A stretch of 64,000 bases of DNA from Actinomycetota bacterium (GTDB lineage: Bacteria > Actinomycetota > Acidimicrobiia > Spongiisociales > UBA4744), in NCBI GenBank assembly GCA_013152275.1, contig JAADGS010000018.1, positions 11,896 to 75,895 of the forward strand. Reading direction: 5' to 3'. The position numbers and the translations under genes were made by a program. Positions within the stretch are counted from its first letter, which is position 1. Every line of letters starts with the position of its first letter. A model generated the notes under the pieces. The model was given only the letters and a program-made list of their open reading frames with translations. It was not told the DNA's origin and ran no database searches. This document shows, one piece after another, positions 1 through 64,000 of this stretch.

Positions 1-3
1 CAC

Positions 4-56
4 TGAACCCAGGGCTCAGGGGGGTCGTGACGACGCATACGAGCCCTGGGTTCAAC
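4..56. repeat. REP-like nested palindromic element, copy A (TGAACCCAGGGCTC...GAGCCCTGGGTTCAAC with inner GTCGTGACGAC hairpin)
   Basis: Perfect ~14-16 bp terminal inverted repeats plus an inner 5-bp-stem palindrome. Highly similar copies at 7197-7248, 8002-8056, 20510-20563 and 20581-20634. Lies just downstream of the xylB 3' end. Confidence 0.8.
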
Positions 57-122
57 GAGATCGCGGTCGGTGGCGGTTTCTGGGACGCCGGTGCAGCGGG
101 AAGAGGTCCGTCCCCCGCGACG

Positions 123-1562
123 TCACAGCCCTCGGGTGTTGAGTTCGAGAGCGAGCGAACGGACGGTGCGGATCCGGTCGATGACCTCCTCATCGCGTGT
201 CGTCGCAGGCAGGACGACTCCCTTTCGTGTCTCCCATCGTCTCGCGACGGCATCGGGTGGTTCCGCGGTGAGTAGCGACGTCGCTTGGGCCGCGGCGCCC
301 AGTGCCACCAACTCCTGTGCGTCCGGCACCTGGACGGATCGGCCGCCGAGAGATCGTATGACGTTGCGCCATGTGGCTCCCCTGGCGCCACCACCGACGA
401 CGACGAGCGGCGCATCGGCACCGACCCCGGAAGATCGATCGTCGATCTCGTCGAGCGCGTCGAGCAACGAGAACACGGCGCCCTGATAGGCGGCCAGGAG
501 AATCTCCGACGGGTCGGTCGTATGTCGGAGACCGAATACCGACCCGGCGGCGTCTGGCAGATTCGGGGTTCGTTCTCCATCGAAGAACGGGAGGACGACG
601 ACGTCCGTGCGGGGTGCGACGGCTTCACGATCGAGCCCGAACCAGCCGGCGATCCGGTCGATCACGAGGGTGCAGTTCAGCGTGGCGGCGAGTGGCAGAA
701 AACGTCCCGTCGCGTCCGCGAAGCCGGCAACGGTGCCCGAAGGGTCCACCGTTCGAGACTCGGATGTGAGAAAGGCCGTTCCCGAAGTGCCGAGACTGAT
801 GACCGGCACACCCGACTCCAGACCCAGGCCCACTGCGGCCCCGGCGTTGTCGCCTGCACCGGGACCGACGGGTATGCCGGGGCGCAGACCGAGGTGTTCT
901 GCGGCGACACGCGTGACGTCACCGGCCCGCTCCTGCGGTCCGAGCACTGTCGGCAGCATGCCCGTGGTGAGTTGCAGGGCCGCCATGTCCAGGACTTCCT
1001 GCGAGTACGTTTCGGTCTTCGTCGACCACCAGGCGGTTCCCGAAGCGTCACTCCGATCGGTCACGCCGTTCCCGGTCAGTCGTTCCGTCAGGAAGTCGTG
1101 GGGGAGTCGGATGGCGTGCGCGGCCGCTGCAACGTCCGGCTCCACCCGTCGAAGCCACGCCCATTTCGTCGCAGTGAAGGAGGCAACCGGCACGATCCCG
1201 ACATGTTCGGCCCACCAACGGGCGCCGCCGGCACATTCGATGAGACCGGAGGCGTCAGGAGCGGATTGCGTGTCGTTCCAGAGCTTCGCAGCTCGCAGTG
1301 GGTTTCCGCTGCCGTCGAGGACGACCAACCCATGTTGTTGGCCTGCCACCGAGATCGCCGCCACCTCGGAAGCCAGACCCGTCTGAGCGAGCGCATCCTG
1401 GAGGGCGGTCCACCAGATCTCCGGATCGGTCTCTCGTGCCCCATCGGTTCCTGTGACCGTGTGCTCCGAGCGCCCGACCGCCGCAACGCGTCCTGTGTCG
1501 CTGTCGAGGAGCAGCGCCTTCGTGGATTGGGTCGAGCAGTCGATTCCGGCGACCAACGGCAT
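123..1562 (-). CDS. xylB: xylulokinase (FGGY carbohydrate kinase)
   Basis: 480-aa FGGY kinase fold starting MPLVAGIDCSTQSTKALL, with a GxGTSG-type region. AAGGAG SD upstream of the ATG at 1562. Divergent from xylA. The ORF-track extension to 1619 lacks an RBS. Confidence 0.85.
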   Translation of the reverse strand: MPLVAGIDCSTQSTKALLLDSDTGRVAAVGRSEHTVTGTDGARETDPEIWWTALQDALAQTGLASEVAAISVAGQQHGLVVLDGSGNPLRAAKLWNDTQSAPDASGLIECAGGARWWAEHVGIVPVASFTATKWAWLRRVEPDVAAAAHAIRLPHDFLTERLTGNGVTDRSDASGTAWWSTKTETYSQEVLDMAALQLTTGMLPTVLGPQERAGDVTRVAAEHLGLRPGIPVGPGAGDNAGAAVGLGLESGVPVISLGTSGTAFLTSESRTVDPSGTVAGFADATGRFLPLAATLNCTLVIDRIAGWFGLDREAVAPRTDVVVLPFFDGERTPNLPDAAGSVFGLRHTTDPSEILLAAYQGAVFSLLDALDEIDDRSSGVGADAPLVVVGGGARGATWRNVIRSLGGRSVQVPDAQELVALGAAAQATSLLTAEPPDAVARRWETRKGVVLPATTRDEEVIDRIRTVRSLALELNTRGL

Positions 1563-1592
1563 GAAGGTGCTCCTTTCGGATGAATCGTAGAC

Positions 1593-1634
1593 GTGTGACG
1601 TTCGGCCGGTCATGCCCATGCCGGGTCGTCACAC
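1593..1634. promoter_or_regulatory. Candidate operator palindrome in xylB/xylA divergent promoter (GTGTGACG-N26-CGTCACAC)
   Basis: Perfect 8-bp inverted repeat with a partially palindromic interior (CGGCCGGTCATG / CATGCCGGGTCG). Centred in the 130-bp divergent intergenic region. Confidence 0.4.
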
Positions 1635-1692
1635 AAGGAGAGCGGACAAGAGCGTAGGCTGACACTTACCCGCATCGAGAAGGAAGAAGTGG

Positions 1693-2856
1693 ATGAGTAA
1701 CTACACCCCCCGCCCCGAGCACAAGTTCACTTTCGGCCTGTGGACCGTGGGTAATACCGGCCGGGATCCGTTCGGCGAGGCAACCAGGCCCCCACTCGAT
1801 CCGGTCGACTCCGTTCACCGCCTGGCAGACCTGGGCGCGTACGGGGTGAGCCTCCACGACAACGACCTCGTTCCTTTCGGTGCTACGCCTGCGGAGCGAG
1901 AGTCCGCCGTCAAACGATTCCGGAAGGCGCTCGACGAGACCGGCATGAAAGTGACGATGTCGACGACGAACCTCTTCGGCCATCCGGCCTTCAAGGACGG
2001 CGCCTTCACCTCCAACGATCGGGGGGTTCGACGGTTCGCGATCGCCAAGACCATGCGGGCCATCGACCTTGGCGCGGAGCTCGGTGCCGGGATCCACGTG
2101 TTCTGGGGTGGCCGCGAAGGCTCGGAGTCGATGGCGGCCAAGCCTGCCGACACGGCACTCGACCGCTACCGGGAGGCCATGAACTTCCTCGCCGACTATG
2201 TGATCGACAACGGCTACCCGACTCGCTTTGCGCTCGAACCGAAGCCCAACGAGCCGCGCGGTGACATGTTCCTGCCGACTGTCGGGCACGCGCTCGCCTT
2301 CATCGAGACGCTCGACCATCCCGAGATGGTCGGCGTCAACCCGGAAGTGGCCCACGAGACGATGTCCGGTCTGAGCTTCTACCACGCGGTCGCGCAGGCG
2401 ATCTGGTCGGGCAAGCTGTTCCACATCGACCTCAACGCGCAGAAGATCGGTCGATTCGATCAGGACCTCCGCTTTGGTTCCGAAGGCATCAAGGACACGT
2501 TCTTCGTCGTCAAGCTTCTCGAAGAATCGGGCTACGGCGGTCCGAAGCACTTCGACGCACACGCGTATCGTGTGGAGGACGGCGACGGAGTCTGGGAGTT
2601 CGCCGCCGGCTGTATGAGGACGTACCTGATGCTCGCCGAGAAGGCCGGTCGCTTCGCCGAAGACCCGGAGATTCAGGCTGCGCTCGCAGCCGCGAGCGTG
2701 CCCGAGCTTGCCGAGGAGACGGCCGGCGGATACTCTCGGACATCTGCCGACGCACTGCTCGCCGAGACGTTCGACCCTGATGCACTGGCTCGGCGCGGGT
2801 ACCACAACGAGCGGCTCGACCAACTCGTCATGGAACTCATCATGGGCATCCGCTGA
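1693..2856 (+). CDS. xylA: xylose isomerase (class I, actinobacterial type)
   Basis: 387 aa. Hallmark N-terminus [15 protein letters not shown], the [11 protein letters not shown] metal-binding region, and HIDLN. GAAGGAAG SD upstream. Confidence 0.95.
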
Positions 2857-3040
2857 GGGCTGTCTTCCCTGGAGGACTAGGATCACCGAGTCGAATTCTG
2901 GCCGCATCTACGCATGAGCCAGGCGCAAGGGAACCAGGGTTCCAAACGGGCGGGTTCTACGACCCGCCGTAAACGGACGGGTCTCGTAACACGTCGAAAC
3001 AGGCGGGTTCGTGATACGTCAAAACAGGAAGGAAACAAGT

Positions 3041-4207
3041 ATGGGACCATTTAGAGGAAAACGATGGATTCTCATCGTCGCGGTTCTCGCAATGGTTGCC
3101 GCTGCGTGCAGCAGCGGTTCAAGCGGAACGACGGCGACCACCACGGCGGCCACCACGGCGGCCACGACGGCCACGACGACGGCCACGACGGCGGCCACGG
3201 TCGAAGAAGGCAGCATTTGGGTGCTGCTCCCTGATAGCGCGTCCTCCTCCCGTTGGGAGACGGACGATCGCCGCTACTTCAAGGCAGCGTTCGAAGACGC
3301 AGGTGTCAAGTACAAGATCGTCAACGCACAGGGCGACCCGTCCCAGCAGCAGCAGCAGGCCGAGCAGGCCATCGCTGCCGGAGCGAAGGTGATCCTGCTG
3401 GTGAATCTCGACTCGGGATCCGGTGCGGCGATTATCGCCGAAGCTCGTGCAGCCGGCGTGTCGATGATCGACTACGACCGGCTGACCATCGAAGGTCCGG
3501 GCGCCGATGTGTACGTCAGCTTCGACAATGTCAAGGTCGGCGCGACGATGGCGGAGATTCTCGAACCTGCCATCGATGCTCTCGGTCTGGCGAAGCCGCG
3601 CATTGTCATGCTCAACGGTGCACCGACCGACAACAACGCGACGCTGTTCCGTCAGGGCTACTACGAGACGGCCGTGAAACCGCGTGTCGCCGCCGGCGAC
3701 TGGGTGCTCGTTGCCGATCAGGCAGTGCCGAACTGGGACAACCAGGAAGCGTTGACGATCTTCGAGCAGATCCTCGTGGCGGCCAATAACGGGGTCGACG
3801 CGGTCTTTGCCGCCAACGACGGTCTGGCCAACTCGGTGATCACGGCCCTCAAGTCCGCTGGGATCGGCCCGATGCCGGTCAGTGGGCAGGATGCCACGGC
3901 CGCCGGGCTGCAGAACATCCTCTCCGGATGGCAGACGATGACGGTGTACAAGCCGATCAAAGCCGAGGCCAATGCCGCCGCAGGCGCGGCCATTGCGCTG
4001 CTGAAAGGCGAGCCGCTGGACGGCGTCAAGGGCGATTTCACTCTGACGACGATCAACAACGGGACGAACGATCTTCCGTTCATGGCGCTGACGCCGGTTG
4101 GCGTCACCAAGGACAACATCAAGGAGACGGTCATCGCAGACGGCTTCCGTACCTGGGACGAGATCTGCGTCGGTGAGTTCGAGCAGTACTGCCCGGCAGA
4201 CCGCTAG
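3041..4207 (+). CDS. xylF: sugar (xylose-type) ABC transporter substrate-binding lipoprotein, PBP1 family
   Basis: Signal peptide plus lipobox (VAAACSSG) and a Thr/Ala-rich linker. Periplasmic sugar-binding fold. GGAAGG SD. Sits upstream of the ABC ATPase and permease genes. Confidence 0.8.
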   Translation: MGPFRGKRWILIVAVLAMVAAACSSGSSGTTATTTAATTAATTATTTATTAATVEEGSIWVLLPDSASSSRWETDDRRYFKAAFEDAGVKYKIVNAQGDPSQQQQQAEQAIAAGAKVILLVNLDSGSGAAIIAEARAAGVSMIDYDRLTIEGPGADVYVSFDNVKVGATMAEILEPAIDALGLAKPRIVMLNGAPTDNNATLFRQGYYETAVKPRVAAGDWVLVADQAVPNWDNQEALTIFEQILVAANNGVDAVFAANDGLANSVITALKSAGIGPMPVSGQDATAAGLQNILSGWQTMTVYKPIKAEANAAAGAAIALLKGEPLDGVKGDFTLTTINNGTNDLPFMALTPVGVTKDNIKETVIADGFRTWDEICVGEFEQYCPADR

Positions 4208-4230
4208 ACGAATCGACGAGACACGATGAT

Positions 4231-4275
4231 GAGGCCTCGGCGGTGCGCGTACTACGCTCCCCGCCGAGGCCTTGT
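4231..4275 (+). terminator. Hairpin between xylF and ATPase gene (AGGCCTCGGCGG-N18-CCGCCGAGGCCT), attenuator/terminator candidate
   Basis: Perfect 12-bp GC-rich inverted repeat directly after the xylF stop, followed by TTGTCGCG. Confidence 0.5.
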
Positions 4276-4298
4276 CGCGATAGGAGTTACCCGAGATC

Positions 4299-5066
4299 AT
4301 GACTGATTCGCCCATCTTGGAGTGCAGGGGAGTCTCCAAGCATTACGGTGCCGTCCAGGCCCTGTACAAAGTCGATTTCGAGGTCCGAGCCGGTGAGGTC
4401 ATGGCGCTCGTGGGCGACAACGGCGCCGGAAAGTCGACCCTGATCAAGGGCATCGCCGGGATCTTCCCCTTCGACGAGGGCGAGGTTCGCTTCGAAGGTG
4501 AGAAGGTCGACATCACAGGTCCGCGGGACGCGGCAGCTCTCGGAATCGAAGTGGTGTATCAGGATCTCGCTCTGGCCGACAACCTCGACGTCGTCGCCAA
4601 CATGTTCCTGGGTAGAGAGCGGGTGCAGAAAGGGCTCATACTCGACGAGGCGAGCATGGAGCGTTCCGCAGAGGAGACGCTCGCCAGTCTCTCGGTCACG
4701 TCTCTCCGCCGGGTCCGTCAGGTGGTTGCCGGGTTGTCCGGTGGTCAGCGACAGTCGGTGGCGGTCGCGAAGGCGGTGATGTGGAACAGCAAGGCCGTGA
4801 TCCTCGACGAGCCAACGGCAGCGCTCGGGGTCGCGCAGACCCGACAGGTCCTCGACCTGGTGCGCAGGCTCGCCGATCGTGGCCTGGGTGTTGTGCTGAT
4901 TTCGCACAACCTTCTCGATGTGTTCGAGGCTGCCGATCGGATCACCGTGCTTCGTCTCGGCCAGCAGGTCGGCGTATACGAACGATCCGAAACGACGCAG
5001 GAAGAGATCGTCTTTGCCATCACTGCCGGATCCGTGAATCAGGTGGCCGAGGAGCAGGTCTCATGA
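4299..5066 (+). CDS. xylG: sugar ABC transporter ATP-binding protein (single NBD)
   Basis: Walker A GDNGAGKST, ABC signature LSGGQRQ, Walker B ILDEPTAAL. Confidence 0.9.
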   Translation: MTDSPILECRGVSKHYGAVQALYKVDFEVRAGEVMALVGDNGAGKSTLIKGIAGIFPFDEGEVRFEGEKVDITGPRDAAALGIEVVYQDLALADNLDVVANMFLGRERVQKGLILDEASMERSAEETLASLSVTSLRRVRQVVAGLSGGQRQSVAVAKAVMWNSKAVILDEPTAALGVAQTRQVLDLVRRLADRGLGVVLISHNLLDVFEAADRITVLRLGQQVGVYERSETTQEEIVFAITAGSVNQVAEEQVS

Positions 5067-6316
5067 GCGCCGGCGAGCCCGCAGACCGGGTCACCTCCAA
5101 TACGGGCACGGGGATGGTGCAAACAACCTTCACCGAATATGCGGCGTCGTGGTGGTCGAACGTGCGCAGTGGCGAGTTGGGATCCCTGCCGATCATCGTG
5201 GGGCTCGGCGTCATCGTCGGCATCTTCGGGAGTCTCGACAGTACGTTCTTCGCCGCGCGGAACTTCACCAACCTTCTCCTTCAGATGGCCGGGCTCGCGG
5301 TGATCGCCATCGGCGCGGTCTTCATCCTGCTCCTCGCCGAGATCGACCTCGCGGTCGCCTACGTGAGCGCCGTCGGCGGTGTCGTGATGACGATGCTGCT
5401 CCGACCCGGCGATCCGGGCTGGCCCTGGTGGCTCGCCATCGGTGTGGCGCTCGCCGCCACGACGCTCATCGGCATGATTCATGCGCTGATCGTGACGAAG
5501 GCCGGCGTGCCGTCGTTCGTCGTGACGCTGGCCGGGTATCTGACCTGGTCCGGTGTCGTCCTCATACTGACCACCACGTACTCCACGGCGGGTACGATTC
5601 TCATCCAGGAGCCGGTTGCCGTCGGCATTGCCGGCAACTTCCTCAGCCATCTTTGGGGATGGATCCTGGCGGGAGTCGCGATTGTCGGGTATCTGTACCT
5701 CGAACTGTCCAAGGCGAGGACGCGCAGTCGTCGTGGTCTTCTTCGGAAACCGATGGCGATGATCGCCCTGCAAGTCGCCGTGGTCGCGGTCGGCAGTCTT
5801 GGTGCCGTGTACTACGCAAACCAGGACCGCGGCGTGCCGATGGCGACGCTCATCCTGTTGATTGCTCTGGTGTTCTGGACGTTCGTCACGAACCGCACCC
5901 GTTTCGGACGTCACATCTACGCCGTTGGAGGCAACCCGGAGGCGGCTCGACGGGCCGGCATCAACGTCGACAGAGTTCGGATTGCGGTCTTCATGATCGG
6001 TGGACTCATGGCCGGTGTAGGTGGCATCATCCTCGCATCCCGACTTCGCTCCGTGGCCACGAATACGGGCGGTGGGAGCCTGCTGCTCAACGTGATTGCC
6101 GCAGCCGTCATCGGCGGCACGAGCCTGTTCGGTGGGAAAGGCCGGGTCGTGGACGCCCTTCTGGGCGCGGCGGTGATCGTGTCGGTGAACAACGGCATGA
6201 ACATGCTCGGGTTTGCTGCCGGAACGAAGTTCGTGATCACCGGCCTCGTTCTGCTCGCGGCCGTGCTCGTGGACGCACTGTCCAAGAAGGGTCGTGCTTC
6301 TCGCGGTATGGCGTGA
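5063..6316 (+). CDS. xylH: sugar ABC transporter permease
   Basis: ATGA start/stop overlap with the ATPase gene. Multi-TM protein with the branched-chain/sugar permease motif (VGGNPEAARRAGINV). The ORF-track N-extension to 4781 overlaps the ATPase gene and is rejected. Confidence 0.85.
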   Translation: MSAGEPADRVTSNTGTGMVQTTFTEYAASWWSNVRSGELGSLPIIVGLGVIVGIFGSLDSTFFAARNFTNLLLQMAGLAVIAIGAVFILLLAEIDLAVAYVSAVGGVVMTMLLRPGDPGWPWWLAIGVALAATTLIGMIHALIVTKAGVPSFVVTLAGYLTWSGVVLILTTTYSTAGTILIQEPVAVGIAGNFLSHLWGWILAGVAIVGYLYLELSKARTRSRRGLLRKPMAMIALQVAVVAVGSLGAVYYANQDRGVPMATLILLIALVFWTFVTNRTRFGRHIYAVGGNPEAARRAGINVDRVRIAVFMIGGLMAGVGGIILASRLRSVATNTGGGSLLLNVIAAAVIGGTSLFGGKGRVVDALLGAAVIVSVNNGMNMLGFAAGTKFVITGLVLLAAVLVDALSKKGRASRGMA

Positions 6317-6434
6317 TGGCCCGGCCGGCGGGTCGGCGCCGAGTGCCTCCCGGAACGGGATGCCGTTCATGGATCGGGCGCGCACTTTGGCCACAACGGA
6401 AAGAGACGGCCGTTTCCGACAACATGGAGGCATC

Positions 6435-7157
6435 ATGAACGACATCACCGGTACGGTCGCTGCGATCACAGGAGCGACGTCGGGTGTCGGCGCTGCAACG
6501 GCGAGAGCTCTGGTCGCGCAAGGTGCACGTGTTGCGATCGGCGCCAGACGCCGTGAGCGACTCGATGCCCTCGTCACCGAACTCGGAGTGGGGAACGCAG
6601 TCGCCGTCGAGATGGATGTGCGCGACCCTGAGGGTTCCCACCGGCTCGTCGAAGCTGCCGTCGAGGAATACGGGCGTCTCGACGCCCTGGTCGCGAGCGC
6701 CGGAATCGGGGCGTACGGCGGGATCATGGATCTCACCGACGAGCAGCTCCAGGAGATGATGGACACAAACGTTGCGGGGACCGTGTGGGCGATTCGGGCA
6801 GCGGTCCCGGCGCTCCTCGAGGCCGGGGGCGGCGATATCGTCACCGTCTCTTCCGTCGCAGGGCTGCGCGGCGCCGGGGACGAAGCGGTGTATGCGGCAA
6901 CGAAGTTTGCCCAGGTGGGTCTCGCCGGAGGCCTCGACAGAGAGCTGCGCGCAAAGGGCATCAGGGTGAGCACCATCTGCCCGGGAGGTATCGCAACCGA
7001 GTTCGCGATGGGTGCCGGACGTACGCCGGACATGCCCGGCCTGGCCGACATGCTGCGTGCCGAGGATGTCGCGGAAGCCATCGTGACGGTGCTGCGCCAG
7101 CCAAAGACCATGCGGACGCTGGTGTGGTCGATGCGCAGCATCCATGAGGACGACTGA
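6435..7157 (+). CDS. short-chain dehydrogenase/reductase (SDR)
   Basis: TGATSGVG cofactor motif, catalytic YAATK, GGAGG SD before the ATG at 6435. Confidence 0.85.
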   Translation: MNDITGTVAAITGATSGVGAATARALVAQGARVAIGARRRERLDALVTELGVGNAVAVEMDVRDPEGSHRLVEAAVEEYGRLDALVASAGIGAYGGIMDLTDEQLQEMMDTNVAGTVWAIRAAVPALLEAGGGDIVTVSSVAGLRGAGDEAVYAATKFAQVGLAGGLDRELRAKGIRVSTICPGGIATEFAMGAGRTPDMPGLADMLRAEDVAEAIVTVLRQPKTMRTLVWSMRSIHEDD

Positions 7158-7196
7158 TTCGGGGTCTGCAGATAGGCCAAGAGGGCCCATACCTGC

Positions 7197-7248
7197 GAAC
7201 CCTGGGTTCGTAGGGGTCGTGGCGACCCCCCTGAGCCCAGGGTTCAAC
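7197..7248. repeat. REP-like palindromic element, copy B (inverted relative to copy C)
   Basis: GAACCCTGGGTTCGTAGGGGTCGTGGCGACCCCCCTGAGCCCAGGGTTCAAC. Essentially the reverse complement of copy C. Confidence 0.8.
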
Positions 7249-7251
7249 GTT

Positions 7252-7935
7252 TTAGCGGGTTCGGAGGTCTTTTGGCAGGTGTTCTCTGTCGTTGAAGGTG
7301 CGGAGCGAGAAGACGTGCCCACCGGCGAGATTGATTGCCCGGAGGCGTGCGATCGAGGCGTGATACAGGATGAATCGTTCCCACTCCCACGGGGTCGGGT
7401 CTGCGCCGAGGAGGAATCCGAGCGCCACCGCATTCGTGCCGCCATGTGCCACGATCACGACCCTTCCGGGCTCACCGGAGAAACGCCAGAGGTGTCGGTG
7501 CGCCGGCTCGGGTCGAATCCCGCGCTCGTCGAGAATGCGGAGCAGCGCGTTCGTGACCCGCTCGTGAAAGTCCCGGAAGCTCTCGCCACCTTCGATGCCG
7601 TTCCACCACTCTTCGGGGGAACGGTCACGACCCTCGGTGAAGATACGCTGCACGGTCGCCTCGAGCATGCCGGACCAATCCGGCATGTGGATCTCGACCA
7701 GGTCGGGGATCGTCACCGGTTCGATACCGGTCAACGCGGCGAGGGGCTCGGCAGTCTCCTGGGATCGGATGGCCGGTGAGACGAGGATTTCGCGAACCGG
7801 CCGTTCCTCGGCGGCGAGGCGCTCTGCAGTGAGCAACGCCTGGCGCCTTCCGAGTTCGGTCAAGTGGGGGTCGATCTGGGACACGCCATCGACCGCCCAC
7901 CTCGGTTGGCCGTGTCGTATGAAGACCAGTTCCAT
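7252..7935 (-). CDS. histidine phosphatase family protein (phosphoglycerate-mutase-like)
   Basis: MELVFIRHGQP (RHG catalytic motif) and a PGM-like fold. The ORF-track N-extension (MNPGFVGVVATPLSPGFN) is a translation of the REP element and is not real. Confidence 0.8.
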   Translation of the reverse strand: MELVFIRHGQPRWAVDGVSQIDPHLTELGRRQALLTAERLAAEERPVREILVSPAIRSQETAEPLAALTGIEPVTIPDLVEIHMPDWSGMLEATVQRIFTEGRDRSPEEWWNGIEGGESFRDFHERVTNALLRILDERGIRPEPAHRHLWRFSGEPGRVVIVAHGGTNAVALGFLLGADPTPWEWERFILYHASIARLRAINLAGGHVFSLRTFNDREHLPKDLRTR

Positions 7936-8001
7936 CGGCGGGAGGTTAGGCCCAAGTTCGTGTTTCGACGTACCGTATCCCGGCTCGAGACCGCTGCTGC
8001 G

Positions 8002-8056
8002 GTTGAACCCAGGGCTCAGGGGGGTCGCCACGACCCCTACGAACCCTGGGTTCAAC
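8002..8056. repeat. REP-like palindromic element, copy C
   Basis: GTTGAACCCAGGGCTCAGGGGGGTCGCCACGACCCCTACGAACCCTGGGTTCAAC. Confidence 0.8.
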
Positions 8057-8071
8057 GGTTTGGGGGGTGCT

Positions 8072-8533
8072 TCAGCCGATCAGGTAGGTGCCCGTCCCGA
8101 CGGCGATCAGGTCGCCGGAGTCGTTGCGCAACTCCATCCGGGTGACGGCCACCTTGTTCCCCGCCCTGAGCGTGTACGCGGTCGCCTCGAACCTCGCGCC
8201 CACTCCTGGCCGAAGATAGTCGACACGCATATCGATCGTGCCGAGATGGGCGAAGCGCTCGGCCATGGTGGACGTATGGTTGCCGACCGCCGCGCTGATC
8301 GCAGACATCCCTCCGGCCACATCGAGGGTGGCCGAGATGACTCCGCCGTGGAGGCTGCCACGTGCGAAATTCCCGATGAGATCATCCCGCATCTCGAAGG
8401 TGAGGGTCGTACGATTCGGTCCCAGATCACCGAGCTGCAGGCCGAGCACCCGGTTGAACGGGATTTGGGCCTCGACGGCCCTCGTCAGATTGGCGAGATC
8501 GTTGGAGTCGTTCATGTAGGCGATTGTATGCAC
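8072..8533 (-). CDS. hotdog-fold thioesterase (PaaI/YbgC-like)
   Basis: The HGGV motif and overall length are typical of PaaI-type thioesterases. Start is uncertain: GTG at 8533 or ATG at 8515. Confidence 0.65.
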   Translation of the reverse strand: MHTIAYMNDSNDLANLTRAVEAQIPFNRVLGLQLGDLGPNRTTLTFEMRDDLIGNFARGSLHGGVISATLDVAGGMSAISAAVGNHTSTMAERFAHLGTIDMRVDYLRPGVGARFEATAYTLRAGNKVAVTRMELRNDSGDLIAVGTGTYLIG

Positions 8534-8554
8534 GGTTCGGGCCGGCCCGGCGCC

Positions 8555-8660
8555 GGGCCAGATTCAGCCCGGACCGGGGCCAGATTCAGCCCGGACCGGG
8601 GACGGACCCAGCCCAGATCCACGCCGGATTCGGCCCAGATCCGGGCCAGGCCCACGAGAA
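8555..8660. repeat. Tandem ~23-bp direct repeats (GGCCAGATTCAGCCCGGACCGGG x2, then CCCAGATCC-type variants)
   Basis: Direct repeats seen in the intergenic region between the thioesterase start and the HAD hydrolase 3' end. Confidence 0.7.
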
Positions 8661-8768
8661 GGAACCGACTCCGCCACGGTCGGGGCCGGCCGGCGTTCGC
8701 TTGCAGGAACGTCGCCTGGCGCAGGGCACCCGGCGGGGCGGTATCAGCTCGTTCGGTCCCGGGAGGGC

Positions 8769-9563
8769 TCAGCCGACGCGTCGGCGCAGACGAAGCATCC
8801 AGAACAGCGCGGCGCCGCCCACCGCCCCGGCGAGTGCGGCACCCGACACGACGGGCGTGGGACGGGGCAGGGACGCCAGACGTGTGCGGATCGTCACCGG
8901 CCGCTCGAAGCGCAGGATCTCCCACCCCCGCTCCTCTGCAACCTTGGCGAGTTCCTTGTCCGGGTTGACCGCCACGGGGTGCCCCACCGCTTCCAACATC
9001 GGAATGTCGGTGTGGGAGTCCGAATAGGCGAAGGACTCCTCGAGTGAGATGCCTTCGCGTTCGGCAAACTTCTCGATCGCCTCCGCCTTGCCCTGACCGT
9101 AGGCGTAGAACTCGATCTCGCCCGTGTACCGGCCGTGGTTGTCGACCGCGGCTCTCGTCGCGATGATCCGATCGACACGGAGATGGGAGGCAAGTGGCTC
9201 CACGATCTCCTCTGCGCTCGATGAGACGATCACGACCAGTCTTCCGGCCTGAAGGTGCTCGTCGATGATTACGAGCGCTTCGGCGAACACGAGTGGTGCC
9301 ACGACCTCGTCGACCGTCTCTCTGGCGATATTGCGTAGCTGTTGTTGATCCCACCCCTTGATGATCGCCATCATCTCTCCCCGGGCCCGCTCCATCTGGT
9401 CGTGGTCTGCTCCGAACATGCGGTACGAGATCTGCGCGAGCCCGGCCTTGAGGAGGGCGCGACGATTCAGCAGGCCCGCCTTGTAGAGGGGGCGGCCGAA
9501 GGCGAGCGTCGACGACTTGGCGATGATCGTCTTGTCGAGGTCGAAGAAGGCGGCTGCGGTCAC
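8769..9563 (-). CDS. HAD-IB family hydrolase (SerB-like), C-terminal TM anchor
   Basis: FFDLDKTII (DxD HAD motif I). C-terminal hydrophobic tail plus RRR. Positioned like Mtb Rv3661 next to the tad locus. Confidence 0.8.
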   Translation of the reverse strand: MTAAAFFDLDKTIIAKSSTLAFGRPLYKAGLLNRRALLKAGLAQISYRMFGADHDQMERARGEMMAIIKGWDQQQLRNIARETVDEVVAPLVFAEALVIIDEHLQAGRLVVIVSSSAEEIVEPLASHLRVDRIIATRAAVDNHGRYTGEIEFYAYGQGKAEAIEKFAEREGISLEESFAYSDSHTDIPMLEAVGHPVAVNPDKELAKVAEERGWEILRFERPVTIRTRLASLPRPTPVVSGAALAGAVGGAALFWMLRLRRRVG

Positions 9564-9719
9564 GGGTTGATTCTACGTGTCGATGGGGGATCGTCTGTGT
9601 TCGGCACGGGCGGTTCCCGGTCCGGAATCCACCATTCATGCCACATTCGCGGCCCCGTGACAAGGGGTTGTCCTCGCTCTTGCCGGCGCATACGTTGCTC
9701 AACGAGAGCAAGGAGTGAT

Positions 9720-10250
9720 GTGCCGGTTCTGTGCGTCCGAACAGAACAAGATGGCCTGCTGTCGGCGATTGCGCCGATCGGTCTCGCCGCGGCGGTCGAA
9801 ACTGCGCTCGTCGTCGACCTCGATCCGGAAGGTCCCGACTATCGGGGTGAGACATCGCTTGCCCGTCTCGTCGCAGACGGTCCGACACGCCGGGATCTGC
9901 ATCCGTCGAGAAGAGGTGTTGCCGTTCTGCGCAACGGCGGGATCGCCTACCAGGAGGCGGAGCAGGTGCTGGACGCACTGAGTGAGGGCTGGCCGCACCT
10001 GGTGCTGCGGCTTCCGGCGCGTGGCCTGTCGGTTCGATACGCGCCGGTCGTCCCGGGGGCACTCGCCATCGCGCAGAAGGGCCCCGCCGTATTCCAGCGA
10101 GCCGGATTTCGACTGAAGCCGCCCGCGCCGGGACCTGTGCTTCCAGCGCCGTCACGACGCACGGTCGGCGGGTTGCTGCGCGGCCAGGTCGATTCGCACA
10201 GCCGTTGGATCCGCGCCTGGCGCGGCATCTGGGAGCTGCCATGGATGTGA
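9720..10250 (+). CDS. degenerate TadZ/CpaE-like (MinD/ParA-fold) protein lacking the P-loop
   Basis: AAGGAG SD 5 nt before GTG 9720. MinD-like N-terminus in which GKGGVGKT is replaced by EQDGLLSA, while the DxD-like VVDLDPEG is retained. 10-nt overlap with tadA. The earlier part of ORF 9342..10250 overlaps the HAD gene on the other strand and is rejected. Confidence 0.5.
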   Translation: MPVLCVRTEQDGLLSAIAPIGLAAAVETALVVDLDPEGPDYRGETSLARLVADGPTRRDLHPSRRGVAVLRNGGIAYQEAEQVLDALSEGWPHLVLRLPARGLSVRYAPVVPGALAIAQKGPAVFQRAGFRLKPPAPGPVLPAPSRRTVGGLLRGQVDSHSRWIRAWRGIWELPWM

Positions 10251-11302
10251 GACGGCGGATCATGGGCCGTCTGCTCGCATCCGACATTCCATTGGAACGC
10301 GCTGCCGTGACCAGGGCAGCCACGGCGATACTCCGAGATGAGGCACCGCTCGCCCCGCCGGGGACCGCCCTGCAGGTCGCCGACGCGCTCGTCGGGCTGG
10401 GCCCGCTCGAGGCGCTTCTGCGGGACCCTGCGGTCTCCGACGTTCTCGTGAACGGTCCCGAGGACATCTGGGTCGAACGCTCCGGCGGACTGTCGCGCTC
10501 CGACGTCGTGTTCGCCGACGATGCCGAGATCGTCGCCGCGGTCGAACGGGTCGTAGGTCCGCTCGGGTTGCGGATCGATCGGGCATCGCCGATGGTGGAT
10601 GCGCGGCTCCCTGACGGCAGCCGCCTCCACGCGGTCGTTCCTCCTGCCGCGGTCGATGGCCCGATCCTCGCCGTTCGACGGTTCACCGCGGCCGTTCCCG
10701 ATCTCGATGCGCTCATCGCCGCCGGGTCCATTCGCAGGGAAGCCTCCGAACTGCTTCGGGCTGCGGTCGGGAATCGGGAGTCGATCGTCATCTCCGGGGG
10801 CACCGGCACCGGCAAGACCACGCTGTTGAACATCCTGTCGACCGAGATCGCGGGATCCGAACGGATCGTGACGGTGGAAGACGCCGCCGAGCTGAGGCTG
10901 AGCGGCCATGTCGTTCGTCTCGAGGCGAGACCCGCGAATGCAGAGGGAGCAGGGGAGGTGTCGCTGCGAGAACTCGTTCGGTCCGCACTGCGTCTCAGAC
11001 CCGATCGGATCATCCTCGGTGAGGTCAGGGGGCCCGAGGCGCTCGACATGATCACCGCCATGAACACGGGGCATCGCGGCTCGATGTCGACGGTGCATGC
11101 CAACAGTCCCGAAGAGGCGATGTGGCGTCTGGAGACCCTTGCGCTCTCCGGTTCCCGGCGGGTCTCCGAGGTCACCGTGCGGCGGCAACTCTTCGCGGCG
11201 ATCGACTATGTCGTCCAGGTCGAGCGCCAGGCCGGTGGACGTCGAGTGGCCACGATCGTGAAGGTCGCGGGAGAAGCGCTCGATCAGGTGTACGCATGCT
11301 GA
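10241..11302 (+). CDS. tadA: Tad/Flp pilus assembly ATPase (CpaF/TadA, type II/IV secretion NTPase)
   Basis: Walker A GGTGTGKTT, Asp box, His box and Walker B typical of the CpaF/VirB11 family. GGGAG SD. Confidence 0.9.
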   Translation: MDVRRRIMGRLLASDIPLERAAVTRAATAILRDEAPLAPPGTALQVADALVGLGPLEALLRDPAVSDVLVNGPEDIWVERSGGLSRSDVVFADDAEIVAAVERVVGPLGLRIDRASPMVDARLPDGSRLHAVVPPAAVDGPILAVRRFTAAVPDLDALIAAGSIRREASELLRAAVGNRESIVISGGTGTGKTTLLNILSTEIAGSERIVTVEDAAELRLSGHVVRLEARPANAEGAGEVSLRELVRSALRLRPDRIILGEVRGPEALDMITAMNTGHRGSMSTVHANSPEEAMWRLETLALSGSRRVSEVTVRRQLFAAIDYVVQVERQAGGRRVATIVKVAGEALDQVYAC

Positions 11303-11961
11303 CGGCCGCCGGTCTCGCCTGGGGGTTCGTGTCGGGTGTCCCCGTTGTCGTACTCGCTCTCGCCGGCCTGGCGGTGTACGAGCCGGGTCTGGCGCTGGGA
11401 GTGATCGCCGGCCTGACGGTGTTCGGTCGATACCAGGCAAGGTCCGAGGAGTACGAGGGGGCGTTCCTGCAGGCCGTCGCCGCAGAGTTGCGAGCAGGCG
11501 CGGGTTTGCGGCTCGCCCTTGCCGATGCGTCCGAGCGCGTCCCGGCGACGTCACTCGCTCCGGTTGCCAGGCTGGCCAGGGCCGGCCGCCCCCTCGACGA
11601 ACTCGCCGGCGCGCTCTCCACCGGCCTCGAACGACACGGTGCGCTCACGGCGGCAGCGGTGCGCATTGCCGGCATCACCGGGGGCCGGGTTGCGGATACG
11701 TTCGACGAACTTGCGCTCCTGGCAGCCGAAGATGCGCAGATGGAGGGGGAACGTCGCGCCGCGACGGCTCAGGCCCGAATCTCCGCGTGGATCGTGGGAG
11801 GCCTGCCGGCTGCGTATCTCGCCTACTCCGCAGGCAGTGGCCGTCTCGCCACGCTGTGGAACGCAGGGACGGTCGGTGTGGTGGTCCTCGGTGTCGGCGG
11901 CCTGTTCTTGTTGAGTGGCGTGGCGGGGATCGTGCTCATGGTGCGGAGGGCAGACCGATGA
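11296..11961 (+). CDS. tadB: Flp pilus assembly membrane protein TadB
   Basis: ATGCTGA overlap with the tadA stop. TM-rich protein in the canonical position after tadA. Confidence 0.75.
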   Translation: MLTAAGLAWGFVSGVPVVVLALAGLAVYEPGLALGVIAGLTVFGRYQARSEEYEGAFLQAVAAELRAGAGLRLALADASERVPATSLAPVARLARAGRPLDELAGALSTGLERHGALTAAAVRIAGITGGRVADTFDELALLAAEDAQMEGERRAATAQARISAWIVGGLPAAYLAYSAGSGRLATLWNAGTVGVVVLGVGGLFLLSGVAGIVLMVRRADR

Positions 11962-12485
11962 TGCTGGCGGCGCTCGTGGTCGCCGGTGCCGTCACCCTCG
12001 CCGAGACGGTCTCGTTGCCTCCTCTCAGGATGCCCGGCCGGCGCCGTCGCAGTGCCGTCGATGTCGGATCGACGGCCAGGATGCTGTTGATCGGGCTCAG
12101 TGCCGGTCTGTCGCTCGCTTCGGCGATGGAGGCCGCCGCCGACGAGCTGGGCCCGGAGTCGGCCGCCGAGTTGCGCCTGGTGTTGCGGCGGGCTCGCGTC
12201 GTGGGGCTCGCGACGGCGTTGGCGACCACCGACGGGAGCTCGATGCGCCTGTTCCACCGTCTCGCTCGTGCACACATGACCGGGGCGCCCACCATCGGAA
12301 CGATCGCCGCGTTCATCGAAGAGCATCGCACGGCCCAACGCGCCGCGATCCTCGAGAGGCTCCGGCGTCTTCCAGTCACGTTGACGGTTCCGCTGGCGCT
12401 GCTCATCCTTCCCGGATTCGTTCTGCTCACGCTCGGCCCCACGGTTGCCAACATCGTCCAACAGCTCGTTGGAGGGTTGCTGTGA
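11958..12485 (+). CDS. tadC: Flp pilus assembly membrane protein TadC
   Basis: ATGA overlap with tadB. TM protein at the canonical position. Confidence 0.7.
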   Translation: MMLAALVVAGAVTLAETVSLPPLRMPGRRRRSAVDVGSTARMLLIGLSAGLSLASAMEAAADELGPESAAELRLVLRRARVVGLATALATTDGSSMRLFHRLARAHMTGAPTIGTIAAFIEEHRTAQRAAILERLRRLPVTLTVPLALLILPGFVLLTLGPTVANIVQQLVGGLL

Positions 12486-12536
12486 TTTCGTTTCCCCCCG
12501 CGTCGGCCGGCAGCCGGCATCGAGAAAGGAGCATGG

Positions 12537-12719
12537 ATGCTCTGGTTGTGGAAATGGTTCGCTCTGCGAGAAGAAGGGCAGGGGACCGTCGAGTATGTGC
12601 TCGTGATCCTCGCCGCTGCGGCGATCGCGCTGTCGTTGATTCAGTGGGCAAGTCATACGAGCTTGCTCCCCGGTCTGTTCGGGACCGTGTTGAAGAAGGT
12701 CATCGGCCTGGCGAAATGA
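12537..12719 (+). CDS. flp: Flp family type IVb prepilin
   Basis: 60 aa. Flp cleavage/maturation motif G/TVEYVLVI (G-XXXXEY) followed by a hydrophobic helix. AAGGAG SD. Confidence 0.85.
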   Translation: MLWLWKWFALREEGQGTVEYVLVILAAAAIALSLIQWASHTSLLPGLFGTVLKKVIGLAK

Positions 12720-13072
12720 GCGAGAACGGATCGGCGGCGGTCGAGTTCGCGCTCGTGCTGCCGGTCGTTCTGCTGGTTCTGCTGGCGGTGACGCAGGTCG
12801 CAGTCGTTGCCCGCACCCAGCTCGAGTTGGCGAACGCCGCCCGAGAAGGAGCCAGGCGTGCAGCGACCGCTCCTGATCCTGCCGAAGCCGTCGACGCGGT
12901 CCGGCGTGCGCTCGATCCCAAGATCGCAGCTCGCGTCCGTGTCCAGGTGCGACGTCCCCACGTCGTGGGACGGCCCGCAGAGGTCACGGTCATCCTCCCT
13001 GTGCGCCTCACCGGGCTCGCCGGTATGACGGTGCGTCTGCGATCGAGCGCGGTGATGCGCGTTGAACGATGA
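12716..13072 (+). CDS. tadE: TadE-like pseudopilin
   Basis: N-terminal AAVEFALVLPVVLLVLL TadE motif. ATGA overlap with flp. Confidence 0.8.
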   Translation: MSENGSAAVEFALVLPVVLLVLLAVTQVAVVARTQLELANAAREGARRAATAPDPAEAVDAVRRALDPKIAARVRVQVRRPHVVGRPAEVTVILPVRLTGLAGMTVRLRSSAVMRVER

Positions 13073-13430
13073 GGCGGGGGCAGTCACGATCGTGCTGGCG
13101 GGTGTCGTCTTTGCCGTCTTGGTCCTGGGACTCGTGATCGCCGGAACCGGGCAGGTGCTCGCTGCCCGGTTCCAGGCGGCGACGGCGGCGGACGCCGCTG
13201 CGCTTGCCGCGGCCCCGGCGACGTTCCGGGCGGATCCGTACGAGGAGGCGGTTCGATTCGCTGAAGCGAACGGCGCTCACCTCGTGTCCTGTGAGTGTCG
13301 GCCGGATCGCTCATGGGCGCCGAGGACGGTCGAGACCGTGACGGAGATCACGGTGGAGGTTCTTGGGCTCGGGTCTCGACGAATCAGGGCAAGGGGGCGA
13401 GCCGAATACGTGCCGTTGACGGTGCCCTGA
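13062..13430 (+). CDS. TadF/Rv3654c-like pseudopilin
   Basis: N-terminal GAVTIVLAGVVFAVLVLGL TM segment, small size, and position after tadE. TTG/GTG start is uncertain. Confidence 0.55.
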   Translation: MNDEAGAVTIVLAGVVFAVLVLGLVIAGTGQVLAARFQAATAADAAALAAAPATFRADPYEEAVRFAEANGAHLVSCECRPDRSWAPRTVETVTEITVEVLGLGSRRIRARGRAEYVPLTVP

Positions 13431-13517
13431 CCGCGCCGCCGGCGCGAAGGGATCGCAACGGGCCGCCTGGCCGTCTCCCATGGTTGCCGTGTCCCGGTGG
13501 CAGGCGAGGCGAGCCGA

Positions 13518-15815
13518 TCAGCGACGACCGGAGAGTACCGCCCGCAGAAGGCGGACCGCCCCCTGCTTGGACAGCGGCTCGTTGTAGTTGCCGCACTTCG
13601 GCGACTGGATACAGGATGGGCAGCCGGACTCGCACGGGCACGAGTCGATCGCCTCGAGAGTCGAGCGCAGATGCCGCTCCCCGGTGGCGAAGGCGACGGG
13701 CGAGATCCCCGCCCCGCCCTGGTACGCCTCGTGGATGAAGATCGTCGCCTCCGCCGTGGCGGGATGCATCGGCGTGGAGAGGCCGCCCAGATCCCAACGA
13801 TCACATATCGCGAACAGGGGGAGCATCCCGATCGCGGCATGCTCCACCGCGTGCAGACTGCCGGGGAGCTCGTTCGCGGCGACACCGGCGGCTTCGATCA
13901 CTTCGTCGGGGACGGTGAACCACACGGCGTCCGTTTCGAGTCGAACCGGTGGAAGATCCAGCGGTTCGGTCGAGAGGATCTCTCCCGATCCGATCTTCTT
14001 TCGCCGGTACGCGACGACCGTGCTCTCCACGAGGACCCGGCCGAGTGAATGGCGGACGGCATGGATGCTCCTGTGCTCCGCGACATCGAGCACTTCGAGC
14101 ATCTTCTCTTCGTGAGGCTGCGTATACCAGTCGACGTCTGCAGGGGTTACGTGCACTTCGTGGAGATCGATGTCGAGCGTGTCGACCAGGTAACTGTCTC
14201 CCTGGTGGAGGTAGACGGCGCCCGGATGGGCCTGTGAGAACACTCGTGTCTCTTCGAGCGTGCCGAGCAGCTCACCGGACGAGATGTCGAGAATCTGATA
14301 CTGGTGACCGCCGGAGCCGCGGATGCTCACCCTGGGAGCGGGACGGCGGCGGCGAGCCCAGAACAGGCGGCCGTTTCGCACCTTGAGGTCGCCGGCCTCG
14401 ACGAGGCGGGTCGCCGCCTCCTCCACATCGCTGCCGAGGAAGTCGCGGTCGGAGAGGTCGAGGGGAAGCTCATACGCTGCGCACGCCGTGTGCGCGTCGA
14501 GGATCGTCGGGTTGTCCGGGTTGACCACGGCCGCTTCCGACGGCCGGGTGAACAGCTCTGCGGGGTGGGTCATGAAGTACTGATCGAGGGCGTCCTCGCC
14601 GCCGACGAGTACTGCCAGCGAGCAGTCCTTGGATCGACCGGCTCTTCCCGCCTGCTGCCAGAAGGAGGCGATCGTGCCGGGGAACGTCGTGATGATCGCG
14701 GCGTCGAGCCCACCGACGTCGATGCCGAGCTCCAGTGCATTCGTTGCCGTCACCCCGACGAGATCTCCGGAGAACAGTGCCGCCTCGATACGGCGCCGGT
14801 CCGATGCCAGGTAGCCGCCCCGGTACGGTGCAATGTGCTCCGCCAGTTCCGGATCGAGCCGATCGGCCGCCCAGCGGTAGATCAGCTCCGTCGCCTTCCG
14901 ACTGCGGGTGAACACGATCGTGTGCTCACCTCGGCGGACCAGATCGACGAACAGATCGGTCGACTCCGACAGGGCGGAGCGGCGGCGATCGTTGTCGCCC
15001 ATCGGCGGATTCCACAGCGCAACGGTCTTCTCGCCGGATGGTGAATCATCCCGGGAGACGACTTCGACGGGCAGCCCCGACAGCCGCTGTGCGAGTTCGC
15101 CGGGGTTCCCGATCGTGGCCGACGCGAAGACGAAGGTGGGATGCGACCCGTAGTGGGCTGCGATGCGCCGGAGCCTTCGCAGGATGTGGGCGACGTGGCT
15201 TCCGAAGATACCCCGCAGGACGTGCAGCTCATCGACGACCACGTAACGGAGGCGCAGGAAGTAGTCGGCCCACGCCCCGTGGTTCGGCAGGATCCCGACG
15301 TGCAGCATGTCCGGGTTGGTCAGCACGACGTTCGCATGGCGGCGAACCCATGCCCGGTCATCCGGTGCCGTGTCGCCGTCGTAGGTGGCGGCGACAAGGC
15401 CGGGGATACGCAGATCCTGAAAACTCCGCAGCTGATCCTGGGCCAGAGCCTTCGTCGGAACCAGCAGCATCGCCGAGGTGCGGGGGTTGTCGAGGATCGC
15501 CTCGACGATCGGTACCTGGTAGCCGAGCGACTTGCCCGAGGCGGTCCCCGACACCATCACCGTGTTGATGCCGGCCCGCACGTTGGCGATCGCCCGTGTC
15601 TGGTGGAGGTAGAGGCGCTCGACGCCGCGTTCTGCAAGACGCTCTTTGAGGACGCCCGCAAGGGGAGGGTCGGGATCCTCGAAGAGAGCCTGGCGTGCCG
15701 GGATCGTCTCCAGATGGGCCGGTGTGCCTTCGAAGTCCGGATGCTCCGCCCACGACCGAACGAGCTCCTCGAAGGAGGTGTTGCCCTTGGGGTCCTCGCC
15801 GTTGTCGGCGCTCAC
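13518..15815 (-). CDS. DEAD/DEAH-box helicase with C-terminal DUF1998 zinc-finger domain (MrfA/Rv3649-like)
   Basis: Walker A GTASGKS, DELH box, helicase C domain, and a C-terminal 4-Cys cluster (CPCESGCPSCIQSPKCGN). Confidence 0.9.
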   Translation of the reverse strand: MSADNGEDPKGNTSFEELVRSWAEHPDFEGTPAHLETIPARQALFEDPDPPLAGVLKERLAERGVERLYLHQTRAIANVRAGINTVMVSGTASGKSLGYQVPIVEAILDNPRTSAMLLVPTKALAQDQLRSFQDLRIPGLVAATYDGDTAPDDRAWVRRHANVVLTNPDMLHVGILPNHGAWADYFLRLRYVVVDELHVLRGIFGSHVAHILRRLRRIAAHYGSHPTFVFASATIGNPGELAQRLSGLPVEVVSRDDSPSGEKTVALWNPPMGDNDRRRSALSESTDLFVDLVRRGEHTIVFTRSRKATELIYRWAADRLDPELAEHIAPYRGGYLASDRRRIEAALFSGDLVGVTATNALELGIDVGGLDAAIITTFPGTIASFWQQAGRAGRSKDCSLAVLVGGEDALDQYFMTHPAELFTRPSEAAVVNPDNPTILDAHTACAAYELPLDLSDRDFLGSDVEEAATRLVEAGDLKVRNGRLFWARRRRPAPRVSIRGSGGHQYQILDISSGELLGTLEETRVFSQAHPGAVYLHQGDSYLVDTLDIDLHEVHVTPADVDWYTQPHEEKMLEVLDVAEHRSIHAVRHSLGRVLVESTVVAYRRKKIGSGEILSTEPLDLPPVRLETDAVWFTVPDEVIEAAGVAANELPGSLHAVEHAAIGMLPLFAICDRWDLGGLSTPMHPATAEATIFIHEAYQGGAGISPVAFATGERHLRSTLEAIDSCPCESGCPSCIQSPKCGNYNEPLSKQGAVRLLRAVLSGRR

Positions 15816-17032
15816 GGGCTCTCCAGGGTCCCGTCGGCGAGATCCTGGAAGGTCGCCAGCGCATCGTCGGTCAGGCGCACGATGGAAGAACCGTTCACCC
15901 TGTCGGGGACTCCGTCGGCGACGACGTTCGACACCGGGCCCGACTCGTAGATGGTCGCGCCCATCGTCAGCAGTGCCGCCGCGTCGAGATCCGTCGTCGT
16001 GTGATCCGTCAGGAGTTCGAGCGAGGCCGGCAGGCGGCGGATGCCCAGCAGGCGCACGGCCCGGAGGCCGGCCAGCATGACGAGTCCCTGATCGTGGCTT
16101 CTCGTGAAGTCGCCACCACGGAGGTGGCGGTTGCGGGAGAATGCGAGTGCGGCTGCTCCGTCGAGCATCTGCTCTCCGGGCTGAAAGAACGCTTGTGAGG
16201 CTCTGTCCGCCATCGCGAACGGTACGTCGAGGACGATTCCACCGAGGTCGTCCACGAGGCCGGTGAATCCTTCGAACCCGGTCAGGACATAACCATCGAT
16301 CGGCAGGGAGGTCAGCTCGCGTGCGGTCGCGAGCAGTGTGTCGACGCCGCGCCGTGACAGGACGGAGGTGAACTTGTCGGTGAGCCCGTCGGGTGTCGTG
16401 ACGTAGGAATCGCGCGGGATTCCAACGATCGTTTCGGCTCCGGACGAAGGAACCATCGCAACGATGTGCAGGCTGTCGGCTCTCGAGCGGAGCGGGTTCT
16501 CGCCCGGCCTGGCGTCGGAACCGACGACGAGAAGGAACTTCGGTTCACTGCCATAGGAGGCGGGCAGGCCGAAGCGGGCCAGCTTCGCGCCGACGATCCT
16601 CCACGTCGGGTCGGCGACGGCGAGGATCACGTCGTCCCCGGCGGTGATCACCGCGATCGGTGTCTCGAGGATCTCGCCGAGTCCGGCTGCGGCGCGAATC
16701 GTGAGCCGGCCCTCTCCAGGGTCGAGGTTCTCGACGAGAGTGTCCAGTCCGGGAGGCAGATCGAGAGGAGGCGACGACGAGGTGTGGGCCTCGATGTAGA
16801 GATCCCCGACCAGCTCGGCGAGGGGTTCCGGTACCCCGCTCAGATAGAGCCTGACGGTGGGAGGTGGCGTGGTCGTCGTCGTGGTCGGGGCTGTCGTTGT
16901 CGAAGCTGCGGCCGTCGTTTCCACCGGTCGCGTCGTCGTTTCCACCGGTCGTGTCGTCGTCGCGGCAGGAATCGAAGAGCACGCGCCGACGACGAATGCA
17001 GACGTGATTACGAGTGCGATCGCGCGAACCAT
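15812..17032 (-). CDS. LytR-CpsA-Psr (LCP) family cell-envelope protein, lipoprotein
   Basis: Lipobox VVGACSS, a Thr/Pro-rich linker with a TTTRPVET duplication, and an LCP domain (LLVVGSDAR...DSLHIV). Confidence 0.8.
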   Translation of the reverse strand: MVRAIALVITSAFVVGACSSIPAATTTRPVETTTRPVETTAAASTTTAPTTTTTTPPPTVRLYLSGVPEPLAELVGDLYIEAHTSSSPPLDLPPGLDTLVENLDPGEGRLTIRAAAGLGEILETPIAVITAGDDVILAVADPTWRIVGAKLARFGLPASYGSEPKFLLVVGSDARPGENPLRSRADSLHIVAMVPSSGAETIVGIPRDSYVTTPDGLTDKFTSVLSRRGVDTLLATARELTSLPIDGYVLTGFEGFTGLVDDLGGIVLDVPFAMADRASQAFFQPGEQMLDGAAALAFSRNRHLRGGDFTRSHDQGLVMLAGLRAVRLLGIRRLPASLELLTDHTTTDLDAAALLTMGATIYESGPVSNVVADGVPDRVNGSSIVRLTDDALATFQDLADGTLESP

Positions 17033-17119
17033 GGATCAGGGATCGTACCTGCCGTATTGGAGGGCGGGCCGCGGGGTTCGTATACTCGCCTGCATTCGGT
17101 TACACGGGGAGAGACGCCG

Positions 17120-19183
17120 ATGGCAGGAACACCCTTCGTTTACGCGGCATTGGTGAGTGCGGCACTTGCGCTCTTACTTGCAGCGTTCTACTCGAGACAG
17201 GTGATGGCCGCTCCGCGCGGCAACGCGCGGATGATCGAGATCTCGGACGCGATCCGTGAAGGAGCGATGGCGTTCCTGCGTCGCGAGTACACGTGGGTTG
17301 CGGTGTTCGTCGTGCTGATGGCCGGCCTGATCGGCGCGCTTCTGCCGTGGGGCCGACCGTGGGGCGCCGTCGCGTACATCTTTGGGGCGTTCCTCTCCGC
17401 ACTGGCGGGATTCGTTGGCATGCGTGTTGCGACGGCGGCGAACAGTCGTACGACCGAAGCCGCCCGCACCGGGGGCGTTACTGCCGCACTGCCTCTCGCG
17501 TTTCGGGGCGGAGCGGTGATGGGCTTCACCGTTGCGGGTCTCGGCCTGACCGGTGTCGGGCTCGGATATCTCGTCTTCAGGGTGTGGCTCAAGGTCGATG
17601 GGTGGGCCGACATCGTGACGGCGATCGGCCTCGGGGCATCATCGATCGCCTTGTTCGCAAGGGTCGGGGGTGGCATCTTCACGAAGGCGGCGGATGTGGG
17701 TGCCGACCTCGTGGGGAAGCTGGAGGCCGGAATCCCCGAGGACGATCCTCGCAACCCTGCGGTGATTGCGGACAACGTCGGAGACAATGTCGGGGATACC
17801 GCCGGCATGGGCGCCGACCTCTATGAGAGTTATGTCGGCTCCCTCGTCGCTCCGATCGCCTACTCGGCGATCGTTTTCGCGTCTGCGGGATTCAAAGACC
17901 GGGCGATCATTTTTCCTCTCGCCATCGCCGCGGTCGGCATGCTCGCATCGATCATCGGCTCGTTCGCCGTTCGGGCTCGCGACGAAGGGCACCTTGCGGC
18001 CGGCCTGCACCGAGGCACGTATCTGGCAGCCATCATCACGGCAATCGGCTCGCTCGGCCTCTCCTACTGGGTGTTCGGTGGAGCCGACGGGGTGAAGAAC
18101 CCGCTTGGCGTTTTCCTCGCCGTGTTTGTCGGGCTCCTGGTCGGGCTGGCGATCGGTCAGATTTCGGAGTGGTTCACTTCCGATCGCTACAAGGTCGTGA
18201 AGGAGATCGCGCGTCAGGCCCAGACGGGACCGGCGACCGTGATCCTCTCGGGTATCTCGGAGGGGATGCGGTCCTCTGCGTTCAGTGTGATCGTCGTGGC
18301 GGCCGGAATCGGCGGCGCCTACTGGGCCGGTGATTGGGGGCTCGGAGCAGGTGGCGGCGTCTACGGCATCGCGATTGCGGCAATCGGCGTCCTCGCCACG
18401 CTTGGCATCACCGTTTCTGTCGACGCCTACGGGCCCATTGCCGACAACGCCGGTGGGATTGCCGAAATGGCCGGGCTGCCTCACGAGGTTCGCGAGAGCA
18501 CGGATGCCCTCGATTCGCTGGGGAACACGACCGCGGCGATCGCCAAGGGATTCGCGATCGGATCGGCCGCCGTGACGGCACTCGCGCTGTTCTCGGCGTT
18601 CGTTCAGGCGGTGAAACTCACCGAGATCAACATCATGGACGTCGGGACCATGATCGGCCTGTTCCTCGGCGGGATGTTCCCGTTCCTGTTCGCCGCGTTG
18701 ACGCTCAACGCGGTCAGTCGGTCGGCCTTTCGCATGATCGAGGAGGTTCGCCGTCAGTTCAGGGAGATCCCCGGGTTGCGTGAAGGCAAAGAGGGGGTCA
18801 AGGCCGAGTACGCGAAGTGTGTCGACATTGCCACCGTCGGAGCGTTGCGGGAGATGATCCTGCCGGGTGCTCTGGCGATCGTGCTTCCGCTCGCCATCGG
18901 GTTCGTCAACACGGAAGCTCTCGGAGGTTTCCTCGCGGGAGCTCTCGTCGTCGGATTCCTGCTCGCCATCTACATGACGAACGCCGGTGGCGCCTGGGAC
19001 AACGCCAAGAAGTTCATCGAGGCCGGAGCGTTCGGCGGAAAAGGTTCCGAGGCGCACTATGCGGCGGTCATCGGTGACACGGTGGGCGATCCGTTCAAAG
19101 ACACGACCGGCCCCGCGATGAACATCATGATCAAGGTGATGACGATCGTCAGCCTGATCTTCGCTTCGGCCTTCATTCGTTGA
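17120..19183 (+). CDS. hppA: membrane-bound proton-translocating pyrophosphatase (V-type H+-PPase)
   Basis: 688 aa, ~16 TM segments. GGG-x-TKAADVGADLVGK, DNVGDNVGD and GDTVGDPFKDT signature motifs. ORF-track N-extension rejected. Confidence 0.95.
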   Translation: MAGTPFVYAALVSAALALLLAAFYSRQVMAAPRGNARMIEISDAIREGAMAFLRREYTWVAVFVVLMAGLIGALLPWGRPWGAVAYIFGAFLSALAGFVGMRVATAANSRTTEAARTGGVTAALPLAFRGGAVMGFTVAGLGLTGVGLGYLVFRVWLKVDGWADIVTAIGLGASSIALFARVGGGIFTKAADVGADLVGKLEAGIPEDDPRNPAVIADNVGDNVGDTAGMGADLYESYVGSLVAPIAYSAIVFASAGFKDRAIIFPLAIAAVGMLASIIGSFAVRARDEGHLAAGLHRGTYLAAIITAIGSLGLSYWVFGGADGVKNPLGVFLAVFVGLLVGLAIGQISEWFTSDRYKVVKEIARQAQTGPATVILSGISEGMRSSAFSVIVVAAGIGGAYWAGDWGLGAGGGVYGIAIAAIGVLATLGITVSVDAYGPIADNAGGIAEMAGLPHEVRESTDALDSLGNTTAAIAKGFAIGSAAVTALALFSAFVQAVKLTEINIMDVGTMIGLFLGGMFPFLFAALTLNAVSRSAFRMIEEVRRQFREIPGLREGKEGVKAEYAKCVDIATVGALREMILPGALAIVLPLAIGFVNTEALGGFLAGALVVGFLLAIYMTNAGGAWDNAKKFIEAGAFGGKGSEAHYAAVIGDTVGDPFKDTTGPAMNIMIKVMTIVSLIFASAFIR

Positions 19184-19277
19184 TGACCCCCGGCCGGTGG
19201 CGGGCCTCTGAGTGAGGCCTGCCGTTCGCGCCGGGACGGGCGATGTGGTGTTACGGCCCGCCTATCCTTGCTCCTCA

Positions 19278-20513
19278 ATGGAAATCGTCTTCCTTCGCCA
19301 CGGTGAGTCGACCGGCAACGCTTCGGGCCTGATCCAGGGGCGCGGCTCCAGTCCCCTGTCCGAAAGGGGCATGGCGCAGGCCGAAGTGGTGGCCCGACGC
19401 CTCACTCGAGGCAGGCCGTTCGATCTGATCGTCAGTTCGGACATGGAGCGAGCGGTGCAAACGGTCGGTGCGCTCGGTCTCCCGTTCGAACGCGACGCAG
19501 CATGGCGGGAGATGGATCTGGGTGCGTGGGATGGTGTGCCGATCACGGAGGTGGCCAAGCGCTTTCCCGAAGAGCTGGCCGCACTGCGGCGCGGAGATCC
19601 GGTGCCGATCGGGGGTACCGGGGAGACGTTCCCCGAGTTCACGGCCAGAGTCCGCGGCGCAATCGAGCGTCTCGTCGAGAAGATGGAAGGGAATGGACGT
19701 GTCCTCGTCTCGGCGCACGGTGGGGTCATCGAGCGAGTCATGGCCATCGTGATCGGCCGACCGCGTGCGGTTGCGTTCGCGGGTCGGGTGGCCAACACTT
19801 CGCTGACGACGGTTTCCGTGCGACCCTCTGGGATGCGTGTCGACCACTACAACGACACCACACACCTCGGGCCGGTCTCCGGATGGGCGGCCGAGCGTCT
19901 CGCCGCGGGGGATACGGTCGTCGCTCTCGTCCGCCACGGGCAGACCGCCGCCAACGATTCGGGCATCTGGCAAGGCCACTCGGACGGCGGCATCGATGAG
20001 GAGGGCAGGCGTCAGGCGACCCGATTGGCCGGCTGGCATGGGACCTTCGAAACGCTGTACTCGTCACCGCTCGGGCGGGCGCTCGAGACGGCTGCCCTGT
20101 TGCGCGCGGATGGCGTCCCCGTGGTCGTGCCCGGTTTGATGGAGCTGGGGATGGGGAAGTGGGAGGGGCACACCGTCGAGGAGATCAAGGCCGGGTGGCC
20201 CGGCGCCTGGCGGGCGATCTACGACGAAGGGGAGGACATTCCCAGGGGCGGTGACGGAGAGACGTGGAGTGGGATGGTTGCCAGGGTGTCCGAGGCGATC
20301 GGCGATATCGCTCGAGCGCATCAGGGCCGGCTCATCGGGGTGGTTTCGCACGGCGCCGCGATCCGAGGGTTCTGCTCGAGCCTCATCGGGTTGGACCATG
20401 AGCGCCGTCAGAGCCTGATCGCTCCGGGCAACACGTCGGTCAGCCACATCGTGTTCGGCGCGGACGGGCCGGTCCTCGCCGACTACAACGTCGGCCCCCT
20501 CCAGGTCACTTGA
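19278..20513 (+). CDS. tandem two-domain histidine phosphatase (two PGM-like domains)
   Basis: Two RHG motifs (IVFLRHGES and ALVRHGQTAAN), each followed by a PGM-like fold. The stop codon TGA at 20511-20513 lies inside REP copy D. Confidence 0.8.
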   Translation: MEIVFLRHGESTGNASGLIQGRGSSPLSERGMAQAEVVARRLTRGRPFDLIVSSDMERAVQTVGALGLPFERDAAWREMDLGAWDGVPITEVAKRFPEELAALRRGDPVPIGGTGETFPEFTARVRGAIERLVEKMEGNGRVLVSAHGGVIERVMAIVIGRPRAVAFAGRVANTSLTTVSVRPSGMRVDHYNDTTHLGPVSGWAAERLAAGDTVVALVRHGQTAANDSGIWQGHSDGGIDEEGRRQATRLAGWHGTFETLYSSPLGRALETAALLRADGVPVVVPGLMELGMGKWEGHTVEEIKAGWPGAWRAIYDEGEDIPRGGDGETWSGMVARVSEAIGDIARAHQGRLIGVVSHGAAIRGFCSSLIGLDHERRQSLIAPGNTSVSHIVFGADGPVLADYNVGPLQVT

Positions 20514-20563
20514 ACCCAGGGCTCGTATGCGTCGTCACGACCCCCCTGAGCCCTGGGTTCAAC
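20510..20563. repeat. REP-like palindromic element, copy D
   Basis: TTGAACCCAGGGCTCGTATGCGTCGTCACGACCCCCCTGAGCCCTGGGTTCAAC. It is the reverse complement of copy A. Confidence 0.85.
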
Positions 20564-20580
20564 GGATGTGGGGTGTGCAC

Positions 20581-20634
20581 TTGAACCCTGGGCTCGTATG
20601 CGTCGTGACGACCCCCCTGAGCCCTGGGTTCAAC
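20581..20634. repeat. REP-like palindromic element, copy E (tandem with D, 17-bp spacer)
   Basis: Near-identical to copy D. Confidence 0.85.
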
Positions 20635-20644
20635 GGATAGGGCG

Positions 20645-23221
20645 TCAGGTTTTGGCGGCGATCCGTTCCCGGCGGAGCTCGAGCAGTTCGGCTGCACGCT
20701 CGATGGTGATCGTTTCGGGATTGTCGCCCTTACGCAGCGAGGCGTTGACCACACCGTCGGTGACGTACGGTCCGAAGCGACCATCCTTGACCACGACCGG
20801 GTTGCCGGAAACCGGGTCGGTCCCGACCTCTCGCAGTGGCGCCGTGGCCGTCCGCTGTCCCCGCCTCCGCTTCGGTTGAGCCAGCAGTGCGATGGCCTCC
20901 TCCAACGTGAGGGTCAGCAGCTGTTCCTCCGATTCCAGGCTGCGAGTCTCCGAGCCCTTCTTGATGAACGGTCCGTACTTGCCGTTGCGGGCCACGATCT
21001 CCGCACCATCGGACGGGTCGACGCCGACGACGCGAGGCAGGCTCAACAGCTGGAGTGCCTGCTCGAGCGTGACGTCCTCGGGGTTCATCGTCTTGAAGAG
21101 CGAGGCCCGTTTCGGTTTCGTCGTGCCATCTTGCTCTCCAAGCTGGACGTACGGCCCGAATCTGCCGACCCGCAGGCTGACCTCCAGGCCGGTTTCGGGG
21201 TCCGTTCCGAGCGTGCGCTCGTCGTTGGGTGCGGCGAGCAACTCCAGAGCCTTCTCGACGGTGAGCTCGTCGGGAGGGGTCTCGTCCGGAATCGAGGCCT
21301 TGTCGCCGTCACGTTCCACGTACGGGCCGTACCGGCCGACGCGGGCGACGATCGGAATGCCGTCGGGATCGTCGCCGATCGGGATCGATCCGATCTCCCT
21401 CGGGTCGATCTCGTCGAGAGGGCCGCTCACCATCGTCTTGAGACCGACGGAACCGTTCCCGAAGTAGAACTTCGTCAGCCACGGGCGCGCCTCCTCTTCT
21501 CCACGGGCGATGCGGTCGAGGTCGCTCTCCATCCGGGCGGTGAACGCGTAATCGATCAGGCTGGAGAAGTGCCGCTCCAGCAGCGTGACCACGGCGAACG
21601 CCGTAAACGTCGGGATCAGGGCGGAGCCACGTTTCCACACGTAGCCACGGTCCTGGATGGTCGAGATGATCGACGCGTAGGTCGAAGGGCGGCCGACACC
21701 GAGTTCCTCGAGCCGGCGAATCAGGGAGGCCTCCGTGAATCGAGCCGGCGCCTTGGTCTCGTGCCCCTTCGGTTCCATCGCGACGATCGCGAGTCGCTGT
21801 TCTTCCTCGAGCCGTGGCAGGCGCCGCTCCTCGTCGTCCCGTTGGGCGTCGGGGCTGTCGCTGCCGGCCACATAGACCTTCAAGAAACCCGGGAACGTGA
21901 TCACCCTGCCGGTCTGGACGAAGCCGGCGGTGCGCCCATCGGACGTGTCGGCCTCGAGGCGGATCTGGACCGATTCGCCGGCAGCGTCGGTCATCTGCGA
22001 AGCGACGGTTCGCTTCCAGATCAGGTCGTAGAGCCGGGCCTCGTCCGAACCGACGTGCCGTTCGACCTCCGACGGGGAGCGGAAGGAATCTCCCGCGGGG
22101 CGGATCGCTTCGTGTGCCTCTTGGGCGTTCTTGACTTTGTTGACATAGATCCGGGGCTTCTTCGGAAGGTAGGCCGACCCGAACTCGTCGGCGATGAGCC
22201 GCCGTGCGGCACTCAGCGCGGCTTCCGAGAGCGCCGTGCTGTCGGTACGCATATAGGTGATGAACCCGTTCTCGTAGAGACGTTGCGCGGCCCGCATCGT
22301 TCGCGAAGCCGAGAAACGCAGCTTTCTGCCGGCCTCCTGCTGCAACGTCGACGTGCGAAACGGCGGATACGGGGACCGGTGATACGGCTTGCTCTCGACC
22401 GAGCGGACGATCGCCTCGGCGCCTTCGAGGGCGTCGGCGAGGATCTGCGCCGCAGCCTCGTCGAGAACGAGCGCTTGCGGGTTGGTGAGGTTCGCCTCCG
22501 CATCGAAGTCCTTGCCGGATGCGACCGGTTTGCCGTCCAGCTTCGTCAGCGGTGCAGTGAATGGAGCGCCTTCGGGCGGCTGGAACGTGCCGAGCAGATC
22601 CCAGTACGACGCGGATCGGAAGGCGATCCGCTGACGTTCGCGCTCGACGACGATGCGTACCGCGACGCTCTGCACCCGGCCTGCCGACAGCTTCGGCTGC
22701 ACCTTACGCCACAGCACCGGGCTCACTTCATAGCCGAAGAGACGGTCGAGGATGCGTCGAGCTTCTTGCGCGTCGACGAGTCGCGTGTCCAGTTCTCTGG
22801 GGTGCTCGAGCGCTTCCGTGATGGCGCGCTTGGTGATCTCATGGAAGACCATGCGTTTGACGGGCACCTTGGGCTTGAGCACCTGGAGGAGATGCCAGGC
22901 GATCGACTCGCCTTCACGGTCCTCGTCGGTTGCGAGGTACACCTCGTCCGCACCGGCGAGAGCGGCCTTGAGTTTGCGCACCTGTTCACGCTTCGCCGCG
23001 GGGACGATGTAGAGCGGCGCAAAGTCCTTCTCCACGTTGACGCCCAGTCGAGCCCACGACTCCTCGCGGTACTTCTTGGGGATCTCCGAAGCCTTCGAAG
23101 GAAGGTCGCGGATATGGCCTATCGAGGACTCGACGGAGTATCCCGAGCCGAGGTACCCGGAGATGGTTCGAGCCTTCGCGGGTGACTCGACGATGATGAG
23201 TGGTTTGGACACGAGGGCCAT
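20645..23221 (-). CDS. topA: DNA topoisomerase I
   Basis: Toprim N-terminus LIIVESPAKARTI, the catalytic Tyr region, and C-terminal repeated GRFGPYV motifs. N-extension to 24043 rejected. Confidence 0.95.
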   Translation of the reverse strand: MALVSKPLIIVESPAKARTISGYLGSGYSVESSIGHIRDLPSKASEIPKKYREESWARLGVNVEKDFAPLYIVPAAKREQVRKLKAALAGADEVYLATDEDREGESIAWHLLQVLKPKVPVKRMVFHEITKRAITEALEHPRELDTRLVDAQEARRILDRLFGYEVSPVLWRKVQPKLSAGRVQSVAVRIVVERERQRIAFRSASYWDLLGTFQPPEGAPFTAPLTKLDGKPVASGKDFDAEANLTNPQALVLDEAAAQILADALEGAEAIVRSVESKPYHRSPYPPFRTSTLQQEAGRKLRFSASRTMRAAQRLYENGFITYMRTDSTALSEAALSAARRLIADEFGSAYLPKKPRIYVNKVKNAQEAHEAIRPAGDSFRSPSEVERHVGSDEARLYDLIWKRTVASQMTDAAGESVQIRLEADTSDGRTAGFVQTGRVITFPGFLKVYVAGSDSPDAQRDDEERRLPRLEEEQRLAIVAMEPKGHETKAPARFTEASLIRRLEELGVGRPSTYASIISTIQDRGYVWKRGSALIPTFTAFAVVTLLERHFSSLIDYAFTARMESDLDRIARGEEEARPWLTKFYFGNGSVGLKTMVSGPLDEIDPREIGSIPIGDDPDGIPIVARVGRYGPYVERDGDKASIPDETPPDELTVEKALELLAAPNDERTLGTDPETGLEVSLRVGRFGPYVQLGEQDGTTKPKRASLFKTMNPEDVTLEQALQLLSLPRVVGVDPSDGAEIVARNGKYGPFIKKGSETRSLESEEQLLTLTLEEAIALLAQPKRRRGQRTATAPLREVGTDPVSGNPVVVKDGRFGPYVTDGVVNASLRKGDNPETITIERAAELLELRRERIAAKT

Positions 23222-23342
23222 GATTATCAGGAATTGGGAGGAGAAGTCAAGGTGGTTGTGCTTTCTCGGTCGTCGCCGGCGTCGTCGATGACGTGTTTCG
23301 ATCATGGTCGCCAGGTCGAACGGGCCGAGTATCGTGCTGGGC

Positions 23343-24728
23343 ATGGAAAGGAAGGGTGACCCCACCCCGGGCGCTCTCGGCCTGGTGCGTCGCGGTCCGT
23401 TCGCGCGTCTCTGGTGGGCCGGTCTGGCGTCCAGCTTCGGCGACTGGGTCGCCCTGTTCGCGACGATCGCTCTCGCCGATGCGATCGGCGGGGTAACGGG
23501 CATCCTGGTCCCGTTGACCGCCCGGATGCTGCCGGGACTCTTCGGTGCCGCCGCCGGAGTGCTCGCCGACCGGTTCAACCGCAAGGTCACCATGGTCGTG
23601 TGTGACGTCGGCCGGGCGCTGCTCGCCCTGTCGCTGGTGTTCGTCCGGACACTTCCGGAGCTGTTTCTCGTCTCCTTCGCCATGGAGGTGCTGGCGTTGT
23701 TCTGGGGGCCTTCGCGTGAGGCGAGTATCCCGAACCTCGTACCGAAGAAGGTGCTGGTGCGAGCGAACAGCTTGAGTCTGGTCGCGGTGTACGGGACGCT
23801 CCCTGTCGGGTCGGCAGCTTTCTCCATCTTCGCCAGGATCTCCGAGGTGACCCATGTTCTGGGCGCGTTCGGATCGGACACCGGGCTTGCCTTTGCAGTG
23901 GATGCGGTCACGTTCATCTTCTCGGCATCGCTGATCGCAACGATTCCGATTCCGCGTCCCAAAGTCAGCGAAGAGAGGAAGGCCCAAGGCAAGCTGGACT
24001 GGAAACTGCCGTTCAGGGACGTCATGGACGGGATCCGATTCATTCTTCGAGAACGTTCCGTGAGGAGTGTGATCGGCGGTATCGCAACCGCCCTGTTCGG
24101 CGCCGGCGTCTTCTTCGCCCTGGGTCAGCCGTTCTCGAGCTCCGTGCTCAATGCCGGAAGTTCCGGATTCGGGATTCTCATCACGGCGCTCGGAAGCGGC
24201 GTCGGCCTCGGCATGATTGGACTGTCGGCGATGGGGATGCACGACTTTCGTCGGGATGTGGTCTTCGCCCTGAGCCTCGTCGCAACAGGCCTGACCATCA
24301 CCGCTGCGGCGCTCTCTCGGACGATCGCCGGCGCGGCGTTCTGGGCGCTGCTGGCGGGTGCCGGGGCCGGTTCCTCCTACGTCATGGGTTTCACCCATCT
24401 GCACGAGCAGGTCACCGACGAGTTGAGAGGGCGAACGTTCGCTGCCCTCTACACACTCACGCGGACGGCCCTGCTGATCTCGATCACGGCCGCCGCGTTC
24501 GTCGCCGCGATCCTGGACGGAAGACTCCCCGGGATATTCTCCAGCGGAATCCGCAGTGCTCTCGTGCTTGGCGGAGTGGTGGTGGCGTTCGCCGGTGCGA
24601 TTACCTTGTGGAATATGCGTAAGACGTTCTCACGACCCCATATCCCCGAAGATGCTCTGCGTTCTCTCGAAGACGCCTCCGATACGTTCACCTCGATCCG
24701 AGGCCGCCGGCGAAAGGAACGTGAATGA
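23343..24728 (+). CDS. MFS transporter
   Basis: About 12 TM segments. MFS-like loop motif (LADRFNRKV). Start choice (ATG 23343) is uncertain. Confidence 0.7.
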   Translation: MERKGDPTPGALGLVRRGPFARLWWAGLASSFGDWVALFATIALADAIGGVTGILVPLTARMLPGLFGAAAGVLADRFNRKVTMVVCDVGRALLALSLVFVRTLPELFLVSFAMEVLALFWGPSREASIPNLVPKKVLVRANSLSLVAVYGTLPVGSAAFSIFARISEVTHVLGAFGSDTGLAFAVDAVTFIFSASLIATIPIPRPKVSEERKAQGKLDWKLPFRDVMDGIRFILRERSVRSVIGGIATALFGAGVFFALGQPFSSSVLNAGSSGFGILITALGSGVGLGMIGLSAMGMHDFRRDVVFALSLVATGLTITAAALSRTIAGAAFWALLAGAGAGSSYVMGFTHLHEQVTDELRGRTFAALYTLTRTALLISITAAAFVAAILDGRLPGIFSSGIRSALVLGGVVVAFAGAITLWNMRKTFSRPHIPEDALRSLEDASDTFTSIRGRRRKERE

Positions 24729-25336
24729 ACATCGGCCGTTACGTCGCGCTCGAAGGCATCGAAGGCGCCGGCAAGAGCACCGTTGCGGCGCTGTTGGCCG
24801 AGCGGCTGAGGGAGATCGGTCACGATGCCGTGATCGTGCGCGAGCCCGGCGGCACGCCGATCGGTGAGGGTATTCGCAGTGTTCTGCTGCATGGCGACGA
24901 CATGGCCGATTGGACCGAGGCGCTTCTGTTCGCAGCCCAGCGCGCCCAACTCGCGGAGGAGGTCATCGCCCCGGCGCTCGCCGGCGGGTCCTGGGTGATC
25001 GGCGACCGCTCCGTCTACTCGTCGCTCGCCTACCAGGGCGGGGCGAGAAGGCTCGGGTTCGATGAAGTGCGGGCAGTGAACGAGGCGGGGCTGCAGGGCA
25101 TCTGGCCCGACACCGTCGTCTTGCTCAGACTTCCGCCACGAGCCGGTCTCGCACGCCAGGATGGCGACGACCGCATCGGAGGTCAGGGACTCGAGTTTCA
25201 GGGACGTGTCGCCGATGCCTACGAACGGTTGGCCGGCGCCGAACCGCTTCGCTTCTTGACCATCGATGCGAGCCGTCCGGTCGAACGCGTCGTCGACGAT
25301 GTCATGAGCGCCTTGAGGGACCGATGGCTCTCCTAG
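24725..25336 (+). CDS. tmk: thymidylate kinase
   Basis: P-loop EGIEGAGKST, DRSVYSSLAYQG. ATGA overlap with the MFS gene stop. Confidence 0.9.
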   Translation: MNIGRYVALEGIEGAGKSTVAALLAERLREIGHDAVIVREPGGTPIGEGIRSVLLHGDDMADWTEALLFAAQRAQLAEEVIAPALAGGSWVIGDRSVYSSLAYQGGARRLGFDEVRAVNEAGLQGIWPDTVVLLRLPPRAGLARQDGDDRIGGQGLEFQGRVADAYERLAGAEPLRFLTIDASRPVERVVDDVMSALRDRWLS

Positions 25337-26400
25337 ACGGCATCGTCGGTCACGGCCCGATCGGCATCCTGCTCGAACGTGAGGCGGAGCGCCCTGCACA
25401 GGCGTACCTGTTCGTCGGCCCTTCGAATGTGGGCAAAGGCACGGTCGCCCGCCGGTTCGCCGCCACGCTCCTGTGCCCTGAACACGGAATCCACGACGGG
25501 ATATGTGCCACCTGCCGGCGTGTCCTGAACGGCAACCATCCGGATGTGACCATGGTGCAACCGGAGGGCCAGGCGGCACTGTCCGTCGTTCAGGCGCGAG
25601 CGGCAATCACCAAGGCGATGCTGGCTCCCGTGGAAGGTGAGCGGAAAGTGATCGTGCTCGACGAGGCGGGATCGATGACCGATCAGGCCGCCAATGCGAT
25701 GCTGAAGACACTCGAAGAGCCGACGCCTTCGACGGTGTTCATCCTCGTTGCAGAATCCGAACAAGACATGCCGGCCACGGTCGCGAGCCGTTGCAGGACG
25801 ATCCAGTTCGGACGTCTGCGCGAAGAGGACCTGGTCGACGCGCTCGTCGCCCAGGGGATCGATGTCGATCAGGCGCGTGAGGTCGCTCGGATCGCCGGCG
25901 GCAGGCCGGGACTGGCGCTGGATCTGGCAAAACGTCCGGAGGTGGCCAAGTTCCGCCGTGTCTGGCTGGGCGTCCCGCTGCAGGTGTCCTCGCATCCGGG
26001 CGTGGCCTTCCGTCTCGCCGAAGAGGTCATGAGCGCCGCCGATCCGCTTCTCGAGGCGATCCGTGAGCGGCAGGCCGCCGGTGCAGAGACAGATCTCACC
26101 GCCGCCGCCCGCAAGGTGCTGAAGGACCGCAATGAACGGGCACTGCGGCAGGCTTCCCGGTCTCTGCTCGTGGCGGGTTTGGAGATCCTGGCCTCATGGT
26201 ATGCGGATGCCGCATCCGCTCAATACGCCGGTCCGGTGAGAAACCGGGACGTGTCCATGGCCACCCTGGCGTTGGTTCGACCGAGGGACGCGGTCGCCAA
26301 TGCCGAACGTGTCTTGGCGGCGGTGCCGGATCTGAGGGCGAACCTTCGTCCTCAGCTCGTCCTGGCCACCTTGTTCACCGAATTGGTTCCGGTTACGTGA
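25324..26400 (+). CDS. holB: DNA polymerase III subunit delta'
   Basis: AAA+ fold with degenerate Walker A GPSNVGKGT, a zinc module CPEHG..CATC, and an SRC motif. Position after tmk matches the actinobacterial topA-tmk-holB order. Confidence 0.85.
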   Translation: MALLDGIVGHGPIGILLEREAERPAQAYLFVGPSNVGKGTVARRFAATLLCPEHGIHDGICATCRRVLNGNHPDVTMVQPEGQAALSVVQARAAITKAMLAPVEGERKVIVLDEAGSMTDQAANAMLKTLEEPTPSTVFILVAESEQDMPATVASRCRTIQFGRLREEDLVDALVAQGIDVDQAREVARIAGGRPGLALDLAKRPEVAKFRRVWLGVPLQVSSHPGVAFRLAEEVMSAADPLLEAIRERQAAGAETDLTAAARKVLKDRNERALRQASRSLLVAGLEILASWYADAASAQYAGPVRNRDVSMATLALVRPRDAVANAERVLAAVPDLRANLRPQLVLATLFTELVPVT

Positions 26401-26407
26401 ATCGGGG

Positions 26408-26479
26408 AGCCGGAGCGGGGAATCGAACCCCGGACCTGCTCATTACGAGTGAGCTGCTCTACCGCTGAGCTACTCCGGC
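26408..26479 (-). tRNA. tRNA-Thr (anticodon CGU)
   Basis: Reverse complement reads GCCGGAGTAGCTCAGCGGTAGAGCAGCTCACTCGTAATGAGCAGGTCCGGGGTTCGATTCCCCGCTCCGGCT. Acceptor stem 7 bp, anticodon loop CTCGTAA, TPsiC GGTTCGATTCC. CCA is not encoded. Confidence 0.9.
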
Positions 26480-26678
26480 GCGGCGTGCATCCTAGTGTCT
26501 CGCCAGGCGACCTTTGCGGTGTTCTGTCGGCCGGGAGGGGGTCGGTTGCACGGACGCCGCTCTCGGCCGCCTGCAGCCCCGAGAATGGTTCGTTCTCACC
26601 GAGGGATGCAGGTACTGTCACGTTGCCGACGGTGTGGGGAGGGATGTGGCCGATCAGAAGAGCTTCGAGGAGGACGCG

Positions 26679-27212
26679 ATGCGGTTCGCTCCGCAGCTCT
26701 ACTCGGCTGCGCTGCGCATGACGCGTAACCCTGCCGACGCCGAGGATCTCGTTCAGGAGACGTTTCTGAAGGCCTACCGCGCCTATCAGACCTTCACGTC
26801 GGGAACGAACCTGAAGGCGTGGCTGTACCGGATCCTCACGAACACCTACATCAATCGGTATCGCAAGCAGATGCGCCGTCCGACCGAGACAGACCTGGGT
26901 GACGTCGAGAACCTGTATCTGTACCGGAGGATCGGAGATTCGGGCCAGGTCACTCGCAGTGCCGAAGAGGAGGTCCTCGAAGGCTTCGTCGACGCCGACG
27001 TCAAAGCGGCGATCGAGTCGCTCCCCGAGCATTTCCGGCTTCCGGTTCTTCTCGCCGACGTCGAGGGTTTCTCCTACAAGGAGATCGCCGAGATCATGGA
27101 TGTGCCGATCGGGACGGTGATGTCCAGGCTCCATCGTGGAAGAAAAGCCCTGGAGCGAGCGTTGTGGAGTTTTGCACGGGAACACGGACTCTCCGGGACA
27201 GACCATGAGTAA
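26679..27212 (+). CDS. sigH: ECF sigma factor SigH/SigR family
   Basis: [19 protein letters not shown] and [15 protein letters not shown] closely match mycobacterial SigH. GAGGAGG SD 5 nt before the ATG at 26679. The longer ORF from 26514 lacks an RBS. Confidence 0.85.
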
Positions 27213-27453
27213 GCGCAGCTGTGAGGAAGCGATCGTCAATGTCTACCTGTATCTCGACAATGAGCTCGGAAGGGTGCATACGGCCAAGATCAGACATCAC
27301 CTCCGACACTGCAATGGATGCCTGGGAGCGTTCCGGTTCGAAGAACACCTGAGGATCGTCATTCGCGATCGAGTGCAGGAAGAGCCGAGACAGGAGGTCC
27401 TGGACCGCTTGTGGGCCTTCCTGAAGGACCAGGAGCCGGGTTTCGGAGACTGA
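27205..27453 (+). CDS. rshA: anti-sigma factor, ZAS family (RshA/RsrA-like)
   Basis: 82 aa. HLRHCNGC (HxxxCxxC zinc/redox motif). 8-nt overlap with the sigH stop. Confidence 0.85.
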
Positions 27454-27588
27454 GTCACCGGTTGCCCGTTGCCGGTTCTCGGCTGCGGGCCGCCGCCCGC
27501 ACTCGCCACGTGTCTCATATCTGATGCCGTCGCCCGTGCAAGAGGTGGGCGCGGGTCTTGCGGCCCATGTGGTCGTATCGGGAGTGTC

Positions 27589-27705
27589 GTGAGTCGACGG
27601 CAGATCATCTGGGTCGAATCCGAGGGGACCATCGGGTTGATCTGTGCCGATGGGGAATGCACGGTCGTCCAGATGCGTGCCAGGTATTGCTCGGGGGTCT
27701 CCTAG
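27589..27705 (+). CDS. hypothetical small Cys-rich protein (38 aa)
   Basis: GGGAG SD 4 nt before the GTG start. Sequence MSRRQIIWVESEGTIGLICADGECTVVQMRARYCSGVS. No family recognised. Confidence 0.3.
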   Translation: MSRRQIIWVESEGTIGLICADGECTVVQMRARYCSGVS

Positions 27706-27717
27706 GCTGCACCCGTC

Positions 27718-28770
27718 GTGACTGCGACTCAGATTCCGTGGGCTGTCTCCACCCGGCTCGCCTCGACCGTTGCCGGGCACCACCCCCTCGAGGGGTCCTA
27801 TCATCAGCGCCTTCTCGAGCTGCAGGCACCCGAATTCGTCGCACGCGCCGAGCCTCTCGTCGCGGAGGCGACCGGGCTCGCCTCGACAGGTGTCCCTGAG
27901 GTCCGGGTCGTCACCAGGACCGAGTGGGCCGAGCGCAACGTCGCCTTCTTCGCCCATCTCATGGACTCCGTCGAGGATCGCCTCTCCGAACGGCTGTCCC
28001 GGTTCGGGCCCCTCGGACAGGGTGCAGGCTATCTGGCCCGGAGAGCCGTGGCCGCAGAGACCGGAGCGCTGCTTGGTGTGATGGCCCGACGCGTCCTCGG
28101 CCAGTACGAACTCGCCCTGCCCACCAAGTTGGACGGGGACACGGTCTATCTCGTCGGCGCCAACATCCTCTCGCTCGAGAGAAGCCATCAGTTCCGTCCT
28201 CTCGAATTCAGACTGTGGCTGGCGCTCCACGAATGCACGCATCGGCTCCAGTTCGTGGGGATTCCCTGGATGCGCGCCTACTTCCTCGATCTCGTGAAGG
28301 CGTTGATCTCCTCGGCGGAACCGGAGCCCGGCCGATTGGTCCGCGTTGCCGCCGAGCTTCGAGACGCAGCGATGCAGGGTCGGCCGCTGGTCGGTGAGAC
28401 CGGCCTGTTCGGGCTTTTTGCGAACGATGGGCAGCGGGCGCTCATCGACAAGGTTCAGGCGTTGATGTCGCTGCTCGAAGGCCACGGTCACGTGATCATG
28501 GACCGGATCGGCGAAGGAATGCTCGTGACCCAGGCCCGCATGTCGAGCATCCTCAAACAGCGAAGAAACGATCCGCGTACGGCCGCGTTCTTCCGGTTGA
28601 CCGGCATGGAGATGAAGTTCAAGCAATACGAGATGGGGGAGCGCTTCGTCAAGATCGTCGAGCGTGAAGCCGGATGGGACGCCATCGGCATTGCCTGGCG
28701 AGGTCCCGAGTTCCTCCCGACCCGCGACGAGATCGACGAGCCGATCCGATGGCTGACTCGCGTCGCTTGA
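27718..28770 (+). CDS. zinc-dependent metalloprotease-like conserved actinobacterial protein (HExxH; DUF2342-like, Rv3626c-like)
   Basis: LALHECTHRLQF (HExxH). Positioned upstream of tilS as in mycobacteria. Confidence 0.7.
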   Translation: MTATQIPWAVSTRLASTVAGHHPLEGSYHQRLLELQAPEFVARAEPLVAEATGLASTGVPEVRVVTRTEWAERNVAFFAHLMDSVEDRLSERLSRFGPLGQGAGYLARRAVAAETGALLGVMARRVLGQYELALPTKLDGDTVYLVGANILSLERSHQFRPLEFRLWLALHECTHRLQFVGIPWMRAYFLDLVKALISSAEPEPGRLVRVAAELRDAAMQGRPLVGETGLFGLFANDGQRALIDKVQALMSLLEGHGHVIMDRIGEGMLVTQARMSSILKQRRNDPRTAAFFRLTGMEMKFKQYEMGERFVKIVEREAGWDAIGIAWRGPEFLPTRDEIDEPIRWLTRVA

Positions 28771-30077
28771 GTGCGCTCGCCCGCACGGTGCCGGCTCGAT
28801 TCGGTGCCCTCACGAGCCCGTGCGTCGTTGCCCTCTCCGGCGGTCCGGACAGTGCCGTCTGCGCGTGGGCCGCACTCGAGGCCGGCCTCACCGTGCGCGC
28901 CGTACACGTCGATCATGGTCTCGCGGGTTCCCCGTTCGTACGTGGGGCCGCCGTTGCGGTTGCGGCGTTCCTCGACATCCCGCTGCACATCGCGGAGGTG
29001 ACCGTTGGCGGAGGATCGTCACCGGAGGGCCGCGCCAGGACTGCTCGCTACGAGGCGCTCGAGGCAGCCCTCGAGCCGGGAGAGTTGCTCCTCACCGGCC
29101 ACACGCTCTCAGACCAGGCCGAGACCGTGTTGGGCAACCTGCTGAGGGGCGCAGGACCGGACGGGCTCGCAGGCATTCCGCGCCGGCGGGGACGAATCGT
29201 CCGCCCCCTTTTGGACGTGACACGATCCCAGACGCGTGAGCTCGCCACACTGTTGGGGCTTCCCTGGGTCGAAGATCCGGTGAATCTGGAAGCGGGGCCA
29301 CGCAGGAATCTCATTCGCCGGGAGGCCATCCCCTATCTCGAAGGGCGGTTCAATCCTTCGCTCGAACGGGCACTCGTACGCACGGCCGACGCGCTCTGCG
29401 CGCACAACGAATACCTGGACCGGCAGGCCGATCGGGTGCCCGTGACGGTCACCGGCGCTTCCGTCCGGTTGTCGGCGGCAATCCTGGCGACGATCGATCC
29501 GGTCATTGCAGTCAGAGCCGTTCGCCGGGCGATACGCATGATCGGCGGCCCGCACGCAGGCGACGCTCGCGACGTGCACCTCGTCCTGAGTGTCGCGCGC
29601 GGGACGCAGATGCGCGCCTCGTTGACCGGCGGCCTGGAGGCGGAGCGCCGCCGGGCGCTGGTCGTGCTTTCGCGACCGGCGGCGGTGGTGGTGCCCGAAT
29701 CGGCCCTCTGGACGCTTCCCGGAAGCGCGGTGTTCGGAACCTGGTCCTTCGACGCATGGGTCGCGGAGGCGCCCCCGGCCGCGTTCCCCGTGAGCCGTTT
29801 CGTCGAGGTCATGGATGCGTCTGCGGTCCCTTCCGCGGTCACGGTGCGGGGCGTGCGCACCGGAGACAGGATCGTGATCGCAGGTGGCCACAAGGACGTG
29901 GCGGAGACGTTGACGGAAGCCGGCGTTCCCGTGTCCGAACGTCCGGTCTGGCCGGTGATCGTCGGCCCGCAGGAGCAGGTCCTGTGGGTTCCGGGTGTGC
30001 GTCGCGCGGATCTCGGCTGGGTGGATTCGGCCACGAGGCGCTACCTTTGGGTCCGCGCGACTCGGGAGGATGCGTGA
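28749..30077 (+). CDS. tilS: tRNA(Ile)-lysidine synthetase
   Basis: PP-loop ALSGGPDSAV, TGHTLSDQAET. Confidence 0.9.
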   Translation: MADSRRLSALARTVPARFGALTSPCVVALSGGPDSAVCAWAALEAGLTVRAVHVDHGLAGSPFVRGAAVAVAAFLDIPLHIAEVTVGGGSSPEGRARTARYEALEAALEPGELLLTGHTLSDQAETVLGNLLRGAGPDGLAGIPRRRGRIVRPLLDVTRSQTRELATLLGLPWVEDPVNLEAGPRRNLIRREAIPYLEGRFNPSLERALVRTADALCAHNEYLDRQADRVPVTVTGASVRLSAAILATIDPVIAVRAVRRAIRMIGGPHAGDARDVHLVLSVARGTQMRASLTGGLEAERRRALVVLSRPAAVVVPESALWTLPGSAVFGTWSFDAWVAEAPPAAFPVSRFVEVMDASAVPSAVTVRGVRTGDRIVIAGGHKDVAETLTEAGVPVSERPVWPVIVGPQEQVLWVPGVRRADLGWVDSATRRYLWVRATREDA

Positions 30078-30601
30078 AGGTCGGGAAGACGCTCATCAGC
30101 GCCGAAGAAATCGAAGCGGCACTCGCCACGATGGGCCGGGCCATATCCGAAGATTACGCCGGAAAGGACCTGCTGATGATCGCCGTCCTCAAGGGCGCCT
30201 TCATCACGTTGGCCGACTTGGCACGCCACATCGAGATACCCGTGGAATTCGACTTCATGGCGGTCTCCTCGTACGGCGCGGCCACCAAGACCTCCGGTGT
30301 CGTGAGGATCCTCAAGGACCTCGACCAGGAGATCGCAGGGCGTGACGTTCTCGTCGTCGAGGACATCATCGATTCCGGGCTCACGCTCAACTACCTGCTC
30401 AAGAGCTTGCGGGTCCGGCACCCGGAGTCGCTCGAGATCGCGGCGCTGCTCGTCAAGAAGGACATCCAGCGGATACCGATCGACGTCAAGTACACGGGTT
30501 TCGAGATCGGTCCCGAATTCGTGATCGGCTATGGGCTCGATTACGCCGGCAAGTATCGGAACCTGCCGCACATCGCGGTGATGGTCGAAGACGACGAATA
30601 G
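30074..30601 (+). CDS. hpt: hypoxanthine phosphoribosyltransferase
   Basis: PRTase motif VLVVEDIIDSGLTL. GTG start overlapping the tilS stop, with GGGAGGA SD. Confidence 0.9.
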   Translation: MKVGKTLISAEEIEAALATMGRAISEDYAGKDLLMIAVLKGAFITLADLARHIEIPVEFDFMAVSSYGAATKTSGVVRILKDLDQEIAGRDVLVVEDIIDSGLTLNYLLKSLRVRHPESLEIAALLVKKDIQRIPIDVKYTGFEIGPEFVIGYGLDYAGKYRNLPHIAVMVEDDE

Positions 30602-30609
30602 GGGTCTCG

Positions 30610-30702
30610 CATCTCGTACTTCGTATCTCGTGCCCCGCACTTCGTACGCGACATGGCACTGCTCCAAGACCGCGAGGCGGGTGAAACGGCGCTCGCCGAC
30701 CG
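30610..30702. repeat. Heptad-array/CGCTCGCC intergenic element (degenerate copy)
   Basis: CATCTCG TACTTCG TATCTCG TGCCCCG CACTTCG TACGCG (period 7), then GGCGCTCGCCGACC at 30687-30702. Lies between hpt and ftsH. Confidence 0.65.
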
Positions 30703-30843
30703 GCCGCGCGCGGAGAGGGCCGTCCCGTCGGGGTGGACTCGACAGATCCCTAACTTTGTAGCCGATCAACGGCGATACTATGAGAAACCCAATCGTGCGC
30801 CGAGAGGTGTGAAACCGTCCCGCGAAGGGGCCTGAGGAGATTC

Positions 30844-32748
30844 GTGAACCGTACCATCCGTTCGATCCTGGTCTACGGGCTGATCGCCATGATCCTGCTG
30901 GTTCTCCTCCAGCAGTATCTCGGCACGACGGCAGAGCCGGACAAGGTCTCGTACAGCGAGTTCTGGAACGACATCACCGCGGGCAAGGTCGCGACCGCGA
31001 CCATCATGCAGAAATCCAACGTGGTGACGGGTGAGTTCGTCGGTTCCGTCGATGGCACCCCGGACTACAAGGTCGATTATCTGCAGGAGGACGAGAACGA
31101 GCTTTCCGCGGCGTTGAGGAAGGCCGGCGTCGACGTGAAGGTCGATCCGGAACCGGCCGGATTCTGGGAGATCTTGATCACGTTCCTGCCGTGGCTGTTC
31201 CTCATCGGCTTCATGGTGTTCATCTTCATGCAGATGCAGGGGTCGGGGAACCGGGTGATGCAGTTCGGCAAGTCGCGGGCGAAACAGGTCTCGCGCGACA
31301 TGCCGAAGATCACCTTTGCCGACGTCGCCGGGGTCGACGAGGCCGTCGAGGAGCTGACCGAGCTCAAGGAGTTTCTCCAATCGCCGGACAAGTTCAGGGC
31401 GTTGGGCGCCAAGATGCCCAAAGGGGTGCTGCTGTTCGGCCCTCCCGGCACCGGTAAGACGTTGCTTGCCCGCGCCGTCGCCGGCGAGGCGGGCGTGCCG
31501 TTCTTCACGATTGCCGGTTCCGACTTCGTCGAGATGTTCGTCGGTGTCGGGGCGTCTCGGGTTCGCGATCTGTTCGAACAGGCCAAGGCGCAGGCACCGG
31601 CCATCGTATTCATCGACGAGATCGACGCCGTCGGCAGGCATCGCGGTGCCGGTCTCGGCGGCGGACACGACGAACGAGAGCAGACACTCAACCAGTTGCT
31701 GGTGGAACTCGACGGATTCGATGTCAACACCGGCGTGATCGTGATCGCAGGCACCAACCGGCCCGACATCCTCGACCCTGCACTGCTGCGCCCGGGACGG
31801 TTCGACCGTCAGATCGTCGTCGACCGTCCGGACCTGCCGGGCCGCAAGGCGATCCTCGCGGTGCATGCGCGCGGAAAGCCGCTCGCCGACGACATCGACC
31901 TGGAGGTGCTGGCTCGCCAGACGCCCGGTTTCACCGGGGCGGACCTGGCCAACCTGCTGAACGAAGGAGCGTTGCTGGCGGCACGCCGCGACAAGGACCT
32001 GATAGCGATGGAGGAACTCGAGGAGTCCATCGAGCGGGTCATCGCCGGGCCCGAGCGCAAGAGCAGGCTGATCTCCGACGGGGAGAAGAAGGTCATCGCC
32101 TATCACGAGACCGGGCATGCGCTGGTCGGGTGGGCGCTTCCGATGGCCGACCCGATCCACAAGGTCACGATCATCCCCCGTGGCCGCTCGCTCGGGCACA
32201 CGCAATCTCTGCCGGAGGAAGACAAGTACATCATGCGGCGTTCCGAGCTCGTCGATCAGTTGGCGATGTTCCTGGGCGGCCGGACGGCAGAGGAGTTGGT
32301 GTTCGACGATCCGAGCACCGGTGCCGGCGACGACATCGAGAAGGCGACCGATATCGCACGCCAGATGGTCATGGAGTACGGGATGAGCGACCGGCTGGGA
32401 CCGATGAAGTACGGGCACGCCGACGGCGAAGTCTTCCTCGGTCGAGACTACGGCCGTCAGCAGGACTACTCGGATGAGGTGGCCGCCTTCATCGACGCCG
32501 AGGTTCGCAAGCTGATCTCTCAGGCGCACAGGGAAGCTCGCCAGATTCTCGAGACTCATCGAGCCGCCCTCGACCGGATGGCGGCCGTGCTCATCGAGAA
32601 GGAAACGATCGACGCCGGCGAAGTCGCCGAGATCTTCAAAGACGTGCCGAAATGGCAGCACGCGCACAGCGACGGCATCCGTATCCGGGTTCCCGGCAGC
32701 GCTCCGGCTGCCGGCGGGGTCGCGGCCGACCACACGGAGACCGTTTGA
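30844..32748 (+). CDS. ftsH: ATP-dependent zinc metalloprotease FtsH
   Basis: N-terminal TM, AAA Walker [12 protein letters not shown], HEtGHAL zinc site. GGAG SD before the GTG start. Confidence 0.95.
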
Positions 32749-33323
32749 TGGGGGACGTTCCGGACCTCGAGGCGATCGCCGGAGCCGTCTACACGATCCT
32801 CGAAGCAGTCGGTGAAGACCCCGAACGTGAGGGCCTCGCGAGCACACCCGAGCGCGTCGCCCGCATGTACGCGGAAGTGTTCGGTGGGCTTCGTCAGGAC
32901 CCTAAAGAGATCCTCGAGACGGTGTTCGTGCGAGAGGAGCACCGTGAGATCGTCATGGTCAGGGATATTCCGTTCTACTCGATGTGCGAGCACCACCTCA
33001 TGCCGTTCCACGGGAGCGCGCATGTCGCCTACCTCCCCAAGGGAACGCTCACGGGACTCTCGAAGCTCGCCCGCCTCGTCGAGGTGTTCGCCCGCAGGCC
33101 TCAGCTCCAGGAACGGCTCACGACGCAGATCGCCGACACGTTGATGGATACCGTCGACCCGTACGGCGTACTGGTGGTCGTCGAGGCCGAGCATCTGTGC
33201 ATGAGCATGCGCGGGGTAAAGAAACCCGGAGCGATCACGACGACCTCTGCGGTCCGGGGCGCCTTCGCGAAGAGCGCGGCGACCCGCTCGGAGGCATTCG
33301 CGCTGTTGTTCGGGAACCGATGA
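32748..33323 (+). CDS. folE: GTP cyclohydrolase I
   Basis: [14 protein letters not shown] motif. TGATG overlap with the ftsH stop. Confidence 0.95.
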
Positions 33324-34159
33324 CCTGGCGGGTGCGCGGCGTGTCCCTCCCCGACAGGGCACTGATCATGGGCATCGTGAACGTCACTCCCGACTCGTTC
33401 TCCGATGGTGGCCGCTTCTTCGATCCGGACGAGGCCATCGCTCTGAGCGTCCGCCTCGTCGCAGAAGGCGCAGACGTCATCGATGTCGGAGGGGAGTCGA
33501 CCAGACCGGGGGCCGAGCCGGTACCGGCCGCCGAAGAGATCAGACGGGTCGAGCCCGTGGTGGAAGCACTCGCAGGTGAAGGCGTCGTCGTCTCCATCGA
33601 CACGACGAAGCCCGAGGTTGCCCACGCTGCACTGGAGGCGGGAGCATCGATCGTCAACGATGTGTCCGCACTCGGCGCAGCCGGGATGGCCGAGGCGGTC
33701 GCCGAGTCCGGTGCGGGGCTCGTGCTCATGCACATGCAGGGGACCCCCCGCACGATGCAGGCCAATCCCACCTATGGCGACGTCATCGCAGAAGTCAGGG
33801 ACTTCCTCGTCGAACGGGCGTTGTTCGCGCAGGACCGGGGCATCTCGCCGGGCCGCATAGTGATCGATCCGGGTATCGGATTCGGCAAGACGGTCGGGCA
33901 CAACCTCGCGTTGCTGGCGCACATCGGTGTCCTCGTGGAGACCGGCTACCCGGTGTTGATCGGAACGTCCCGCAAGTCGTTCCTCGGGGTGCTGACGGGA
34001 GAGGAGCGGCCGGAACATCGCGATGTGGCCACGGCTGCGGCGTCGGCGTTGGCGGTGGCCGCGGGGGCATCCGTCGTTCGTGTACACAATGTTGCCGTTT
34101 CTCGGCCTGCTGTGCAGGTTGCCGACGCTATGGTTCGATGTGGAGGCAGAGTGTCATGA
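33320..34159 (+). CDS. folP: dihydropteroate synthase
   Basis: [37 protein letters not shown] overlap with folE. Confidence 0.95.
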
Positions 34160-34632
34160 CGGGACTGGAACCGAGAGCGTTCACATGGGTGATCAAAGGG
34201 CGCCTGGCAGTGTGTGAGCGGATTGGCGGGCACGGCATTCAGCATCGCCGGGTTCGCCGTGAAGAGGAGATCGTCTGGCTGCAGAGTGGAGCGGGTATCA
34301 ACACGGTTGTGACCCTGCTCGCCGGAGGACAGAACGTGGCGAACTATCAGGACGCCGGTTTCACGGTGTTCCACGAGCCGCTCGTCGGAGAGTACGAACA
34401 GGGAGACGTCGATAGGGTGTTCGACGCCCTCGACCTCGCGTTGTCGGAGCCGGACAGCGTCGTCCTGGTGCACCGTGACCTGGTCGACGACACGATCGCC
34501 GGCCTGCTCGCCGGCTATCTCGTGTACTCGAAGCTGGTCACCGATCCGATCCTCGCCATAGCCGTCATTCAGGAGATCCTTGGCCGACCGCTCGGCCCGG
34601 AGGGCCGGGCGCTCGTGCCAGTCAGAGCCTGA
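34156..34632 (+). CDS. DSP-fold (dual-specificity phosphatase-like) protein with degenerate catalytic loop, putative pseudophosphatase
   Basis: Topology resembles DSP: ...GINTVVTLL...VFHEPLVGEY...SVVLVHRDLVDDTIAGLLAGYLVY. The HCxxGxxR loop is replaced by HRDLVDDT. ATGA overlap with the folP stop. Confidence 0.5.
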   Translation: MTGLEPRAFTWVIKGRLAVCERIGGHGIQHRRVRREEEIVWLQSGAGINTVVTLLAGGQNVANYQDAGFTVFHEPLVGEYEQGDVDRVFDALDLALSEPDSVVLVHRDLVDDTIAGLLAGYLVYSKLVTDPILAIAVIQEILGRPLGPEGRALVPVRA

Positions 34633-34639
34633 GGCTGCG

Positions 34640-34999
34640 ATGAGCGGACGAATCGAGCTGGGCGGTATCCGGGTCTTCGCGCACCACGGCGTGTATCCGG
34701 AAGAACGGCAGGCCGGGCAGACGTTCGTGATCGATGTGACCATGTACCTGGATCTCGAGCCGGCCGCGGCGACGGACGATCTGGCGGCGACGATCGACTA
34801 CGGGGCCCTTGCCCAGGCCATCCATGATCGTGTCGCCGACGAGCGCTGGGGTCTCATCGAACGAGTCGCCGGCCGTGTGGCCGATCTGGTGATGGAGGAT
34901 GTCCGGATCGATGCGGTCGAGGTGACCGTACACAAGCCGGAGGCGCCGATTCCCGTCCCGTTCGACGACGTGTCGGTCTCGATCCGGCGGAGTCGATGA
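34640..34999 (+). CDS. folB: dihydroneopterin aldolase
   Basis: IRVFAHHGVYPEER, QTFVIDV motifs. Confidence 0.9.
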   Translation: MSGRIELGGIRVFAHHGVYPEERQAGQTFVIDVTMYLDLEPAAATDDLAATIDYGALAQAIHDRVADERWGLIERVAGRVADLVMEDVRIDAVEVTVHKPEAPIPVPFDDVSVSIRRSR

Positions 35000-35952
35000 C
35001 ACGGGCGGCGATCGCTCTCGGCTCGAACCTGGGTGACCGGATCGACCATCTCCAGGTCGCCGTCGTGGCGCTCGCCGCCTGTGGTGAGGTCGAGGCCGTG
35101 TCATCGGTGTATGAGACGGCGCCGGTGGGCGGGCCGGAGCAGGGACCGTACCTGAACGCCGTCGCCGTCGTCGAGACGGACCTGGAACCCCACGAGCTGC
35201 TCGACGGCCTGCTCCGGATCGAGCAGGAGGCCGGCAGGGAACGAACGACCCGGTGGGGACCGCGAACGCTCGACCTGGACCTGATCCTGTACGGCGACCG
35301 GATGATCGACGATGAGCGCCTGACGGTGCCGCATCCCCGATTCGCGCTCCGCCGGTTCGTCCTGGAGCCGCTCGCGGAGGTGTGGCCGGATGCTGCGACG
35401 CCCGATGGGGGGTCGGTCGCCGCTCTGCTCCCCTTCGTGCAAGATCAGAACGTGTCGCGGATCAATCGACGGTTGAGCACTCGCCCGGAGACATTCACGT
35501 CTCGGGGAGGCTGGTGGGTGACGGCGCAGGGCGTGGTGCTCGTTGCGGCGGCGGTGGCACTGCTCACCGATGCGGGCTCGTTGGCCTGGCCGCCTTGGGT
35601 CGTCTGGTTGGGAGCGATTCTGGCAGTTGCGGGTGCCGTCGAGTCGTTGCTCGGGTCACGGCACCTCGGTGCGAATCTGACGCCGTATCCGCAGCCGCTG
35701 TCCTCGGGGAGGCTCGTGGCGTCGGGCGCCTACCGGTGGGTGCGGCATCCGATCTACGGGGGGATCGTGCTGCTGCTCGTGGGCGCGGCGCTGCTCCGGT
35801 CGAGTCTCGTCGCGTTGATCGTCGGGATCGTCGGCGCAGCGTTCTTCTGGATGAAGGCCCGCTTCGAGGAGGAGCGCCTCGTCGAGCGCTACGCGGGGTA
35901 CGCGGCGTACCGGGCGCACGTGAGGAAGCGGCTCATCCCCTGGGTCGTGTAA
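34996..35952 (+). CDS. folK: HPPK (FolK) fused to C-terminal ICMT/PEMT-like membrane methyltransferase domain
   Basis: N-terminal AIALGSNLGDR, RWGPRTLDLDLI and TVPHPR are HPPK motifs. The C-terminal half has ~4 TM helices and RWVRHPIYGG with EEER, the ICMT/PEMT family signature. ATGA overlap with folB. Confidence 0.75.
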   Translation: MTRAAIALGSNLGDRIDHLQVAVVALAACGEVEAVSSVYETAPVGGPEQGPYLNAVAVVETDLEPHELLDGLLRIEQEAGRERTTRWGPRTLDLDLILYGDRMIDDERLTVPHPRFALRRFVLEPLAEVWPDAATPDGGSVAALLPFVQDQNVSRINRRLSTRPETFTSRGGWWVTAQGVVLVAAAVALLTDAGSLAWPPWVVWLGAILAVAGAVESLLGSRHLGANLTPYPQPLSSGRLVASGAYRWVRHPIYGGIVLLLVGAALLRSSLVALIVGIVGAAFFWMKARFEEERLVERYAGYAAYRAHVRKRLIPWVV

Positions 35953-35955
35953 CGA

Positions 35956-36669
35956 TCAGGAGTCCAGCGACAGCTCCCAGACGCGGGCCTTCCACAGCAG
36001 GCGGGAGCCCCGCCGGGTGACGGTGACGATCCCGCGGTCGATCAGATCCTTGAGGGCTGCGCTTGCGGCCAACTGACTCGGCAGTGGGATCGGTCGGTCG
36101 GTGAGCGCCTTGACTCTCCCATAGAGGGCACGGGCCCGCTGGATGATCGCGGCCTCGTCCTGAAGGGTGCCTGTCGGCAGGAACAGTCTCCCCATCGGCC
36201 GGAGCCTGCGTTTCGCCTCTTCCAGCATGCGGATCGGCAGCTCGCTGCCGCGCGGACCGCCCCCGCCCTTGGTCGGGAACCAACCGCTGTCATCGGCGAG
36301 CCGGTCCGGGATTCCGGAGACGTCACCGATGATCACGTCGGCTTCGACGTCGTCGGGAATCGGTGAGAACAGGTCGCCCTGGTAGAAGGTGATCCTGTCG
36401 GCGACACCCTGCTCGACGGCATTCGCCAGGCCGACCTCCACGACGTCGGGGCTCTTGTCGACGGCGTGGACACTGGACGCCCCGAGCTTCGCGGCGATGA
36501 TCGCAAGGATCCCCGAACCGCAACCGATGTCGATGACGACATCGCCCGGTTCGACGTGCAGCGCCTCGGCGAGGAGCCCGGAGATCGTCGACGGCCGGAA
36601 CGTCGTATCGGAGATTCGTAGATGTATCGGCCCCAGTCGGCCTTTCCAGTTGAAGATGTTGCTGCCCAT
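35956..36669 (-). CDS. class I SAM-dependent methyltransferase (small-domain MTase)
   Basis: VIDIGCGSGILAI (motif I), acidic motif II, DVSGIP motif IV-like. Confidence 0.7.
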   Translation of the reverse strand: MGSNIFNWKGRLGPIHLRISDTTFRPSTISGLLAEALHVEPGDVVIDIGCGSGILAIIAAKLGASSVHAVDKSPDVVEVGLANAVEQGVADRITFYQGDLFSPIPDDVEADVIIGDVSGIPDRLADDSGWFPTKGGGGPRGSELPIRMLEEAKRRLRPMGRLFLPTGTLQDEAAIIQRARALYGRVKALTDRPIPLPSQLAASAALKDLIDRGIVTVTRRGSRLLWKARVWELSLDS

Positions 36670-36807
36670 GGCGTTTTCCTCGTTCGGTGCTTACACCCTA
36701 TTCGGATTCCGGATGTGTGCACGGCGGGTCTGCGACTTCGACTCGCCGTGCAGGCGTTTGGTTGCAGATCGGCCGCTACGCTGCACCGTCATGACCTTTG
36801 GCGGAAC

Positions 36808-38148
36808 ATGATCGACCGATTGCTCACCACGTTGGGGGTGTGGTCGCCGCTGCTCGTGTTCGCGCTCGCCATGGGGGAGAGCGCCGCGTTCCTCGGACTG
36901 TTTCTCCCCGGAGAGGTGACGGTGATCCTTGGTGGGGTACTCGCCGGAACCGGGGTCGTACCCCTCTGGGCGATGCTGATCGCAGCGGTTCTCGGAGCGG
37001 TGATCGGTGACTCGGTCGGGTTCTGGATGGGTGGCCACTTCGGGCCGGCGGTGCTTCGCAGGCCACGGCTCGCCAGGTTCGCAGGGCGGCTCGACGCGGC
37101 CGAGACGAGTCTGGCCCGACGTGGGTGGTCGGCACTCGTCGTCGCACGGTTCACATCGTTCCTGCGGGCAGTCGTCCCGTTTGCCGCCGGAATGGCGAAG
37201 ATGCCGTACGGGCGATTCGTCGTCGGCAACGTGGTCGGCGGGGTGCTCTGGGGGAGTTCCCTCACGCTCATGGGGTATCTGGCGGGTGACAGCTGGCAGG
37301 AGGTGGAACACTGGCTGTTGCGTGGTGGTTTGACGCTCGCGGGCGCGCTCGTCGTGCTCGGTGTCATCGTGTGGGCGAGCCGTTGGGTCGCGGGGCATCG
37401 CGAGAAGGTACTGGGATGGCTCGACCCGTTGCTGCGGACGCGTGTCGTTCGAGCCCTCGCGGACCGGTTGGAAGGCCCGTCGAGACGCGTGGCTCCCCTC
37501 CTGTATCTGTGGCCGGTCGCGTTGGTCATCGTCGGTGGTCTGTGGCTGTTCGGCGGTCTTCTCCAGGATGTGCTCGGGCAGGAGGAGTTCTTCTTCTTCG
37601 ACAAGCGGGCGCTGGAGTACGTGGCCACTCACCAGATACCGGCAGTCGTGCAGGCGGCGCGGTGGCTTGCCACGACCACACCGCAGTGGATGACGATGGT
37701 GGTCGGCGCGGGAATCGCCGCGGTCATGCTGTCGCGACGCTACGTCGGCCGCGCCATCGGGCTGGTCGTCGCCATCGCCGGCCAGTGGCTGATCGTCGAG
37801 GCGACACGACTTGTGGTCGACCGCTCGGCACCGTCGCTCACCGCGCTCGGCTCACGCGGCGACTACGGGTTCCCGTCCGAGTACATCGCCGCGCTCGTCA
37901 CGCTTCTCGTGATCCTCGCCTGGCCGTGGCGGCCGCAAGGGTGGCGTGCGACCACGTTTCGCTTCGGTGCCGCGATGCTGATCGCGGCCGTCGTGGGCTT
38001 CTGCCGCCTCGTACTGCTCCTCGAGTATCCGTCCGACGTGCTCGCCGGTGCAGCCGTCGGGGCAGGATGGACGGTGATGGCGCTCAGCCTCGCCGACCCG
38101 CGCATCCGGACGATACTCGCCAGGGCCGTGAAACACCCTCGGGAGTAG
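36808..38148 (+). CDS. DedA/SNARE-associated (VTT) domain fused to PAP2 phosphatase domain, membrane protein
   Basis: N-terminal DedA-like helices (FLPGEVTVILGGVLAG). C-terminal PAP2 motifs PSEY...YPSDVLAGAAVG. Confidence 0.7.
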   Translation: MIDRLLTTLGVWSPLLVFALAMGESAAFLGLFLPGEVTVILGGVLAGTGVVPLWAMLIAAVLGAVIGDSVGFWMGGHFGPAVLRRPRLARFAGRLDAAETSLARRGWSALVVARFTSFLRAVVPFAAGMAKMPYGRFVVGNVVGGVLWGSSLTLMGYLAGDSWQEVEHWLLRGGLTLAGALVVLGVIVWASRWVAGHREKVLGWLDPLLRTRVVRALADRLEGPSRRVAPLLYLWPVALVIVGGLWLFGGLLQDVLGQEEFFFFDKRALEYVATHQIPAVVQAARWLATTTPQWMTMVVGAGIAAVMLSRRYVGRAIGLVVAIAGQWLIVEATRLVVDRSAPSLTALGSRGDYGFPSEYIAALVTLLVILAWPWRPQGWRATTFRFGAAMLIAAVVGFCRLVLLLEYPSDVLAGAAVGAGWTVMALSLADPRIRTILARAVKHPRE

Positions 38149-38174
38149 TGCCTGTCGAGGTACCCGGTGCCCGG

Positions 38175-39395
38175 TCAGGCCGGCGCCAGGAACACGACGT
38201 CGGCAACACCGAAATCAGGAGCGACGAGCCGGTCCCGGAGCGGTAGGACATCCGTCTGCTTCAGCATGAGGGATCGCAGCACCCCGGCGCCTGCCGTGGC
38301 ACCGGCGAGCTGAAAGCCGACGATGCGACCGTCGTCCAGGAATACCTTGCGCATCAGGTCGCCCCTGCGCCAGTGCAGCTCCTCGGACCCGCTGCTCGCT
38401 CCGGCCACCATCACCGGCACACCGAGATGCTTCAGGCTGTTCATCGTCTCGGAGCCCTCATAGGCTCCGTCGTAGCCGGCGAGGCCATCGGCCACAACCT
38501 TCGCCTGAGCGACCGCGTTCGGGAAGATGGCATGAACATATCGTTCACCGGTGAGGCGATCGTATGTCTCGGCGACATCGCCTGCTGCGCTGATGCCCGG
38601 GATGTTGGTTCGAAGGTGATCGTCGACGCGTACACCCCAGCCGATGTCGAGACCCGAACCGGCAAGGTAGTCGACGTTCGGTTTCACCCCGGTGGCGGCG
38701 ACATAGGCATCGGCCGTCAGCGACTCACCGGAGTCGAGCATGAGACCCGTCACGCTCGTGGCACCTTCGAAACCGGAAGCCTTGGCCTCCAGGCGGACCA
38801 CGATGCCCCGGCTCTGCAACTCGGCCAGCACGATCGTTGCGGTCTCCGGGTCCAGCATTCTCGGCATGACCCGATCCATCATCTCGACCATGGTGACGTC
38901 CACGCCGAGATCGGTCAGCAGGAGGGCTACCTCCACGCCGATGAAGCCGGCGCCGACGATGAGCGCCCGTTCCACCTTGCCTCGACGGACCCCGTCGACG
39001 AGTTTGGAGGCTGCGGCCATCGACTTGAAGTTGGACACGCCCGGGAGGTCCCGTCCTTCGATCGGCGCGTACAGGCTGCTCCCCGAGGCGATGACCAGAT
39101 GGTCGTACGGCACACGGCCGGCCCCGTCGAGTGTCACCTGTCCGGATGTCGGGTCGATCCCCAGAACCCGGGTTCCGGAGCGGTAGTCGATGCCGAGACG
39201 GTCACAGACGTCACGACCTTTCCAGTAGATCGACTGTTCCCTTCCGGTCAGGAAGAAGTCCGCCATCGCGGGAGGTGCGTACGGCGGGTACGGTTCCGCA
39301 GAGATCATCACGATGTCGGTGTCGACGCCGTGTATGCGGAGCGTCTCTGCCACGGTGAGGCCGGCGGGACCGGCTCCAATGATCACGAGTTTCAT
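38175..39395 (-). CDS. FAD/NAD(P)-binding oxidoreductase (pyridine nucleotide-disulfide oxidoreductase fold, FNOR-like), CODH-associated
   Basis: Dinucleotide motifs VIIGAGPAG and LIVGAGFIGVE. No redox-active CxxxxC. Its ATG overlaps the cooC stop (TGATG). Confidence 0.8.
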   Translation of the reverse strand: MKLVIIGAGPAGLTVAETLRIHGVDTDIVMISAEPYPPYAPPAMADFFLTGREQSIYWKGRDVCDRLGIDYRSGTRVLGIDPTSGQVTLDGAGRVPYDHLVIASGSSLYAPIEGRDLPGVSNFKSMAAASKLVDGVRRGKVERALIVGAGFIGVEVALLLTDLGVDVTMVEMMDRVMPRMLDPETATIVLAELQSRGIVVRLEAKASGFEGATSVTGLMLDSGESLTADAYVAATGVKPNVDYLAGSGLDIGWGVRVDDHLRTNIPGISAAGDVAETYDRLTGERYVHAIFPNAVAQAKVVADGLAGYDGAYEGSETMNSLKHLGVPVMVAGASSGSEELHWRRGDLMRKVFLDDGRIVGFQLAGATAGAGVLRSLMLKQTDVLPLRDRLVAPDFGVADVVFLAPA

Positions 39396-40261
39396 CAGTT
39401 CAGCTCCTGCTCGGTCTCGATGAGGGCGTCACAGAGTCGTGTGACGCCGTCGGCAAATGGGGTCGGGGAGCCGTCGAGCAGGGGGCTCAGGTCCGGCTCG
39501 GTGTCCAGCACGTGCTCGTCGAAGGGGAGGGCATGGCGCGAGGTGAACGGGAACCCGCCTTCGGCCTCGATGCGAGCGAGGGCGCGTTCGACGTCTTCGG
39601 GCTTTCGGACCCGGTTGATCACGAGATGCACGGCGGGGATTCCGAGCTCACGTGCCAGCCTCGCGGTGTTGACCGCCACCTGGATGCCGTTGAACGTCGG
39701 ATCCGACACCACAACGGCCTGGTGGAATCCCTTGGCGATCGCCCGACCGAAGTGCTCGACTCCGGCCTGGGTGTCCATCAGGATGACTTCGTCGTCGCGT
39801 AGTGACAGGTCTCCGACGATGGCGTCGAGGAGCGCGTTCTCCGGGCACAGACAGCCTGCTGCCGGCACGGTCACGGTTCCCATGGCGAGGACGCGGATCC
39901 GGTCGTTCGCCGGCACGGCGAATCGATCGATCACGTCGCGCACGTCAGGGTTCAGACGGAACAGCAGCCCCCAGCCTTCCCCGGGTCTGGCTCCCGTCTT
40001 CTCCTCGACATAGTCTGCATTCCGGCTGAGGGGAACGATTCCCCGAGCTTGCTCGAAGGGAAGCCCGAGGGCGTAGGGAAGGTTCATCTGCGGGTCGGAA
40101 TCCACCGTCAGGACGGCGTAGTCGCGCCGGCCGAGGAGCCCGGCGAGGAGGGCGGTGAGGCTGGTCTTGCCTACGCCCCCCTTGCCGGTGACGACCACGC
40201 GGAAACCATCGAGGGGGCCGGCCGTGTGCCGGCTCCCATGTTCATGGCCGTGATCGCTCAT
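39395..40261 (-). CDS. cooC: CO dehydrogenase nickel-insertion accessory ATPase CooC (MinD/ParA family)
   Basis: Walker A GKGGVGKTS, Ni-binding CLCPEN (CxC). GGAGGAGG SD. ATGA overlap with the cooS stop. The upstream 345 codons of the ORF-track ORF are rejected. Confidence 0.85.
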   Translation of the reverse strand: MSDHGHEHGSRHTAGPLDGFRVVVTGKGGVGKTSLTALLAGLLGRRDYAVLTVDSDPQMNLPYALGLPFEQARGIVPLSRNADYVEEKTGARPGEGWGLLFRLNPDVRDVIDRFAVPANDRIRVLAMGTVTVPAAGCLCPENALLDAIVGDLSLRDDEVILMDTQAGVEHFGRAIAKGFHQAVVVSDPTFNGIQVAVNTARLARELGIPAVHLVINRVRKPEDVERALARIEAEGGFPFTSRHALPFDEHVLDTEPDLSPLLDGSPTPFADGVTRLCDALIETEQELN

Positions 40262-42183
40262 ACCCCTGCTCCGACCTCCTCCGGCATCGCGATGCTGTCC
40301 GGTTCGACGAACGGCAGGCCCAACGCCTTGCGTTTGGCTTCGATGTGGCGTCGGATCAACACTGCTGCCCGTTCCGGGTCCGGTTCGACTCCGAACGTGG
40401 CTCCGACGACGCCCTCGAGCCCGTCGGTCAGGAGGTTGACCACGTTCTCGCTTCCGAAGATCGGTGGTTGCACCCCCAGCACGGTGTAGATGCCGCTGGC
40501 CACGACGTACGCACCGATGGCGACGGCCTTCTCCGAATACCACTCGGGTGCCGCACCTGCCATCGGCAGATCGGAGATGTCGACACCGAGGTGGTTCGCG
40601 AGGGCCGCAGCCAGCACGAGGACGCGGCTGTTGTCCACACACGATCCCATGTGCAGCACCGGCGGGATGCCGAGTGCCTTGGCGATGGCTCCGAGTCCCG
40701 TCCCTGCCAGATCCGCGGCTTCGGGAACCAGGTGGCCCGCCTTCCCGTTGGCGATGGCGGCACAGCCGGTGACGACGACCAGGACGTCGTTCTCGATGAG
40801 TCGCTGTGTCAGCGTCACGTGGCCCTTGTCCTGTGGGATCTTCGGGTTGTTGCAGCCGACGATCGCGACCGCGCCGCGAATCTGTCCGCTCTTGATGGCG
40901 TCCACCAGCGGTTCGGGGGTGCCTCCCAGCGCGCCGAGGATCGCCTCGACGGAGAAGCCGGCCATCATCGGCACCGGTTCTCCCGGGATCAGGACCCGAT
41001 CGGGGACACGGTTGGCGTATGCCTCGACCGCCGCGCGCACGATCTGCTTGCCGATCTCGAGGCCCCGGTGAGGGTCGAACGAGATGTGCGTGGCGCCCGG
41101 GAACTTCGCCTTGTCGGCCGTCGAGATGATCTGTGTGTGGAAGCACTTGGCTATGTCCGTCACCGACGGCATGATGCACTGGTAGTCCACGACCATCGCC
41201 TCGAGCGCTCCCGTCATGATCACCAGTTCCTGTATCAGGTGGTTGCCGGCCATCGGCACCCCTTTGCGCATCAGGAGCTCGTTGCCGGTACAGCACAGTC
41301 CGACGAGGTTGATGCCTTCGGCACCCAGCTCCTTGGCACGTGCCACGAGTTCCGGGTCACCTGCCGCCTGCACGATCACCTCCGACAGCAGCGGGTTGTG
41401 GCCGTGCAGCGCGATGTTCACGTATTCCCTCTTGAGCGTGCCGAGGTTGACCTGGGACATGACCGGTTCGGGCGTGCCGAACAGCACATCCGACAGGTCG
41501 GTGGCGACCATCGACCCTCCCCAGCCGTCGGAGAGGCTCGTACGCAGGCCGTGCAGCAGGATGTTGACGTAGTCGTTGTCGACGCCCATGTGGGTACGGT
41601 GCAGCATCTCGACATTCTCACGATCGATGCCCCGAGGGGTGATCCCCAGCTCTGCCCACTTGGCCCTGCGCACCTCGGGGACGCGGCCCAAGAAACCGAT
41701 GCGCTCCTTGCGGCTTCCGTAGTCTTCGAAGATGGCCTCGGCCAGTTCGACGGCTACGTCCGACGCCGATCGCCCGTCGGAGGCGATGCCGTACTCCGCA
41801 GCCAGGCTCCTCAGTTTCGCTTCGTCCCTGATCTCGTATCCGCTGGTCTCGCCTTGGGCGGTCTCGAGGAAGACTTCGAGGATGTCACGGCCGTGATCTG
41901 AATGTGCGGCCGCGCCGGCGGCGATCGATCGGCCCAGGTTTCGGGCGACGATGGTGTCGGCATCGGCGCCACACACGCCCTTCTGGGGGCCTTCGCCAAA
42001 CGGGTCGACGCGACACGGGCCCATCGCACAGTTGCGACAGCTCACGCCCAGCAGACAGTATCCGCACTGTGGCTGCTGGGCGGCGAGGCGCTCCCACACG
42101 GTGTCGATACCTTCGAGGTGGGCTCGGCGCAGCATCACCTGGGCGTCTGCCGCAATGCTCTGTTTCTCGATTCGACTCGTCAT
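40258..42183 (-). CDS. cooS: anaerobic Ni,Fe carbon monoxide dehydrogenase catalytic subunit CooS
   Basis: D/B-cluster cysteines QCGYCLLGVSCRNCAMGPCR. Apparent C-cluster ligands HGHNP, GLCCTGNE, DYQCIM, VGCNNP, VTGCAA, MGSCVDN. GGGAGGAG SD. Overlaps the cooF stop (TGATG). Confidence 0.9.
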   Translation of the reverse strand: MTSRIEKQSIAADAQVMLRRAHLEGIDTVWERLAAQQPQCGYCLLGVSCRNCAMGPCRVDPFGEGPQKGVCGADADTIVARNLGRSIAAGAAAHSDHGRDILEVFLETAQGETSGYEIRDEAKLRSLAAEYGIASDGRSASDVAVELAEAIFEDYGSRKERIGFLGRVPEVRRAKWAELGITPRGIDRENVEMLHRTHMGVDNDYVNILLHGLRTSLSDGWGGSMVATDLSDVLFGTPEPVMSQVNLGTLKREYVNIALHGHNPLLSEVIVQAAGDPELVARAKELGAEGINLVGLCCTGNELLMRKGVPMAGNHLIQELVIMTGALEAMVVDYQCIMPSVTDIAKCFHTQIISTADKAKFPGATHISFDPHRGLEIGKQIVRAAVEAYANRVPDRVLIPGEPVPMMAGFSVEAILGALGGTPEPLVDAIKSGQIRGAVAIVGCNNPKIPQDKGHVTLTQRLIENDVLVVVTGCAAIANGKAGHLVPEAADLAGTGLGAIAKALGIPPVLHMGSCVDNSRVLVLAAALANHLGVDISDLPMAGAAPEWYSEKAVAIGAYVVASGIYTVLGVQPPIFGSENVVNLLTDGLEGVVGATFGVEPDPERAAVLIRRHIEAKRKALGLPFVEPDSIAMPEEVGAGV

Positions 42184-42794
42184 CAGACTCCTCCCGCCAC
42201 GTGAGCGACTTCCTTGCCCCAGGCTCGCCAGCCGGCCAACATGTCCGGCTCCGTCGGGGCCACGCCTGTGGTGGCATCGATCGCGAGCACCGCCTTCTGG
42301 ATCCGTTCCTCCCTCAGGAGGTCGTTCAGCTCCCCGTAGACGAGGGCATCCACCTTGCAGACTTCGACACACGCCGGTTCCTCGTCACGGCGGATGCGAT
42401 CGAAGCATCCGTCGCACTTGGTGGAGACGACCCGAGGCGCCGCCGCTTCGGCCTGCACATGGAACGTGATCGCAGCGAACGGGCAGACCATGGCGCACAT
42501 CGCGCAGGCGATGCACTTGTCGATGTCGACGAGAACGACGCCGAATTCGTCGTTGCGACCGATGGCCGCGGTCGGGCACACCTGCTGGCATGGCGCTGGG
42601 TCACAGTGGTGGCAACGGTTGGGGAACGAACTCCCCATCCATGGGCCGGATTCGACGTGGATCCTGGGCTTCGGCACAGGACTCTCGAAGATTGCCAGGT
42701 ACGGATCCTTGCTTCTGGAATGTTCGACCGCGCAGGCAAACTCACATTGCCGGCAGCCGATACATCGTTGTGGATTCACGAAGACTGTTTTCAC
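42183..42794 (-). CDS. cooF: CooF-type 4x[4Fe-4S] ferredoxin (CODH electron-transfer subunit)
   Basis: Four CxxCxxCxxxCP-type clusters (CIGCRQCEFAC, CHHCDPAPCQQVCP, CIACAMCAMVCP, CDGC...CVEVC). AGGAGG SD 7 nt before the GTG start. Confidence 0.85.
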   Translation of the reverse strand: MKTVFVNPQRCIGCRQCEFACAVEHSRSKDPYLAIFESPVPKPRIHVESGPWMGSSFPNRCHHCDPAPCQQVCPTAAIGRNDEFGVVLVDIDKCIACAMCAMVCPFAAITFHVQAEAAAPRVVSTKCDGCFDRIRRDEEPACVEVCKVDALVYGELNDLLREERIQKAVLAIDATTGVAPTEPDMLAGWRAWGKEVAHVAGGV

Positions 42795-42945
42795 ATGATC
42801 ACCTCCTGATGCGTCGTCGGGCGGGTTGTGCGCGTGACGGCGGCGCCCGTCGCCCAGGAGCCTGTTGGGCAATGCAAGGCACGTATCTCGACGACCGTGC
42901 AGCGCCCTTCGATGCAGTGAGCGACCGTGCTTTGTCACGCCAGAG

Positions 42946-43021
42946 CCGTCGCGCTCGCCCCGCGATCCCGAATCGACCCGAGGGTGCGATACGGAATGCG
43001 AAGCACCGGGTACGAGATGAG
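42946..43021. repeat. CGCTCGCC-core + CGAAG heptad intergenic element (upstream of cooF / DUF2520 divergent region)
   Basis: CCGTCGCGCTCGCCCCGCG ... GCGATACGGAATGCGAAGCACCGGGTACGAGATGAG. Shares its core and heptads with loci at 59.0, 61.7 and 63.0 kb. Confidence 0.7.
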
Positions 43022-43224
43022 TGATGCGTACAGTCGGCGATCCACGCACCGGCGTTACTCAGGAGACTTCTGGGTGGACAACTGGAAACTACCCCATGAT
43101 GCTTTCCACGCTAGCTCCGTACGTGCGTCGGCGTCGGCCTCGACGCGTTCTTGTGACAGATGGTGAGAACGGCGGGTAGCCTGTTGTCCGGTCGGGTACC
43201 GCGGACTCGAACCGGGAGGTTCCG

Positions 43225-44040
43225 TTGAACATCATCCTCGTCGGACCGGGGCGTGCAGGCACGGCGTTGTGTCTGGCTGCAGCATCGGCGGGTCACCGTG
43301 TCGTCGCCGTGCTCGGGCGCAGACGGGAGGCCGTCGAGGAGGCCGCTGCACGATTCGACGCTTCTGCCCTCTGCTTCGACGACGGTCTCCCCGCGGCGGA
43401 TCTGCTCGTGGTGGCGGTGCGGGACGATGCCATCGAAGAGGTCGCCGGGCGGCTGGCACCGGGTGTGTCCAACGTCGGCGCCGCCGTTCACCTCAGCGGT
43501 CTGAAGCCGGCGTCGGCACTCGGTCCGCTGGCCGATGCGGGAGTGTCGATCGGCGTGCTGCACCCCCTGCAGACGTTGCCGACGCCCGAGGCGGGAGCCG
43601 CGGCCATTCCCGGTTCATGGTTTGCCGTCACCGCACACGATCCGGGACTCCGGTCGGATCTCGAAGACCTCGTCGCGTCGATCGGCGGGCACCCCTTTGC
43701 GCTCGGCGACGAGGATCGTGCCCTCTATCACGCCGCTGCCGCGACCGCAGCGACCGGTACGGTCGCCGTGCTGGCACTCGCGGCAAAGCTGTTTGCGGCG
43801 GCAGGTGTTCCGTTCGAGGCGGCCCGCCCGCTCGTCGAGGCCGTCGTCGCCAACGCATTCCGGCTCGGTCCGGGGGAGTCGCTGACCGGTCCGATCCAGC
43901 GGGGCGACGTCGGGACGGTTGCCGCCCAGCTCCAGGCCGTCGCCGATCGTCTACCCGAAGAGGTCGACCGGTTCCGGATGCTCGGTAGAGTCGTGGCCGA
44001 ACTGGCGGGGACCCGAGACATCTTCGAGGAGATTCTGTGA
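43225..44040 (+). CDS. Rossmann-fold NAD(P)-binding protein with DUF2520 (Rv3603c-like)
   Basis: N-terminal ILVGPGRAG dinucleotide fold. Position immediately before panC as in mycobacteria. TTG/GTG start is uncertain. Confidence 0.65.
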   Translation: MNIILVGPGRAGTALCLAAASAGHRVVAVLGRRREAVEEAAARFDASALCFDDGLPAADLLVVAVRDDAIEEVAGRLAPGVSNVGAAVHLSGLKPASALGPLADAGVSIGVLHPLQTLPTPEAGAAAIPGSWFAVTAHDPGLRSDLEDLVASIGGHPFALGDEDRALYHAAAATAATGTVAVLALAAKLFAAAGVPFEAARPLVEAVVANAFRLGPGESLTGPIQRGDVGTVAAQLQAVADRLPEEVDRFRMLGRVVAELAGTRDIFEEIL

Positions 44041-44930
44041 ACATCGTCACAACGTTCGAGGAGGCTCGGGCAGCGAGAAGGGGTGTCGTTGCCCTCGTGC
44101 CGACGATGGGCTACTTCCACGAGGGACACTTGTCGCTGATCCGCGCCGCACGCACCGGTGCCGACACGGTGCTCGTCAGCCTGTTCGTCAATCCTCTCCA
44201 GTTCGGCGAAGGTGAAGACCTGGACCGGTATCCGCGCGATCTGGACAGGGATGCCGCACTGGCCGACGACGCGGGCGCCGACGTGCTGTTCGCCCCCGCC
44301 GTCGAGACGATGTACCCGCTGGAGCCGGCGACACGGGTCACCGTCGGTTCACTCACCGACCACCTCTGCGGCGCCTACCGGCCGGGGCACTTCGAGGGTG
44401 TGGCGACGGTGGTCACCAAGCTCTTCGCCGGCCTTCAGCCCGACCTCGCCGTGTTCGGACGCAAGGACGCCCAGCAGCTCGCGGTGCTGCGTCGGCTCGC
44501 CATCGACCTGTCGTTTCCGGTTCGGGTGGTCGGCCGGCCCATCGTTCGTGAACAGGACGGACTCGCTCTTTCGAGCCGCAACCTCTATCTGTCGGGGGAG
44601 CAGCGTCGATCGGCGCTCGCGCTGTCGCGTGGCCTTGCCCGCTGCGCGCTGGCGGCGCTGGACGGGGAGCGGTCCGGGGCCGCGCTGGAGTCGATCGTGC
44701 GGACCGAGTGCGAGCAGGCTCCGGGCGTCGACGTGCAGTATGTGCAACTCGTCGACGCGCAAACGGTGCAACCGATCCCGGAACTCGACCGTGACGCGTT
44801 CCTGGCCATCGCCGCGCACGTCGGGACGACACGACTCATCGACAACGTCCATTTCTGGCTCGATGGAGGCAAGCTCACCTACGAGCTCGGCGAACGTCTC
44901 GACCGGGCAACGATTCTGGGAGGCAACTGA
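44037..44930 (+). CDS. panC: pantoate--beta-alanine ligase
   Basis: LVPTMGYFHEGHLSLI (HIGH-type motif), FGRKDAQQL. Confidence 0.9.
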   Translation: MNIVTTFEEARAARRGVVALVPTMGYFHEGHLSLIRAARTGADTVLVSLFVNPLQFGEGEDLDRYPRDLDRDAALADDAGADVLFAPAVETMYPLEPATRVTVGSLTDHLCGAYRPGHFEGVATVVTKLFAGLQPDLAVFGRKDAQQLAVLRRLAIDLSFPVRVVGRPIVREQDGLALSSRNLYLSGEQRRSALALSRGLARCALAALDGERSGAALESIVRTECEQAPGVDVQYVQLVDAQTVQPIPELDRDAFLAIAAHVGTTRLIDNVHFWLDGGKLTYELGERLDRATILGGN

Positions 44931-44931
44931 C

Positions 44932-45699
44932 ATGCTGCTCGCCATCGACATGGGCAACACCCAGACCGTCGTGGGTCTGCTGGAGGGCCCGCAACTGGCT
45001 CATCACTGGCGGTTCGCGACCGACCATGCGCGCACCCCCGACCAGTATCGGCTCCTCCTGAAGGGGTTCTTCGATCTCGATGGCATCGACGCCGACTCGG
45101 TCACCGGTGTCGTCATCTCATCGGTGGTGCCCCATGCGACCGAGACGCTCCACACGGCTGCGGAGTTGTTCGACTCTGCGGAGGTCCTCATCGTGGAGCC
45201 GGGCATCAAGACCGGCATGCCGATCCTGATCGACAATCCGAAGGAGGTGGGTGCGGACAGGATCGTCAACTCGGTTGCCGCGAGGCACGCCTACGGGACC
45301 CCCGTCGTCGTCGTGGACTTCGGCACTTCGACCAACTTCGACATCGTCTCCAGGAAAGGTGAGTACCTCGGCGGTGCGATCGCTCCGGGTCTGGAAGTCT
45401 CCATGGACGCGCTCGTGTCGGCGACCGCGGCGCTGCGGCGAGTTGCCCTCGAGCCGCCCCGTGCGGCGATAGGCAAGGGCACCGTCGAGGCGATCCAGTC
45501 GGGACTCCTCTACGGGCATGCAGGCCTGGTCGACGGGATCATGGCTCGAATCGTCGACGAGCTGGGACCGGACACCGCGACGGTTGCCACCGGTGGGCTC
45601 GCATCGGTGATCGTTCCGCACTGCCGCACCGTCGACCAGATCGACGAGTTCCTGACGCTGTCCGGTCTTCGGCTGCTCTGGGAGCGCAACGCGGGGTAA
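44932..45699 (+). CDS. coaX: type III pantothenate kinase
   Basis: LLAIDMGNTQTVVGL, VVVVDFGTSTNFD motifs. ORF-track N-extension rejected. Confidence 0.9.
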   Translation: MLLAIDMGNTQTVVGLLEGPQLAHHWRFATDHARTPDQYRLLLKGFFDLDGIDADSVTGVVISSVVPHATETLHTAAELFDSAEVLIVEPGIKTGMPILIDNPKEVGADRIVNSVAARHAYGTPVVVVDFGTSTNFDIVSRKGEYLGGAIAPGLEVSMDALVSATAALRRVALEPPRAAIGKGTVEAIQSGLLYGHAGLVDGIMARIVDELGPDTATVATGGLASVIVPHCRTVDQIDEFLTLSGLRLLWERNAG

Positions 45700-45711
45700 G
45701 GTGCTGCGGCC

Positions 45712-47226
45712 ATGACCGACGAACACGAAACACCGCTTTCCGACGAGGACCCCCTTGCCGCGGACCCACTGACCGCACGGCGCCTCGCCAAGGTGGAGGC
45801 GTTGAGGGCGCTCGGCGAGGAGCCCTATCCACAGCGTTTCGAGAGGACCGCCACGGCGGCCGATCTCGCCGGGGAGTACGGGGATCTCGATCCCGGATCG
45901 TCGACGGGGGCGATCGTGTCGGTCGCGGGTCGGATCGTCAACATCCGGCGGCTTGGCAAGCTGAGCTTCTGCGTCTTGCAGGACGTCAGCGGGCAGATCC
46001 AGCTCTTCGTGGACAGGCGCACGATGGGAGATGACCGTTTCGAGCGGTTCGGCGAGGACATCGATACCGGCGACTGGGTCGGGGCGACCGGCGAAGTCAT
46101 CACGACCCGACGAGGCGAACTGAGCGTGCGCACCGGCGAGATCCGTCTGCTCTCCAAGGCGTTACGGCCGCTGCCGGAGAAGTGGCACGGGTTGCAGGAC
46201 AAGGAGCGCAGATTCCGCCGCCGCTACCTCGATCTGCTCGCCAACGAGCAGGCCAGGCGTGTCGCCAAGGTGCGGATCGACACGGTCGCGGCGCTCCGGG
46301 ACTCCTTCGTCCGGCGGGGGTTCGTCGAGGTTGAAACACCGATGCTGCAATCCGAGGCCGGCGGCGCGCTCGCTCGGCCGTTCGTCACCCACCACAACGC
46401 GCTCGATATCGACATGTACCTGCGCATCGCCACGGAGCTGCACCTCAAGCGCCTCGTCATCGGAGGGATGGAGAGAGTCTTCGAACTGGGCAGGGTCTTT
46501 CGCAACGAGGGAATCGACGCGACACACAATCCCGAGTTCACGACGCTGGAGGCATACCAGGCGTTCGCCGACTATCACGACGTGATGGACCTGATGGAGG
46601 GTGTCCTCGGTGCGGTCGCCGAGGCCGCCACGGGGGGAGCGGTCATCGAGTATCAGGGCAGGACGCTCGATTTCACGCCGCCCTATCGTCGGGTCCGCCT
46701 TCTCGATCTGGTGGCCGAGGCGACCGGCGTGGAGATCTCCTTCGACCGCACACGTGAGGAGTTGGCCGATGTGTGCCGGCAACACGGCATCTCGGTGCAT
46801 CCGGTCTGGGGCAAGGGCAAACTGATCGTCGAACTGTACGAGCGGCTGGTGGAGCCGAACTTGTGGGAGCCGACATTCGTGATCGACTTTCCGAAGGAGA
46901 CCTCTCCGCTCGCCAGGGAGCATCGTGATGATCCGAACCTGACGGAACGGTTCGAGCTGTTCGCCGGTGGGATGGAGTTGTGCAACGCATTCAGCGAGCT
47001 GATCGACCCCGTCGACCAGCGGGCGCGCTTCGAGGCCCAGGCTCGGGCCAAGGCCGAAGGCGAGGAGGAGACCCACCCGGTGGATGAGGACTTCCTCAGG
47101 GCGCTCGAATACGGGATGCCACCCACCGGCGGGCTCGGGATCGGTGTGGATCGGCTCGTGATGTTGCTGGCCGGCGAATCAACGATTCGTGAAGTGGTCC
47201 TCTTCCCGACGATGCGCCCCGAATAA
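45712..47226 (+). CDS. lysS: lysine--tRNA ligase (class II)
   Basis: OB anticodon-binding domain, class II motifs (FRNEG..., GGLGIGVDRLVM). Confidence 0.95.
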   Translation: MTDEHETPLSDEDPLAADPLTARRLAKVEALRALGEEPYPQRFERTATAADLAGEYGDLDPGSSTGAIVSVAGRIVNIRRLGKLSFCVLQDVSGQIQLFVDRRTMGDDRFERFGEDIDTGDWVGATGEVITTRRGELSVRTGEIRLLSKALRPLPEKWHGLQDKERRFRRRYLDLLANEQARRVAKVRIDTVAALRDSFVRRGFVEVETPMLQSEAGGALARPFVTHHNALDIDMYLRIATELHLKRLVIGGMERVFELGRVFRNEGIDATHNPEFTTLEAYQAFADYHDVMDLMEGVLGAVAEAATGGAVIEYQGRTLDFTPPYRRVRLLDLVAEATGVEISFDRTREELADVCRQHGISVHPVWGKGKLIVELYERLVEPNLWEPTFVIDFPKETSPLAREHRDDPNLTERFELFAGGMELCNAFSELIDPVDQRARFEAQARAKAEGEEETHPVDEDFLRALEYGMPPTGGLGIGVDRLVMLLAGESTIREVVLFPTMRPE

Positions 47227-47281
47227 CCGTTCTCGTGACGCTTCGATGGGATAATTCCCGTCAACCGTCACGAGAACAGGG
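47227..47281. terminator. Bidirectional hairpin between convergent lysS and aminotransferase (13-14 bp stem, 25-nt loop, followed by GTTTTGAG)
   Basis: CCGTTCTCGTGACG ... CGTCACGAGAACAGG. The right arm overlaps the last codons of the aminotransferase gene. Confidence 0.55.
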
Positions 47282-48407
47282 TTTTGAGTCTTCGCACCGC
47301 TTCGGTGATGTCCGCCGTCGACTCCGCGTAGGAGAACCGCACAAACCGGTTCCCCTTTGCCGGGTCGAAGTCGATTCCCGGCGTGGCCGCCACGCCGGTC
47401 TTCTCCAGCCACGTGCGGCAGAGCTCCTGGCTGTCGTCGGTGATGTGCGAGACGTCGGCGTAGATGTAGAAGGCGCCTTCGGCGGGGGCGAGTCGTGTGA
47501 TCCCGCATGCGGCGAGACCTTCGATGAGGATCCGGCGGTTCGCCGCGTAGCGGGCGACGTTGGCGTCGAGCTCCGCCGTGGAGTCGAACGCGGCCACCGC
47601 CGCGACCTGGGAGAGCGCCGGAGCGGAGATGAACAGGTTCTGGGCGAGTCGCTCCACGGGACGAACGAGGCCGTCGGGCAGGATCAGCCACCCGAGGCGC
47701 CATCCCGTCATCGAGTAGTACTTGGAGAAGCTCTGCACGATGACGGCCGATTCGGAGTGTGCGGCGGCCGTCGGTGCCGCCGGTCCGTACGTGATTCCGT
47801 GGTAGATCTCGTCCGACAGCATGCGGATGCCTCGTTCCTCCGCATAGGCGGCGAGGGTTCGCATCTCTGCGGTCGTGAGGATCGTTCCGGTCGGGTTCGC
47901 GGGGCTGGCGACCACGAGACCGTCGAGGGGCCCTACGGCGTCGAGCAGTCTCGGTGTCGGATTGAACCTCGTATCGGGACCGACCGGGATCGGCACGACC
48001 GCGACGTCCAACGCTTCGAGGATGTTGCGGTACGCCCCATAGCCGGGTTCGGTGATCGCCACCCGATCTCCGGCGTCGAACGCGGCGAGCGTTGCGAGCA
48101 CGAACCCTCCTGACGCTCCGACCGTCACCGCGACACGTTCGGCCGGCACATCGACGCCGTACGTCTCCCTGTAGTGGGTCGCGATCCGGTCGCGAAGCTC
48201 CGGGATGCCGGTGGCATTCGTGTAGCCGAGCCGTTCGGTCTCCAGCGCCTTCGCGGCGGTCTCGCGCACCCGGGTCGGTGCGGGCGTCGATGGCTGGCCG
48301 ACTTCGAGGTGGAGCACGTCGCCGGTGGTCCGTTCCCGCTCTGCGGCGGCTTTCATCACCTCCATCACGTAGAACGGAGCGACTTCGGATCGGCGGGAGG
48401 CTTTCAC
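47268..48407 (-). CDS. PLP-dependent aminotransferase, class I/II (aspartate/aromatic aminotransferase-like)
   Basis: SFSKYYSMTGWRLGW (PLP-lysine motif), NPTG, class I fold. Confidence 0.85.
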   Translation of the reverse strand: MKASRRSEVAPFYVMEVMKAAAERERTTGDVLHLEVGQPSTPAPTRVRETAAKALETERLGYTNATGIPELRDRIATHYRETYGVDVPAERVAVTVGASGGFVLATLAAFDAGDRVAITEPGYGAYRNILEALDVAVVPIPVGPDTRFNPTPRLLDAVGPLDGLVVASPANPTGTILTTAEMRTLAAYAEERGIRMLSDEIYHGITYGPAAPTAAAHSESAVIVQSFSKYYSMTGWRLGWLILPDGLVRPVERLAQNLFISAPALSQVAAVAAFDSTAELDANVARYAANRRILIEGLAACGITRLAPAEGAFYIYADVSHITDDSQELCRTWLEKTGVAATPGIDFDPAKGNRFVRFSYAESTADITEAVRRLKTLFS

Positions 48408-48508
48408 ACGTCGGAGGGTAGCTCACACGCCGGTGACACTCGTGTGGGCGCGACCACGTGACTCGTGGTCGGCGTGGCGACCGCTCCGGCGTCGGTTCGG
48501 GTCTGTGG

Positions 48509-49708
48509 TCAAGCCCCGTATCTGCGAGGATCGGTCAGCTCGCCGTCGACGGCGAGCGTGCGTTCGAACCCATCGATGCCCGACAGCGTGCCTGTGACGA
48601 TCACCGCGTCCCCGGGTTGGAAGCGCGCTGCCGCGGCCGACGCCACGATCACCTTGACGGTCAGTGGCCCGAACAGATCGGTGTCGATGGACCCGACGTC
48701 GACCGTCACACCTGATTCCGACCGCCCGGCCACGGTGCCGTTCCAGCGGATCTGCCGTCCGGCGTACCGTTCTTCGAATATCGCCGCCATCTGAAAGCTG
48801 AGCAGATGACCTCCGAAGAGCACATCGGCGACATCGAGCGGTTTGGGTCCGACCGGCGGGGTGTCGGGTGTGGGCTCGGGGACGGTGTCGCTTGGTTCGG
48901 CCGGTGGGGAGATCGTCACGAACTCGCCCGTCTCCGAGTCGAGTATCTCTTCGGAAGTGACCACTTCGGCCGGTGGGGAGATCGTCACGAACTCGCCCGT
49001 CTCCGAATCGAGTATCTCCTCGGAAGAGACCACTTCGGCCGGCGGCTCCTCGGCAAGAAGCTCCAGCCCGTCCCACGGCTGGAACAGGTCCGGTGCCGGC
49101 GGAGTCGAGTCGTCGTAGCTGGAGCCGACTCTGTTCGTTGGCATGTGCTCGCGTTGTGCGAGGACCGTTCCCGTGGCGAGGAGAAGGCGCGCGGTCTTCA
49201 CGATCCTGTCGAGCTTGCGTTCGAAGATCCTGCGCTCGAACACGATGGTGTCATCGGTGATCTTCGCCGCCGGGAGTGTGACCAGGAGTTCGCGCACCGC
49301 CTGGCGCATCGGAGGGGTAAACACGGTCGCCAGTCGCTCCGGGTCGCTGGTCTTGACCGTGAACACCTCGTCGAACGCCTCGTCTCCCGTCTCTGCGTCC
49401 TGGGCTCCCAGGAACTCCGAGACCTTCGAGAGCCCGGTCTTGCGGGTCACCTGCAGGCCTACGCCGAGCGACGGGTACCGAACGCGATACCTCGTCGATT
49501 TCGTGTTGCCGGATGAGCGCACCTCGATCGTGAGGCCAAGTCCTTCGACCTCACCTTCGATCCTCGGAGGGGCCATGGCACTCTTCTTCTGATAGGCGAC
49601 GCCGAGCAGGCGAGCCGCCCCTCGCCACGTCGCGGTGACCTGCCTGTTCGAGACCAGAGACAGGATGCCGATGCCGATTGCGATGGCGATGATGAGAGGG
49701 AAGTCCAT
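48509..49708 (-). CDS. hypothetical membrane-anchored protein with 23-aa tandem duplication
   Basis: N-terminal TM helix. Internal repeat SPPAEVV[ST]SEEILDSETGEFVTI x2, encoded by two 69-bp DNA copies with 3 mismatches. No recognised domain. Confidence 0.6.
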   Translation of the reverse strand: MDFPLIIAIAIGIGILSLVSNRQVTATWRGAARLLGVAYQKKSAMAPPRIEGEVEGLGLTIEVRSSGNTKSTRYRVRYPSLGVGLQVTRKTGLSKVSEFLGAQDAETGDEAFDEVFTVKTSDPERLATVFTPPMRQAVRELLVTLPAAKITDDTIVFERRIFERKLDRIVKTARLLLATGTVLAQREHMPTNRVGSSYDDSTPPAPDLFQPWDGLELLAEEPPAEVVSSEEILDSETGEFVTISPPAEVVTSEEILDSETGEFVTISPPAEPSDTVPEPTPDTPPVGPKPLDVADVLFGGHLLSFQMAAIFEERYAGRQIRWNGTVAGRSESGVTVDVGSIDTDLFGPLTVKVIVASAAAARFQPGDAVIVTGTLSGIDGFERTLAVDGELTDPRRYGA

Positions 49709-49789
49709 ACAGGTCAGTGTACGGGGTCATCACCCGACCTTTGCGTGAGGATGTTTCAGGAGACCGGCACCGAACTCCGGTACCGGGCC

Positions 49790-50809
49790 CTACGAGCGTG
49801 CCTGCTCGACCTGGGCCAGCAGGTAGTCGCCGAGGCCGGCCAGCACATTCCTGGAGGGGATGGGTGCAAGATCGGCGGCGATCGAGGCTGCCGCCAGGGA
49901 TCTCGTGCGCGCCTCGTCGAGCACCTGATCGACGAAACCGCCGGCCCGGACGATGCGGATGACTTCGTTGATCGTTCCGGCCGCGTACGGGCGATCGGCC
50001 AAGAGCTCTCGGATGTGGGGTCCGTCGGCTCCTTCGAGCGCGTAGAGCAGGGGCAGCGTGAACTTGCCTTCGCCGATGTCCGACCCCGCCGGCTTTCCGA
50101 GGAACTCGTCGGTGGCGACCAGATCGAGCGCATCGTCGGTGATCTGGAAGATGATGCCCAGCTCCCGTGCCCACGCACTCAGCGCCTCGACCGTGGCGGG
50201 TGTCGCGTCGGCTGCCATCGCCCCCACGCGGGCCGACGCCCGGATCAGCGATGCCGTCTTCATCTCCACGACCCGGTAGTACTCGTCCGGTCCATGATCG
50301 AGATCGAAGTCCAACTGCAGCTCCAACGTCTGCCCCTCGACGAGTTCCGCATAGGTGCGGGAGAGAAGTCGAACGGCGTCGCGCCCGAGCGAGTCCGCAG
50401 CGAGCTCCGTCGCGCGGGCCATGAGGAAATCGCCGGCAAGGATCGCGACCGTGTTCCCCCAGTTGGTGTTCACAGAGCCCGTTCCCCGACGGGTCTCCGC
50501 CTCGTCGATGACATCGTCGTGGTAGAGGCTGCCAACGTGGATGAACTCGACGGCGACGCCCGCGTCGACGACACGATCGTCGATCGATCGCCCGAACTCA
50601 CCTGCGATCTGCGCGAGGAGGGGGCGGAAGCGTTTCCCGCCGGCGAGCAGGAGGTGTTGCGCGATGTCGGTGAGGAACTCGTAGCTCGACATCGACACTT
50701 CGGCCAAGCGCGTCTCGACACGCCGCATGCGGTCCCAGACGGCAGGAATCGGGACCAGGTTCTCGAGTTTTGGTGTGTCCACTCGGGTTCTCCGTCGTTG
50801 AGCCAGCAT
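49790..50809 (-). CDS. polyprenyl diphosphate synthase (trans-IPPS)
   Basis: FARM LYHDDVIDEA and SARM FQITDDALD motifs. Start is uncertain (50809 vs 50851). Confidence 0.85.
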   Translation of the reverse strand: MLAQRRRTRVDTPKLENLVPIPAVWDRMRRVETRLAEVSMSSYEFLTDIAQHLLLAGGKRFRPLLAQIAGEFGRSIDDRVVDAGVAVEFIHVGSLYHDDVIDEAETRRGTGSVNTNWGNTVAILAGDFLMARATELAADSLGRDAVRLLSRTYAELVEGQTLELQLDFDLDHGPDEYYRVVEMKTASLIRASARVGAMAADATPATVEALSAWARELGIIFQITDDALDLVATDEFLGKPAGSDIGEGKFTLPLLYALEGADGPHIRELLADRPYAAGTINEVIRIVRAGGFVDQVLDEARTRSLAAASIAADLAPIPSRNVLAGLGDYLLAQVEQARS

Positions 50810-51037
50810 GGTAGCGATCGCTGGGAAGGGGACCGACGCCGGGCATTGCACGACACGATCGAACCGTTCGCTTCCAGAATACGGCTCAGTTGGAATGGCT
50901 ATCGTGTCGATGAGCCCTATAGCGGGTGCAGGTGCGTGTGACGAGGTACCCTGCGGTCGAGTTAGAAAGGGCCATCGCTATACTCTGAAGTTGCCTCCCC
51001 CATCTGTTTGGGGGTAAGGAATAGGAGGCACAAGGCC

Positions 51038-53530
<2,493 letters not shown>

Positions 53531-53550
53531 GCCCGGCGGCCACCGGGTCG

Positions 53551-53687
53551 GTATTTCGTACTTCGTACTTCGTACCGGGCAGCCCTCGGATCGTCCACGG
53601 TTTGCACGTAGCGCGGCGCCGCGACGCTCGCCGCACGGTGTTGGGTCGACATGAGGCCGCGATGCCGAATACCAGGTACCAGGTACC
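53551..53687. repeat. Heptad/CGCTCGCC modular intergenic element (downstream of clpC1, upstream of BMP gene)
   Basis: GTATTTCG TACTTCG TACTTCG TACC ... GCGACGCTCGCCGCACGG ... CCGAATACCAGGTACCAGGTACC. Confidence 0.7.
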
Positions 53688-53815
53688 TCCCACTGCGAGC
53701 CTCTCCGGAGGCCGTCTGATCGGCCGTCCCGCTTCTTCGCTTGCGCCGGGAGTGGCTACACTCATTCGTAATTCTGGGCCCTATGGCCCCACTACCCACT
53801 ACTCAGGAGGGCGTG

Positions 53816-54904
53816 TTGAAGATTCGAAATAGAGCGCTGTTGGTGCTCGTGGTATTTGCGCTCATTGCTGCGGCATGTTCCGGCACGGCGGAGACCACGA
53901 CAACGGCAGCACCCGGAACGACGGCGGCACCTGCGACGACGACTACGGCCGCACCGCTGCCCGGCGCGGGGATCACGGTCGGCATGGCCTACGACATCGG
54001 TGGACGCGGCGACAAGTCGTTCAACGATGCGGCCGCCCGCGGTCTGGACAAGGCCAAGGCCGATTTCGGCATTGATACTCAGGAGCTCGAGCCGACGTCA
54101 GGCGGCGAGAACCGTGAAGAGAACCTCCGGTTGCTGTCCGAGGCCGGTGACCCGCTCGTGTTCGCCATAGGGTTCGCCTTTGCCGACGGGGTTACCGCCA
54201 CCGCCGCGGACTACCCGAACATCCAGTACGCGATCGTCGACTCGGTCGTCGATGCGCCGAATGTTGCTTCGCTCGTATTTGCAGAAGAGCAGGGCTCGTT
54301 CCTGGTCGGCGCCGCTGCCGCGCTCAAGTCCAAGACCGGCAAGATCGGCTTCATCGGTGGTGTCGAGGTCGACCTCATCAAGAAGTTCGAAGCCGGTTAC
54401 ATTGCCGGAGCCAAGGCGGTGAATCCTGACATCGATGTCATGACTCAGTACCTGACGCAGCCGCCGGACTTCAGTGGGTTCGGCGATCCTGCCAAGGGCA
54501 AGGAAGCCGCGCTGGCGATGTACCAGCAGGGCGCGGACGTCGTGTACCACGCAGCGGGTGGTTCCGGTGGCGGCGTTTTTGAGGCCGCGAGGGAGTACTC
54601 CGAATCGAACGACACGCATGTGTGGGCGATCGGTGTCGACTCTGACCAGTACCTCGGTGTCGGTGCCGAACTCCAGCCGTACATTCTCACGTCGATGCTC
54701 AAGCGTGTGGACACGGCCGTGTACGACACGGTGCAGGATTTCGTCAATGGAACCTTCACCGCCGGCGTCCACGTCTTCAACCTTGCAGACGACGGCGTCG
54801 GATATGCCACCTCCGGTGGTTTCATCGATGACATCGTGCCGCAACTCGAGGACTTCAAAGCGAAGATCATTTCGGGCGAAATCACCGTTCCGACCACCCC
54901 GTAA
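53816..54904 (+). CDS. BMP-family (PnrA-like) ABC transporter substrate-binding lipoprotein
   Basis: Lipobox IAAACSG, Thr/Ala linker, BMP/nucleoside-binding fold. AGGAGG SD. GTG 53813 or TTG 53816 start. Confidence 0.8.
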   Translation: MKIRNRALLVLVVFALIAAACSGTAETTTTAAPGTTAAPATTTTAAPLPGAGITVGMAYDIGGRGDKSFNDAAARGLDKAKADFGIDTQELEPTSGGENREENLRLLSEAGDPLVFAIGFAFADGVTATAADYPNIQYAIVDSVVDAPNVASLVFAEEQGSFLVGAAAALKSKTGKIGFIGGVEVDLIKKFEAGYIAGAKAVNPDIDVMTQYLTQPPDFSGFGDPAKGKEAALAMYQQGADVVYHAAGGSGGGVFEAAREYSESNDTHVWAIGVDSDQYLGVGAELQPYILTSMLKRVDTAVYDTVQDFVNGTFTAGVHVFNLADDGVGYATSGGFIDDIVPQLEDFKAKIISGEITVPTTP

Positions 54905-54931
54905 CCCTCGATCCACCAAGTGGAGCCGAGA

Positions 54932-54963
54932 GGTCCGAGGCGCTAGCCTCGGACCTCTCTTCG
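54932..54963 (+). terminator. Hairpin after BMP SBP gene (GAGAGGTCCGAGGC-GCTA-GCCTCGGACCTCTC)
   Basis: Perfect 14-bp stem with a 4-nt loop, followed by TTCGCG. Confidence 0.5.
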
Positions 54964-54976
54964 CGAACGGACGACA

Positions 54977-56512
54977 GTGGCAGGATCACAGGGCGGCGCC
55001 CCGGCGGTGGAACTGCGGGGCATCACGAAACGATTCCCCGGCGTCGTCGCGAATGATCAGGTGAATCTGCAGGTCATGCCGGCCGAAGTCCACGCCGTCG
55101 TGGGTGAGAACGGAGCCGGCAAGTCGACGTTGATGAAGATCCTCTACGGGATGCAGGCCCCCGACGAGGGCCAGATCTTCGTGGGGGGCGACGAGGTTCG
55201 TTTTCGCAGTCCGAAAGACGCGATCAAGGCCGGCATCGGCATGGTCCACCAACATTTCATGCTCGCCGACCAGCTCACGGTGCTCGAGAACATCGTGCTG
55301 GGCGCCGAGCCGCGCTCCGGGCTGGAGATCGACTTCAAGGGTGCGAAGGCCAGGCTCGAGGAGCACTCGAGCGCGTACGGTCTCACCGTGGACCCGGACG
55401 TGCTCGTCGAGGAGCTTTCGGTCGGTGAGCGCCAGCGGGTCGAGATCCTCAAGGTCCTCTTCCGCGGGGCCCGGATCCTGATTCTCGACGAGCCGACTGC
55501 GGTCCTCGTGCCGCAGGAGGTCGACGAACTCTTCGAGTCCATGCGAGACCTGACCCGCGAAGGCGTCACGATCATCTTTATCTCACACAAGCTCGATGAA
55601 GTGCTCACGATTGCAGATGCCATCACCGTCATCCGTCACGGGAAGACGATCGACACGGTCCTGCCGAGCGACGTGGACGCCCGTCGGCTCGCAGAGATGA
55701 TGGTCGGCAGTGAGCTCCCGACGCCGGAGACGCGCGAATCCACCATTCAGGAGAAGGTTCTCCTGAGGGTCGAGGGCCTGACGGTTCGGTCCGAAGAGAC
55801 CGACAGGGTGATCCTCGAAGACGTGTCGTTCACCATCCGCCAAGGCGAGATCGTCGGGGTCGCGGGAGTGGAGGGCAACGGTCAGGCCCCGCTCGTCGAA
55901 GCGTTGATGGGGATGCTCACTCTCGAACAGGGAACCGTCGAGCTGCTTGGTACCGACATCACGGGGTGGACCAACCTCCGACGGCGTGAGGCGGGGCTCG
56001 GTCTCATCCCCGAGGATCGGCAGCGCCAGGGGCTGCTGCTGTCGGAGCCGCTGTGGGAGAACGCCATGCTGGGGCATCAGACGGTCCCGCCGTTCAGTCG
56101 CGGGTTCTGGATCGATCGTGTGGGCGCCCGCAGGCGCACCGCCGAGATCATCTCGTCCTACGGTGTCAAGACTCCGGGAGTCGACGTTCCGGCCATGGCC
56201 CTGTCGGGTGGAAACCAGCAGAAGCTGATCGTCGGACGCGAGATGTTGGCGGAACCGGCCGTGCTGATCGCAGCACAGCCGACGCGCGGGATCGACGTCG
56301 GCGCCCAGGCGTCGGTCTGGGAGGAGCTGCGTCGCGCCCGTGCCGCGGGGCTGGCCGTGCTGTTGATCTCTGCCGATCTGGAAGAGCTCATCGGTCTTTC
56401 GGACACGCTGTATGTGATCTTGCGCGGACGACTGGTTGCACAGCTCGATCCGAAGACCGCGACGCCCGAGGAACTCGGGTCCTACATGACCGGTGTGAGG
56501 AGTGCGACATGA
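54977..56512 (+). CDS. ABC transporter ATP-binding protein, tandem NBDs (nucleoside/sugar type)
   Basis: Two ABC cassettes (GENGAGKST ... LSVGERQR ... ILDEPT; second GVEGNGQ ... LSGGNQQK). Confidence 0.9.
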   Translation: MAGSQGGAPAVELRGITKRFPGVVANDQVNLQVMPAEVHAVVGENGAGKSTLMKILYGMQAPDEGQIFVGGDEVRFRSPKDAIKAGIGMVHQHFMLADQLTVLENIVLGAEPRSGLEIDFKGAKARLEEHSSAYGLTVDPDVLVEELSVGERQRVEILKVLFRGARILILDEPTAVLVPQEVDELFESMRDLTREGVTIIFISHKLDEVLTIADAITVIRHGKTIDTVLPSDVDARRLAEMMVGSELPTPETRESTIQEKVLLRVEGLTVRSEETDRVILEDVSFTIRQGEIVGVAGVEGNGQAPLVEALMGMLTLEQGTVELLGTDITGWTNLRRREAGLGLIPEDRQRQGLLLSEPLWENAMLGHQTVPPFSRGFWIDRVGARRRTAEIISSYGVKTPGVDVPAMALSGGNQQKLIVGREMLAEPAVLIAAQPTRGIDVGAQASVWEELRRARAAGLAVLLISADLEELIGLSDTLYVILRGRLVAQLDPKTATPEELGSYMTGVRSAT

Positions 56513-57621
56513 AGGTGCGCCGAATGCTGATGAGTCTCCTGGCGCCGATCGGAGCACTGGCGTTCTCGTTCGTCGTCGCGTCCGCCGCCTTGCTGCTGGT
56601 GGGAGTCAACCCGTTCACGGCGTTCGCGGAGATGGGCAAGTTCGCCTGGAGTGAGGCGTCGCTGGTCTCCATCGCCAACCGGACGGTGCCGCTGTTCCTC
56701 TCCGGCCTGGCCGTCGCCATCGGGTTCAAGATGGGACTGTTCAACATCGGTGTGGAAGGCCAGTACCTTCTGGCGGCCGTGTTCGCCGCCTACTTCGGAG
56801 CACTTGTCAACCTGCCTCCGGTGCTGCACGTTCTCTTCATCATCTTGGTCGCGATGGTCGTCGGAGCCCTGTGGTCCGGCATCGCCGGCGTCTTGAAGGT
56901 CAAGCGGGGCGTTCATGAGGTGATCAGCACGATCATGCTCAATGTGATCGCGGTCGGGCTGGTTGCCTGGCTCCTGGCGAACTTCTTCCGAAAGGTCGAT
57001 CCGGGGGACCTGAACATCAAGACGGCAGAGCTGCCGCACAGCGCCTGGTTCCCGTCGTTGAATCCTCTGATGAGCGCCATCGGATTGAAACCGCCTCCCG
57101 GTCCCTCCATGCAGGGCTTTCTGCTCGTCGCGATCGTTGTCGGGATCATCTACTACCTGCTCGTCTGGCGCAGCCGGTACGGATTCGAGCTGCGGTCTTC
57201 CGGCATCAACCCCGACGCGGCACGGATGAGCGGCGTCAATCCGGACCGGATGGTGGTCCAGACGATGCTCCTCTCCGGGGCGCTCGCCGGACTCGTCGGC
57301 ATCTCACCGCTCCTCGGCTTCTTTCACAGGTATACCCAGGATTTCTCGACGGGACTCGGGTTTACGGGCATCGCCGTCGCGTTGCTGGGAAGGAACCATC
57401 CGGTGGGTATTGCGTTCGGCGCGTTCCTCTTCGCTCTCATGGATCGTTCCGCGCTGATCCTCGATCTGAAGGGCATCCCGAGAGAGATCGTGACGATCAT
57501 CCAGGGGGTCGTCGTGCTCGCCGTCGTGATCGCCTACGAGATCGTCACGCGCATGACCCAGCGCCAAGAGGTCACCGCTGCAGCAGAGGCGGCGAAGGCG
57601 GACCTGGAGAAGGTGGCATGA
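56509..57621 (+). CDS. ABC transporter permease
   Basis: ATGA overlap. Multi-TM branched-chain/nucleoside permease family. Confidence 0.85.
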   Translation: MKVRRMLMSLLAPIGALAFSFVVASAALLLVGVNPFTAFAEMGKFAWSEASLVSIANRTVPLFLSGLAVAIGFKMGLFNIGVEGQYLLAAVFAAYFGALVNLPPVLHVLFIILVAMVVGALWSGIAGVLKVKRGVHEVISTIMLNVIAVGLVAWLLANFFRKVDPGDLNIKTAELPHSAWFPSLNPLMSAIGLKPPPGPSMQGFLLVAIVVGIIYYLLVWRSRYGFELRSSGINPDAARMSGVNPDRMVVQTMLLSGALAGLVGISPLLGFFHRYTQDFSTGLGFTGIAVALLGRNHPVGIAFGAFLFALMDRSALILDLKGIPREIVTIIQGVVVLAVVIAYEIVTRMTQRQEVTAAAEAAKADLEKVA

Positions 57622-58883
57622 AGATCTGGCAGCCGAAGACGAAGCTGGGACGCAGGCTGTGGGCCGCGACCCTGTGGGGGTCTTCGGGGATCCTCGTTCT
57701 CGCCGTCGTGCAATCCATCGCCGGTACGCAGGAGCTGACGTCACATGGAACGTTCGGTGCGGCACTTCGGATGGCGATGCCGATCATGCTTGCCGGTCTC
57801 GGTGCCGTGTACTCGGAACGATCCGGTGTCGTCAACATCGGTCTCGAAGGCATGATGATCATGGGCACCTGGTTCAGTGCGTGGGGCGCGTGGCAGTTCG
57901 GGAATCCCTGGTGGGGTGTCCTCTTCGGCATCCTCGGCGGGGCGATGGGCGGTCTGATCCACGCCATCGCGACCGTTACCTTCGCCGTCGACCATATCGT
58001 GTCGGGGGTGGCGATCAACATCCTGGCCGCAGGGGGCATGCGCTTCCTGTCGGCGGTGTCCTACGCGCCGGACAGCGGCGGTGGTGCCACCCAGTCGCCG
58101 CACGTGTCGGGGGTCGGGACGTTCAGTGTGCCCTTCCTGGCGGGCGGGAAACTCTTCGGTTGGAAGAGCCCCGACTTCTTCGGATGGCTCGAAGCGCATC
58201 ATTGGTTCTTCCTCTCGGACATGGGAGGGTTGCTGCGCGGGTTGACCGGCGGTCTGTCCTGGTTGACGGTGCTGGCTCTGCTTCTCGTCCCCGCAACGAT
58301 ATGGCTGTTGTGGAAGACACCGTGGGGTCTCCGGCTGCGTTCGTGCGGGGAGAATCCGTACTCTGCCGAGTCGCTGGGTGTGTCGGTGCTGAAGATGAAG
58401 TACTACGGCGTTGTCATTTCCGGAGCGATGGCCGGTCTGGGAGGCACGATGCTGGTCCTCGTGCAGGCCGGTATCTATCGGGAGGGCCAGACCGCAGGGC
58501 GAGGCTACATCGGTCTCGCCGCGCTGATCTTCGGAAACTGGAACCCTGCGGGAGCGCTGGCCGGCGCGTCACTGTTCGGATTCGCCGACGCCCTCCGGCT
58601 GCGATCCGAAGAGGCCGTGCACGCGCTCTTGTTGTTCATCGCCGTGCTGCTCGCGGTGCTGTTGTTCTGGATGCTCTACCGGCGTAGCTGGATCCCGGCG
58701 GCAGCGACGGGGTTCTTCGCCGTGGTGTTCCTCATCCTGTATCTCACGGTCCCTGTCGTCCCCACACAGTTCATCGCCTTCACGCCGCACCTCACGACGC
58801 TGTTGGTGCTGGGGCTTGCCACGCAGCGGCTTCGCATGCCCGCGGCCGATGGCCTGCGATACCGGAAAGGGGAAGCGGTCTAG
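57618..58883 (+). CDS. ABC transporter permease (second)
   Basis: ATGA overlap. Multi-TM. Confidence 0.85.
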   Translation: MKIWQPKTKLGRRLWAATLWGSSGILVLAVVQSIAGTQELTSHGTFGAALRMAMPIMLAGLGAVYSERSGVVNIGLEGMMIMGTWFSAWGAWQFGNPWWGVLFGILGGAMGGLIHAIATVTFAVDHIVSGVAINILAAGGMRFLSAVSYAPDSGGGATQSPHVSGVGTFSVPFLAGGKLFGWKSPDFFGWLEAHHWFFLSDMGGLLRGLTGGLSWLTVLALLLVPATIWLLWKTPWGLRLRSCGENPYSAESLGVSVLKMKYYGVVISGAMAGLGGTMLVLVQAGIYREGQTAGRGYIGLAALIFGNWNPAGALAGASLFGFADALRLRSEEAVHALLLFIAVLLAVLLFWMLYRRSWIPAAATGFFAVVFLILYLTVPVVPTQFIAFTPHLTTLLVLGLATQRLRMPAADGLRYRKGEAV

Positions 58884-58888
58884 CTTTT

Positions 58889-59000
58889 CTTGGTACCTCG
58901 TGCTTGGTGCTTGGTGCTTGGTGCTTGGTACTTGGTACTTGGTACTTGGTACTTGGTACTTGGTACTTGGTACTTGGTACTTGGTACTTGGTACTTGGTA
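58889..59000. repeat. 7-bp microsatellite (CTTGGTA/CTTGGTG) x ~16 uninterrupted
   Basis: CTTGGTA CCTCGTG (CTTGGTG)x3 (CTTGGTA)x11. Intergenic between convergent genes. Confidence 0.95.
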
Positions 59001-59010
59001 CCGGCAGAAG

Positions 59011-59070
59011 CCGCGACGCTCGCCCTACGGTCTTGGTGCCGGGCAGGTTGCGATACGAAATACGAAATAC
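59011..59070. repeat. CGCTCGCC-core + CGAAA heptad element adjacent to microsatellite
   Basis: CCGCGACGCTCGCCCTACGG ... GCGATACGAAATACGAAATAC. Confidence 0.75.
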
Positions 59071-59130
59071 TTTCTCGGCAACCGTCGAAGCGTTCCCGAC
59101 GGATGACCTCGTATCAACCGAGAACCGGGG

Positions 59131-60021
59131 TCACTTGGTCGGGCGGCCCCAGAATTCCAGTTCGGCGATCGCCAGCTCGTTGTACGGGGTCTTACCGTCG
59201 ACGGACTGTGACGCATACGTCGAGGTGACCTTGAAGGTGATCTGGGTCGTGCTGAAGCTCGTCACCGCGATGGGCTGCGCCCTCTTTGTGTCTTCGAGTT
59301 GGTCGATGAACGGGGCGTCCGGTAGATCATCGAAATCGATCTCGAAACCTTTGACCCTGTAGTTCATCTTGAACTTCTTGTCGTCCGAGACGTTCTTGAA
59401 GACGATCGTCTGCAGCGCGTACGCCTGTGCGAACGTCACTTCGATCTCGGCGCCCTTGCCCTTTGCCGAGGCGTCGTTCCAGTACGTGCTGTCTTGACCG
59501 TCGAAGAGGTTGTCACAGGAGAGGCTTTCGTTGAGCTCACTGGAGCAGCGCCAGTCGATCGGGACGATCTTCACCGGGATCGCAGCCACGGTCGTCGATG
59601 TGGTGGAGGACGTCGGTGGGACTGCAGGAGTCTTGTTGCCGAGCAGCGAGTTGACCGCGAACGCGAGGATGGCTACGACCGCGACCGTCCCGAAGATCAC
59701 TGCGAGGGCGCGCGCTCCGGCGGTGGTGCGGATCATGGGCTGGGGAGCGACCGGCAGTGGACCTTGGGTGATGCGGGCGCCACACTGCTCACAGTGACGG
59801 TTCGTGGACGGGTTGGAGGCTCCACATGAGGGGCAGATCACAGCGTCGACCATCGGGGAGACCGAGACAATCGGTTCGATCTCTTGGCCCTCTGGAGGCT
59901 CATCGAGGTCGAACGTTTCGTATCCCGCGGATTGGATCGAGCCGATCCACTGTCCGCAGTTGGGACAGAACTCCTGTTCCTCGAAGACCTCTCCACAGTT
60001 GCTGCATGTGATCTGTGCCAA
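59131..60021 (-). CDS. membrane protein: N-terminal double zinc-ribbon, TM helix, C-terminal discoidin/F5-8-type-C-like domain
   Basis: CSNCG...CPNCG and CPSCG...CEQCG pairs. TM (ALAVIFGTVAVVAILAFAV). C-terminal ...YNELAIAELEFWG typical of galactose-binding-like/discoidin domains. Confidence 0.65.
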   Translation of the reverse strand: MAQITCSNCGEVFEEQEFCPNCGQWIGSIQSAGYETFDLDEPPEGQEIEPIVSVSPMVDAVICPSCGASNPSTNRHCEQCGARITQGPLPVAPQPMIRTTAGARALAVIFGTVAVVAILAFAVNSLLGNKTPAVPPTSSTTSTTVAAIPVKIVPIDWRCSSELNESLSCDNLFDGQDSTYWNDASAKGKGAEIEVTFAQAYALQTIVFKNVSDDKKFKMNYRVKGFEIDFDDLPDAPFIDQLEDTKRAQPIAVTSFSTTQITFKVTSTYASQSVDGKTPYNELAIAELEFWGRPTK

Positions 60022-60197
60022 CGGTGCCTTCCTCGTTCAGTTGCTATTCTGCCACGTGCGTGCCATCTCTCGCGATCAGAACGGCGGAAACTTGGACGGC
60101 CGGCAATCTTGTCGGCGGTTTTCTCCTTCTCGCGCTCGTCGCGCTTGCCGTGATCGCCATCTTTCGTGTCACTCTGCGTCGGTAGCATCACCTCCAC

Positions 60198-61478
60198 ATG
60201 AAGTATCTCTGTTCGTCGTGTGGACATCGATCCGCGAAGTGGATGGGGTTCTGTCCTCAGTGTGGTTCGAGAGAGGCGCTGGTCGAGGATCGAGCTACAC
60301 GGCGCGCTGCGCCACCGGAAGTCGTCCCGGTCGCGTCCGCGGCAGCCTCGGCAGGTGATCGCTCTCCGGTCGGCATCGGTGAGATCGACCGGGTGCTCGG
60401 AGGTGGGATCGTCCCCGGGGCGGTGCTGCTCCTCGGTGGCGAACCCGGCGTCGGCAAATCCACCCTTCTTCTGCAGGCTGCAGGATCGTTCGCCGGGACA
60501 GGGCGCAGCGTGCTCATCGCGACCGCGGAGGAGTCTTCACATCAGGTCGGGCTGCGGGCCAAGCGCCTGGGCGTGGATTCTCCACGGGTGTCACTCGTTG
60601 CCGATTCCGACATCGATGCCATCCTTGCCGCGGCCGACGCGATGCGGCCGGATCTGCTCATCGTCGACTCCATCCAGACGGTCTCCGCTCCCGGAGTCGG
60701 ATCCGTGCCCGGTTCGGTCTCCCAGGTCAGAGAGTGTGCGGCCAGAGTCATCCAACATGCGAAGGAGCATGCCACCGCTGCGGTGCTCGTCGGGCACATA
60801 ACCAAGGACGGAGGCATTGCAGGTCCCAAGACGCTGGAGCACATGGTCGACGTCGTCTTGTACCTCGAGGGTGAGAGCAACATGGGGTTGCGCGCTCTGC
60901 GGGGGCTGAAGAACCGGTTCGGACCGACCCATCGACTCGGCCTGTTCGAGATGCGGAGCGAGGGTCTCGCGGAGGTCGAGGACCCATCTGCGGCGTTTCT
61001 CTCCGACTGGAGGGGCTCCTCGGCGGGGACGGTCGTGTTTCCGACGGTCGAGGGGAGACGCCCGGTTCTCGTCGAAGTTCAGGCCCTCGTGTCGCCGAGT
61101 TCGGTGCCGCAGCCCCGACGCAGTGTCCGTGGCCTCCAACCGGCACGCGTCCATCAGCTTCTCGCCGTCATGGAGCGCCACGCGGGCCTCGGCTTCTCGG
61201 CGCACGAGGTGTACGTCAACGTCGTTGGCGGGATTCGGGTCTCCGAGCCGGGGGCCGACCTTCCGGTCGCGCTCGCGCTTGCATCTTCCCTGCTCGATCG
61301 GCCGCTGGGATCGCTCGCGTCGTGGGGTGAGATCGGCCTGACCGGCGAGGTCCGTCCGGTCGCCCACGAGCGAAGGCGCCGGGAAGAGTCGGCCCGTCTG
61401 GGTATCGAACGAGTCGTCGGCCCGAGGAGCGGTGCCCCTTCCAGTCTGCGCGACGCGTTGGAGAAGGCGTTCGGCTGA
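60198..61478 (+). CDS. radA: DNA repair protein RadA/Sms
   Basis: N-terminal zinc finger CSSCGH...CPQCG, RecA-like Walker A GEPGVGKST, KNRFG motif, and a Lon-like C-terminus. Confidence 0.95.
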   Translation: MKYLCSSCGHRSAKWMGFCPQCGSREALVEDRATRRAAPPEVVPVASAAASAGDRSPVGIGEIDRVLGGGIVPGAVLLLGGEPGVGKSTLLLQAAGSFAGTGRSVLIATAEESSHQVGLRAKRLGVDSPRVSLVADSDIDAILAAADAMRPDLLIVDSIQTVSAPGVGSVPGSVSQVRECAARVIQHAKEHATAAVLVGHITKDGGIAGPKTLEHMVDVVLYLEGESNMGLRALRGLKNRFGPTHRLGLFEMRSEGLAEVEDPSAAFLSDWRGSSAGTVVFPTVEGRRPVLVEVQALVSPSSVPQPRRSVRGLQPARVHQLLAVMERHAGLGFSAHEVYVNVVGGIRVSEPGADLPVALALASSLLDRPLGSLASWGEIGLTGEVRPVAHERRRREESARLGIERVVGPRSGAPSSLRDALEKAFG

Positions 61479-61509
61479 CACGGTGCCCCTCTTGCCGGTT
61501 GCCGAGCAG

Positions 61510-61737
61510 GTACTTCGTTCCTTGTACTTCGTATCGCGACCTGCCCGGCGCCGAGACCGTGGGGCGAGCGTCGCGGCTCCTGATAGCCGTTCGCCGGCTG
61601 CTCAACTGCCGCAACCCTGCCAGGCGTTTCTGCAAGGCATCGAGAGCGGTGATTGTGGGAAGGAGCCACACTCGCCCTGAGGTGCTGCGGCAGTGGTGGC
61701 GGCGGTACCGAATACGAAGCACCGGGTACGAAGAGCG
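61510..61737. repeat. Composite palindromic element: [TACTTCG heptads]-[GGGGCGAGCGTCGCGGCTCC]-~70 bp-[GGAGCCACACTCGCCCTGAGG]-[CGAAG heptads]
   Basis: Heptads at 61510-61536 (+) and 61699-61737 (-). Inverted 22-bp cores at 61557-61580 and 61652-61673. Lies between radA and disA. Confidence 0.8.
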
Positions 61738-61794
61738 AAGCGAGCCCGGCTGATCCCCGTAACCGTTCCGGGGCCGCACTAGTCTTCACCAGCA

Positions 61795-62856
61795 ATGACC
61801 TCCGACCTCTTCCTGCAGACCGTTCAGCGGCTCGCTCCGGGGACTCCGATCCGGATAGCGTTTGGACGTATCATCCAGGAGGAGAACGGTGCCCTCGTCG
61901 TCCTTGGCGACGGACCCGAGGTTCAAGCGATCTGCTCCGGGGGTTTCGATCTTTCCGGCACCGAGTTCTCGTCTGCCAGGCTTGCCGAACTGGCGAAGAT
62001 GGATGGTGCGATCATCATCGACGATTCGTGGAGCAAGATTCTGCGGGCCAACGTGCACCTGTTGCCGGATCCGTCGATCGCGACCGTCGAGACCGGTGCC
62101 CGTCATCGGACTGCCGAACGGGTGGCCGTTCAGACGGGTAAGCCGGTCGTTGCCGTGAGTGAGGATCGACGCGTGGCGACCCTGTTCCTCCATGACATGC
62201 GTCAGGAGCTGCAGGATCCGACGGATCTCATGGCGTCGGTGAACCAGTCTCTTTCCACCCTCGAGCGTGTTCGCAGGCGCCTCGATGAGGCGGAGGAGCG
62301 GCTCACCCCGTTGGAAGTCTCCGACCTGGTCACGTATCGGCGGGTTGTCGTGCTCGTGCAGCGAGCCGAACTCGTCCGCAGGATCGGCGATTCGATCAAA
62401 GAGGATCTCATCGGGCTGGGCGGGGCCGGCGATCTTGCACGCCTGCAGCTGACCGATCTCATGCAGGGAGTCGTCGAGCTCAGGGATCTCGTCGTTCGAG
62501 ATTACGTGCGGCCGTTGCGAGTGGGCACGGTCGAACGCAGGCTCAAACGGCTCGAGGCCGTTCCCACCGCGGAGCTACATGAGCCGGATGCCGTGGCAGA
62601 GGCTCTCGGCTTCGAACATCTCGACGAGCGTGCAGAGCCCTTGGGTATTCGCGTGCTCAATCAGGTTCCCCGCTTGCCGGACAACATTCGCGACGGTGTT
62701 GCCAAGCATTTCCGGAGTCTTCAGAAGATGATGAGTGCCTCGGCGGCCGAGCTGGATTCTGTCACGGGGATCGGCAAGGCGAGAGCGCAGGAGCTGCGCA
62801 GAGTGTTCGACCGATTGCAGGAATCCGTTCATTCGTGGGACCACGAACCGCTCTGA
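61795..62856 (+). CDS. disA: DNA integrity scanning protein DisA (diadenylate cyclase)
   Basis: DAC domain (DGAIIID, RHRTAERV), linker, and a C-terminal HhH. Confidence 0.9.
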   Translation: MTSDLFLQTVQRLAPGTPIRIAFGRIIQEENGALVVLGDGPEVQAICSGGFDLSGTEFSSARLAELAKMDGAIIIDDSWSKILRANVHLLPDPSIATVETGARHRTAERVAVQTGKPVVAVSEDRRVATLFLHDMRQELQDPTDLMASVNQSLSTLERVRRRLDEAEERLTPLEVSDLVTYRRVVVLVQRAELVRRIGDSIKEDLIGLGGAGDLARLQLTDLMQGVVELRDLVVRDYVRPLRVGTVERRLKRLEAVPTAELHEPDAVAEALGFEHLDERAEPLGIRVLNQVPRLPDNIRDGVAKHFRSLQKMMSASAAELDSVTGIGKARAQELRRVFDRLQESVHSWDHEPL

Positions 62857-62970
62857 CGCGTCCGCCAGGCAACGCACACGGCAGTAGCCGGTTTCGGGCC
62901 TTCCGCGGCCGACCTTCAGCAAGAGCCACCACGCTCGTCCCGCGGTCTCGACGCCTGGCGGGTCGTGACA

Positions 62971-63098
62971 CGCAGTACGAAGCACGAGAAACGTACGGAT
63001 GCGGCGGGCCTCCGGCTTCTGGCGAAAGCCGCTACGCTCGCCCCGGCGTCTCATGGCGACTGCCGCTGCGCAACGAAGTACGAAATGCAAAGCACGGG
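62971..63098. repeat. CGCTCGCC-core + CGAAG heptad element, upstream of carD
   Basis: CGCAGTACGAAGCACGAGAAACGTACGG ... GCCGCTACGCTCGCCCCGGCG ... CAACGAAGTACGAAATGCAAAGCACGGG. Confidence 0.75.
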
Positions 63099-63148
63099 TG
63101 AGTGCAGCGAGACCACCGAGTAGAATCCCCCTCCCAACCTGAGGATCT

Positions 63149-63961
63149 ATGGCTACACCGAAGAAACCTGCCGCGAAGAAAACGGCTGCCAAGCCGGCGG
63201 CGAAGAAGCCTGCGGCGAAGAAGCCTGCGGCCAAGACCGGCACGAAGACGGCGGCGAAGAAGCCCGCGGCCAAGAAACCTGCGGCCAAGGCTCCTGCGAA
63301 GACGGCGAAACCCGCAGCAAAGAAAGCGGTTGCGAAGACGGCGGCGAAGAAACCTGCGGCCAAGGCTCCTGCGAAGACGGCGGCGAAGAAGCCTGCCGCG
63401 AAGAAGACAACCGCCAAGACGGCGGCGAAGAAGCCCGCGGCCAAGAAACCGTCGATCTTCAGCGTCGGTGACAAGGTCGTGCATCCACAACACGGTGCCG
63501 CGATCATCGTCAAGAAAGTGCGGCAGACGGTTGCCGGCTCCCGCCAGGAGTACTTCGTGCTCGAGATCGCGACGGAGCAACTCACCGTCTTCGCCCCGGT
63601 CGACACGATCGAGGAAACGATTCGCCCGGTGATCTCCAAGAATCAGGCACGCAAGGTTCTTGCGGTCTTCAAAGATCCTCCGCAGGAGGCAGGGAGCAAC
63701 TGGAGCCGGTGGTACAAGATACTGAATGAGAAGATGACCAGCGGGGACATCTACCAGGTCGCCGAGGTCGTGAGGGATCTCACCTACGCGCAGCAGATCA
63801 AGGGAATCTCCCCGGCTCTCAAGAGGATGCTCTCCCGTGCACGACTGACGTTGACATCCGAGTTGCAGTTTGCGCTGAACGTGGGTGAGGAAGAAGCGAC
63901 CAAACGCCTCGACCGGGCTCTGCCCACCGTGGAGGAGCCGGACGCCGGCGGTACGACGTGA
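63149..63961 (+). CDS. carD: CarD/CdnL-family RNAP-binding transcription regulator with N-terminal Lys/Ala/Pro-rich histone-H1-like repeat extension
   Basis: Residues 1-~95 are AAKKPAAKK repeats, encoded by 18-bp DNA tandem repeats at 63166-63440. They are followed by [16 protein letters not shown]...[25 protein letters not shown], which matches the CarD RID and C-terminal domains. Confidence 0.8.
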
Positions 63962-64000
63962 TCGTCGAGATCGTGCGCCTGCTCATCACGCTGGCGCTGA

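Follow-up and report, generated by a model that had tools for sequence, protein, structure and literature searches.

The window analyzed here (the whole 64-kb stretch of DNA) carries a heptanucleotide tandem array of 16 units at positions 58889 to 59000 of its forward strand, in the spacer between two convergent genes. The gene upstream of the array (57618 to 58883, + strand) encodes a BPD_transp_2 permease and is the last gene of a Bmp-type ABC transporter operon. This open reading frame (ORF) was annotated from its orthologues, which contain PF02653 and lie in the gene order Bmp, ABC ATPase, and two permeases; the deduced protein is identical to NOY54654.1 (421/421 residues). The second ORF (59131 to 60021, - strand, stop codon at 59131 to 59133) encodes a protein with a double zinc ribbon, a TM segment, and a discoidin/NADase-type domain, and its product matches NOY54655.1. 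The convergent orientation given in the original prediction was thus confirmed. The flanking proteins identify the source as an uncultured, Acidimicrobiia-type actinobacterium, whose nearest named relative is "bacterium BMS3Abin02." The two stop codons enclose a spacer of 247 nt (58884 to 59130), of which the array occupies 112 nt. The permease stop codon TAG (58881 to 58883) is separated from the array by the 5 nt CTTTT. A distance of 6 bp had been predicted, which is correct for the first base of the array, the sixth after the stop codon, but not for the intervening sequence. From the end of the array to the stop codon of the zinc-ribbon/discoidin gene, the distance is 130 nt.

The array was characterized by direct reading of the sequence, TRF, and pattern counts. 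Its units follow one another head to tail and without spacers in the order CTTGGTA, CCTCGTG, three CTTGGTG, and eleven CTTGGTA, exactly as predicted for 16 units of 7 nt. It is uninterrupted but, contrary to the prediction, not perfect, because unit 2 (CCTCGTG) differs from CTTGGTR at two positions. Read in the GTAC phase, the array resolves into two blocks, i.e., GTACCTC, GTGCTTG four times, and GTACTTG eleven times, followed by GTACC running into unique sequence. TRF reported a period of 7, 16.1 copies, 94% matches, no indels, and a score of 184, which makes this the largest short-period array in the window. The two-unit pattern TACTTSGTACTTSG, with up to one mismatch, gave 12 matches compared to 0.02 expected, and GTACNNNGTAC gave 14 compared to 0.10 expected. 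An origin of the array by chance is ruled out.

Searching the spacer (58884 to 59130) for regulatory sequences revealed neither promoter-like sites nor a canonical intrinsic terminator consisting of a hairpin and a U-tract. A small hairpin, CCGTCG-9 nt-CGACGG, is located on the - strand at 59082 to 59102 and begins 28 nt downstream of the stop codon of the - strand gene; from its position, it could be the 3' end hairpin of this gene. The same stem is present in L214, one of the related sequences described below. A scan of the window against Rfam at the gathering score returned only a tRNA, and a scan of the locus at E values up to 5 returned only low-complexity miRNA noise far below threshold. 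ORFs that run through the array and would encode LGTWYLV repeats were considered as genes and rejected for lack of support, since the unit contains no stop codon and the array is consequently open in all six frames. The array alters neither an ORF nor a promoter. It is wholly untranslated and lies between convergent genes, so that neither a reading frame nor a promoter can be displaced when its length changes.

An intergenic repeat element of ~85 nt, composed of a core (GCCGCGACGCTCGCC..CGGTCT) and a (TACGAAG)-like arm, immediately adjoins the 3' end of the array. The order of segments after the array is CCGGCAGAA, GCCGCGACGCTCGCCCTACGGTCTTGG, TGCCGGGCAGGTT, GCG ATACGAA ATACGAA ATAC, and TTTCTCGGCAACCG. 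The first of these (59001 to 59009, + strand), read directly, is the junction between the left arm and the core; GTACCGG(G)CAG is also found at 53573 to 53583, after the left arm of a second copy of the element. The segment GCCGCGACGCTCGCCCTACGGTCTTGG (59010 to 59036, + strand) is the GC-rich conserved core of ~27 nt, identified by an inverted match to positions 61524 to 61582, by alignment, and by nhmmer. The heptad segment (59050 to 59070, + strand), identified by TRF (59053 to 59070) and alignment, is the right arm of 2.6 units and the inverted counterpart of the left arm. Over 59 nt, this copy (c1) is 90% identical, in inverted orientation, to positions 61524 to 61582, and positions 59002 to 59083 matched the hidden Markov model of the family with an E value of 1.7e-18.

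To define the family, a profile was built from seven copies and the window was searched with nhmmer. Eight copies were detected, with E values between 4e-9 and 3e-20, at 59.0, ~53.6, 61.5, 61.7, 62.9, 63.0, 42.9, and 30.6 kb. All of them lie between genes; the + strand carries six and the - strand carries two. Copy c2 (53549 to 53694, +; TRF and nhmmer) has both arms, a left arm of 3.6 units (GTATTTC GTACTTC GTACTTC GTAC) and a right arm of 2.6 TACCAGG units. The remaining copies were located by nhmmer. Copy c3 (61496 to 61590, -) consists of the core and the right arm, is 90% identical to c1, and stands head to head with c4 (61654 to 61745, +). Copies c5 (62914 to 63002, +) and c6 (63019 to 63109, +) are arranged in tandem, and c7 (42935 to 43028, +) and c8 (30606 to 30700, -) are located farther upstream in the window. 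Every copy has a sequence-conserved core followed by 2.6 to 6 mostly degenerate TACGAAG-type heptads, and the 16-unit array is an outlier in comparison with these arms. Inverted heptad arms on both sides of the core are present only in c1 and c2. In c2, the left arm (GTAYTTC)3.6 runs into GTACCGGGCAG, and the array ends with GTACCGGCAG. Because the left arm of c2 ends in the same junction and the core directly adjoins the array, the array was identified as the left arm of c1. This agrees with its prediction as an expanded member of the intergenic repeat family, as it adjoins a core and a right arm and its junction GTACCGG(G)CAG is common to c2. Its unit, GTACTTG, differs by a single base from GTACTTC, the canonical heptad of the family, also as proposed.

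No conserved RNA secondary structure of the family was found on either strand (RNAalifold consensus, ~-3 kcal/mol), and the fold of c2 was no better than that of shuffled sequence. Given the lack of coding, promoter, Rfam, and conserved-structure signals and the occurrence in both orientations, these results mark the family as a DNA-level, REP/MITE-like repeat and not as a structured RNA. A search of 185,579 species-representative genomes with the family core ACCGTNNGGCGAGCGTCGCGGC gave 12 single matches in unrelated taxa, which we read as chance.

Sequences of the same locus were obtained from relatives. The closest, a Logan contig from SRR25425416 (L001), is 99.8% identical to the window over 2,578 nt. 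It enters the array from the side of the discoidin gene and the core and ends after 30 nt of pure TACCAAG, as expected of a k=31 graph assembler, which we take the Logan assembler to be, when a pure tandem tract exceeds k in length. The array is thus present in a second, independent data set, and the figure of 16 units comes from the assembly of the window alone. A JGI sequence (3300003886; L213) with 97.6% nucleotide identity and a permease identical at 414 of 421 residues has no array. After its permease stop codon, CTACGCAC is followed by four unlike heptads (GTACCTG GTACCCG GTACGTG GTACTTC), GG, and the core. In an ENA sequence (ERZ23498652; L214) with ~89.5% nucleotide identity, the site contains two GTACCTG and two GTACTTG units, an insertion of ~150 nt, and then CTTGGTACC and the core, i.e., 2+2(+1) heptads, and the right arm has grown to 4.5 units. 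The sister species, represented by 11 assemblies (L002 and L138 to L147; ~90% nucleotide identity), has the core and the right arm without a left arm, and this region is invariant among the assemblies except for two SNPs and one 4-nt insertion. A more distant relative (L003 to L005; 74% amino acid identity) carries heptads of a different sequence, GGTTCTY. No other period-7 arrays were found in ~20.9 kb of the sister species or in L002 to L005.

At the orthologous site, close relatives other than L001 carry zero to four units, which shows the 16-unit array to be a recent, lineage-specific expansion. The GTACTTG unit itself is older here, since the ancestor common to the window and L214 had two or more copies, and both arms change quickly in number and sequence. 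The original prediction of a slippage hotspot variable between isolates is supported between lineages, with four unlike heptads in L213, 2+2 in L214, and none in the sister species.

Comparison of other spacers revealed that c2 is absent from the orthologous clpC-bmp spacer of the sister species. Positions 53537 to 53709 of the window contain the two-armed c2, and the sister species has only a short hairpin there (L138, 16239 to 16245). No recognizable target-site duplication was found at the c2 site when the window was compared with the sister species. At the same spacer, L003 carries an additional Vut_1 gene and a divergent heptad-armed copy. At clpC-bmp, intergenic content is replaced far more rapidly than the genes, whose identity is ~90%. 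The radA-disA spacer differs completely between the window and the sister species.

The window also contains other repeats. A second, unrelated intergenic family is an ~54-nt near-perfect palindrome, TGAACCCAGGGCTC...GAGCCCTGGGTTCA, which looks REP-like and occurs in five copies (4 to 57, 7196 to 7249, 8004 to 8057, 20511 to 20564, and 20582 to 20635), two of them in tandem (TRF, 71-nt repeat, 1.9 copies). Downstream of disA, a Lys/Ala-rich coding repeat (63148 to 63473) probably encodes a histone-like/HU-type tail (AAKKPAAKK). It shows periodicities of 15, 39, 42, and 54 nt in the window and a 27-nt repeat of 15 copies in the sister species (L138, 6733 to 7143), and the length of the repeat region in the protein thus differs between species. 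A 69-nt tandem duplication (48896 to 49042; 2.1 copies, 96% identity) lies in frame within a - strand gene (48509 to 49708) and corresponds to a duplication of 23 amino acids.

Taken together, the array is very probably a genuine noncoding heptanucleotide long simple sequence repeat (LSSR), a candidate variable-number tandem repeat (VNTR), that was born by slippage in the left arm of an intergenic repeat copy. The element concerned has a GC-rich core of ~27 nt and a (TACGAAG)-like arm, preceded in some copies by an inverted (CTTCGTA)-like arm, and is scattered between the genes of an uncultured Acidimicrobiia-type actinobacterium and its relatives. Replication slippage within the left heptad arm of c1 would have amplified the one-base variant GTACTTG and the secondary variant GTGCTTG to 11 and 4 copies, respectively, in this lineage; close relatives keep zero to four. 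The two-block structure (GTGCTTG four times, GTACTTG eleven times) is consistent with stepwise amplification of variant units.

The folding potential of the array was analyzed for both strands. As + strand RNA, the array alone has a predicted free energy of -54.6 kcal/mol (z score, -9.0) and one dominant structure, a G·U-rich hairpin of ~50 bp. The corresponding values are -20.4 kcal/mol for the - strand RNA, -24.2 kcal/mol for a canonical (CUUCGUA)16 RNA, and ~-7 kcal/mol for the array as single-stranded DNA; the whole spacer as + strand RNA reaches -105.6 kcal/mol (z score, -5.5). The + strand RNA folds on itself because GGUACU pairs with GGUACU, with two G·U pairs around a GUAC palindrome. 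The predicted hairpin begins 5 nt after the permease stop codon and is followed by CCGGCAGAAG, without a U-tract. At the same place, the unexpanded L213 has a hairpin with an inverted-repeat core of ~8 bp built from its four heptads, and in the sister species a hairpin of 12 bp, unrelated in sequence, occupies the position. Only one molecular consequence of the array can be predicted. If the transcript of the permease operon reads through the stop codon, it would carry the long G·U-containing hairpin 5 nt downstream, which could act as a 3' end barrier or terminator lacking a U-tract and replace the shorter hairpins of the relatives. From the predicted fold and its position, a role as a U-tract-less 3' end hairpin of the transporter operon is plausible.

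This raises the alternative that the array was selected as a 3' end RNA element, in which the (CUUGGUA)n hairpin terminates or stabilizes the mRNA of the permease operon and insulates the convergent genes. The predicted hairpin is strong, strand specific, and well defined, it begins 5 nt past the stop codon, and a hairpin of some kind, formed by different sequence, occupies this position in all lineages examined. However, it lacks a U-tract and is far longer than necessary, an inverted-repeat hairpin with a core of ~8 bp suffices in close strains, and the other copies of the family have no conserved structure. The latter, combined with the occurrence of copies in both orientations, argues against an RNA-level role of the whole element. 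We regard this alternative as unlikely. The extra length of the hairpin may be selectively neutral, and its strong fold, which could follow by accident from the quasi-palindromic nature of the GGUACU unit, need not have been selected.

A different alternative is that the heptads are protein-binding repeats of a MITE/REP-like element. The GTAC-phased arms would then provide subterminal sites to which a transposase or some other DNA-binding protein attaches, with the array as an overgrown binding platform. The inverted arms surround a core that is conserved in sequence and not in structure, c2 is present or absent between sister species, and intergenic copies turn over rapidly. Furthermore, an element in the unrelated metagenome contig L122 has inverted ends flanked by inverted GTACTTG heptads, and the same ends are found inside the arm of L214. 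Against this stand the lack of a target-site duplication at the c2 site, the lack of a left arm in most copies of the family, the lack of an identifiable transposase in the 64-kb window, and the absence of the core from the 120 other heptad-bearing contigs listed in the survey described below. On balance, protein binding as the explanation for the array is doubtful.

The insertion in L214 (5216 to 5365, ~150 nt) lies inside the heptad arm and has the inverted ends GAGGACGCGCGGATAGGG ... CCCTATCCGCTGATCCTC. In L122, the same inverted ends (reverse complement, ~10490 to 10700) have (GTACTTG)3 on one side and (CAAGTAC)2 on the other, inverted relative to each other. The insertion is a MITE-like element that carries or targets GTACTTG heptads. 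As a speculation to which we attach little weight, deep-sea Acidimicrobiia-type actinobacteria could harbor a so far undescribed class of intergenic element, mobile or bound by protein, that consists of the GTAC-phased arms and the core. The heptads would then be recognition sites, e.g., for a transposase, a nucleoid protein, or an RNA-binding protein, and expansion of the arm would tune the 3' end hairpin that RNA of one strand forms behind the upstream operon. A hint at a wider heptad-associated mobilome comes from a related element with GGATAGGG-type inverted ends (L214 and L122), for which the same heptads are either cargo or insertion target.

The occurrence of the heptad in other organisms was surveyed by scanning metagenomes for three units of CTTSGTA, which returned at least 120 contigs (L018 to L137) with GC contents from 29% to 71%. 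The family core was absent among the 120 matches listed, and only the heptad part of the profile aligned. In viral contigs, CTTSGTA gave 8 matches compared to 5, 18, and 33 for three permuted heptads of the same composition. The contigs fetched contained 164 period-7 arrays compared to 7 to 10 for each of the periods 5, 6, 8, and 9, and the excess is still about five-fold after subtraction of the ~118 arrays selected by the search itself. The idea that CTTSGTA is a special cross-phylum motif was rejected, as permuted heptads are as common or commoner in viral contigs, the core is absent from the contigs listed, and period-7 arrays in general dominate in the contigs fetched. G-type arrays were not longer than C-type arrays among the matches listed (Mann-Whitney test, P = 0.18), and therefore self-pairing of the G-type unit is not obviously driving expansion and was rejected as its driver. 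A literature search with exact heptad-dimer strings returned no relevant mention of the GTACTTG/CTTGGTA unit.

Two further observations were made in these contigs. First, 13 of the 132 arrays among the matches listed form inverted pairs in the order (TACSAAG)n, spacer, (CTTSGTA)n, with spacers of 1 to 141 nt. The opposite order was found in none of them; it is the order of the family in the window, i.e., (CTTCGTA)n, core, (TACGAAG)n. Second, putative lipoprotein or secreted-protein genes on unrelated metagenome contigs contain in-frame (CTTCGTA)n or (TACCAAG)n arrays among their first ~20 codons (L021, reverse strand, ~2890 to 2960; L022, 3790 to 3900 and 5000 to 5110; and L084, 253 to 330), as in MPRLRTSYFVLPTFAALLALLATAC and MKKNNVPSTKYQVPQKIVLLATYSLLFIALTGC. 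Adding or removing a single unit would put these genes out of frame, and they are thus possibly phase variable.

Two other explanations of the array were considered. An assembly artefact, in which the tract was created or missized by the assembler, has to be considered since a pure tract of 77 nt is hard for short-read assemblers and L001 failed to cross the array. Nevertheless, the array is entered from unique sequence in two independent assemblies, its internal variant units lend it a defined structure, and relatives have shorter forms of this arm at the corresponding site. We consider an artefact improbable. That the array is a contingency or phase-variation locus, in which a change in copy number switches a neighboring gene, is very improbable: its length and purity are sufficient for slippage, and the heptad occurs inside the 5' ends of putative lipoprotein or secreted-protein genes in L021, L022, and L084, but the position of the array downstream of both stop codons and between convergent genes, with no start codon or promoter-like site nearby, effectively refutes this explanation, as a 7-nt change can alter neither flanking protein.

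Origin by slippage from a repeat arm places the array among several known systems. Heptanucleotide repeats are the best known of the long SSRs found in bacteria. Heptamers are reported to be over-represented among bacterial long SSRs; they are mostly intergenic, are explained by polymerase slippage, and differ in length and sequence from one close relative to the next (PMC4692102; Mrazek 2007, as cited in PMC4679880). Actinobacteria are named among the taxa rich in repeats of 5 to 11 nt (Mrazek, Guo, and Shah 2007, as cited in PMC4679880 and PMC4692102). The array resembles the LSSRs described there (Mrazek, Guo, and Shah 2007): its 7-nt unit is repeated head to tail, it is longer than expected by chance, it is intergenic, and it is attributable to slippage. 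It differs in being traceable to the arm of a specific repeat element.

Genome-specific heptamer families include intergenic GGGAATC in Xanthomonas and GGGGAYT in Nostoc (PMC4692102), the TAACTGA repeats of Beggiatoaceae, Cyanobacteria, and Bacteroidetes and the cyanobacterial STRR heptamers (PMC4679880), and the GGACCGG/MTYCTGA elements of Geobacter metallireducens (PMC2700814). Their arrays usually comprise 2 to 5 units (~4) and rarely 26 to 43 (PMC4692102, PMC4679880, PMC2700814). Like the family in the window, they use one favored heptad per genome at many intergenic sites, sometimes in inverted pairs, and vary extensively in length and sequence at one locus between close relatives. In contrast, the unit in the window has a different sequence, is not G-rich and thus forms no G-quadruplex, and does not lie just upstream of start codons, and its heptads form the arms of a larger element whose GC-rich core is conserved. 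Compared with the cyanobacterial STRR and TAACTGA repeats (CCCCAGT, TTGGTCA, CAACAGT, TAACTGA), the array (CTTGGTA/GTACTTG) is alike in kind but not in sequence.

The family as a whole shares with REP/BIME and MITE-like repeats (REP, ERIC, Correia, RUP) its short length, multiple copies, strictly intergenic location, both orientations, inverted arms, and presence or absence between close species; such repeats often lie between convergent genes, where their hairpins can stabilize 3' ends. In contrast to them, no GTAG-type head, RAYT/transposase, or target-site duplication was identified for the family in the 64-kb window, and it has arms of tandem heptads and no significant conserved hairpin. 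VNTR/MLVA loci (Mycobacterium MIRU-VNTR; Coxiella MLVA with 6- to 7-nt units) are likewise intergenic tandem repeats; their unit number differs between strains and can thus serve as a strain marker. For the array, the variation observed is that between lineages of an organism that is uncultured, and MIRUs have a much longer unit. In Haemophilus influenzae, the 7-bp repeats in the hmw1A/hmw2A promoters are phase variable. These tracts and the array are alike in unit length and the presumed slippage mechanism; those tracts lie in promoters or coding regions and control expression, whereas the array follows two stop codons.

The array, derived from the arm of a dispersed intergenic repeat, thus belongs to a known kind, the heptanucleotide long SSR or VNTR, and is unsurprising. 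It changes no gene product. The locus is a likely VNTR strain marker for an uncultured hydrothermal actinobacterial lineage, at which short-read assemblies break, as one public contig does. It also offers a clean, datable case of the birth of a long heptanucleotide microsatellite, from an arm of 3 to 4 units to 16 units within less than ~2.4% nucleotide divergence, and adds an actinobacterial example linked to a repeat element to the little-studied excess of 7-nt repeats in bacteria.

Follow-up and report, generated by a model that had tools for sequence, protein, structure and literature searches.

A modular family of intergenic repeats, with a conserved head and a heptanucleotide tail, in a housekeeping region of an Acidimicrobiia genome

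What occupies the gaps between the housekeeping genes tilS-hpt-ftsH...clpC-radA-disA-carD of this MAG from an uncultivated Acidimicrobiia lineage? The window, that is, the whole 64-kb stretch of DNA that was analyzed, contains eight copies of a unit of ~75-100 nt and two solo heptamer arrays. Each unit consists of a conserved, non-repetitive head of ~50 nt, GGCAGGAGCCGCGACGCTCGCCCYACGGTCTYGGYGCCGGGCAGGTYGCGA, joined to a heptamer tail, (TACGAAR)n, which reads on the other strand as T-rich (YTTCGTA)n. All units and both solo arrays are confined to six gaps between genes, at 30-64 kb; no unit lies at 1-30 kb of the window, and the density in the clpC-carD region is ~1 unit per 5-8 kb. The units are arranged head-to-head at 61.5 kb, in tandem at 62.9-63.1 kb, and singly elsewhere. 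The elements have no coding potential. The features are listed below, with E-values from a profile built on copies from related genomes.

30612-30648, plus strand: E1 heptad tail CTCGTACTTCGTATCTCG...CACTTCGTA, starting 10 nt past the hpt stop codon (30601)
~30613-30700, minus strand: E1 unit, reverse, E 1e-6
30688-30702: forward core-like fragment GGCGCTCGCC at the E1 locus
~42936-43025, plus strand: E2 unit, forward, E 2.5e-5, tail TACGGAATGCGAAGCACCGGGTACGAGA
~53549-53577, minus strand: E3 solo left heptad array, (GTACTTC)3.6, from TRF and a terminator-like scan
~53611-53690, plus strand: E3 unit, forward, E 1e-5, head GCCGCGACGCTCGCCGCACGG..., tail (TACCAGG)2.6
~58889-59004, minus strand: E4 solo left array, (CTTGGTA)16, from TRF, fold z = -5.5
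~58999-59086, plus strand: E4 unit, canonical, E 7e-18
59108-59123, plus strand: vestige CAACCGAGAACCGG of an older GGTTCTC/GAGAACC heptad family, adjoining the stop of the Zn-ribbon gene (59131)
~61500-61587, minus strand: E5-left unit, canonical, reverse, E 1e-21
~61652-61741, plus strand: E5-right unit, diverged, forward, E 3.6e-5
~62915-62997, plus strand: E6a unit, forward, E 3e-14
~63017-63106, plus strand: E6b unit, forward, E 9e-10

Period-7 arrays were reported by TRF at 53551-53575 (GTACTTC x3.6) and 53670-53687 (TACCAGG x2.6) and, at the 59-kb locus, at 58889-59001 (CTTGGTA x16.1) and 59053-59070 (ATACGAA x2.6). Besides the hpt array, stop-proximal arrays start 5 nt past the stop codon of the permease gene (58883), 18 nt past that of clpC (53530), where a small hairpin at 53537-53550 lies directly ahead of the array, and 32 nt past that of radA (61478), where the E5-left tail GTACTTCGTTCCTTGTACTTCGTATC begins. 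Three tails end 51-54 nt ahead of a start codon (53687, 61741, 63098); among them, the E5-right tail GTACCGAATACGAAGCACCGGGTACGAAGAGCGAAG ends 54 nt ahead of the disA ATG. The E6b tail adjoins the carD promoter region, with a TAGAAT -10-like box at 63121-63126, and E2 lies in a divergent gap, with cooF on one side (minus strand, its real start being near 42794) and DUF2520-panC on the other (plus strand). In the E4 unit the head is followed by (ATACGAA)2.6 and a terminal sequence, CTTTCTCGGCAACCG, and the tail points toward the convergent Zn-ribbon gene, at its 3' end; the RNA of the E4 solo array can pair with itself through GUAC and G.U pairs. Inverted array pairs are found at E3, E4, and E5, and the 61.5-kb composite is a head-to-head unit pair whose heptad arms (61513-61534 and 61712-61733, 22 nt each) are 82% complementary.

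A search profile built from four copies in related genomes, with the window copies excluded, recovered all eight window units (nhmmer, E 1e-21 to ~4e-5) and gave no match in 20 shuffled windows. The ~75-nt unit can be aligned over 11 copies, and the dimer TACGAAGTACGAAG, at up to two mismatches, occurs 18 times compared with 0.18 expected from shuffles, every occurrence falling within the six loci. The initial annotation of this DNA had described a modular intergenic family at six loci; all six exist, and it overlooked the unit at 62915 (E6a), which was also recovered (E 3.6e-13) by an earlier profile that excluded it. The elements form a real family of non-coding repeats, modular and strictly intergenic. 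The defining element is not the ~20-bp core on which that annotation had been centered. The 13-mer core GCGACGCTCGCCC occurs exactly only twice in the window, and at up to two mismatches it occurs 22 times compared with 14.7 expected; a scan of metagenome contigs with the 21-nt core GCCGCGACGCTCGCCNNACGG gave at least 120 matches, essentially all within coding sequences from GC-rich genomes and with no heptads beside them. Since these coding matches are unrelated, the core alone is not specific. By itself the 13-nt core is not distinctive, being meaningful only within the ~75-nt unit, and the true repeat is the 75-100-nt unit. When genome contigs were scanned with the 17-mer CGAAGCACCGGGTACGA, 52 of 53 loci were random and the sole real heptad array was in L021, a Gemmatimonadaceae MAG that carries GTACGAR-type arrays, as the window does. 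A viral scan with the core returned no matches.

At the gathering threshold of Rfam 15 the window yields a single match, a tRNA; at E <= 1 nothing is matched at 53.4-63.3 kb, and only two unrelated sub-threshold matches are found at 30.4-43.3 kb. Blastn against plasmid and phage collections gave no match to the elements, no transposase is present among the ~45 ORFs of the 64-kb window or in ~150 kb of related loci, and neither the window ORFs nor the genes called in the related loci include a RAYT (Y1 transposase) gene. Several candidate signals were rejected. The window shows no depletion of GTAC (185 sites observed, ~210 expected) of the kind that a restriction-avoidance signal would produce; comparison by eye with consensus sequences for ClgR, LexA, sigma-54, and -10 TANNNT boxes gave no match, and a sigma-70 consensus scan found none; and by composition reasoning only, CTTGGTA, GGTTCTG, and AGTTGTC fail the C>G requirement of Rho rut sites.

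The close relatives compared share ~70-81% identity with the window at 4-fold sites, and a comparison of copy number and position, which the initial annotation had proposed, shows that both do differ between them. The E4 left array has 16 copies in the window, 4 in L056, 3 in L193, and none in L192. Orthologues of E2 are present in L192 (2016-2102) and L194 (2009-2095) and absent from L193. The whole E3 block is missing from the close relative L192, leaving a 115-bp gap, while L193 is without the head only. E5-left occurs in L056/L057 and in L193, there with a tail two heptads shorter, and is missing from L192, L058, and L061, the radA-disA gaps of the latter two being 32-51 bp. E5-right lies inside a ~150-bp segment, flanked by CCGGCTG direct repeats, that is missing from L056/L057, and at 8672-8739 L193 carries an additional unit, at a locus that holds none in the window. 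Assembly breaks or gaps coincide with arrays at the start of L057, at the end of L194, and at an N-run in L056. Filled and empty sites were compared for E3 (window/L192), E5-right (window/L057), and the L193 unit at 8672 (L192, window), and no target-site duplication was found at these three; the indel edges show only imperfect short direct repeats (CCGGCTG, GCCGCGA, ACGGCCGG), which equally fit deletion. At the outset, fragments of a known IS or MITE, which would show terminal repeats as well as target-site duplications, had been named as the outcome that would overturn the idea of a new family; neither a duplication nor a parent element was found. Tails lengthen and shorten, for which slipped-strand mispairing is the simplest explanation, and heads and whole units have been gained, lost, or part-deleted between short direct repeats.

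Unit copies are 55-88% identical overall, and the canonical copies w59, w61L, L056_5360, L056_9200, and L057 are 80-88% alike whether orthologous or not: L056_9200 is 87% identical to w61L and ~70% identical, by hand count, to its positional counterpart at 62915-62997. Copies at different loci thus keep to a genome-specific consensus. Orthologous heads are 82-94% identical compared with 71-81% at 4-fold sites; conservation at or above that of 4-fold sites is a hint that the head is itself under selection for its sequence. Conservation of the intergenic region between the Zn-ribbon gene and radA (60015-60205) extends to relatives of 64% identity, which is not so for the element-bearing gaps. 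A stress and housekeeping regulon, as the position upstream of such genes had implied, finds no support: the units have either orientation, some lie at gene 3' ends, at a convergent pair, or at a divergent promoter, and their presence differs among close relatives in which the flanking genes are unchanged. The copy described as lying between convergent genes does so, between the permease and the Zn-ribbon gene.

In more distant relatives other heptads stand at the same loci with the outward-facing layout kept: GGTTCTC/GGTTCTG in L058 and L061, and AGTTGTC, TTCCAGT, AACGAGG, and CCAACTG in L185. The GGTTCTC-family vestige persists in the window beside the newer E4 unit, and intact arrays of that family occupy its counterpart position in L058 and L061. 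Down to 64% DisA identity, lineages have their arrays at corresponding gene boundaries, and over longer times heptad "dialects" replace one another at these boundaries. Orientation is constant: in 14 of the 14 listed Acidimicrobiia cases, ~8 of them independent, the stop-adjacent array is T-rich on the mRNA strand of that gene, and this spans five different heptad families. A GC-rich hairpin lies directly ahead of the array in ~7 of 11 cases; the order of stop codon, GC-rich hairpin, and U-rich heptads is found in L185, L058, L061, and at 53537-53577 of the window, an example being GGGCGGCCC-UCCG-GGGCCGCCC followed by UUCCAGUUUCCAGUUCUCAG. No hairpin precedes the stop-proximal arrays of hpt, the permease gene, and radA.

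The statement in the initial annotation that these are not REP hairpins agrees with the absence of a conserved fold in the unit: RNAalifold on 11 units gives -2.66 kcal/mol with no covariation, and single-unit folds have z ~0, except for two copies. Its account of the 61.5-kb composite holds for the head-to-head arrangement and the inverted heptad arms and is less apt for cruciform potential, which is weak at most loci (z -1.65, +0.75, and +0.5 at three window loci). Whole-element fold z is -5.9 in L061, -5.6 in L021, -5.5 at window E4, and -2.3 in L058, and half of the window elements fold no better than shuffles. The idea that the array sits in a hairpin loop looked promising for w61L and L056_9200; flank complementarity was significant against an empirical null in only 1 of 22 arrays, and the idea was therefore rejected.

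How do these elements compare with other heptamer repeats? The Calothrix-type tandem heptanucleotide repeats of cyanobacteria are the STRR sequences. According to one account, the (GGGAATC)n arrays of Xanthomonas are ~90% intergenic, lie at a mean of 28 nt from the upstream ORF, form at least 70 inverted pairs, and differ in length between species, and related families include (GGGGAYT)n in Nostoc and the cyanobacterial repeats first reported in Calothrix (PMC4692102). The Xanthomonas and cyanobacterial heptamers are there given as having 2 to ~26 copies with a genome-specific consensus, as recurring beside corresponding gene pairs of related species without association with gene class, and as unexplained in function (PMC4692102). 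What our elements have in common with this type is tandem 7-nt units, an intergenic position near the end of the upstream ORF, inverted pairs, and locus length variation. They differ in that the heptads are GTAC-based (TACGAAR, CTTGGTA, TACCAGG), whereas the Xanthomonas and Nostoc type is G-rich; since they are not G-rich, they have no G-quadruplex potential. They are also joined to the ~50-nt head, and the accessible part of the account mentions no such head for the Xanthomonas and cyanobacterial repeats (PMC4692102). Because array and head are physically joined, they behave as one repeat unit.

The TAACTGA repeats of marine Beggiatoaceae, cyanobacteria, and Bacteroidetes are intergenic, with 169 sets in one genome, and are nearly all direct and a few nt upstream of start codons, from which translational control was suggested (PMC4679880). 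Like TAACTGA, arrays of the GTACGAR type occur across phyla, both here and in the Gemmatimonadaceae MAG L021, and the CCAACTG/CTGACTG units of L185 resemble TAACTGA. Unlike the TAACTGA arrays, most of those described here form inverted pairs or lie close to 3' ends, and a head is attached to them. The initial annotation had not recognized a described element, and for the sequence this holds: it is absent from Rfam, the searchable literature yielded no description of the unit sequence or of literal heptad strings, and no report of a heptamer family in the host's actinobacterial class was found there. The kind of element, however, has already been reported (PMC4692102, PMC4679880).

With REP, BIME, and REPIN elements the family shares its extragenic location, multiple copies, a mosaic of alternating orientation, genome specificity, a position at gene 3' ends or within operons, and inverted doublets. 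REP and BIME elements are known as terminators or mRNA stabilizers. Compared with the REP, an imperfect palindrome of 20-40 nt, the unit has no conserved fold and no GTAG-type 5' tetranucleotide, and it carries a microsatellite tail that REPs do not have. The elements resemble MITEs, including one from Porphyromonas gingivalis with a minisatellite inside it (PMC4596501), in being small, non-coding, intergenic, polymorphic between strains, and associated with a tandem repeat. Inverted ends, another MITE feature, are present in composite copies only: the only terminal inverted repeat is formed by the heptad arms, which vary in length and sequence, many units are one-armed, and no target-site duplication or parent insertion sequence was found. 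As in intrinsic terminators, a GC-rich hairpin past the stop is followed by a U-rich array in the relatives and at 53537-53577 of the window, and at convergent genes two hairpin-plus-array modules face each other, as in bidirectional terminators. Unlike intrinsic terminators, the U-rich part consists of heptamer repeats in which only 3-4 of every 7 nt are U, several arrays have no hairpin, and the heptad tracts, with the exception of one site, fail the standard U-run criterion.

The explanation we prefer, at about even confidence, is that these are lineage-specific, mosaic, non-coding interspersed repeats that behave like BIMEs, REPINs, and MITEs and yet fall outside those families. The head, ~50 bp, is conserved in sequence and not in fold, and the tail is a heptanucleotide microsatellite. 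Units stand singly, in tandem, or head-to-head, the tails of a head-to-head pair pointing outward to the flanking genes, and the similarity of copies across loci may be kept by gene conversion, by a mobilizing activity, or by selection. An outgoing transcript would meet a T/U-rich, hairpin-prone array, often just past a GC-rich hairpin, and because of this the elements, if they act at all, probably do so as gene-end terminator or insulator modules in the manner of REPs and BIMEs. Counting against this explanation, head conservation at or above that of 4-fold sites is something a purely selfish model does not need. No target-site duplication or mobilizing enzyme was seen, and array flanks are complementary at one locus only, which also count against it. 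So do the short direct repeats at the indel edges, which deletion would explain equally well, the empty 30 kb at the start of the window, and the folding of half of the window elements, no better than that of shuffles.

Could the elements instead be terminators under primary selection rather than mobile DNA, with heptads serving as expandable substitutes for U-tracts? In a genome of 65% G+C each gene end would need a hairpin and a U-rich tract, inverted pairs would be back-to-back bidirectional terminators, and the similarity between loci would reflect selection for what the termination machinery reads. The order of stop, GC-rich hairpin, and U-rich heptads in L185, L058, L061, and at window 53537-53577 speaks for such a view, as do the T-rich-on-mRNA rule across five heptad families, the use of the same gene boundaries down to 64% DisA identity, and head conservation that at least equals that of 4-fold sites. 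Nevertheless we consider it rather unlikely, because units also lie upstream of genes, in the divergent promoter gap of E2 and in tandem at E6, places that call for no terminator, the hpt, permease, and radA arrays have no preceding hairpin, the conserved, fold-free head of 50 nt is left unaccounted for, and close relatives manage without units (L192 without E3 and E5; L058 and L061 with short radA-disA gaps). That same fold-free conservation of the head, 82-94% in orthologues against 71-81% at 4-fold sites, would suit DNA-level binding platforms, on which a nucleoid-associated protein or regulator bound to the heptads, the head, or both would control or insulate the neighbors (ftsH, the BMP transporter, disA, carD, cooF), as the initial annotation had implied. 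Three tails at 51-54 nt before a start codon, one of them next to the -10/-35 region of carD, and a genome-specific dialect that would fit co-evolution with a trans-acting factor point the same way. We regard this as distinctly unlikely: distance and orientation to promoters are not fixed, some units sit at gene 3' ends or at a convergent pair, presence varies among near relatives of identical gene order, and the truly constrained region 60015-60205 is conserved to 64%-identity relatives while the element gaps are not. In addition, sites spaced at 7 bp are turned by 240 degrees from one to the next on the helix, in contrast to the 10-11-bp phasing of known direct-repeat regulators.

Ordinary MITEs, as deletion derivatives of an insertion sequence with heptads as subterminal transposase-binding repeats, would account for outward-facing tails in inverted orientation, for insertion/deletion polymorphism between close relatives, and for a subfamily of similar copies at non-orthologous loci. 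They are nonetheless very improbable, given that target-site duplications were not found at the compared sites, that termini are undefined with variable arrays and many single-ended units, that the window and ~150 kb of related loci contain no transposase and the plasmid and phage collections no match, and that the copies are old and heterogeneous (55-88% identity). Hypervariable copy number might also suggest independent microsatellites or phase-variation loci that tune adjacent promoters, the shared core being a coincidental GC-rich sequence. There is a precedent in Haemophilus influenzae, where promoter heptamer repeats reportedly control hmw1A/hmw2A expression. That reading is largely refuted by the shared 50-nt head, of which at least 11 copies can be aligned and for which profile E-values reach 1e-21; the gap with the longest array belongs to a convergent gene pair and has no promoter, and the neighbors (clpC, radA, disA, carD, ftsH, an ABC transporter) are housekeeping and not surface or virulence genes, leaving it scarcely tenable. 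A more speculative proposal, which we hold to be doubtful, is that head and arrays are recognition platforms of a lineage-specific trans-acting factor that tunes one dialect genome-wide and insulates gene boundaries. Candidates would be an RNA-binding termination or anti-read-through factor, or a domesticated recombinase of the REPIN/RAYT kind. If true, it would amount to a factor-dependent, microsatellite-based terminator or insulator whose specificity co-evolves genome-wide, and it would explain the differing heptads at the same boundaries among Acidimicrobiia lineages, the U-rich arrays reading out of genes, head conservation above that of 4-fold sites, and the recurrence of heptamer families in unrelated phyla.

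The over-representation of heptamers in bacterial intergenic DNA has been noted since 2007, and their function and spread are described as unexplained (PMC4692102, PMC4679880). Intergenic heptamer arrays are already known in Xanthomonas, cyanobacteria, and Beggiatoaceae; what appears to be new is the head-plus-tail form in Acidimicrobiia. The head joined to the arrays makes homologous copies recognizable and traceable, and the graded relatives show, at the same boundaries, the same family at other copy numbers, then another dialect, then none. On the practical side, the arrays break metagenome assemblies and may serve as strain markers. The terminators of high-G+C bacteria are poorly understood, and the orientation rule, by which the outgoing transcript is U-rich, often behind a hairpin, provides a testable hypothesis of termination or insulation in these bacteria.

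What is the repeat unit that recurs in the intergenic gaps of this stretch? The initial annotation described at least six intergenic loci, each with a core of about 20 bp and 7-bp heptads, and on re-inspection the six it lists are all present as described. The heptads are real: with ≤2 mismatches, TACGAAGTACGAAG matches 18 times against 0.18 expected, always within the six loci, and TRF finds the window arrays (GTACTTC)3.6, (TACCAGG)2.6, (CTTGGTA)16.1 and (ATACGAA)2.6. The core by itself is not distinctive: its 13-nt form gives 22 matches against 14.7 expected at ≤2 mismatches, and a 21-nt version matches at least 120 unrelated coding sequences in metagenomes. The patterns used in both large DNA scans lacked specificity in GC-rich DNA. 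The true repeat, seen in an alignment of 11 copies, is a longer unit, a head reading GGCAGGAGCCGCGACGCTCGCCCYACGGTCTYGGYGCCGGGCAGGTYGCGA followed by a (TACGAAR)n tail, with CCTGCTCGGCAACCG as the terminal sequence of the best-preserved copies. A profile built from four unit copies, all in related genomes, recovers eight window units (E 1e-21 to 3.6e-5) and solo arrays, which are heptads without a head, and has zero matches in 20 shuffled windows. By locus (E1 to E6), these are:

30699-30613, minus strand, unit E1
42936-43023, plus strand, unit E2
53549-53577, solo array of E3
53611-53690, plus strand, unit E3
58889-59004, solo array of E4
59000-59070, plus strand, unit E4
61587-61502, minus strand, unit E5-left
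61652-61736, plus strand, unit E5-right
62915-62997, plus strand, unit E6a
63017-63101, plus strand, unit E6b

The unit at 62915-62997 had been missed earlier, and positions 1-30 kb hold no units or arrays. The 61.5-kb composite, first read as inverted cores with outward heptads, indeed consists of two head-to-head units, with heptad arms of 22 nt that are 82% complementary. The family is confined to intergenic DNA. Degenerate remnants that contain GGTACC (ggcaccgaactccggtaccgggcc) adjoin the stop codon of the polyprenyl synthase gene, at 49740-49790 of the window and 8700-8755 of the related contig L194; in L193, from another relative, this locus has a full unit. Decayed copies under the profile threshold probably occur at further gaps too.

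The window is a conserved actinobacterial housekeeping stretch with 65% G+C (topA, tmk, holB, an ECF sigma factor, tilS, hpt, ftsH, folK, cooS/cooF, panC, lysS, clpC, a BMP-type ABC transporter, a Zn-ribbon protein, radA, disA and carD), with no transposase, integrase or phage genes among its genes. Those DisA and ClpC homologues that bear an organism name come from MAGs annotated as Acidimicrobiia or Actinomycetota, and NCBI NOY54650.1 ('MAG: Actinobacteria bacterium') is a ClpC identical to that of the window. Close relatives, obtained via DisA and ClpC look-ups, are L192 (bacterium BMS3Abin02, GCA_002897675.1), L193 and L055 (JGI 3300003886), and L194, L056 and L057 (a single ENA/Logan lineage), with 0.69-0.82 identity to the window at 4-fold sites. 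Gene order is the same in all, yet the elements are in flux. The E2 unit is present in the window, L194 and L192 and absent from L193/L055. E3 is complete in the window, consists of both arrays without the head in L193/L055, meets the contig end within the left array in L194, and is absent from L192, which has a 115-bp gap directly after a small hairpin. The left array of E4 has 16 copies in the window, 3 in L193/L055, 4 in the ENA/Logan lineage and 0 in L192; the right array has 2.6, 5, 4.5 and about 2 heptads, respectively. E5-left is found in the window, the ENA/Logan lineage and, with a tail two heptads shorter, L193/L055, and is absent from L192, while E5-right, a block of about 150 bp between CCGGCTG direct repeats, occurs in the window but not in the ENA/Logan lineage or L192. 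An additional unit at L193 8672-8739 corresponds to a mere vestige in the window. Units are gained and lost, and tail length is hypervariable. Assemblies break or are gap-filled exactly at heptad arrays (L056 7860-7960, an N-run; the starts of L057 and L055; the ends of L193 and of L194, 12509-12541), so that MAGs from this clade are fragmented by the elements.

The 'canonical' subfamily (the window E4 and E5-left units, w59 and w61L, with L056_5360, L056_9200 and L057 in relatives) shows 80-88% identity, whether its members are orthologous or not. L056_9200, from a relative's disA-carD gap, matches the window radA-disA unit at 87% identity but, by hand count, the unit in the corresponding position at only about 70%. 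Orthologous heads share 82-94% identity, at or above the 4-fold-site level, and tails are variable, so that heads are constrained or homogenised and tails hypermutable. In contrast to the fast-changing gaps that carry elements, the divergent Zn-ribbon gene-radA gap serves as an internal control, strongly conserved as far as relatives with 64% DisA identity (window 60015-60205, L056 6381-6615, L058 8479-8715, L061 2050-2235, L185 8342-8617, L192 18737-18972), and illustrates how a spacer under constraint appears within the clade. This gap ends in CGTGTCAC-N10-TAGCAT, 12 nt ahead of the radA ATG, which we take to resemble the actinobacterial RecA-independent DNA-damage (PafBC-type) promoter motif.

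Heptad dialects turn over with distance. In L058 and L061 (DisA 77-78% identical to the window) the heptads are GGTTCTC/GGTTCTG; the radA-disA gap is just 32-51 bp and element-free, and inverted GGTTCTC-family arrays, preceded by hairpins such as GCTCGCGAAGCGAGC adjoining each stop codon, occupy the permease/Zn-ribbon gap of both and the disA-carD gap of L061. In L185 (64%), four of the window's element-bearing gaps are occupied: downstream of both clpC and the permease gene, AGTTGTC and TTCCAGT arrays stand on either side of a hairpin, GGGCGGCCC...GGGCCGCCC; disA is immediately preceded by (AACGAGG)4-5 and followed by (CCAGTTY)5 facing (CCAACTG)3. A GGTTCTC-family vestige, CAACCGAGAACCGG, persists at window 59108-59123 beside the newer E4 unit. 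Different heptads at shared loci, together with this vestige, indicate that each genome has its own dialect at several loci and that, at a given gene boundary, one dialect gives way to another. In a different phylum, L021 6580-6850 (Gemmatimonadaceae MAG DASSIC010000428.1) carries GTACGAA/GTACGAG/GTACCAG arrays between convergent genes, which have a 17-nt string in common with two of the window tails; its 81%-identity relative L186 lacks them, with merely a 16-bp gap there. Sporadic GTACGAR-type arrays occur in unrelated IMG/VR contigs, which, like L021, have heptads in common with the window but not the head. Several distinct short-period arrays, (GGGACCAT)3, (TTGGTAC)4 and TTCCCAGT/TACTTAG-type units, stand side by side in the IMG/VR contigs L189 (4480-4580) and L191 (2790-2890), of 62-63% G+C.

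Of head and tail, it is always the tail that lies nearer the gene. Stop-codon-adjacent arrays (permease, hpt, clpC, radA) begin 5-32 nt past the stop and, in the window, are T-rich on the mRNA strand of the gene just ended. The orientation rule, T/U-rich on the outgoing transcript, holds for the stop-adjacent arrays of all five dialects. Forward units place A-rich tails upstream of the following gene, three of them ending 51-54 nt ahead of the start codon. Downstream of the elements, the -10-like boxes of disA (TAGTCT) and carD (TAGAAT) are conserved in relatives, and each gene thus keeps its own promoter. The disA box (within 61777-61797) is 12 nt ahead of the ATG, which would mean a leaderless or near-leaderless mRNA, and the carD box (within 63121-63151) a short leader. 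CarD itself (63149-63961) has an N-terminal, histone-H1-like extension of about 100 residues, rich in Lys/Ala/Pro, with AKKPAAKK repeats and a weak Pfam HC2 match. In-frame indels alter the length of this extension, already between the window and L001 (1570-1676; a further locus is L056 9363-9470), which are otherwise identical. The whole protein measures 270 aa in the window, 211-224 aa in relatives at 77% and 318 aa or more in L192.

Whole-element folds exceed shuffles in window E4 (z = -5.5), where (CUUGGUA)n self-pairs via GUAC and G.U, in E4 of L061 (z = -5.9) and L058 (z = -2.3), and in the L021 element (z = -5.6). The fold is marginal in window E5 (z = -1.65) and no better than shuffles in window E3, window E6 and the L061 disA-carD element; no secondary structure is conserved across the unit copies (consensus -2.66 kcal/mol), and no Rfam family matches the elements even at E ≤ 1. 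Less probable readings of the elements are pure terminators, contingency loci, a DNA-binding regulon and a classical MITE. Like BIME, REPIN and MITE elements, the window family is strictly extragenic, modular, genome-specific and polymorphic; unlike them in their defining features, its unit is non-palindromic, lacks target-site duplications and comes with no visible enzyme. Filled and empty sites in close relatives show no consistent target-site duplication; the short direct repeats found at the edges of indels are as compatible with slippage or illegitimate recombination as they are with insertion. Plasmid and phage collections hold no match to the elements. Display of the array in a hairpin loop was supported for only 1 of 22 arrays, and GTAC depletion was not seen within the window.

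Other repeats accompany the family. The intergenic stretch at 20507-20638, where His_Phos and topA converge, is a tandem duplicate of a 71-bp unit (96% identical), distinct from the heptad family. Both copies contain a long hairpin, TTGAACCCAGGGCTC...GAGCCCTGGGTTCAA, and the pair is possibly a duplicated terminator. At 48896-49042, a 69-bp (23-codon) tandem duplicate, 96% identical, lies in the reading frame of the minus-strand gene 48509-49708.

A lineage-specific mosaic repeat family best fits these elements. No paper on the heptad strings was found in the searchable literature; in every descriptive feature that could be compared, the window family agrees with the heptamer families of Xanthomonas, Nostoc and Beggiatoaceae, which have no assigned function (PMC4692102, PMC4679880). 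The tails of this mosaic family would change through slipped-strand mispairing, and the likeness of its copies would be upheld by gene conversion, mobilisation or selection. Judged from sequence, its cellular effect would be termination or insulation at gene ends.

Follow-up and report, generated by a model that had tools for sequence, protein, structure and literature searches.

CarD and CdnL proteins have been studied as factors that reach promoters only through RNA polymerase (RNAP) and whose own contact with DNA is very small. At the locus described here, a carD open reading frame begins with a long run of lysine, alanine and proline codons ahead of the CarD module. This arrangement raises two questions: is the run part of the protein, and what would a strongly basic tail do on an RNAP-bound initiation factor? 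We addressed both in a 64,000-nucleotide stretch of DNA from an uncultured Acidimicrobiia bacterium (64 kb, hereafter the window) and in relatives of its carD gene. Our preferred reading is that the gene is the housekeeping carD, translated from the ATG at 63149, and that its product joins the module to a polycationic, disordered tail that, by analogy with other tailed proteins, would add nonspecific DNA binding. Taken as a whole we hold this to be probable, with real room for doubt. It would mean that a bacterial class carries on its housekeeping CarD a disordered tail of +30 charge and of the DNA-binding type, with a length that varies between near-identical strains.

The CarD module and its N-terminal tail

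The features of the locus on which the analysis draws are as follows.

45712-47226, lysS
51008-53530, clpC
60198-61478, radA, upstream of disA
61795-62856, + strand, disA (Pfam DAC, DisA-linker and HHH), the upstream neighbor of carD
63121-63126, + strand, -10-like hexamer TAGAAT, part of a putative promoter for carD and 22 nt ahead of the ATG, proposed from comparative conservation only
63141-63145, + strand, Shine-Dalgarno-like GAGGA, 3 nt ahead of the ATG, with GAGG kept in relatives L001-L004
63149-63151, + strand, proposed carD start ATG, two codons past an in-frame TGA at 63140, opening an M-A-T-(P/K)-K-K motif
63149-63451, + strand, region coding for a K/A/P/T tail of 101 aa, with imperfect repeats of 15/12 nt and 22 units ending in K
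63455-63457, + strand, ATC codon (Ile103), the start in the NCBI 168-aa annotation NOY54658.1
63458-63634, + strand, CarD RID (Tudor-like, RNAP beta1-lobe interacting), aa 104-162, Pfam PF02559 CarD_TRCF_RID, 53.9 bits against a cutoff of 23
63653-63913, + strand, CarD C-terminal helical domain (CarD_C), aa 169-255, Pfam PF21095, 88.8 bits against a cutoff of 23.1
63701-63703, + strand, codon of the wedge Trp W185, aligned with M. tuberculosis W85
63959-63961, + strand, carD stop TGA; the next gene begins at an overlapping GTG (63958)

The ORF at 63149-63961 on the + strand encodes 270 aa and, as originally predicted, contains a complete CarD module, which both Pfam and phmmer confirm. Residues 102-260 hold the RID, the CarD_C domain and the wedge tryptophan, and about 10 residues only follow CarD_C; the module begins at residue 102-104, not at the predicted residue 97 or so. 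In a phmmer search against the PDB, M. tuberculosis CarD residues 2-159 match residues 102-259 with an E-value of about 1e-31. W185 is invariant across an alignment of 31 homologs, and the role of this wedge residue (W85 in M. tuberculosis, W86 in Thermus) has been described (PMC4593161). With that alignment as input, AlphaFold2 models residues 101-260 at pLDDT above 90 as a beta-rich RID followed by a helical C-terminal domain. The five-strand region of the RID falls at 109-150, also with pLDDT above 90, and the helices at 185-257. The module is nearly neutral, with a net charge of +1.

Compared with mycobacterial and Thermus CarD (PDB 4KBM, 6EDT, 4XLR), the window protein has the same RID and helical module, the wedge Trp and the basic NWSR-YK segment. 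Those proteins, however, are 160-170 aa long and begin at the RID, whereas the window protein has 101 additional N-terminal residues. M. tuberculosis CarD, at 162 aa, is without a tail, in agreement with what had been said of mycobacterial CarD. Two M. tuberculosis arginines that contact RNAP, R25 and R47, are replaced by Q126 and F148 in our alignment. Every defining feature that can be read from the sequence places the window protein in the CarD/CdnL family. It departs only from the description of CdnL as a standalone protein of 160-200 aa (PMC4374960) lacking an extra DNA-binding domain, since it has 270 aa and a 101-aa basic tail; that description is not mechanistic.

The genes in the window run in the order lysS, clpC, ABC transporter, radA, disA, carD. 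In the close relative L001, the product of the gene that overlaps carD is a membrane PIN/TRAM protein of 347 aa, and ispF and cysS come next. This neighborhood matches the M. tuberculosis arrangement, radA-disA/carD-ispD-ispF-cysS, with disA upstream of carD and ispD/ispF and cysS downstream in mycobacteria, and on the strength of that match we assign the window gene to the housekeeping locus. Judged by gene order, the carD of this conserved radA-disA-carD-(PIN/TRAM)-ispF-cysS locus is the housekeeping carD/cdnL. Between lysS and clpC lie an aminotransferase, an ORF of no known function and a polyprenyl synthase. The earlier statement that no lsr2 is present there holds for the entire 64-kb window, by Pfam and by tblastn with an approximate M. 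tuberculosis Lsr2 query (best E = 3.3).

Ahead of the module, residues 1-101 consist of 39 A, 34 K, 14 P, 11 T and one each of M, G and V; acidic residues are absent, and the tract has a net charge of +34 and a pI of 11.5. No other K/A/P-rich tract occurs in the six frames of the window, so such richness does not characterize this DNA as a whole. The tail is predicted to be intrinsically disordered, with residues 1-100 modeled by AlphaFold2 at pLDDT about 50-59 and without secondary structure. Where the original prediction described some 15 tandem repeats in an 18-bp array, the DNA self-identity of the tract (about 63159-63451) is highest at lag 15 (0.63), next at 42, 27 and 12, and merely 0.36 at lag 18; TRF finds degenerate periods of 15, 39, 42 and 54 with 66-82% matches. 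The period is therefore 15 nt, in places 12, and at the protein level we count 22 short units of the [P/T]AAKK type, each ending in K or KK.

The comparison of the tail with histone H1 stands as a description of its K/A/P composition but not as a family assignment. The Hc2 and H1-like profiles all score under their curated cutoffs (PF07382, 21.8 bits against 40; NF038053, 19.2 against 80; NF038052, 19.1 against 135), and we rejected membership in that family. Chlamydial Hc2 and the Burkholderia-type H1-like proteins that these profiles describe have similar K/A/P-rich repeats, a resemblance of composition and not of homology.

Spread and evolution of the tail in Acidimicrobiia

Comparison of carD across related genomes, as the original prediction had proposed, revealed N-terminal extensions throughout. 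We recovered 80 loci with a CarD module, all from Acidimicrobiia/Actinomycetota MAGs (some otherwise labeled). Among 78 orthologous loci, extension length is continuous from 6 to 174 aa, with 6-10 aa (e.g., MAKKSK) in 45 and at least 40 aa in 13. Because those 45 of 78 orthologs have so short an extension, CarD in this class can function without a long tail. A wider search of 5.8 billion clustered proteins, biased toward tailed proteins by a query that itself bears a tail, yielded N-tailed CarD in more than 100 distinct clusters at 90% identity, with tails of 39-189 aa. Most come from Acidimicrobiia MAGs, and some have been named automatically as “histone H1-like repetitive region-containing protein”. 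The view that an N-terminal tail is unusual thus remains true of the model proteins that have been studied but fails for Acidimicrobiia, with more than 100 non-redundant public cases. As judged from these sequences, the tail is a common and fast-changing feature of the class, not a one-off.

Tails differ between clades in their repeats and share their composition. The window has PAAKK units, L001 a 21-aa repeat of the STAAKKPAPKKSTAKKPAATK type, L026 KSESKPAAAKSSRPA and L032 a unit of 20 aa. Over 104 non-redundant tails, median length is 106 aa and the median content is 27% K, 31% A and 12% P; despite the clade-specific units, the median net charge is +29. Parsimony on a neighbor-joining tree of the CarD module gives about 6 state changes for tails of at least 40 aa, which suggests about 5-6 independent expansions.

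Length polymorphism, which had been predicted for the coding repeat, is seen among close relatives. P0009, P0010, P0018, P0019 and P0020 have CarD modules that are 100% identical and tails that differ by units of 5 or 10 aa. The 91-aa tail of L032 equals the 32-aa tail of its near-identical relative L035 plus three 20-aa units, and the tails of P0025 and P0031 differ by 13 aa. Tails would lengthen and shorten by slippage or recombination between the 12-15-nt and longer repeat units. Such series offer a natural experiment in which nonspecific DNA affinity could be set against open-complex stabilization.

So mobile a tract could be a tolerated by-product of slippage, translated but seeded by a short basic N terminus such as MAKKSK and without a specific role in CarD. 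Extensions that range from 6 to 174 aa, with most at 10 aa or less, fit this account, as do expansions that are recent and repeated and clade-specific units that suggest drift; fast evolution is a known trait of low-complexity regions (PMC3553676). We nonetheless consider it unlikely. Every K codon in the tail is one transition away from Glu, yet the median D+E content of the 104 diverged tails is 1.7%, against 14% in the CarD module. We count this depletion of acidic residues, and the selection on tail charge to which it points, as support for a functional tail. Long tails have also been kept throughout the clade of the window (the window itself, L001-L004 and L007-L009, all long-tailed), in which modules have diverged to about 75-80% identity. 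Moreover, a +34 polycation on a protein sited at promoters cannot be electrostatically inert.

The same kind of tail also turns up at the N or the C terminus of distant CarD/CdnL proteins, which again speaks against a mere by-product. An exhaustive search of representatives among 1.84 billion proteins identified genuine K/A/P N-tails on six CarD/CdnL proteins that share just 31-40% identity with the query (P0218, P0255, P0254, P0262, P0265 and P0238). Their modules look proteobacterial to us, an impression on which we base no claim. C-terminal K/A/P tails occur on actinomycete-type CarDs (P0143, P0140, P0245 and others). Because they are found at either end of distant members, basic tails appear to have been added to the CarD family repeatedly. 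Many other “N-extended” CarDs among 50%-identity representatives are gene-caller over-extensions of ordinary composition, and these were left uncounted.

Possible roles of the tail

A tailed CarD would combine two modes of contact. By homology with other CarD proteins, the RID would bind the RNAP beta1-lobe, and W185 with its adjacent basic segment would be placed where double-stranded gives way to single-stranded DNA on the upstream side (-14 to -10), thereby stabilizing the open complex. The RID lies close to the upstream portion of the bubble, and the DNA contact of CarD itself covers only 380 Å2 (PMC4593161). The tail would hang off the RID beside the upstream duplex and could bind it in a sequence-nonspecific, electrostatic and salt-dependent manner. 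Such binding would raise the local concentration of CarD on the nucleoid and prolong its residence at promoters, in the manner of the HMGA/H1-like C-terminal domain of myxobacterial CarD and of the PAKKA tails of HU and Ku. We infer DNA binding by the tail from these two precedents.

The first precedent shares the architecture of a CarD-type module joined to a basic disordered region, HMGA-like in Myxococcus xanthus and histone H1-like in Anaeromyxobacter. The M. xanthus region binds DNA, probably localizes the protein to the nucleoid and can be swapped with other basic disordered domains (PMC4374960). Several features set the two apart. The myxobacterial tail is C-terminal and follows an acidic segment, whereas the window tail is N-terminal and has none; M. 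xanthus CarD uses AT-hooks (RGRP), a motif that the window tail lacks. Myxobacterial CarD is confined to myxobacteria, works with CarG at ECF-sigma promoters and is a non-essential paralog that exists beside CdnL, whereas the window tail is carried by the housekeeping-locus gene of an actinomycetotal genome. Given the opposite terminus, the missing acidic segment and AT-hooks, and the different phylum (80 of 80 loci are Acidimicrobiia/Actinomycetota), we rejected assignment to the myxobacterial CarD subfamily. The window tail is an independent acquisition, and N-tailed CarD is a convergent parallel to the myxobacterial C-terminal HMGA/H1-like domain.

The second precedent is closer in composition. 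PAKKA tails, found on HU/Hlp of mycobacteria and Streptomyces, at the N terminus of Deinococcus HU and on M. smegmatis Ku, are made of the same type of P/A/K pentapeptide, are terminal and change length fast. They are a class by composition and not a homologous family (PMC3553676), and the window tail belongs to that class: it is terminal, contains no acidic residue, consists of short P/A/K units and differs in length from one homolog to the next. PAKKA tails sit on nucleoid or repair proteins, whereas CarD is a transcription initiation factor bound to RNAP. In Ku and HU, the N-terminal tail of Deinococcus HU included, the repeats modulate how the protein binds DNA, and such tails have been argued to have evolved repeatedly (PMC3553676). 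More lysine does not guarantee tighter binding, because M. smegmatis Ku has a higher DNA affinity without its PAKKA tail (PMC3553676). The likeness in working between the window CarD and both myxobacterial CarD and the PAKKA-tailed proteins would be one of analogy only.

The tail could also be functional without being chiefly a DNA tether, for example by binding RNA or polyphosphate, by forming condensates with RNAP and nucleic acids, or by tuning protein stability through protease access. Polylysine-like disordered regions bind any polyanion, and double-CarD proteins have tails of up to 471 aa, which far exceed the reach needed for promoter DNA. The precedents for K/A/P tails in the literature on CarD, HU and Ku, by contrast, all concern DNA, and we regard a chiefly non-DNA role as decidedly improbable.

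Nonspecific DNA binding thus remains our preferred role for the tail, and it can be extended into a bolder proposal that we offer as speculation and think doubtful. CarD in Acidimicrobiia might be a nucleoid-bound architectural tether for RNAP, its tail keeping CarD and with it RNAP concentrated on DNA, maybe acting in condensates or as a partial stand-in for lysine-tailed nucleoid proteins or Lsr2, with tail length as a dial on open-complex stability. Were this so, that dial would be rapidly tunable and would act on promoters globally. One extreme relative fits such a tether: it has 843 aa, 471 of them in the tail, and its two RNAP-binding modules could bridge two polymerases.

Start site and probable translation of the tail

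All of the roles above presuppose a tail that is translated. ATG 63149 is the sole in-frame ATG, GTG or TTG between the stop at 63140 and the GTG at 63479, and a start at the latter would delete RID strand beta1, which matches M. tuberculosis residues 2-10. Across the 78 orthologous loci there is almost no canonical ATG, GTG or TTG at the domain boundary. In all 78, the N-terminal extension opens with an MA(T/K/Q)KK-like sequence just 3' of a TAnnnT box, and over the 104 non-redundant tails the M-A-T-K-K start is conserved as M in 104, A in 87, T in 83, K in 75 and K in 81.

In most of the 78 orthologs the TAnnnT box (gGTACACT, TACAAT, TAGACT) lies 9-12 nt 5' of the start ATG. In the clade of the window (closest orthologs L001-L004) it takes the form cTAGAATc and lies 22 nt before the ATG, with the GAGG Shine-Dalgarno sequence between them. 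Box and start are placed before the long tail just as they are in the short-extension orthologs. This putative promoter-plus-start unit is conserved across short and long extensions, and therefore the tail appears to have grown inside the coding region. Since a strict sigma-70 two-hexamer scan of 62800-63500 found no match, it is conservation of the TAnnnT box that suggests a carD promoter here. An Rfam scan of 62500-64000 (E ≤ 1) yielded zero RNA families, so a known RNA leader or riboswitch does not explain the tract. Minus-strand “terminator-like” matches within the tail are by-products of the repeat and were set aside.

Relatives with two CarD modules supply further evidence. A 45-aa AKKP tract bridges two CarD modules in the single 843-aa ORF of L081, and K/A/P tracts likewise lie between two modules in P0001, P0002 and P0122. 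Because they sit between the modules of one ORF, these tracts are certainly coding. From this comparative evidence, we are highly confident that the tail is translated from ATG 63149.

The competing view treats the repeat tract as a 5' untranslated leader and has translation start at ATC 63455 or GTG 63479 to give an ordinary tail-less CarD. Public annotation has in effect adopted it: NCBI NOY54658.1 (P0013) starts the gene at the ATC and gives 168 aa beginning MFSVGD, and the annotation of P0058, a close homolog, begins at the GTG. Long frames open easily in DNA of 65% GC, and two other and two antisense frames are open across the tract. ATC, however, is a very rare initiator and here has no Shine-Dalgarno-like sequence before it, and the GTG costs the protein its first beta strand. 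A leader would also have to account for a K/A/P frame that without exception runs on into CarD in more than 100 independent tails of varying length, for depletion of acidic residues within it, for the conserved -10 box and MATKK start directly 5' of the tail as in short-extension orthologs, and for AKKP tracts between the two CarD modules of single ORFs. We judge it very improbable.

That the tail or its length is unreal, an artefact of a collapsed or duplicated repeat, is barely credible: short-read metagenome assemblers can mis-size tandem repeats and this tract has long imperfect ones, but degenerate units of 60-82% identity assemble reliably, the reading frame is intact, and the same architecture appears in more than 100 independent assemblies, Mb-scale contigs included.

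Translation from ATG 63149 accordingly remains our reading of the gene. Against the long form count the short spacing (3 nt) between the Shine-Dalgarno sequence and the ATG, the choice by NCBI of an internal ATC start for the window gene, and the lack of a match in the strict sigma-70 scan.

N-tailed CarD is visible in databases, inconsistently annotated there and apparently undescribed in papers. The literature that we searched contained no paper describing an N-tailed, lysine-rich CarD/CdnL. One table lists lengths from 137 to 301 aa for Actinobacteria and does not remark on them (PMC2919716), and a CarD survey restricted to proteins of 120-200 aa (PMC4593161) would miss the tailed ones. K/A/P tails are invisible to trypsin-based proteomics, since the enzyme leaves fragments of no more than 5 aa from the tail. 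The annotation problem is systematic: a single gene appears as 168 aa in NCBI and 270 aa in JGI, calls that fall in one 90% cluster and on one contig of 144,707 bp, and the carD genes of relatives are trimmed, with spurious antisense ORFs alongside. In the window, a 354-aa antisense ORF and two other ORFs overlap carD, without a Pfam match. GC3 is highest in the CarD frame among the forward frames (0.76, compared with 0.55 and 0.65), but we dropped it as an argument against the 354-aa ORF, because one antisense frame has the same third positions as carD. All three ORFs mirror the K/A/P codons of the tail.

Start calls and double-CarD proteins

K/A/P-tailed carD genes have a systematic start-calling problem. 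On the same 144.7-kb contig, the identical gene is annotated as a 168-aa protein in NCBI (NOY54658.1), starting at an ATC codon, versus 270 aa in JGI/IMG. Comparable truncated calls occur in two relatives, the homologous CarD proteins P0058 and P0053.

The longest tail lies in the related locus L081 (ENA ERZ23496040 scaffold_975), where a single 843-aa ORF sits in a disA-carD-ispD locus, the position that carD holds in the window. Of this ORF the gene caller kept only 372 aa (P0001), and it placed two antisense "genes" across the tail.

L081:2588-5119 (+), 843-aa ORF; an N-terminal K/A/P/S/T tail of 471 aa, then two CarD modules joined by a 45-aa AKKP linker

The same double-CarD architecture characterizes the P0122 protein cluster (639–641 aa), two of whose 10 members are on contigs of ~2.76 Mb. 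To our knowledge, a tandem, fused CarD has not been described.

Tails in other lineages and the predicted RNAP-facing surface

Tails of this composition recur at either end of CarD proteins. C-terminal K/A/P tails are found in proteins from a different lineage that share ~40–50% identity with the window CarD (P0143, P0140, P0168, P0170, P0180, P0227 and P0245), and N-terminal ones in other, distant CarD/CdnL proteins (P0218, P0255, P0254, P0262, P0265 and P0238).

Within the RID, Gln126 (63524-63526) and Phe148 (63590-63592) of the window CarD align with R25 and R47 of M. tuberculosis CarD, two residues that contact the RNAP beta lobe. Together with an LTVF(V/A)P motif present across the Acidimicrobiia homologs, these substitutions hint that the RID/beta1-lobe interface has been re-wired.

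Flanking sequences and the lysS–clpC interval

In most Acidimicrobiia (loci L009–L080; 10–70 nt of upstream sequence examined), a TAnnnT box lies just 9–12 nt 5' of the carD ATG, which implies that the leader of most of these genes would be very short or absent. The disA stop codon often falls within a −35-like GGATTGA motif ~17–18 nt further upstream. The window's clade differs: 292 bp separate disA from carD, and the leader is 22 nt long and carries GAGG.

63121-63126, −10-like box of the putative carD promoter
63958-64000 (+), start of the next gene, whose GTG initiation codon shares two bases with the carD stop (GTGA)

The GTGA overlap suggests that carD and the next gene may be translationally coupled. 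In L001, a close relative within the long-tailed clade, the ortholog of this gene (3528-4571) encodes a PIN- and TRAM-domain membrane protein (347 aa) and is followed by ispF and then cysS; unlike in L081, the carD-ispF interval lacks ispD.

48509-49708 (−), candidate 398-aa ORF between lysS and clpC

This candidate ORF had no significant match in Pfam. It occupies the position of lsr2 in mycobacteria, but its product would far exceed Lsr2 in size and does not resemble it.
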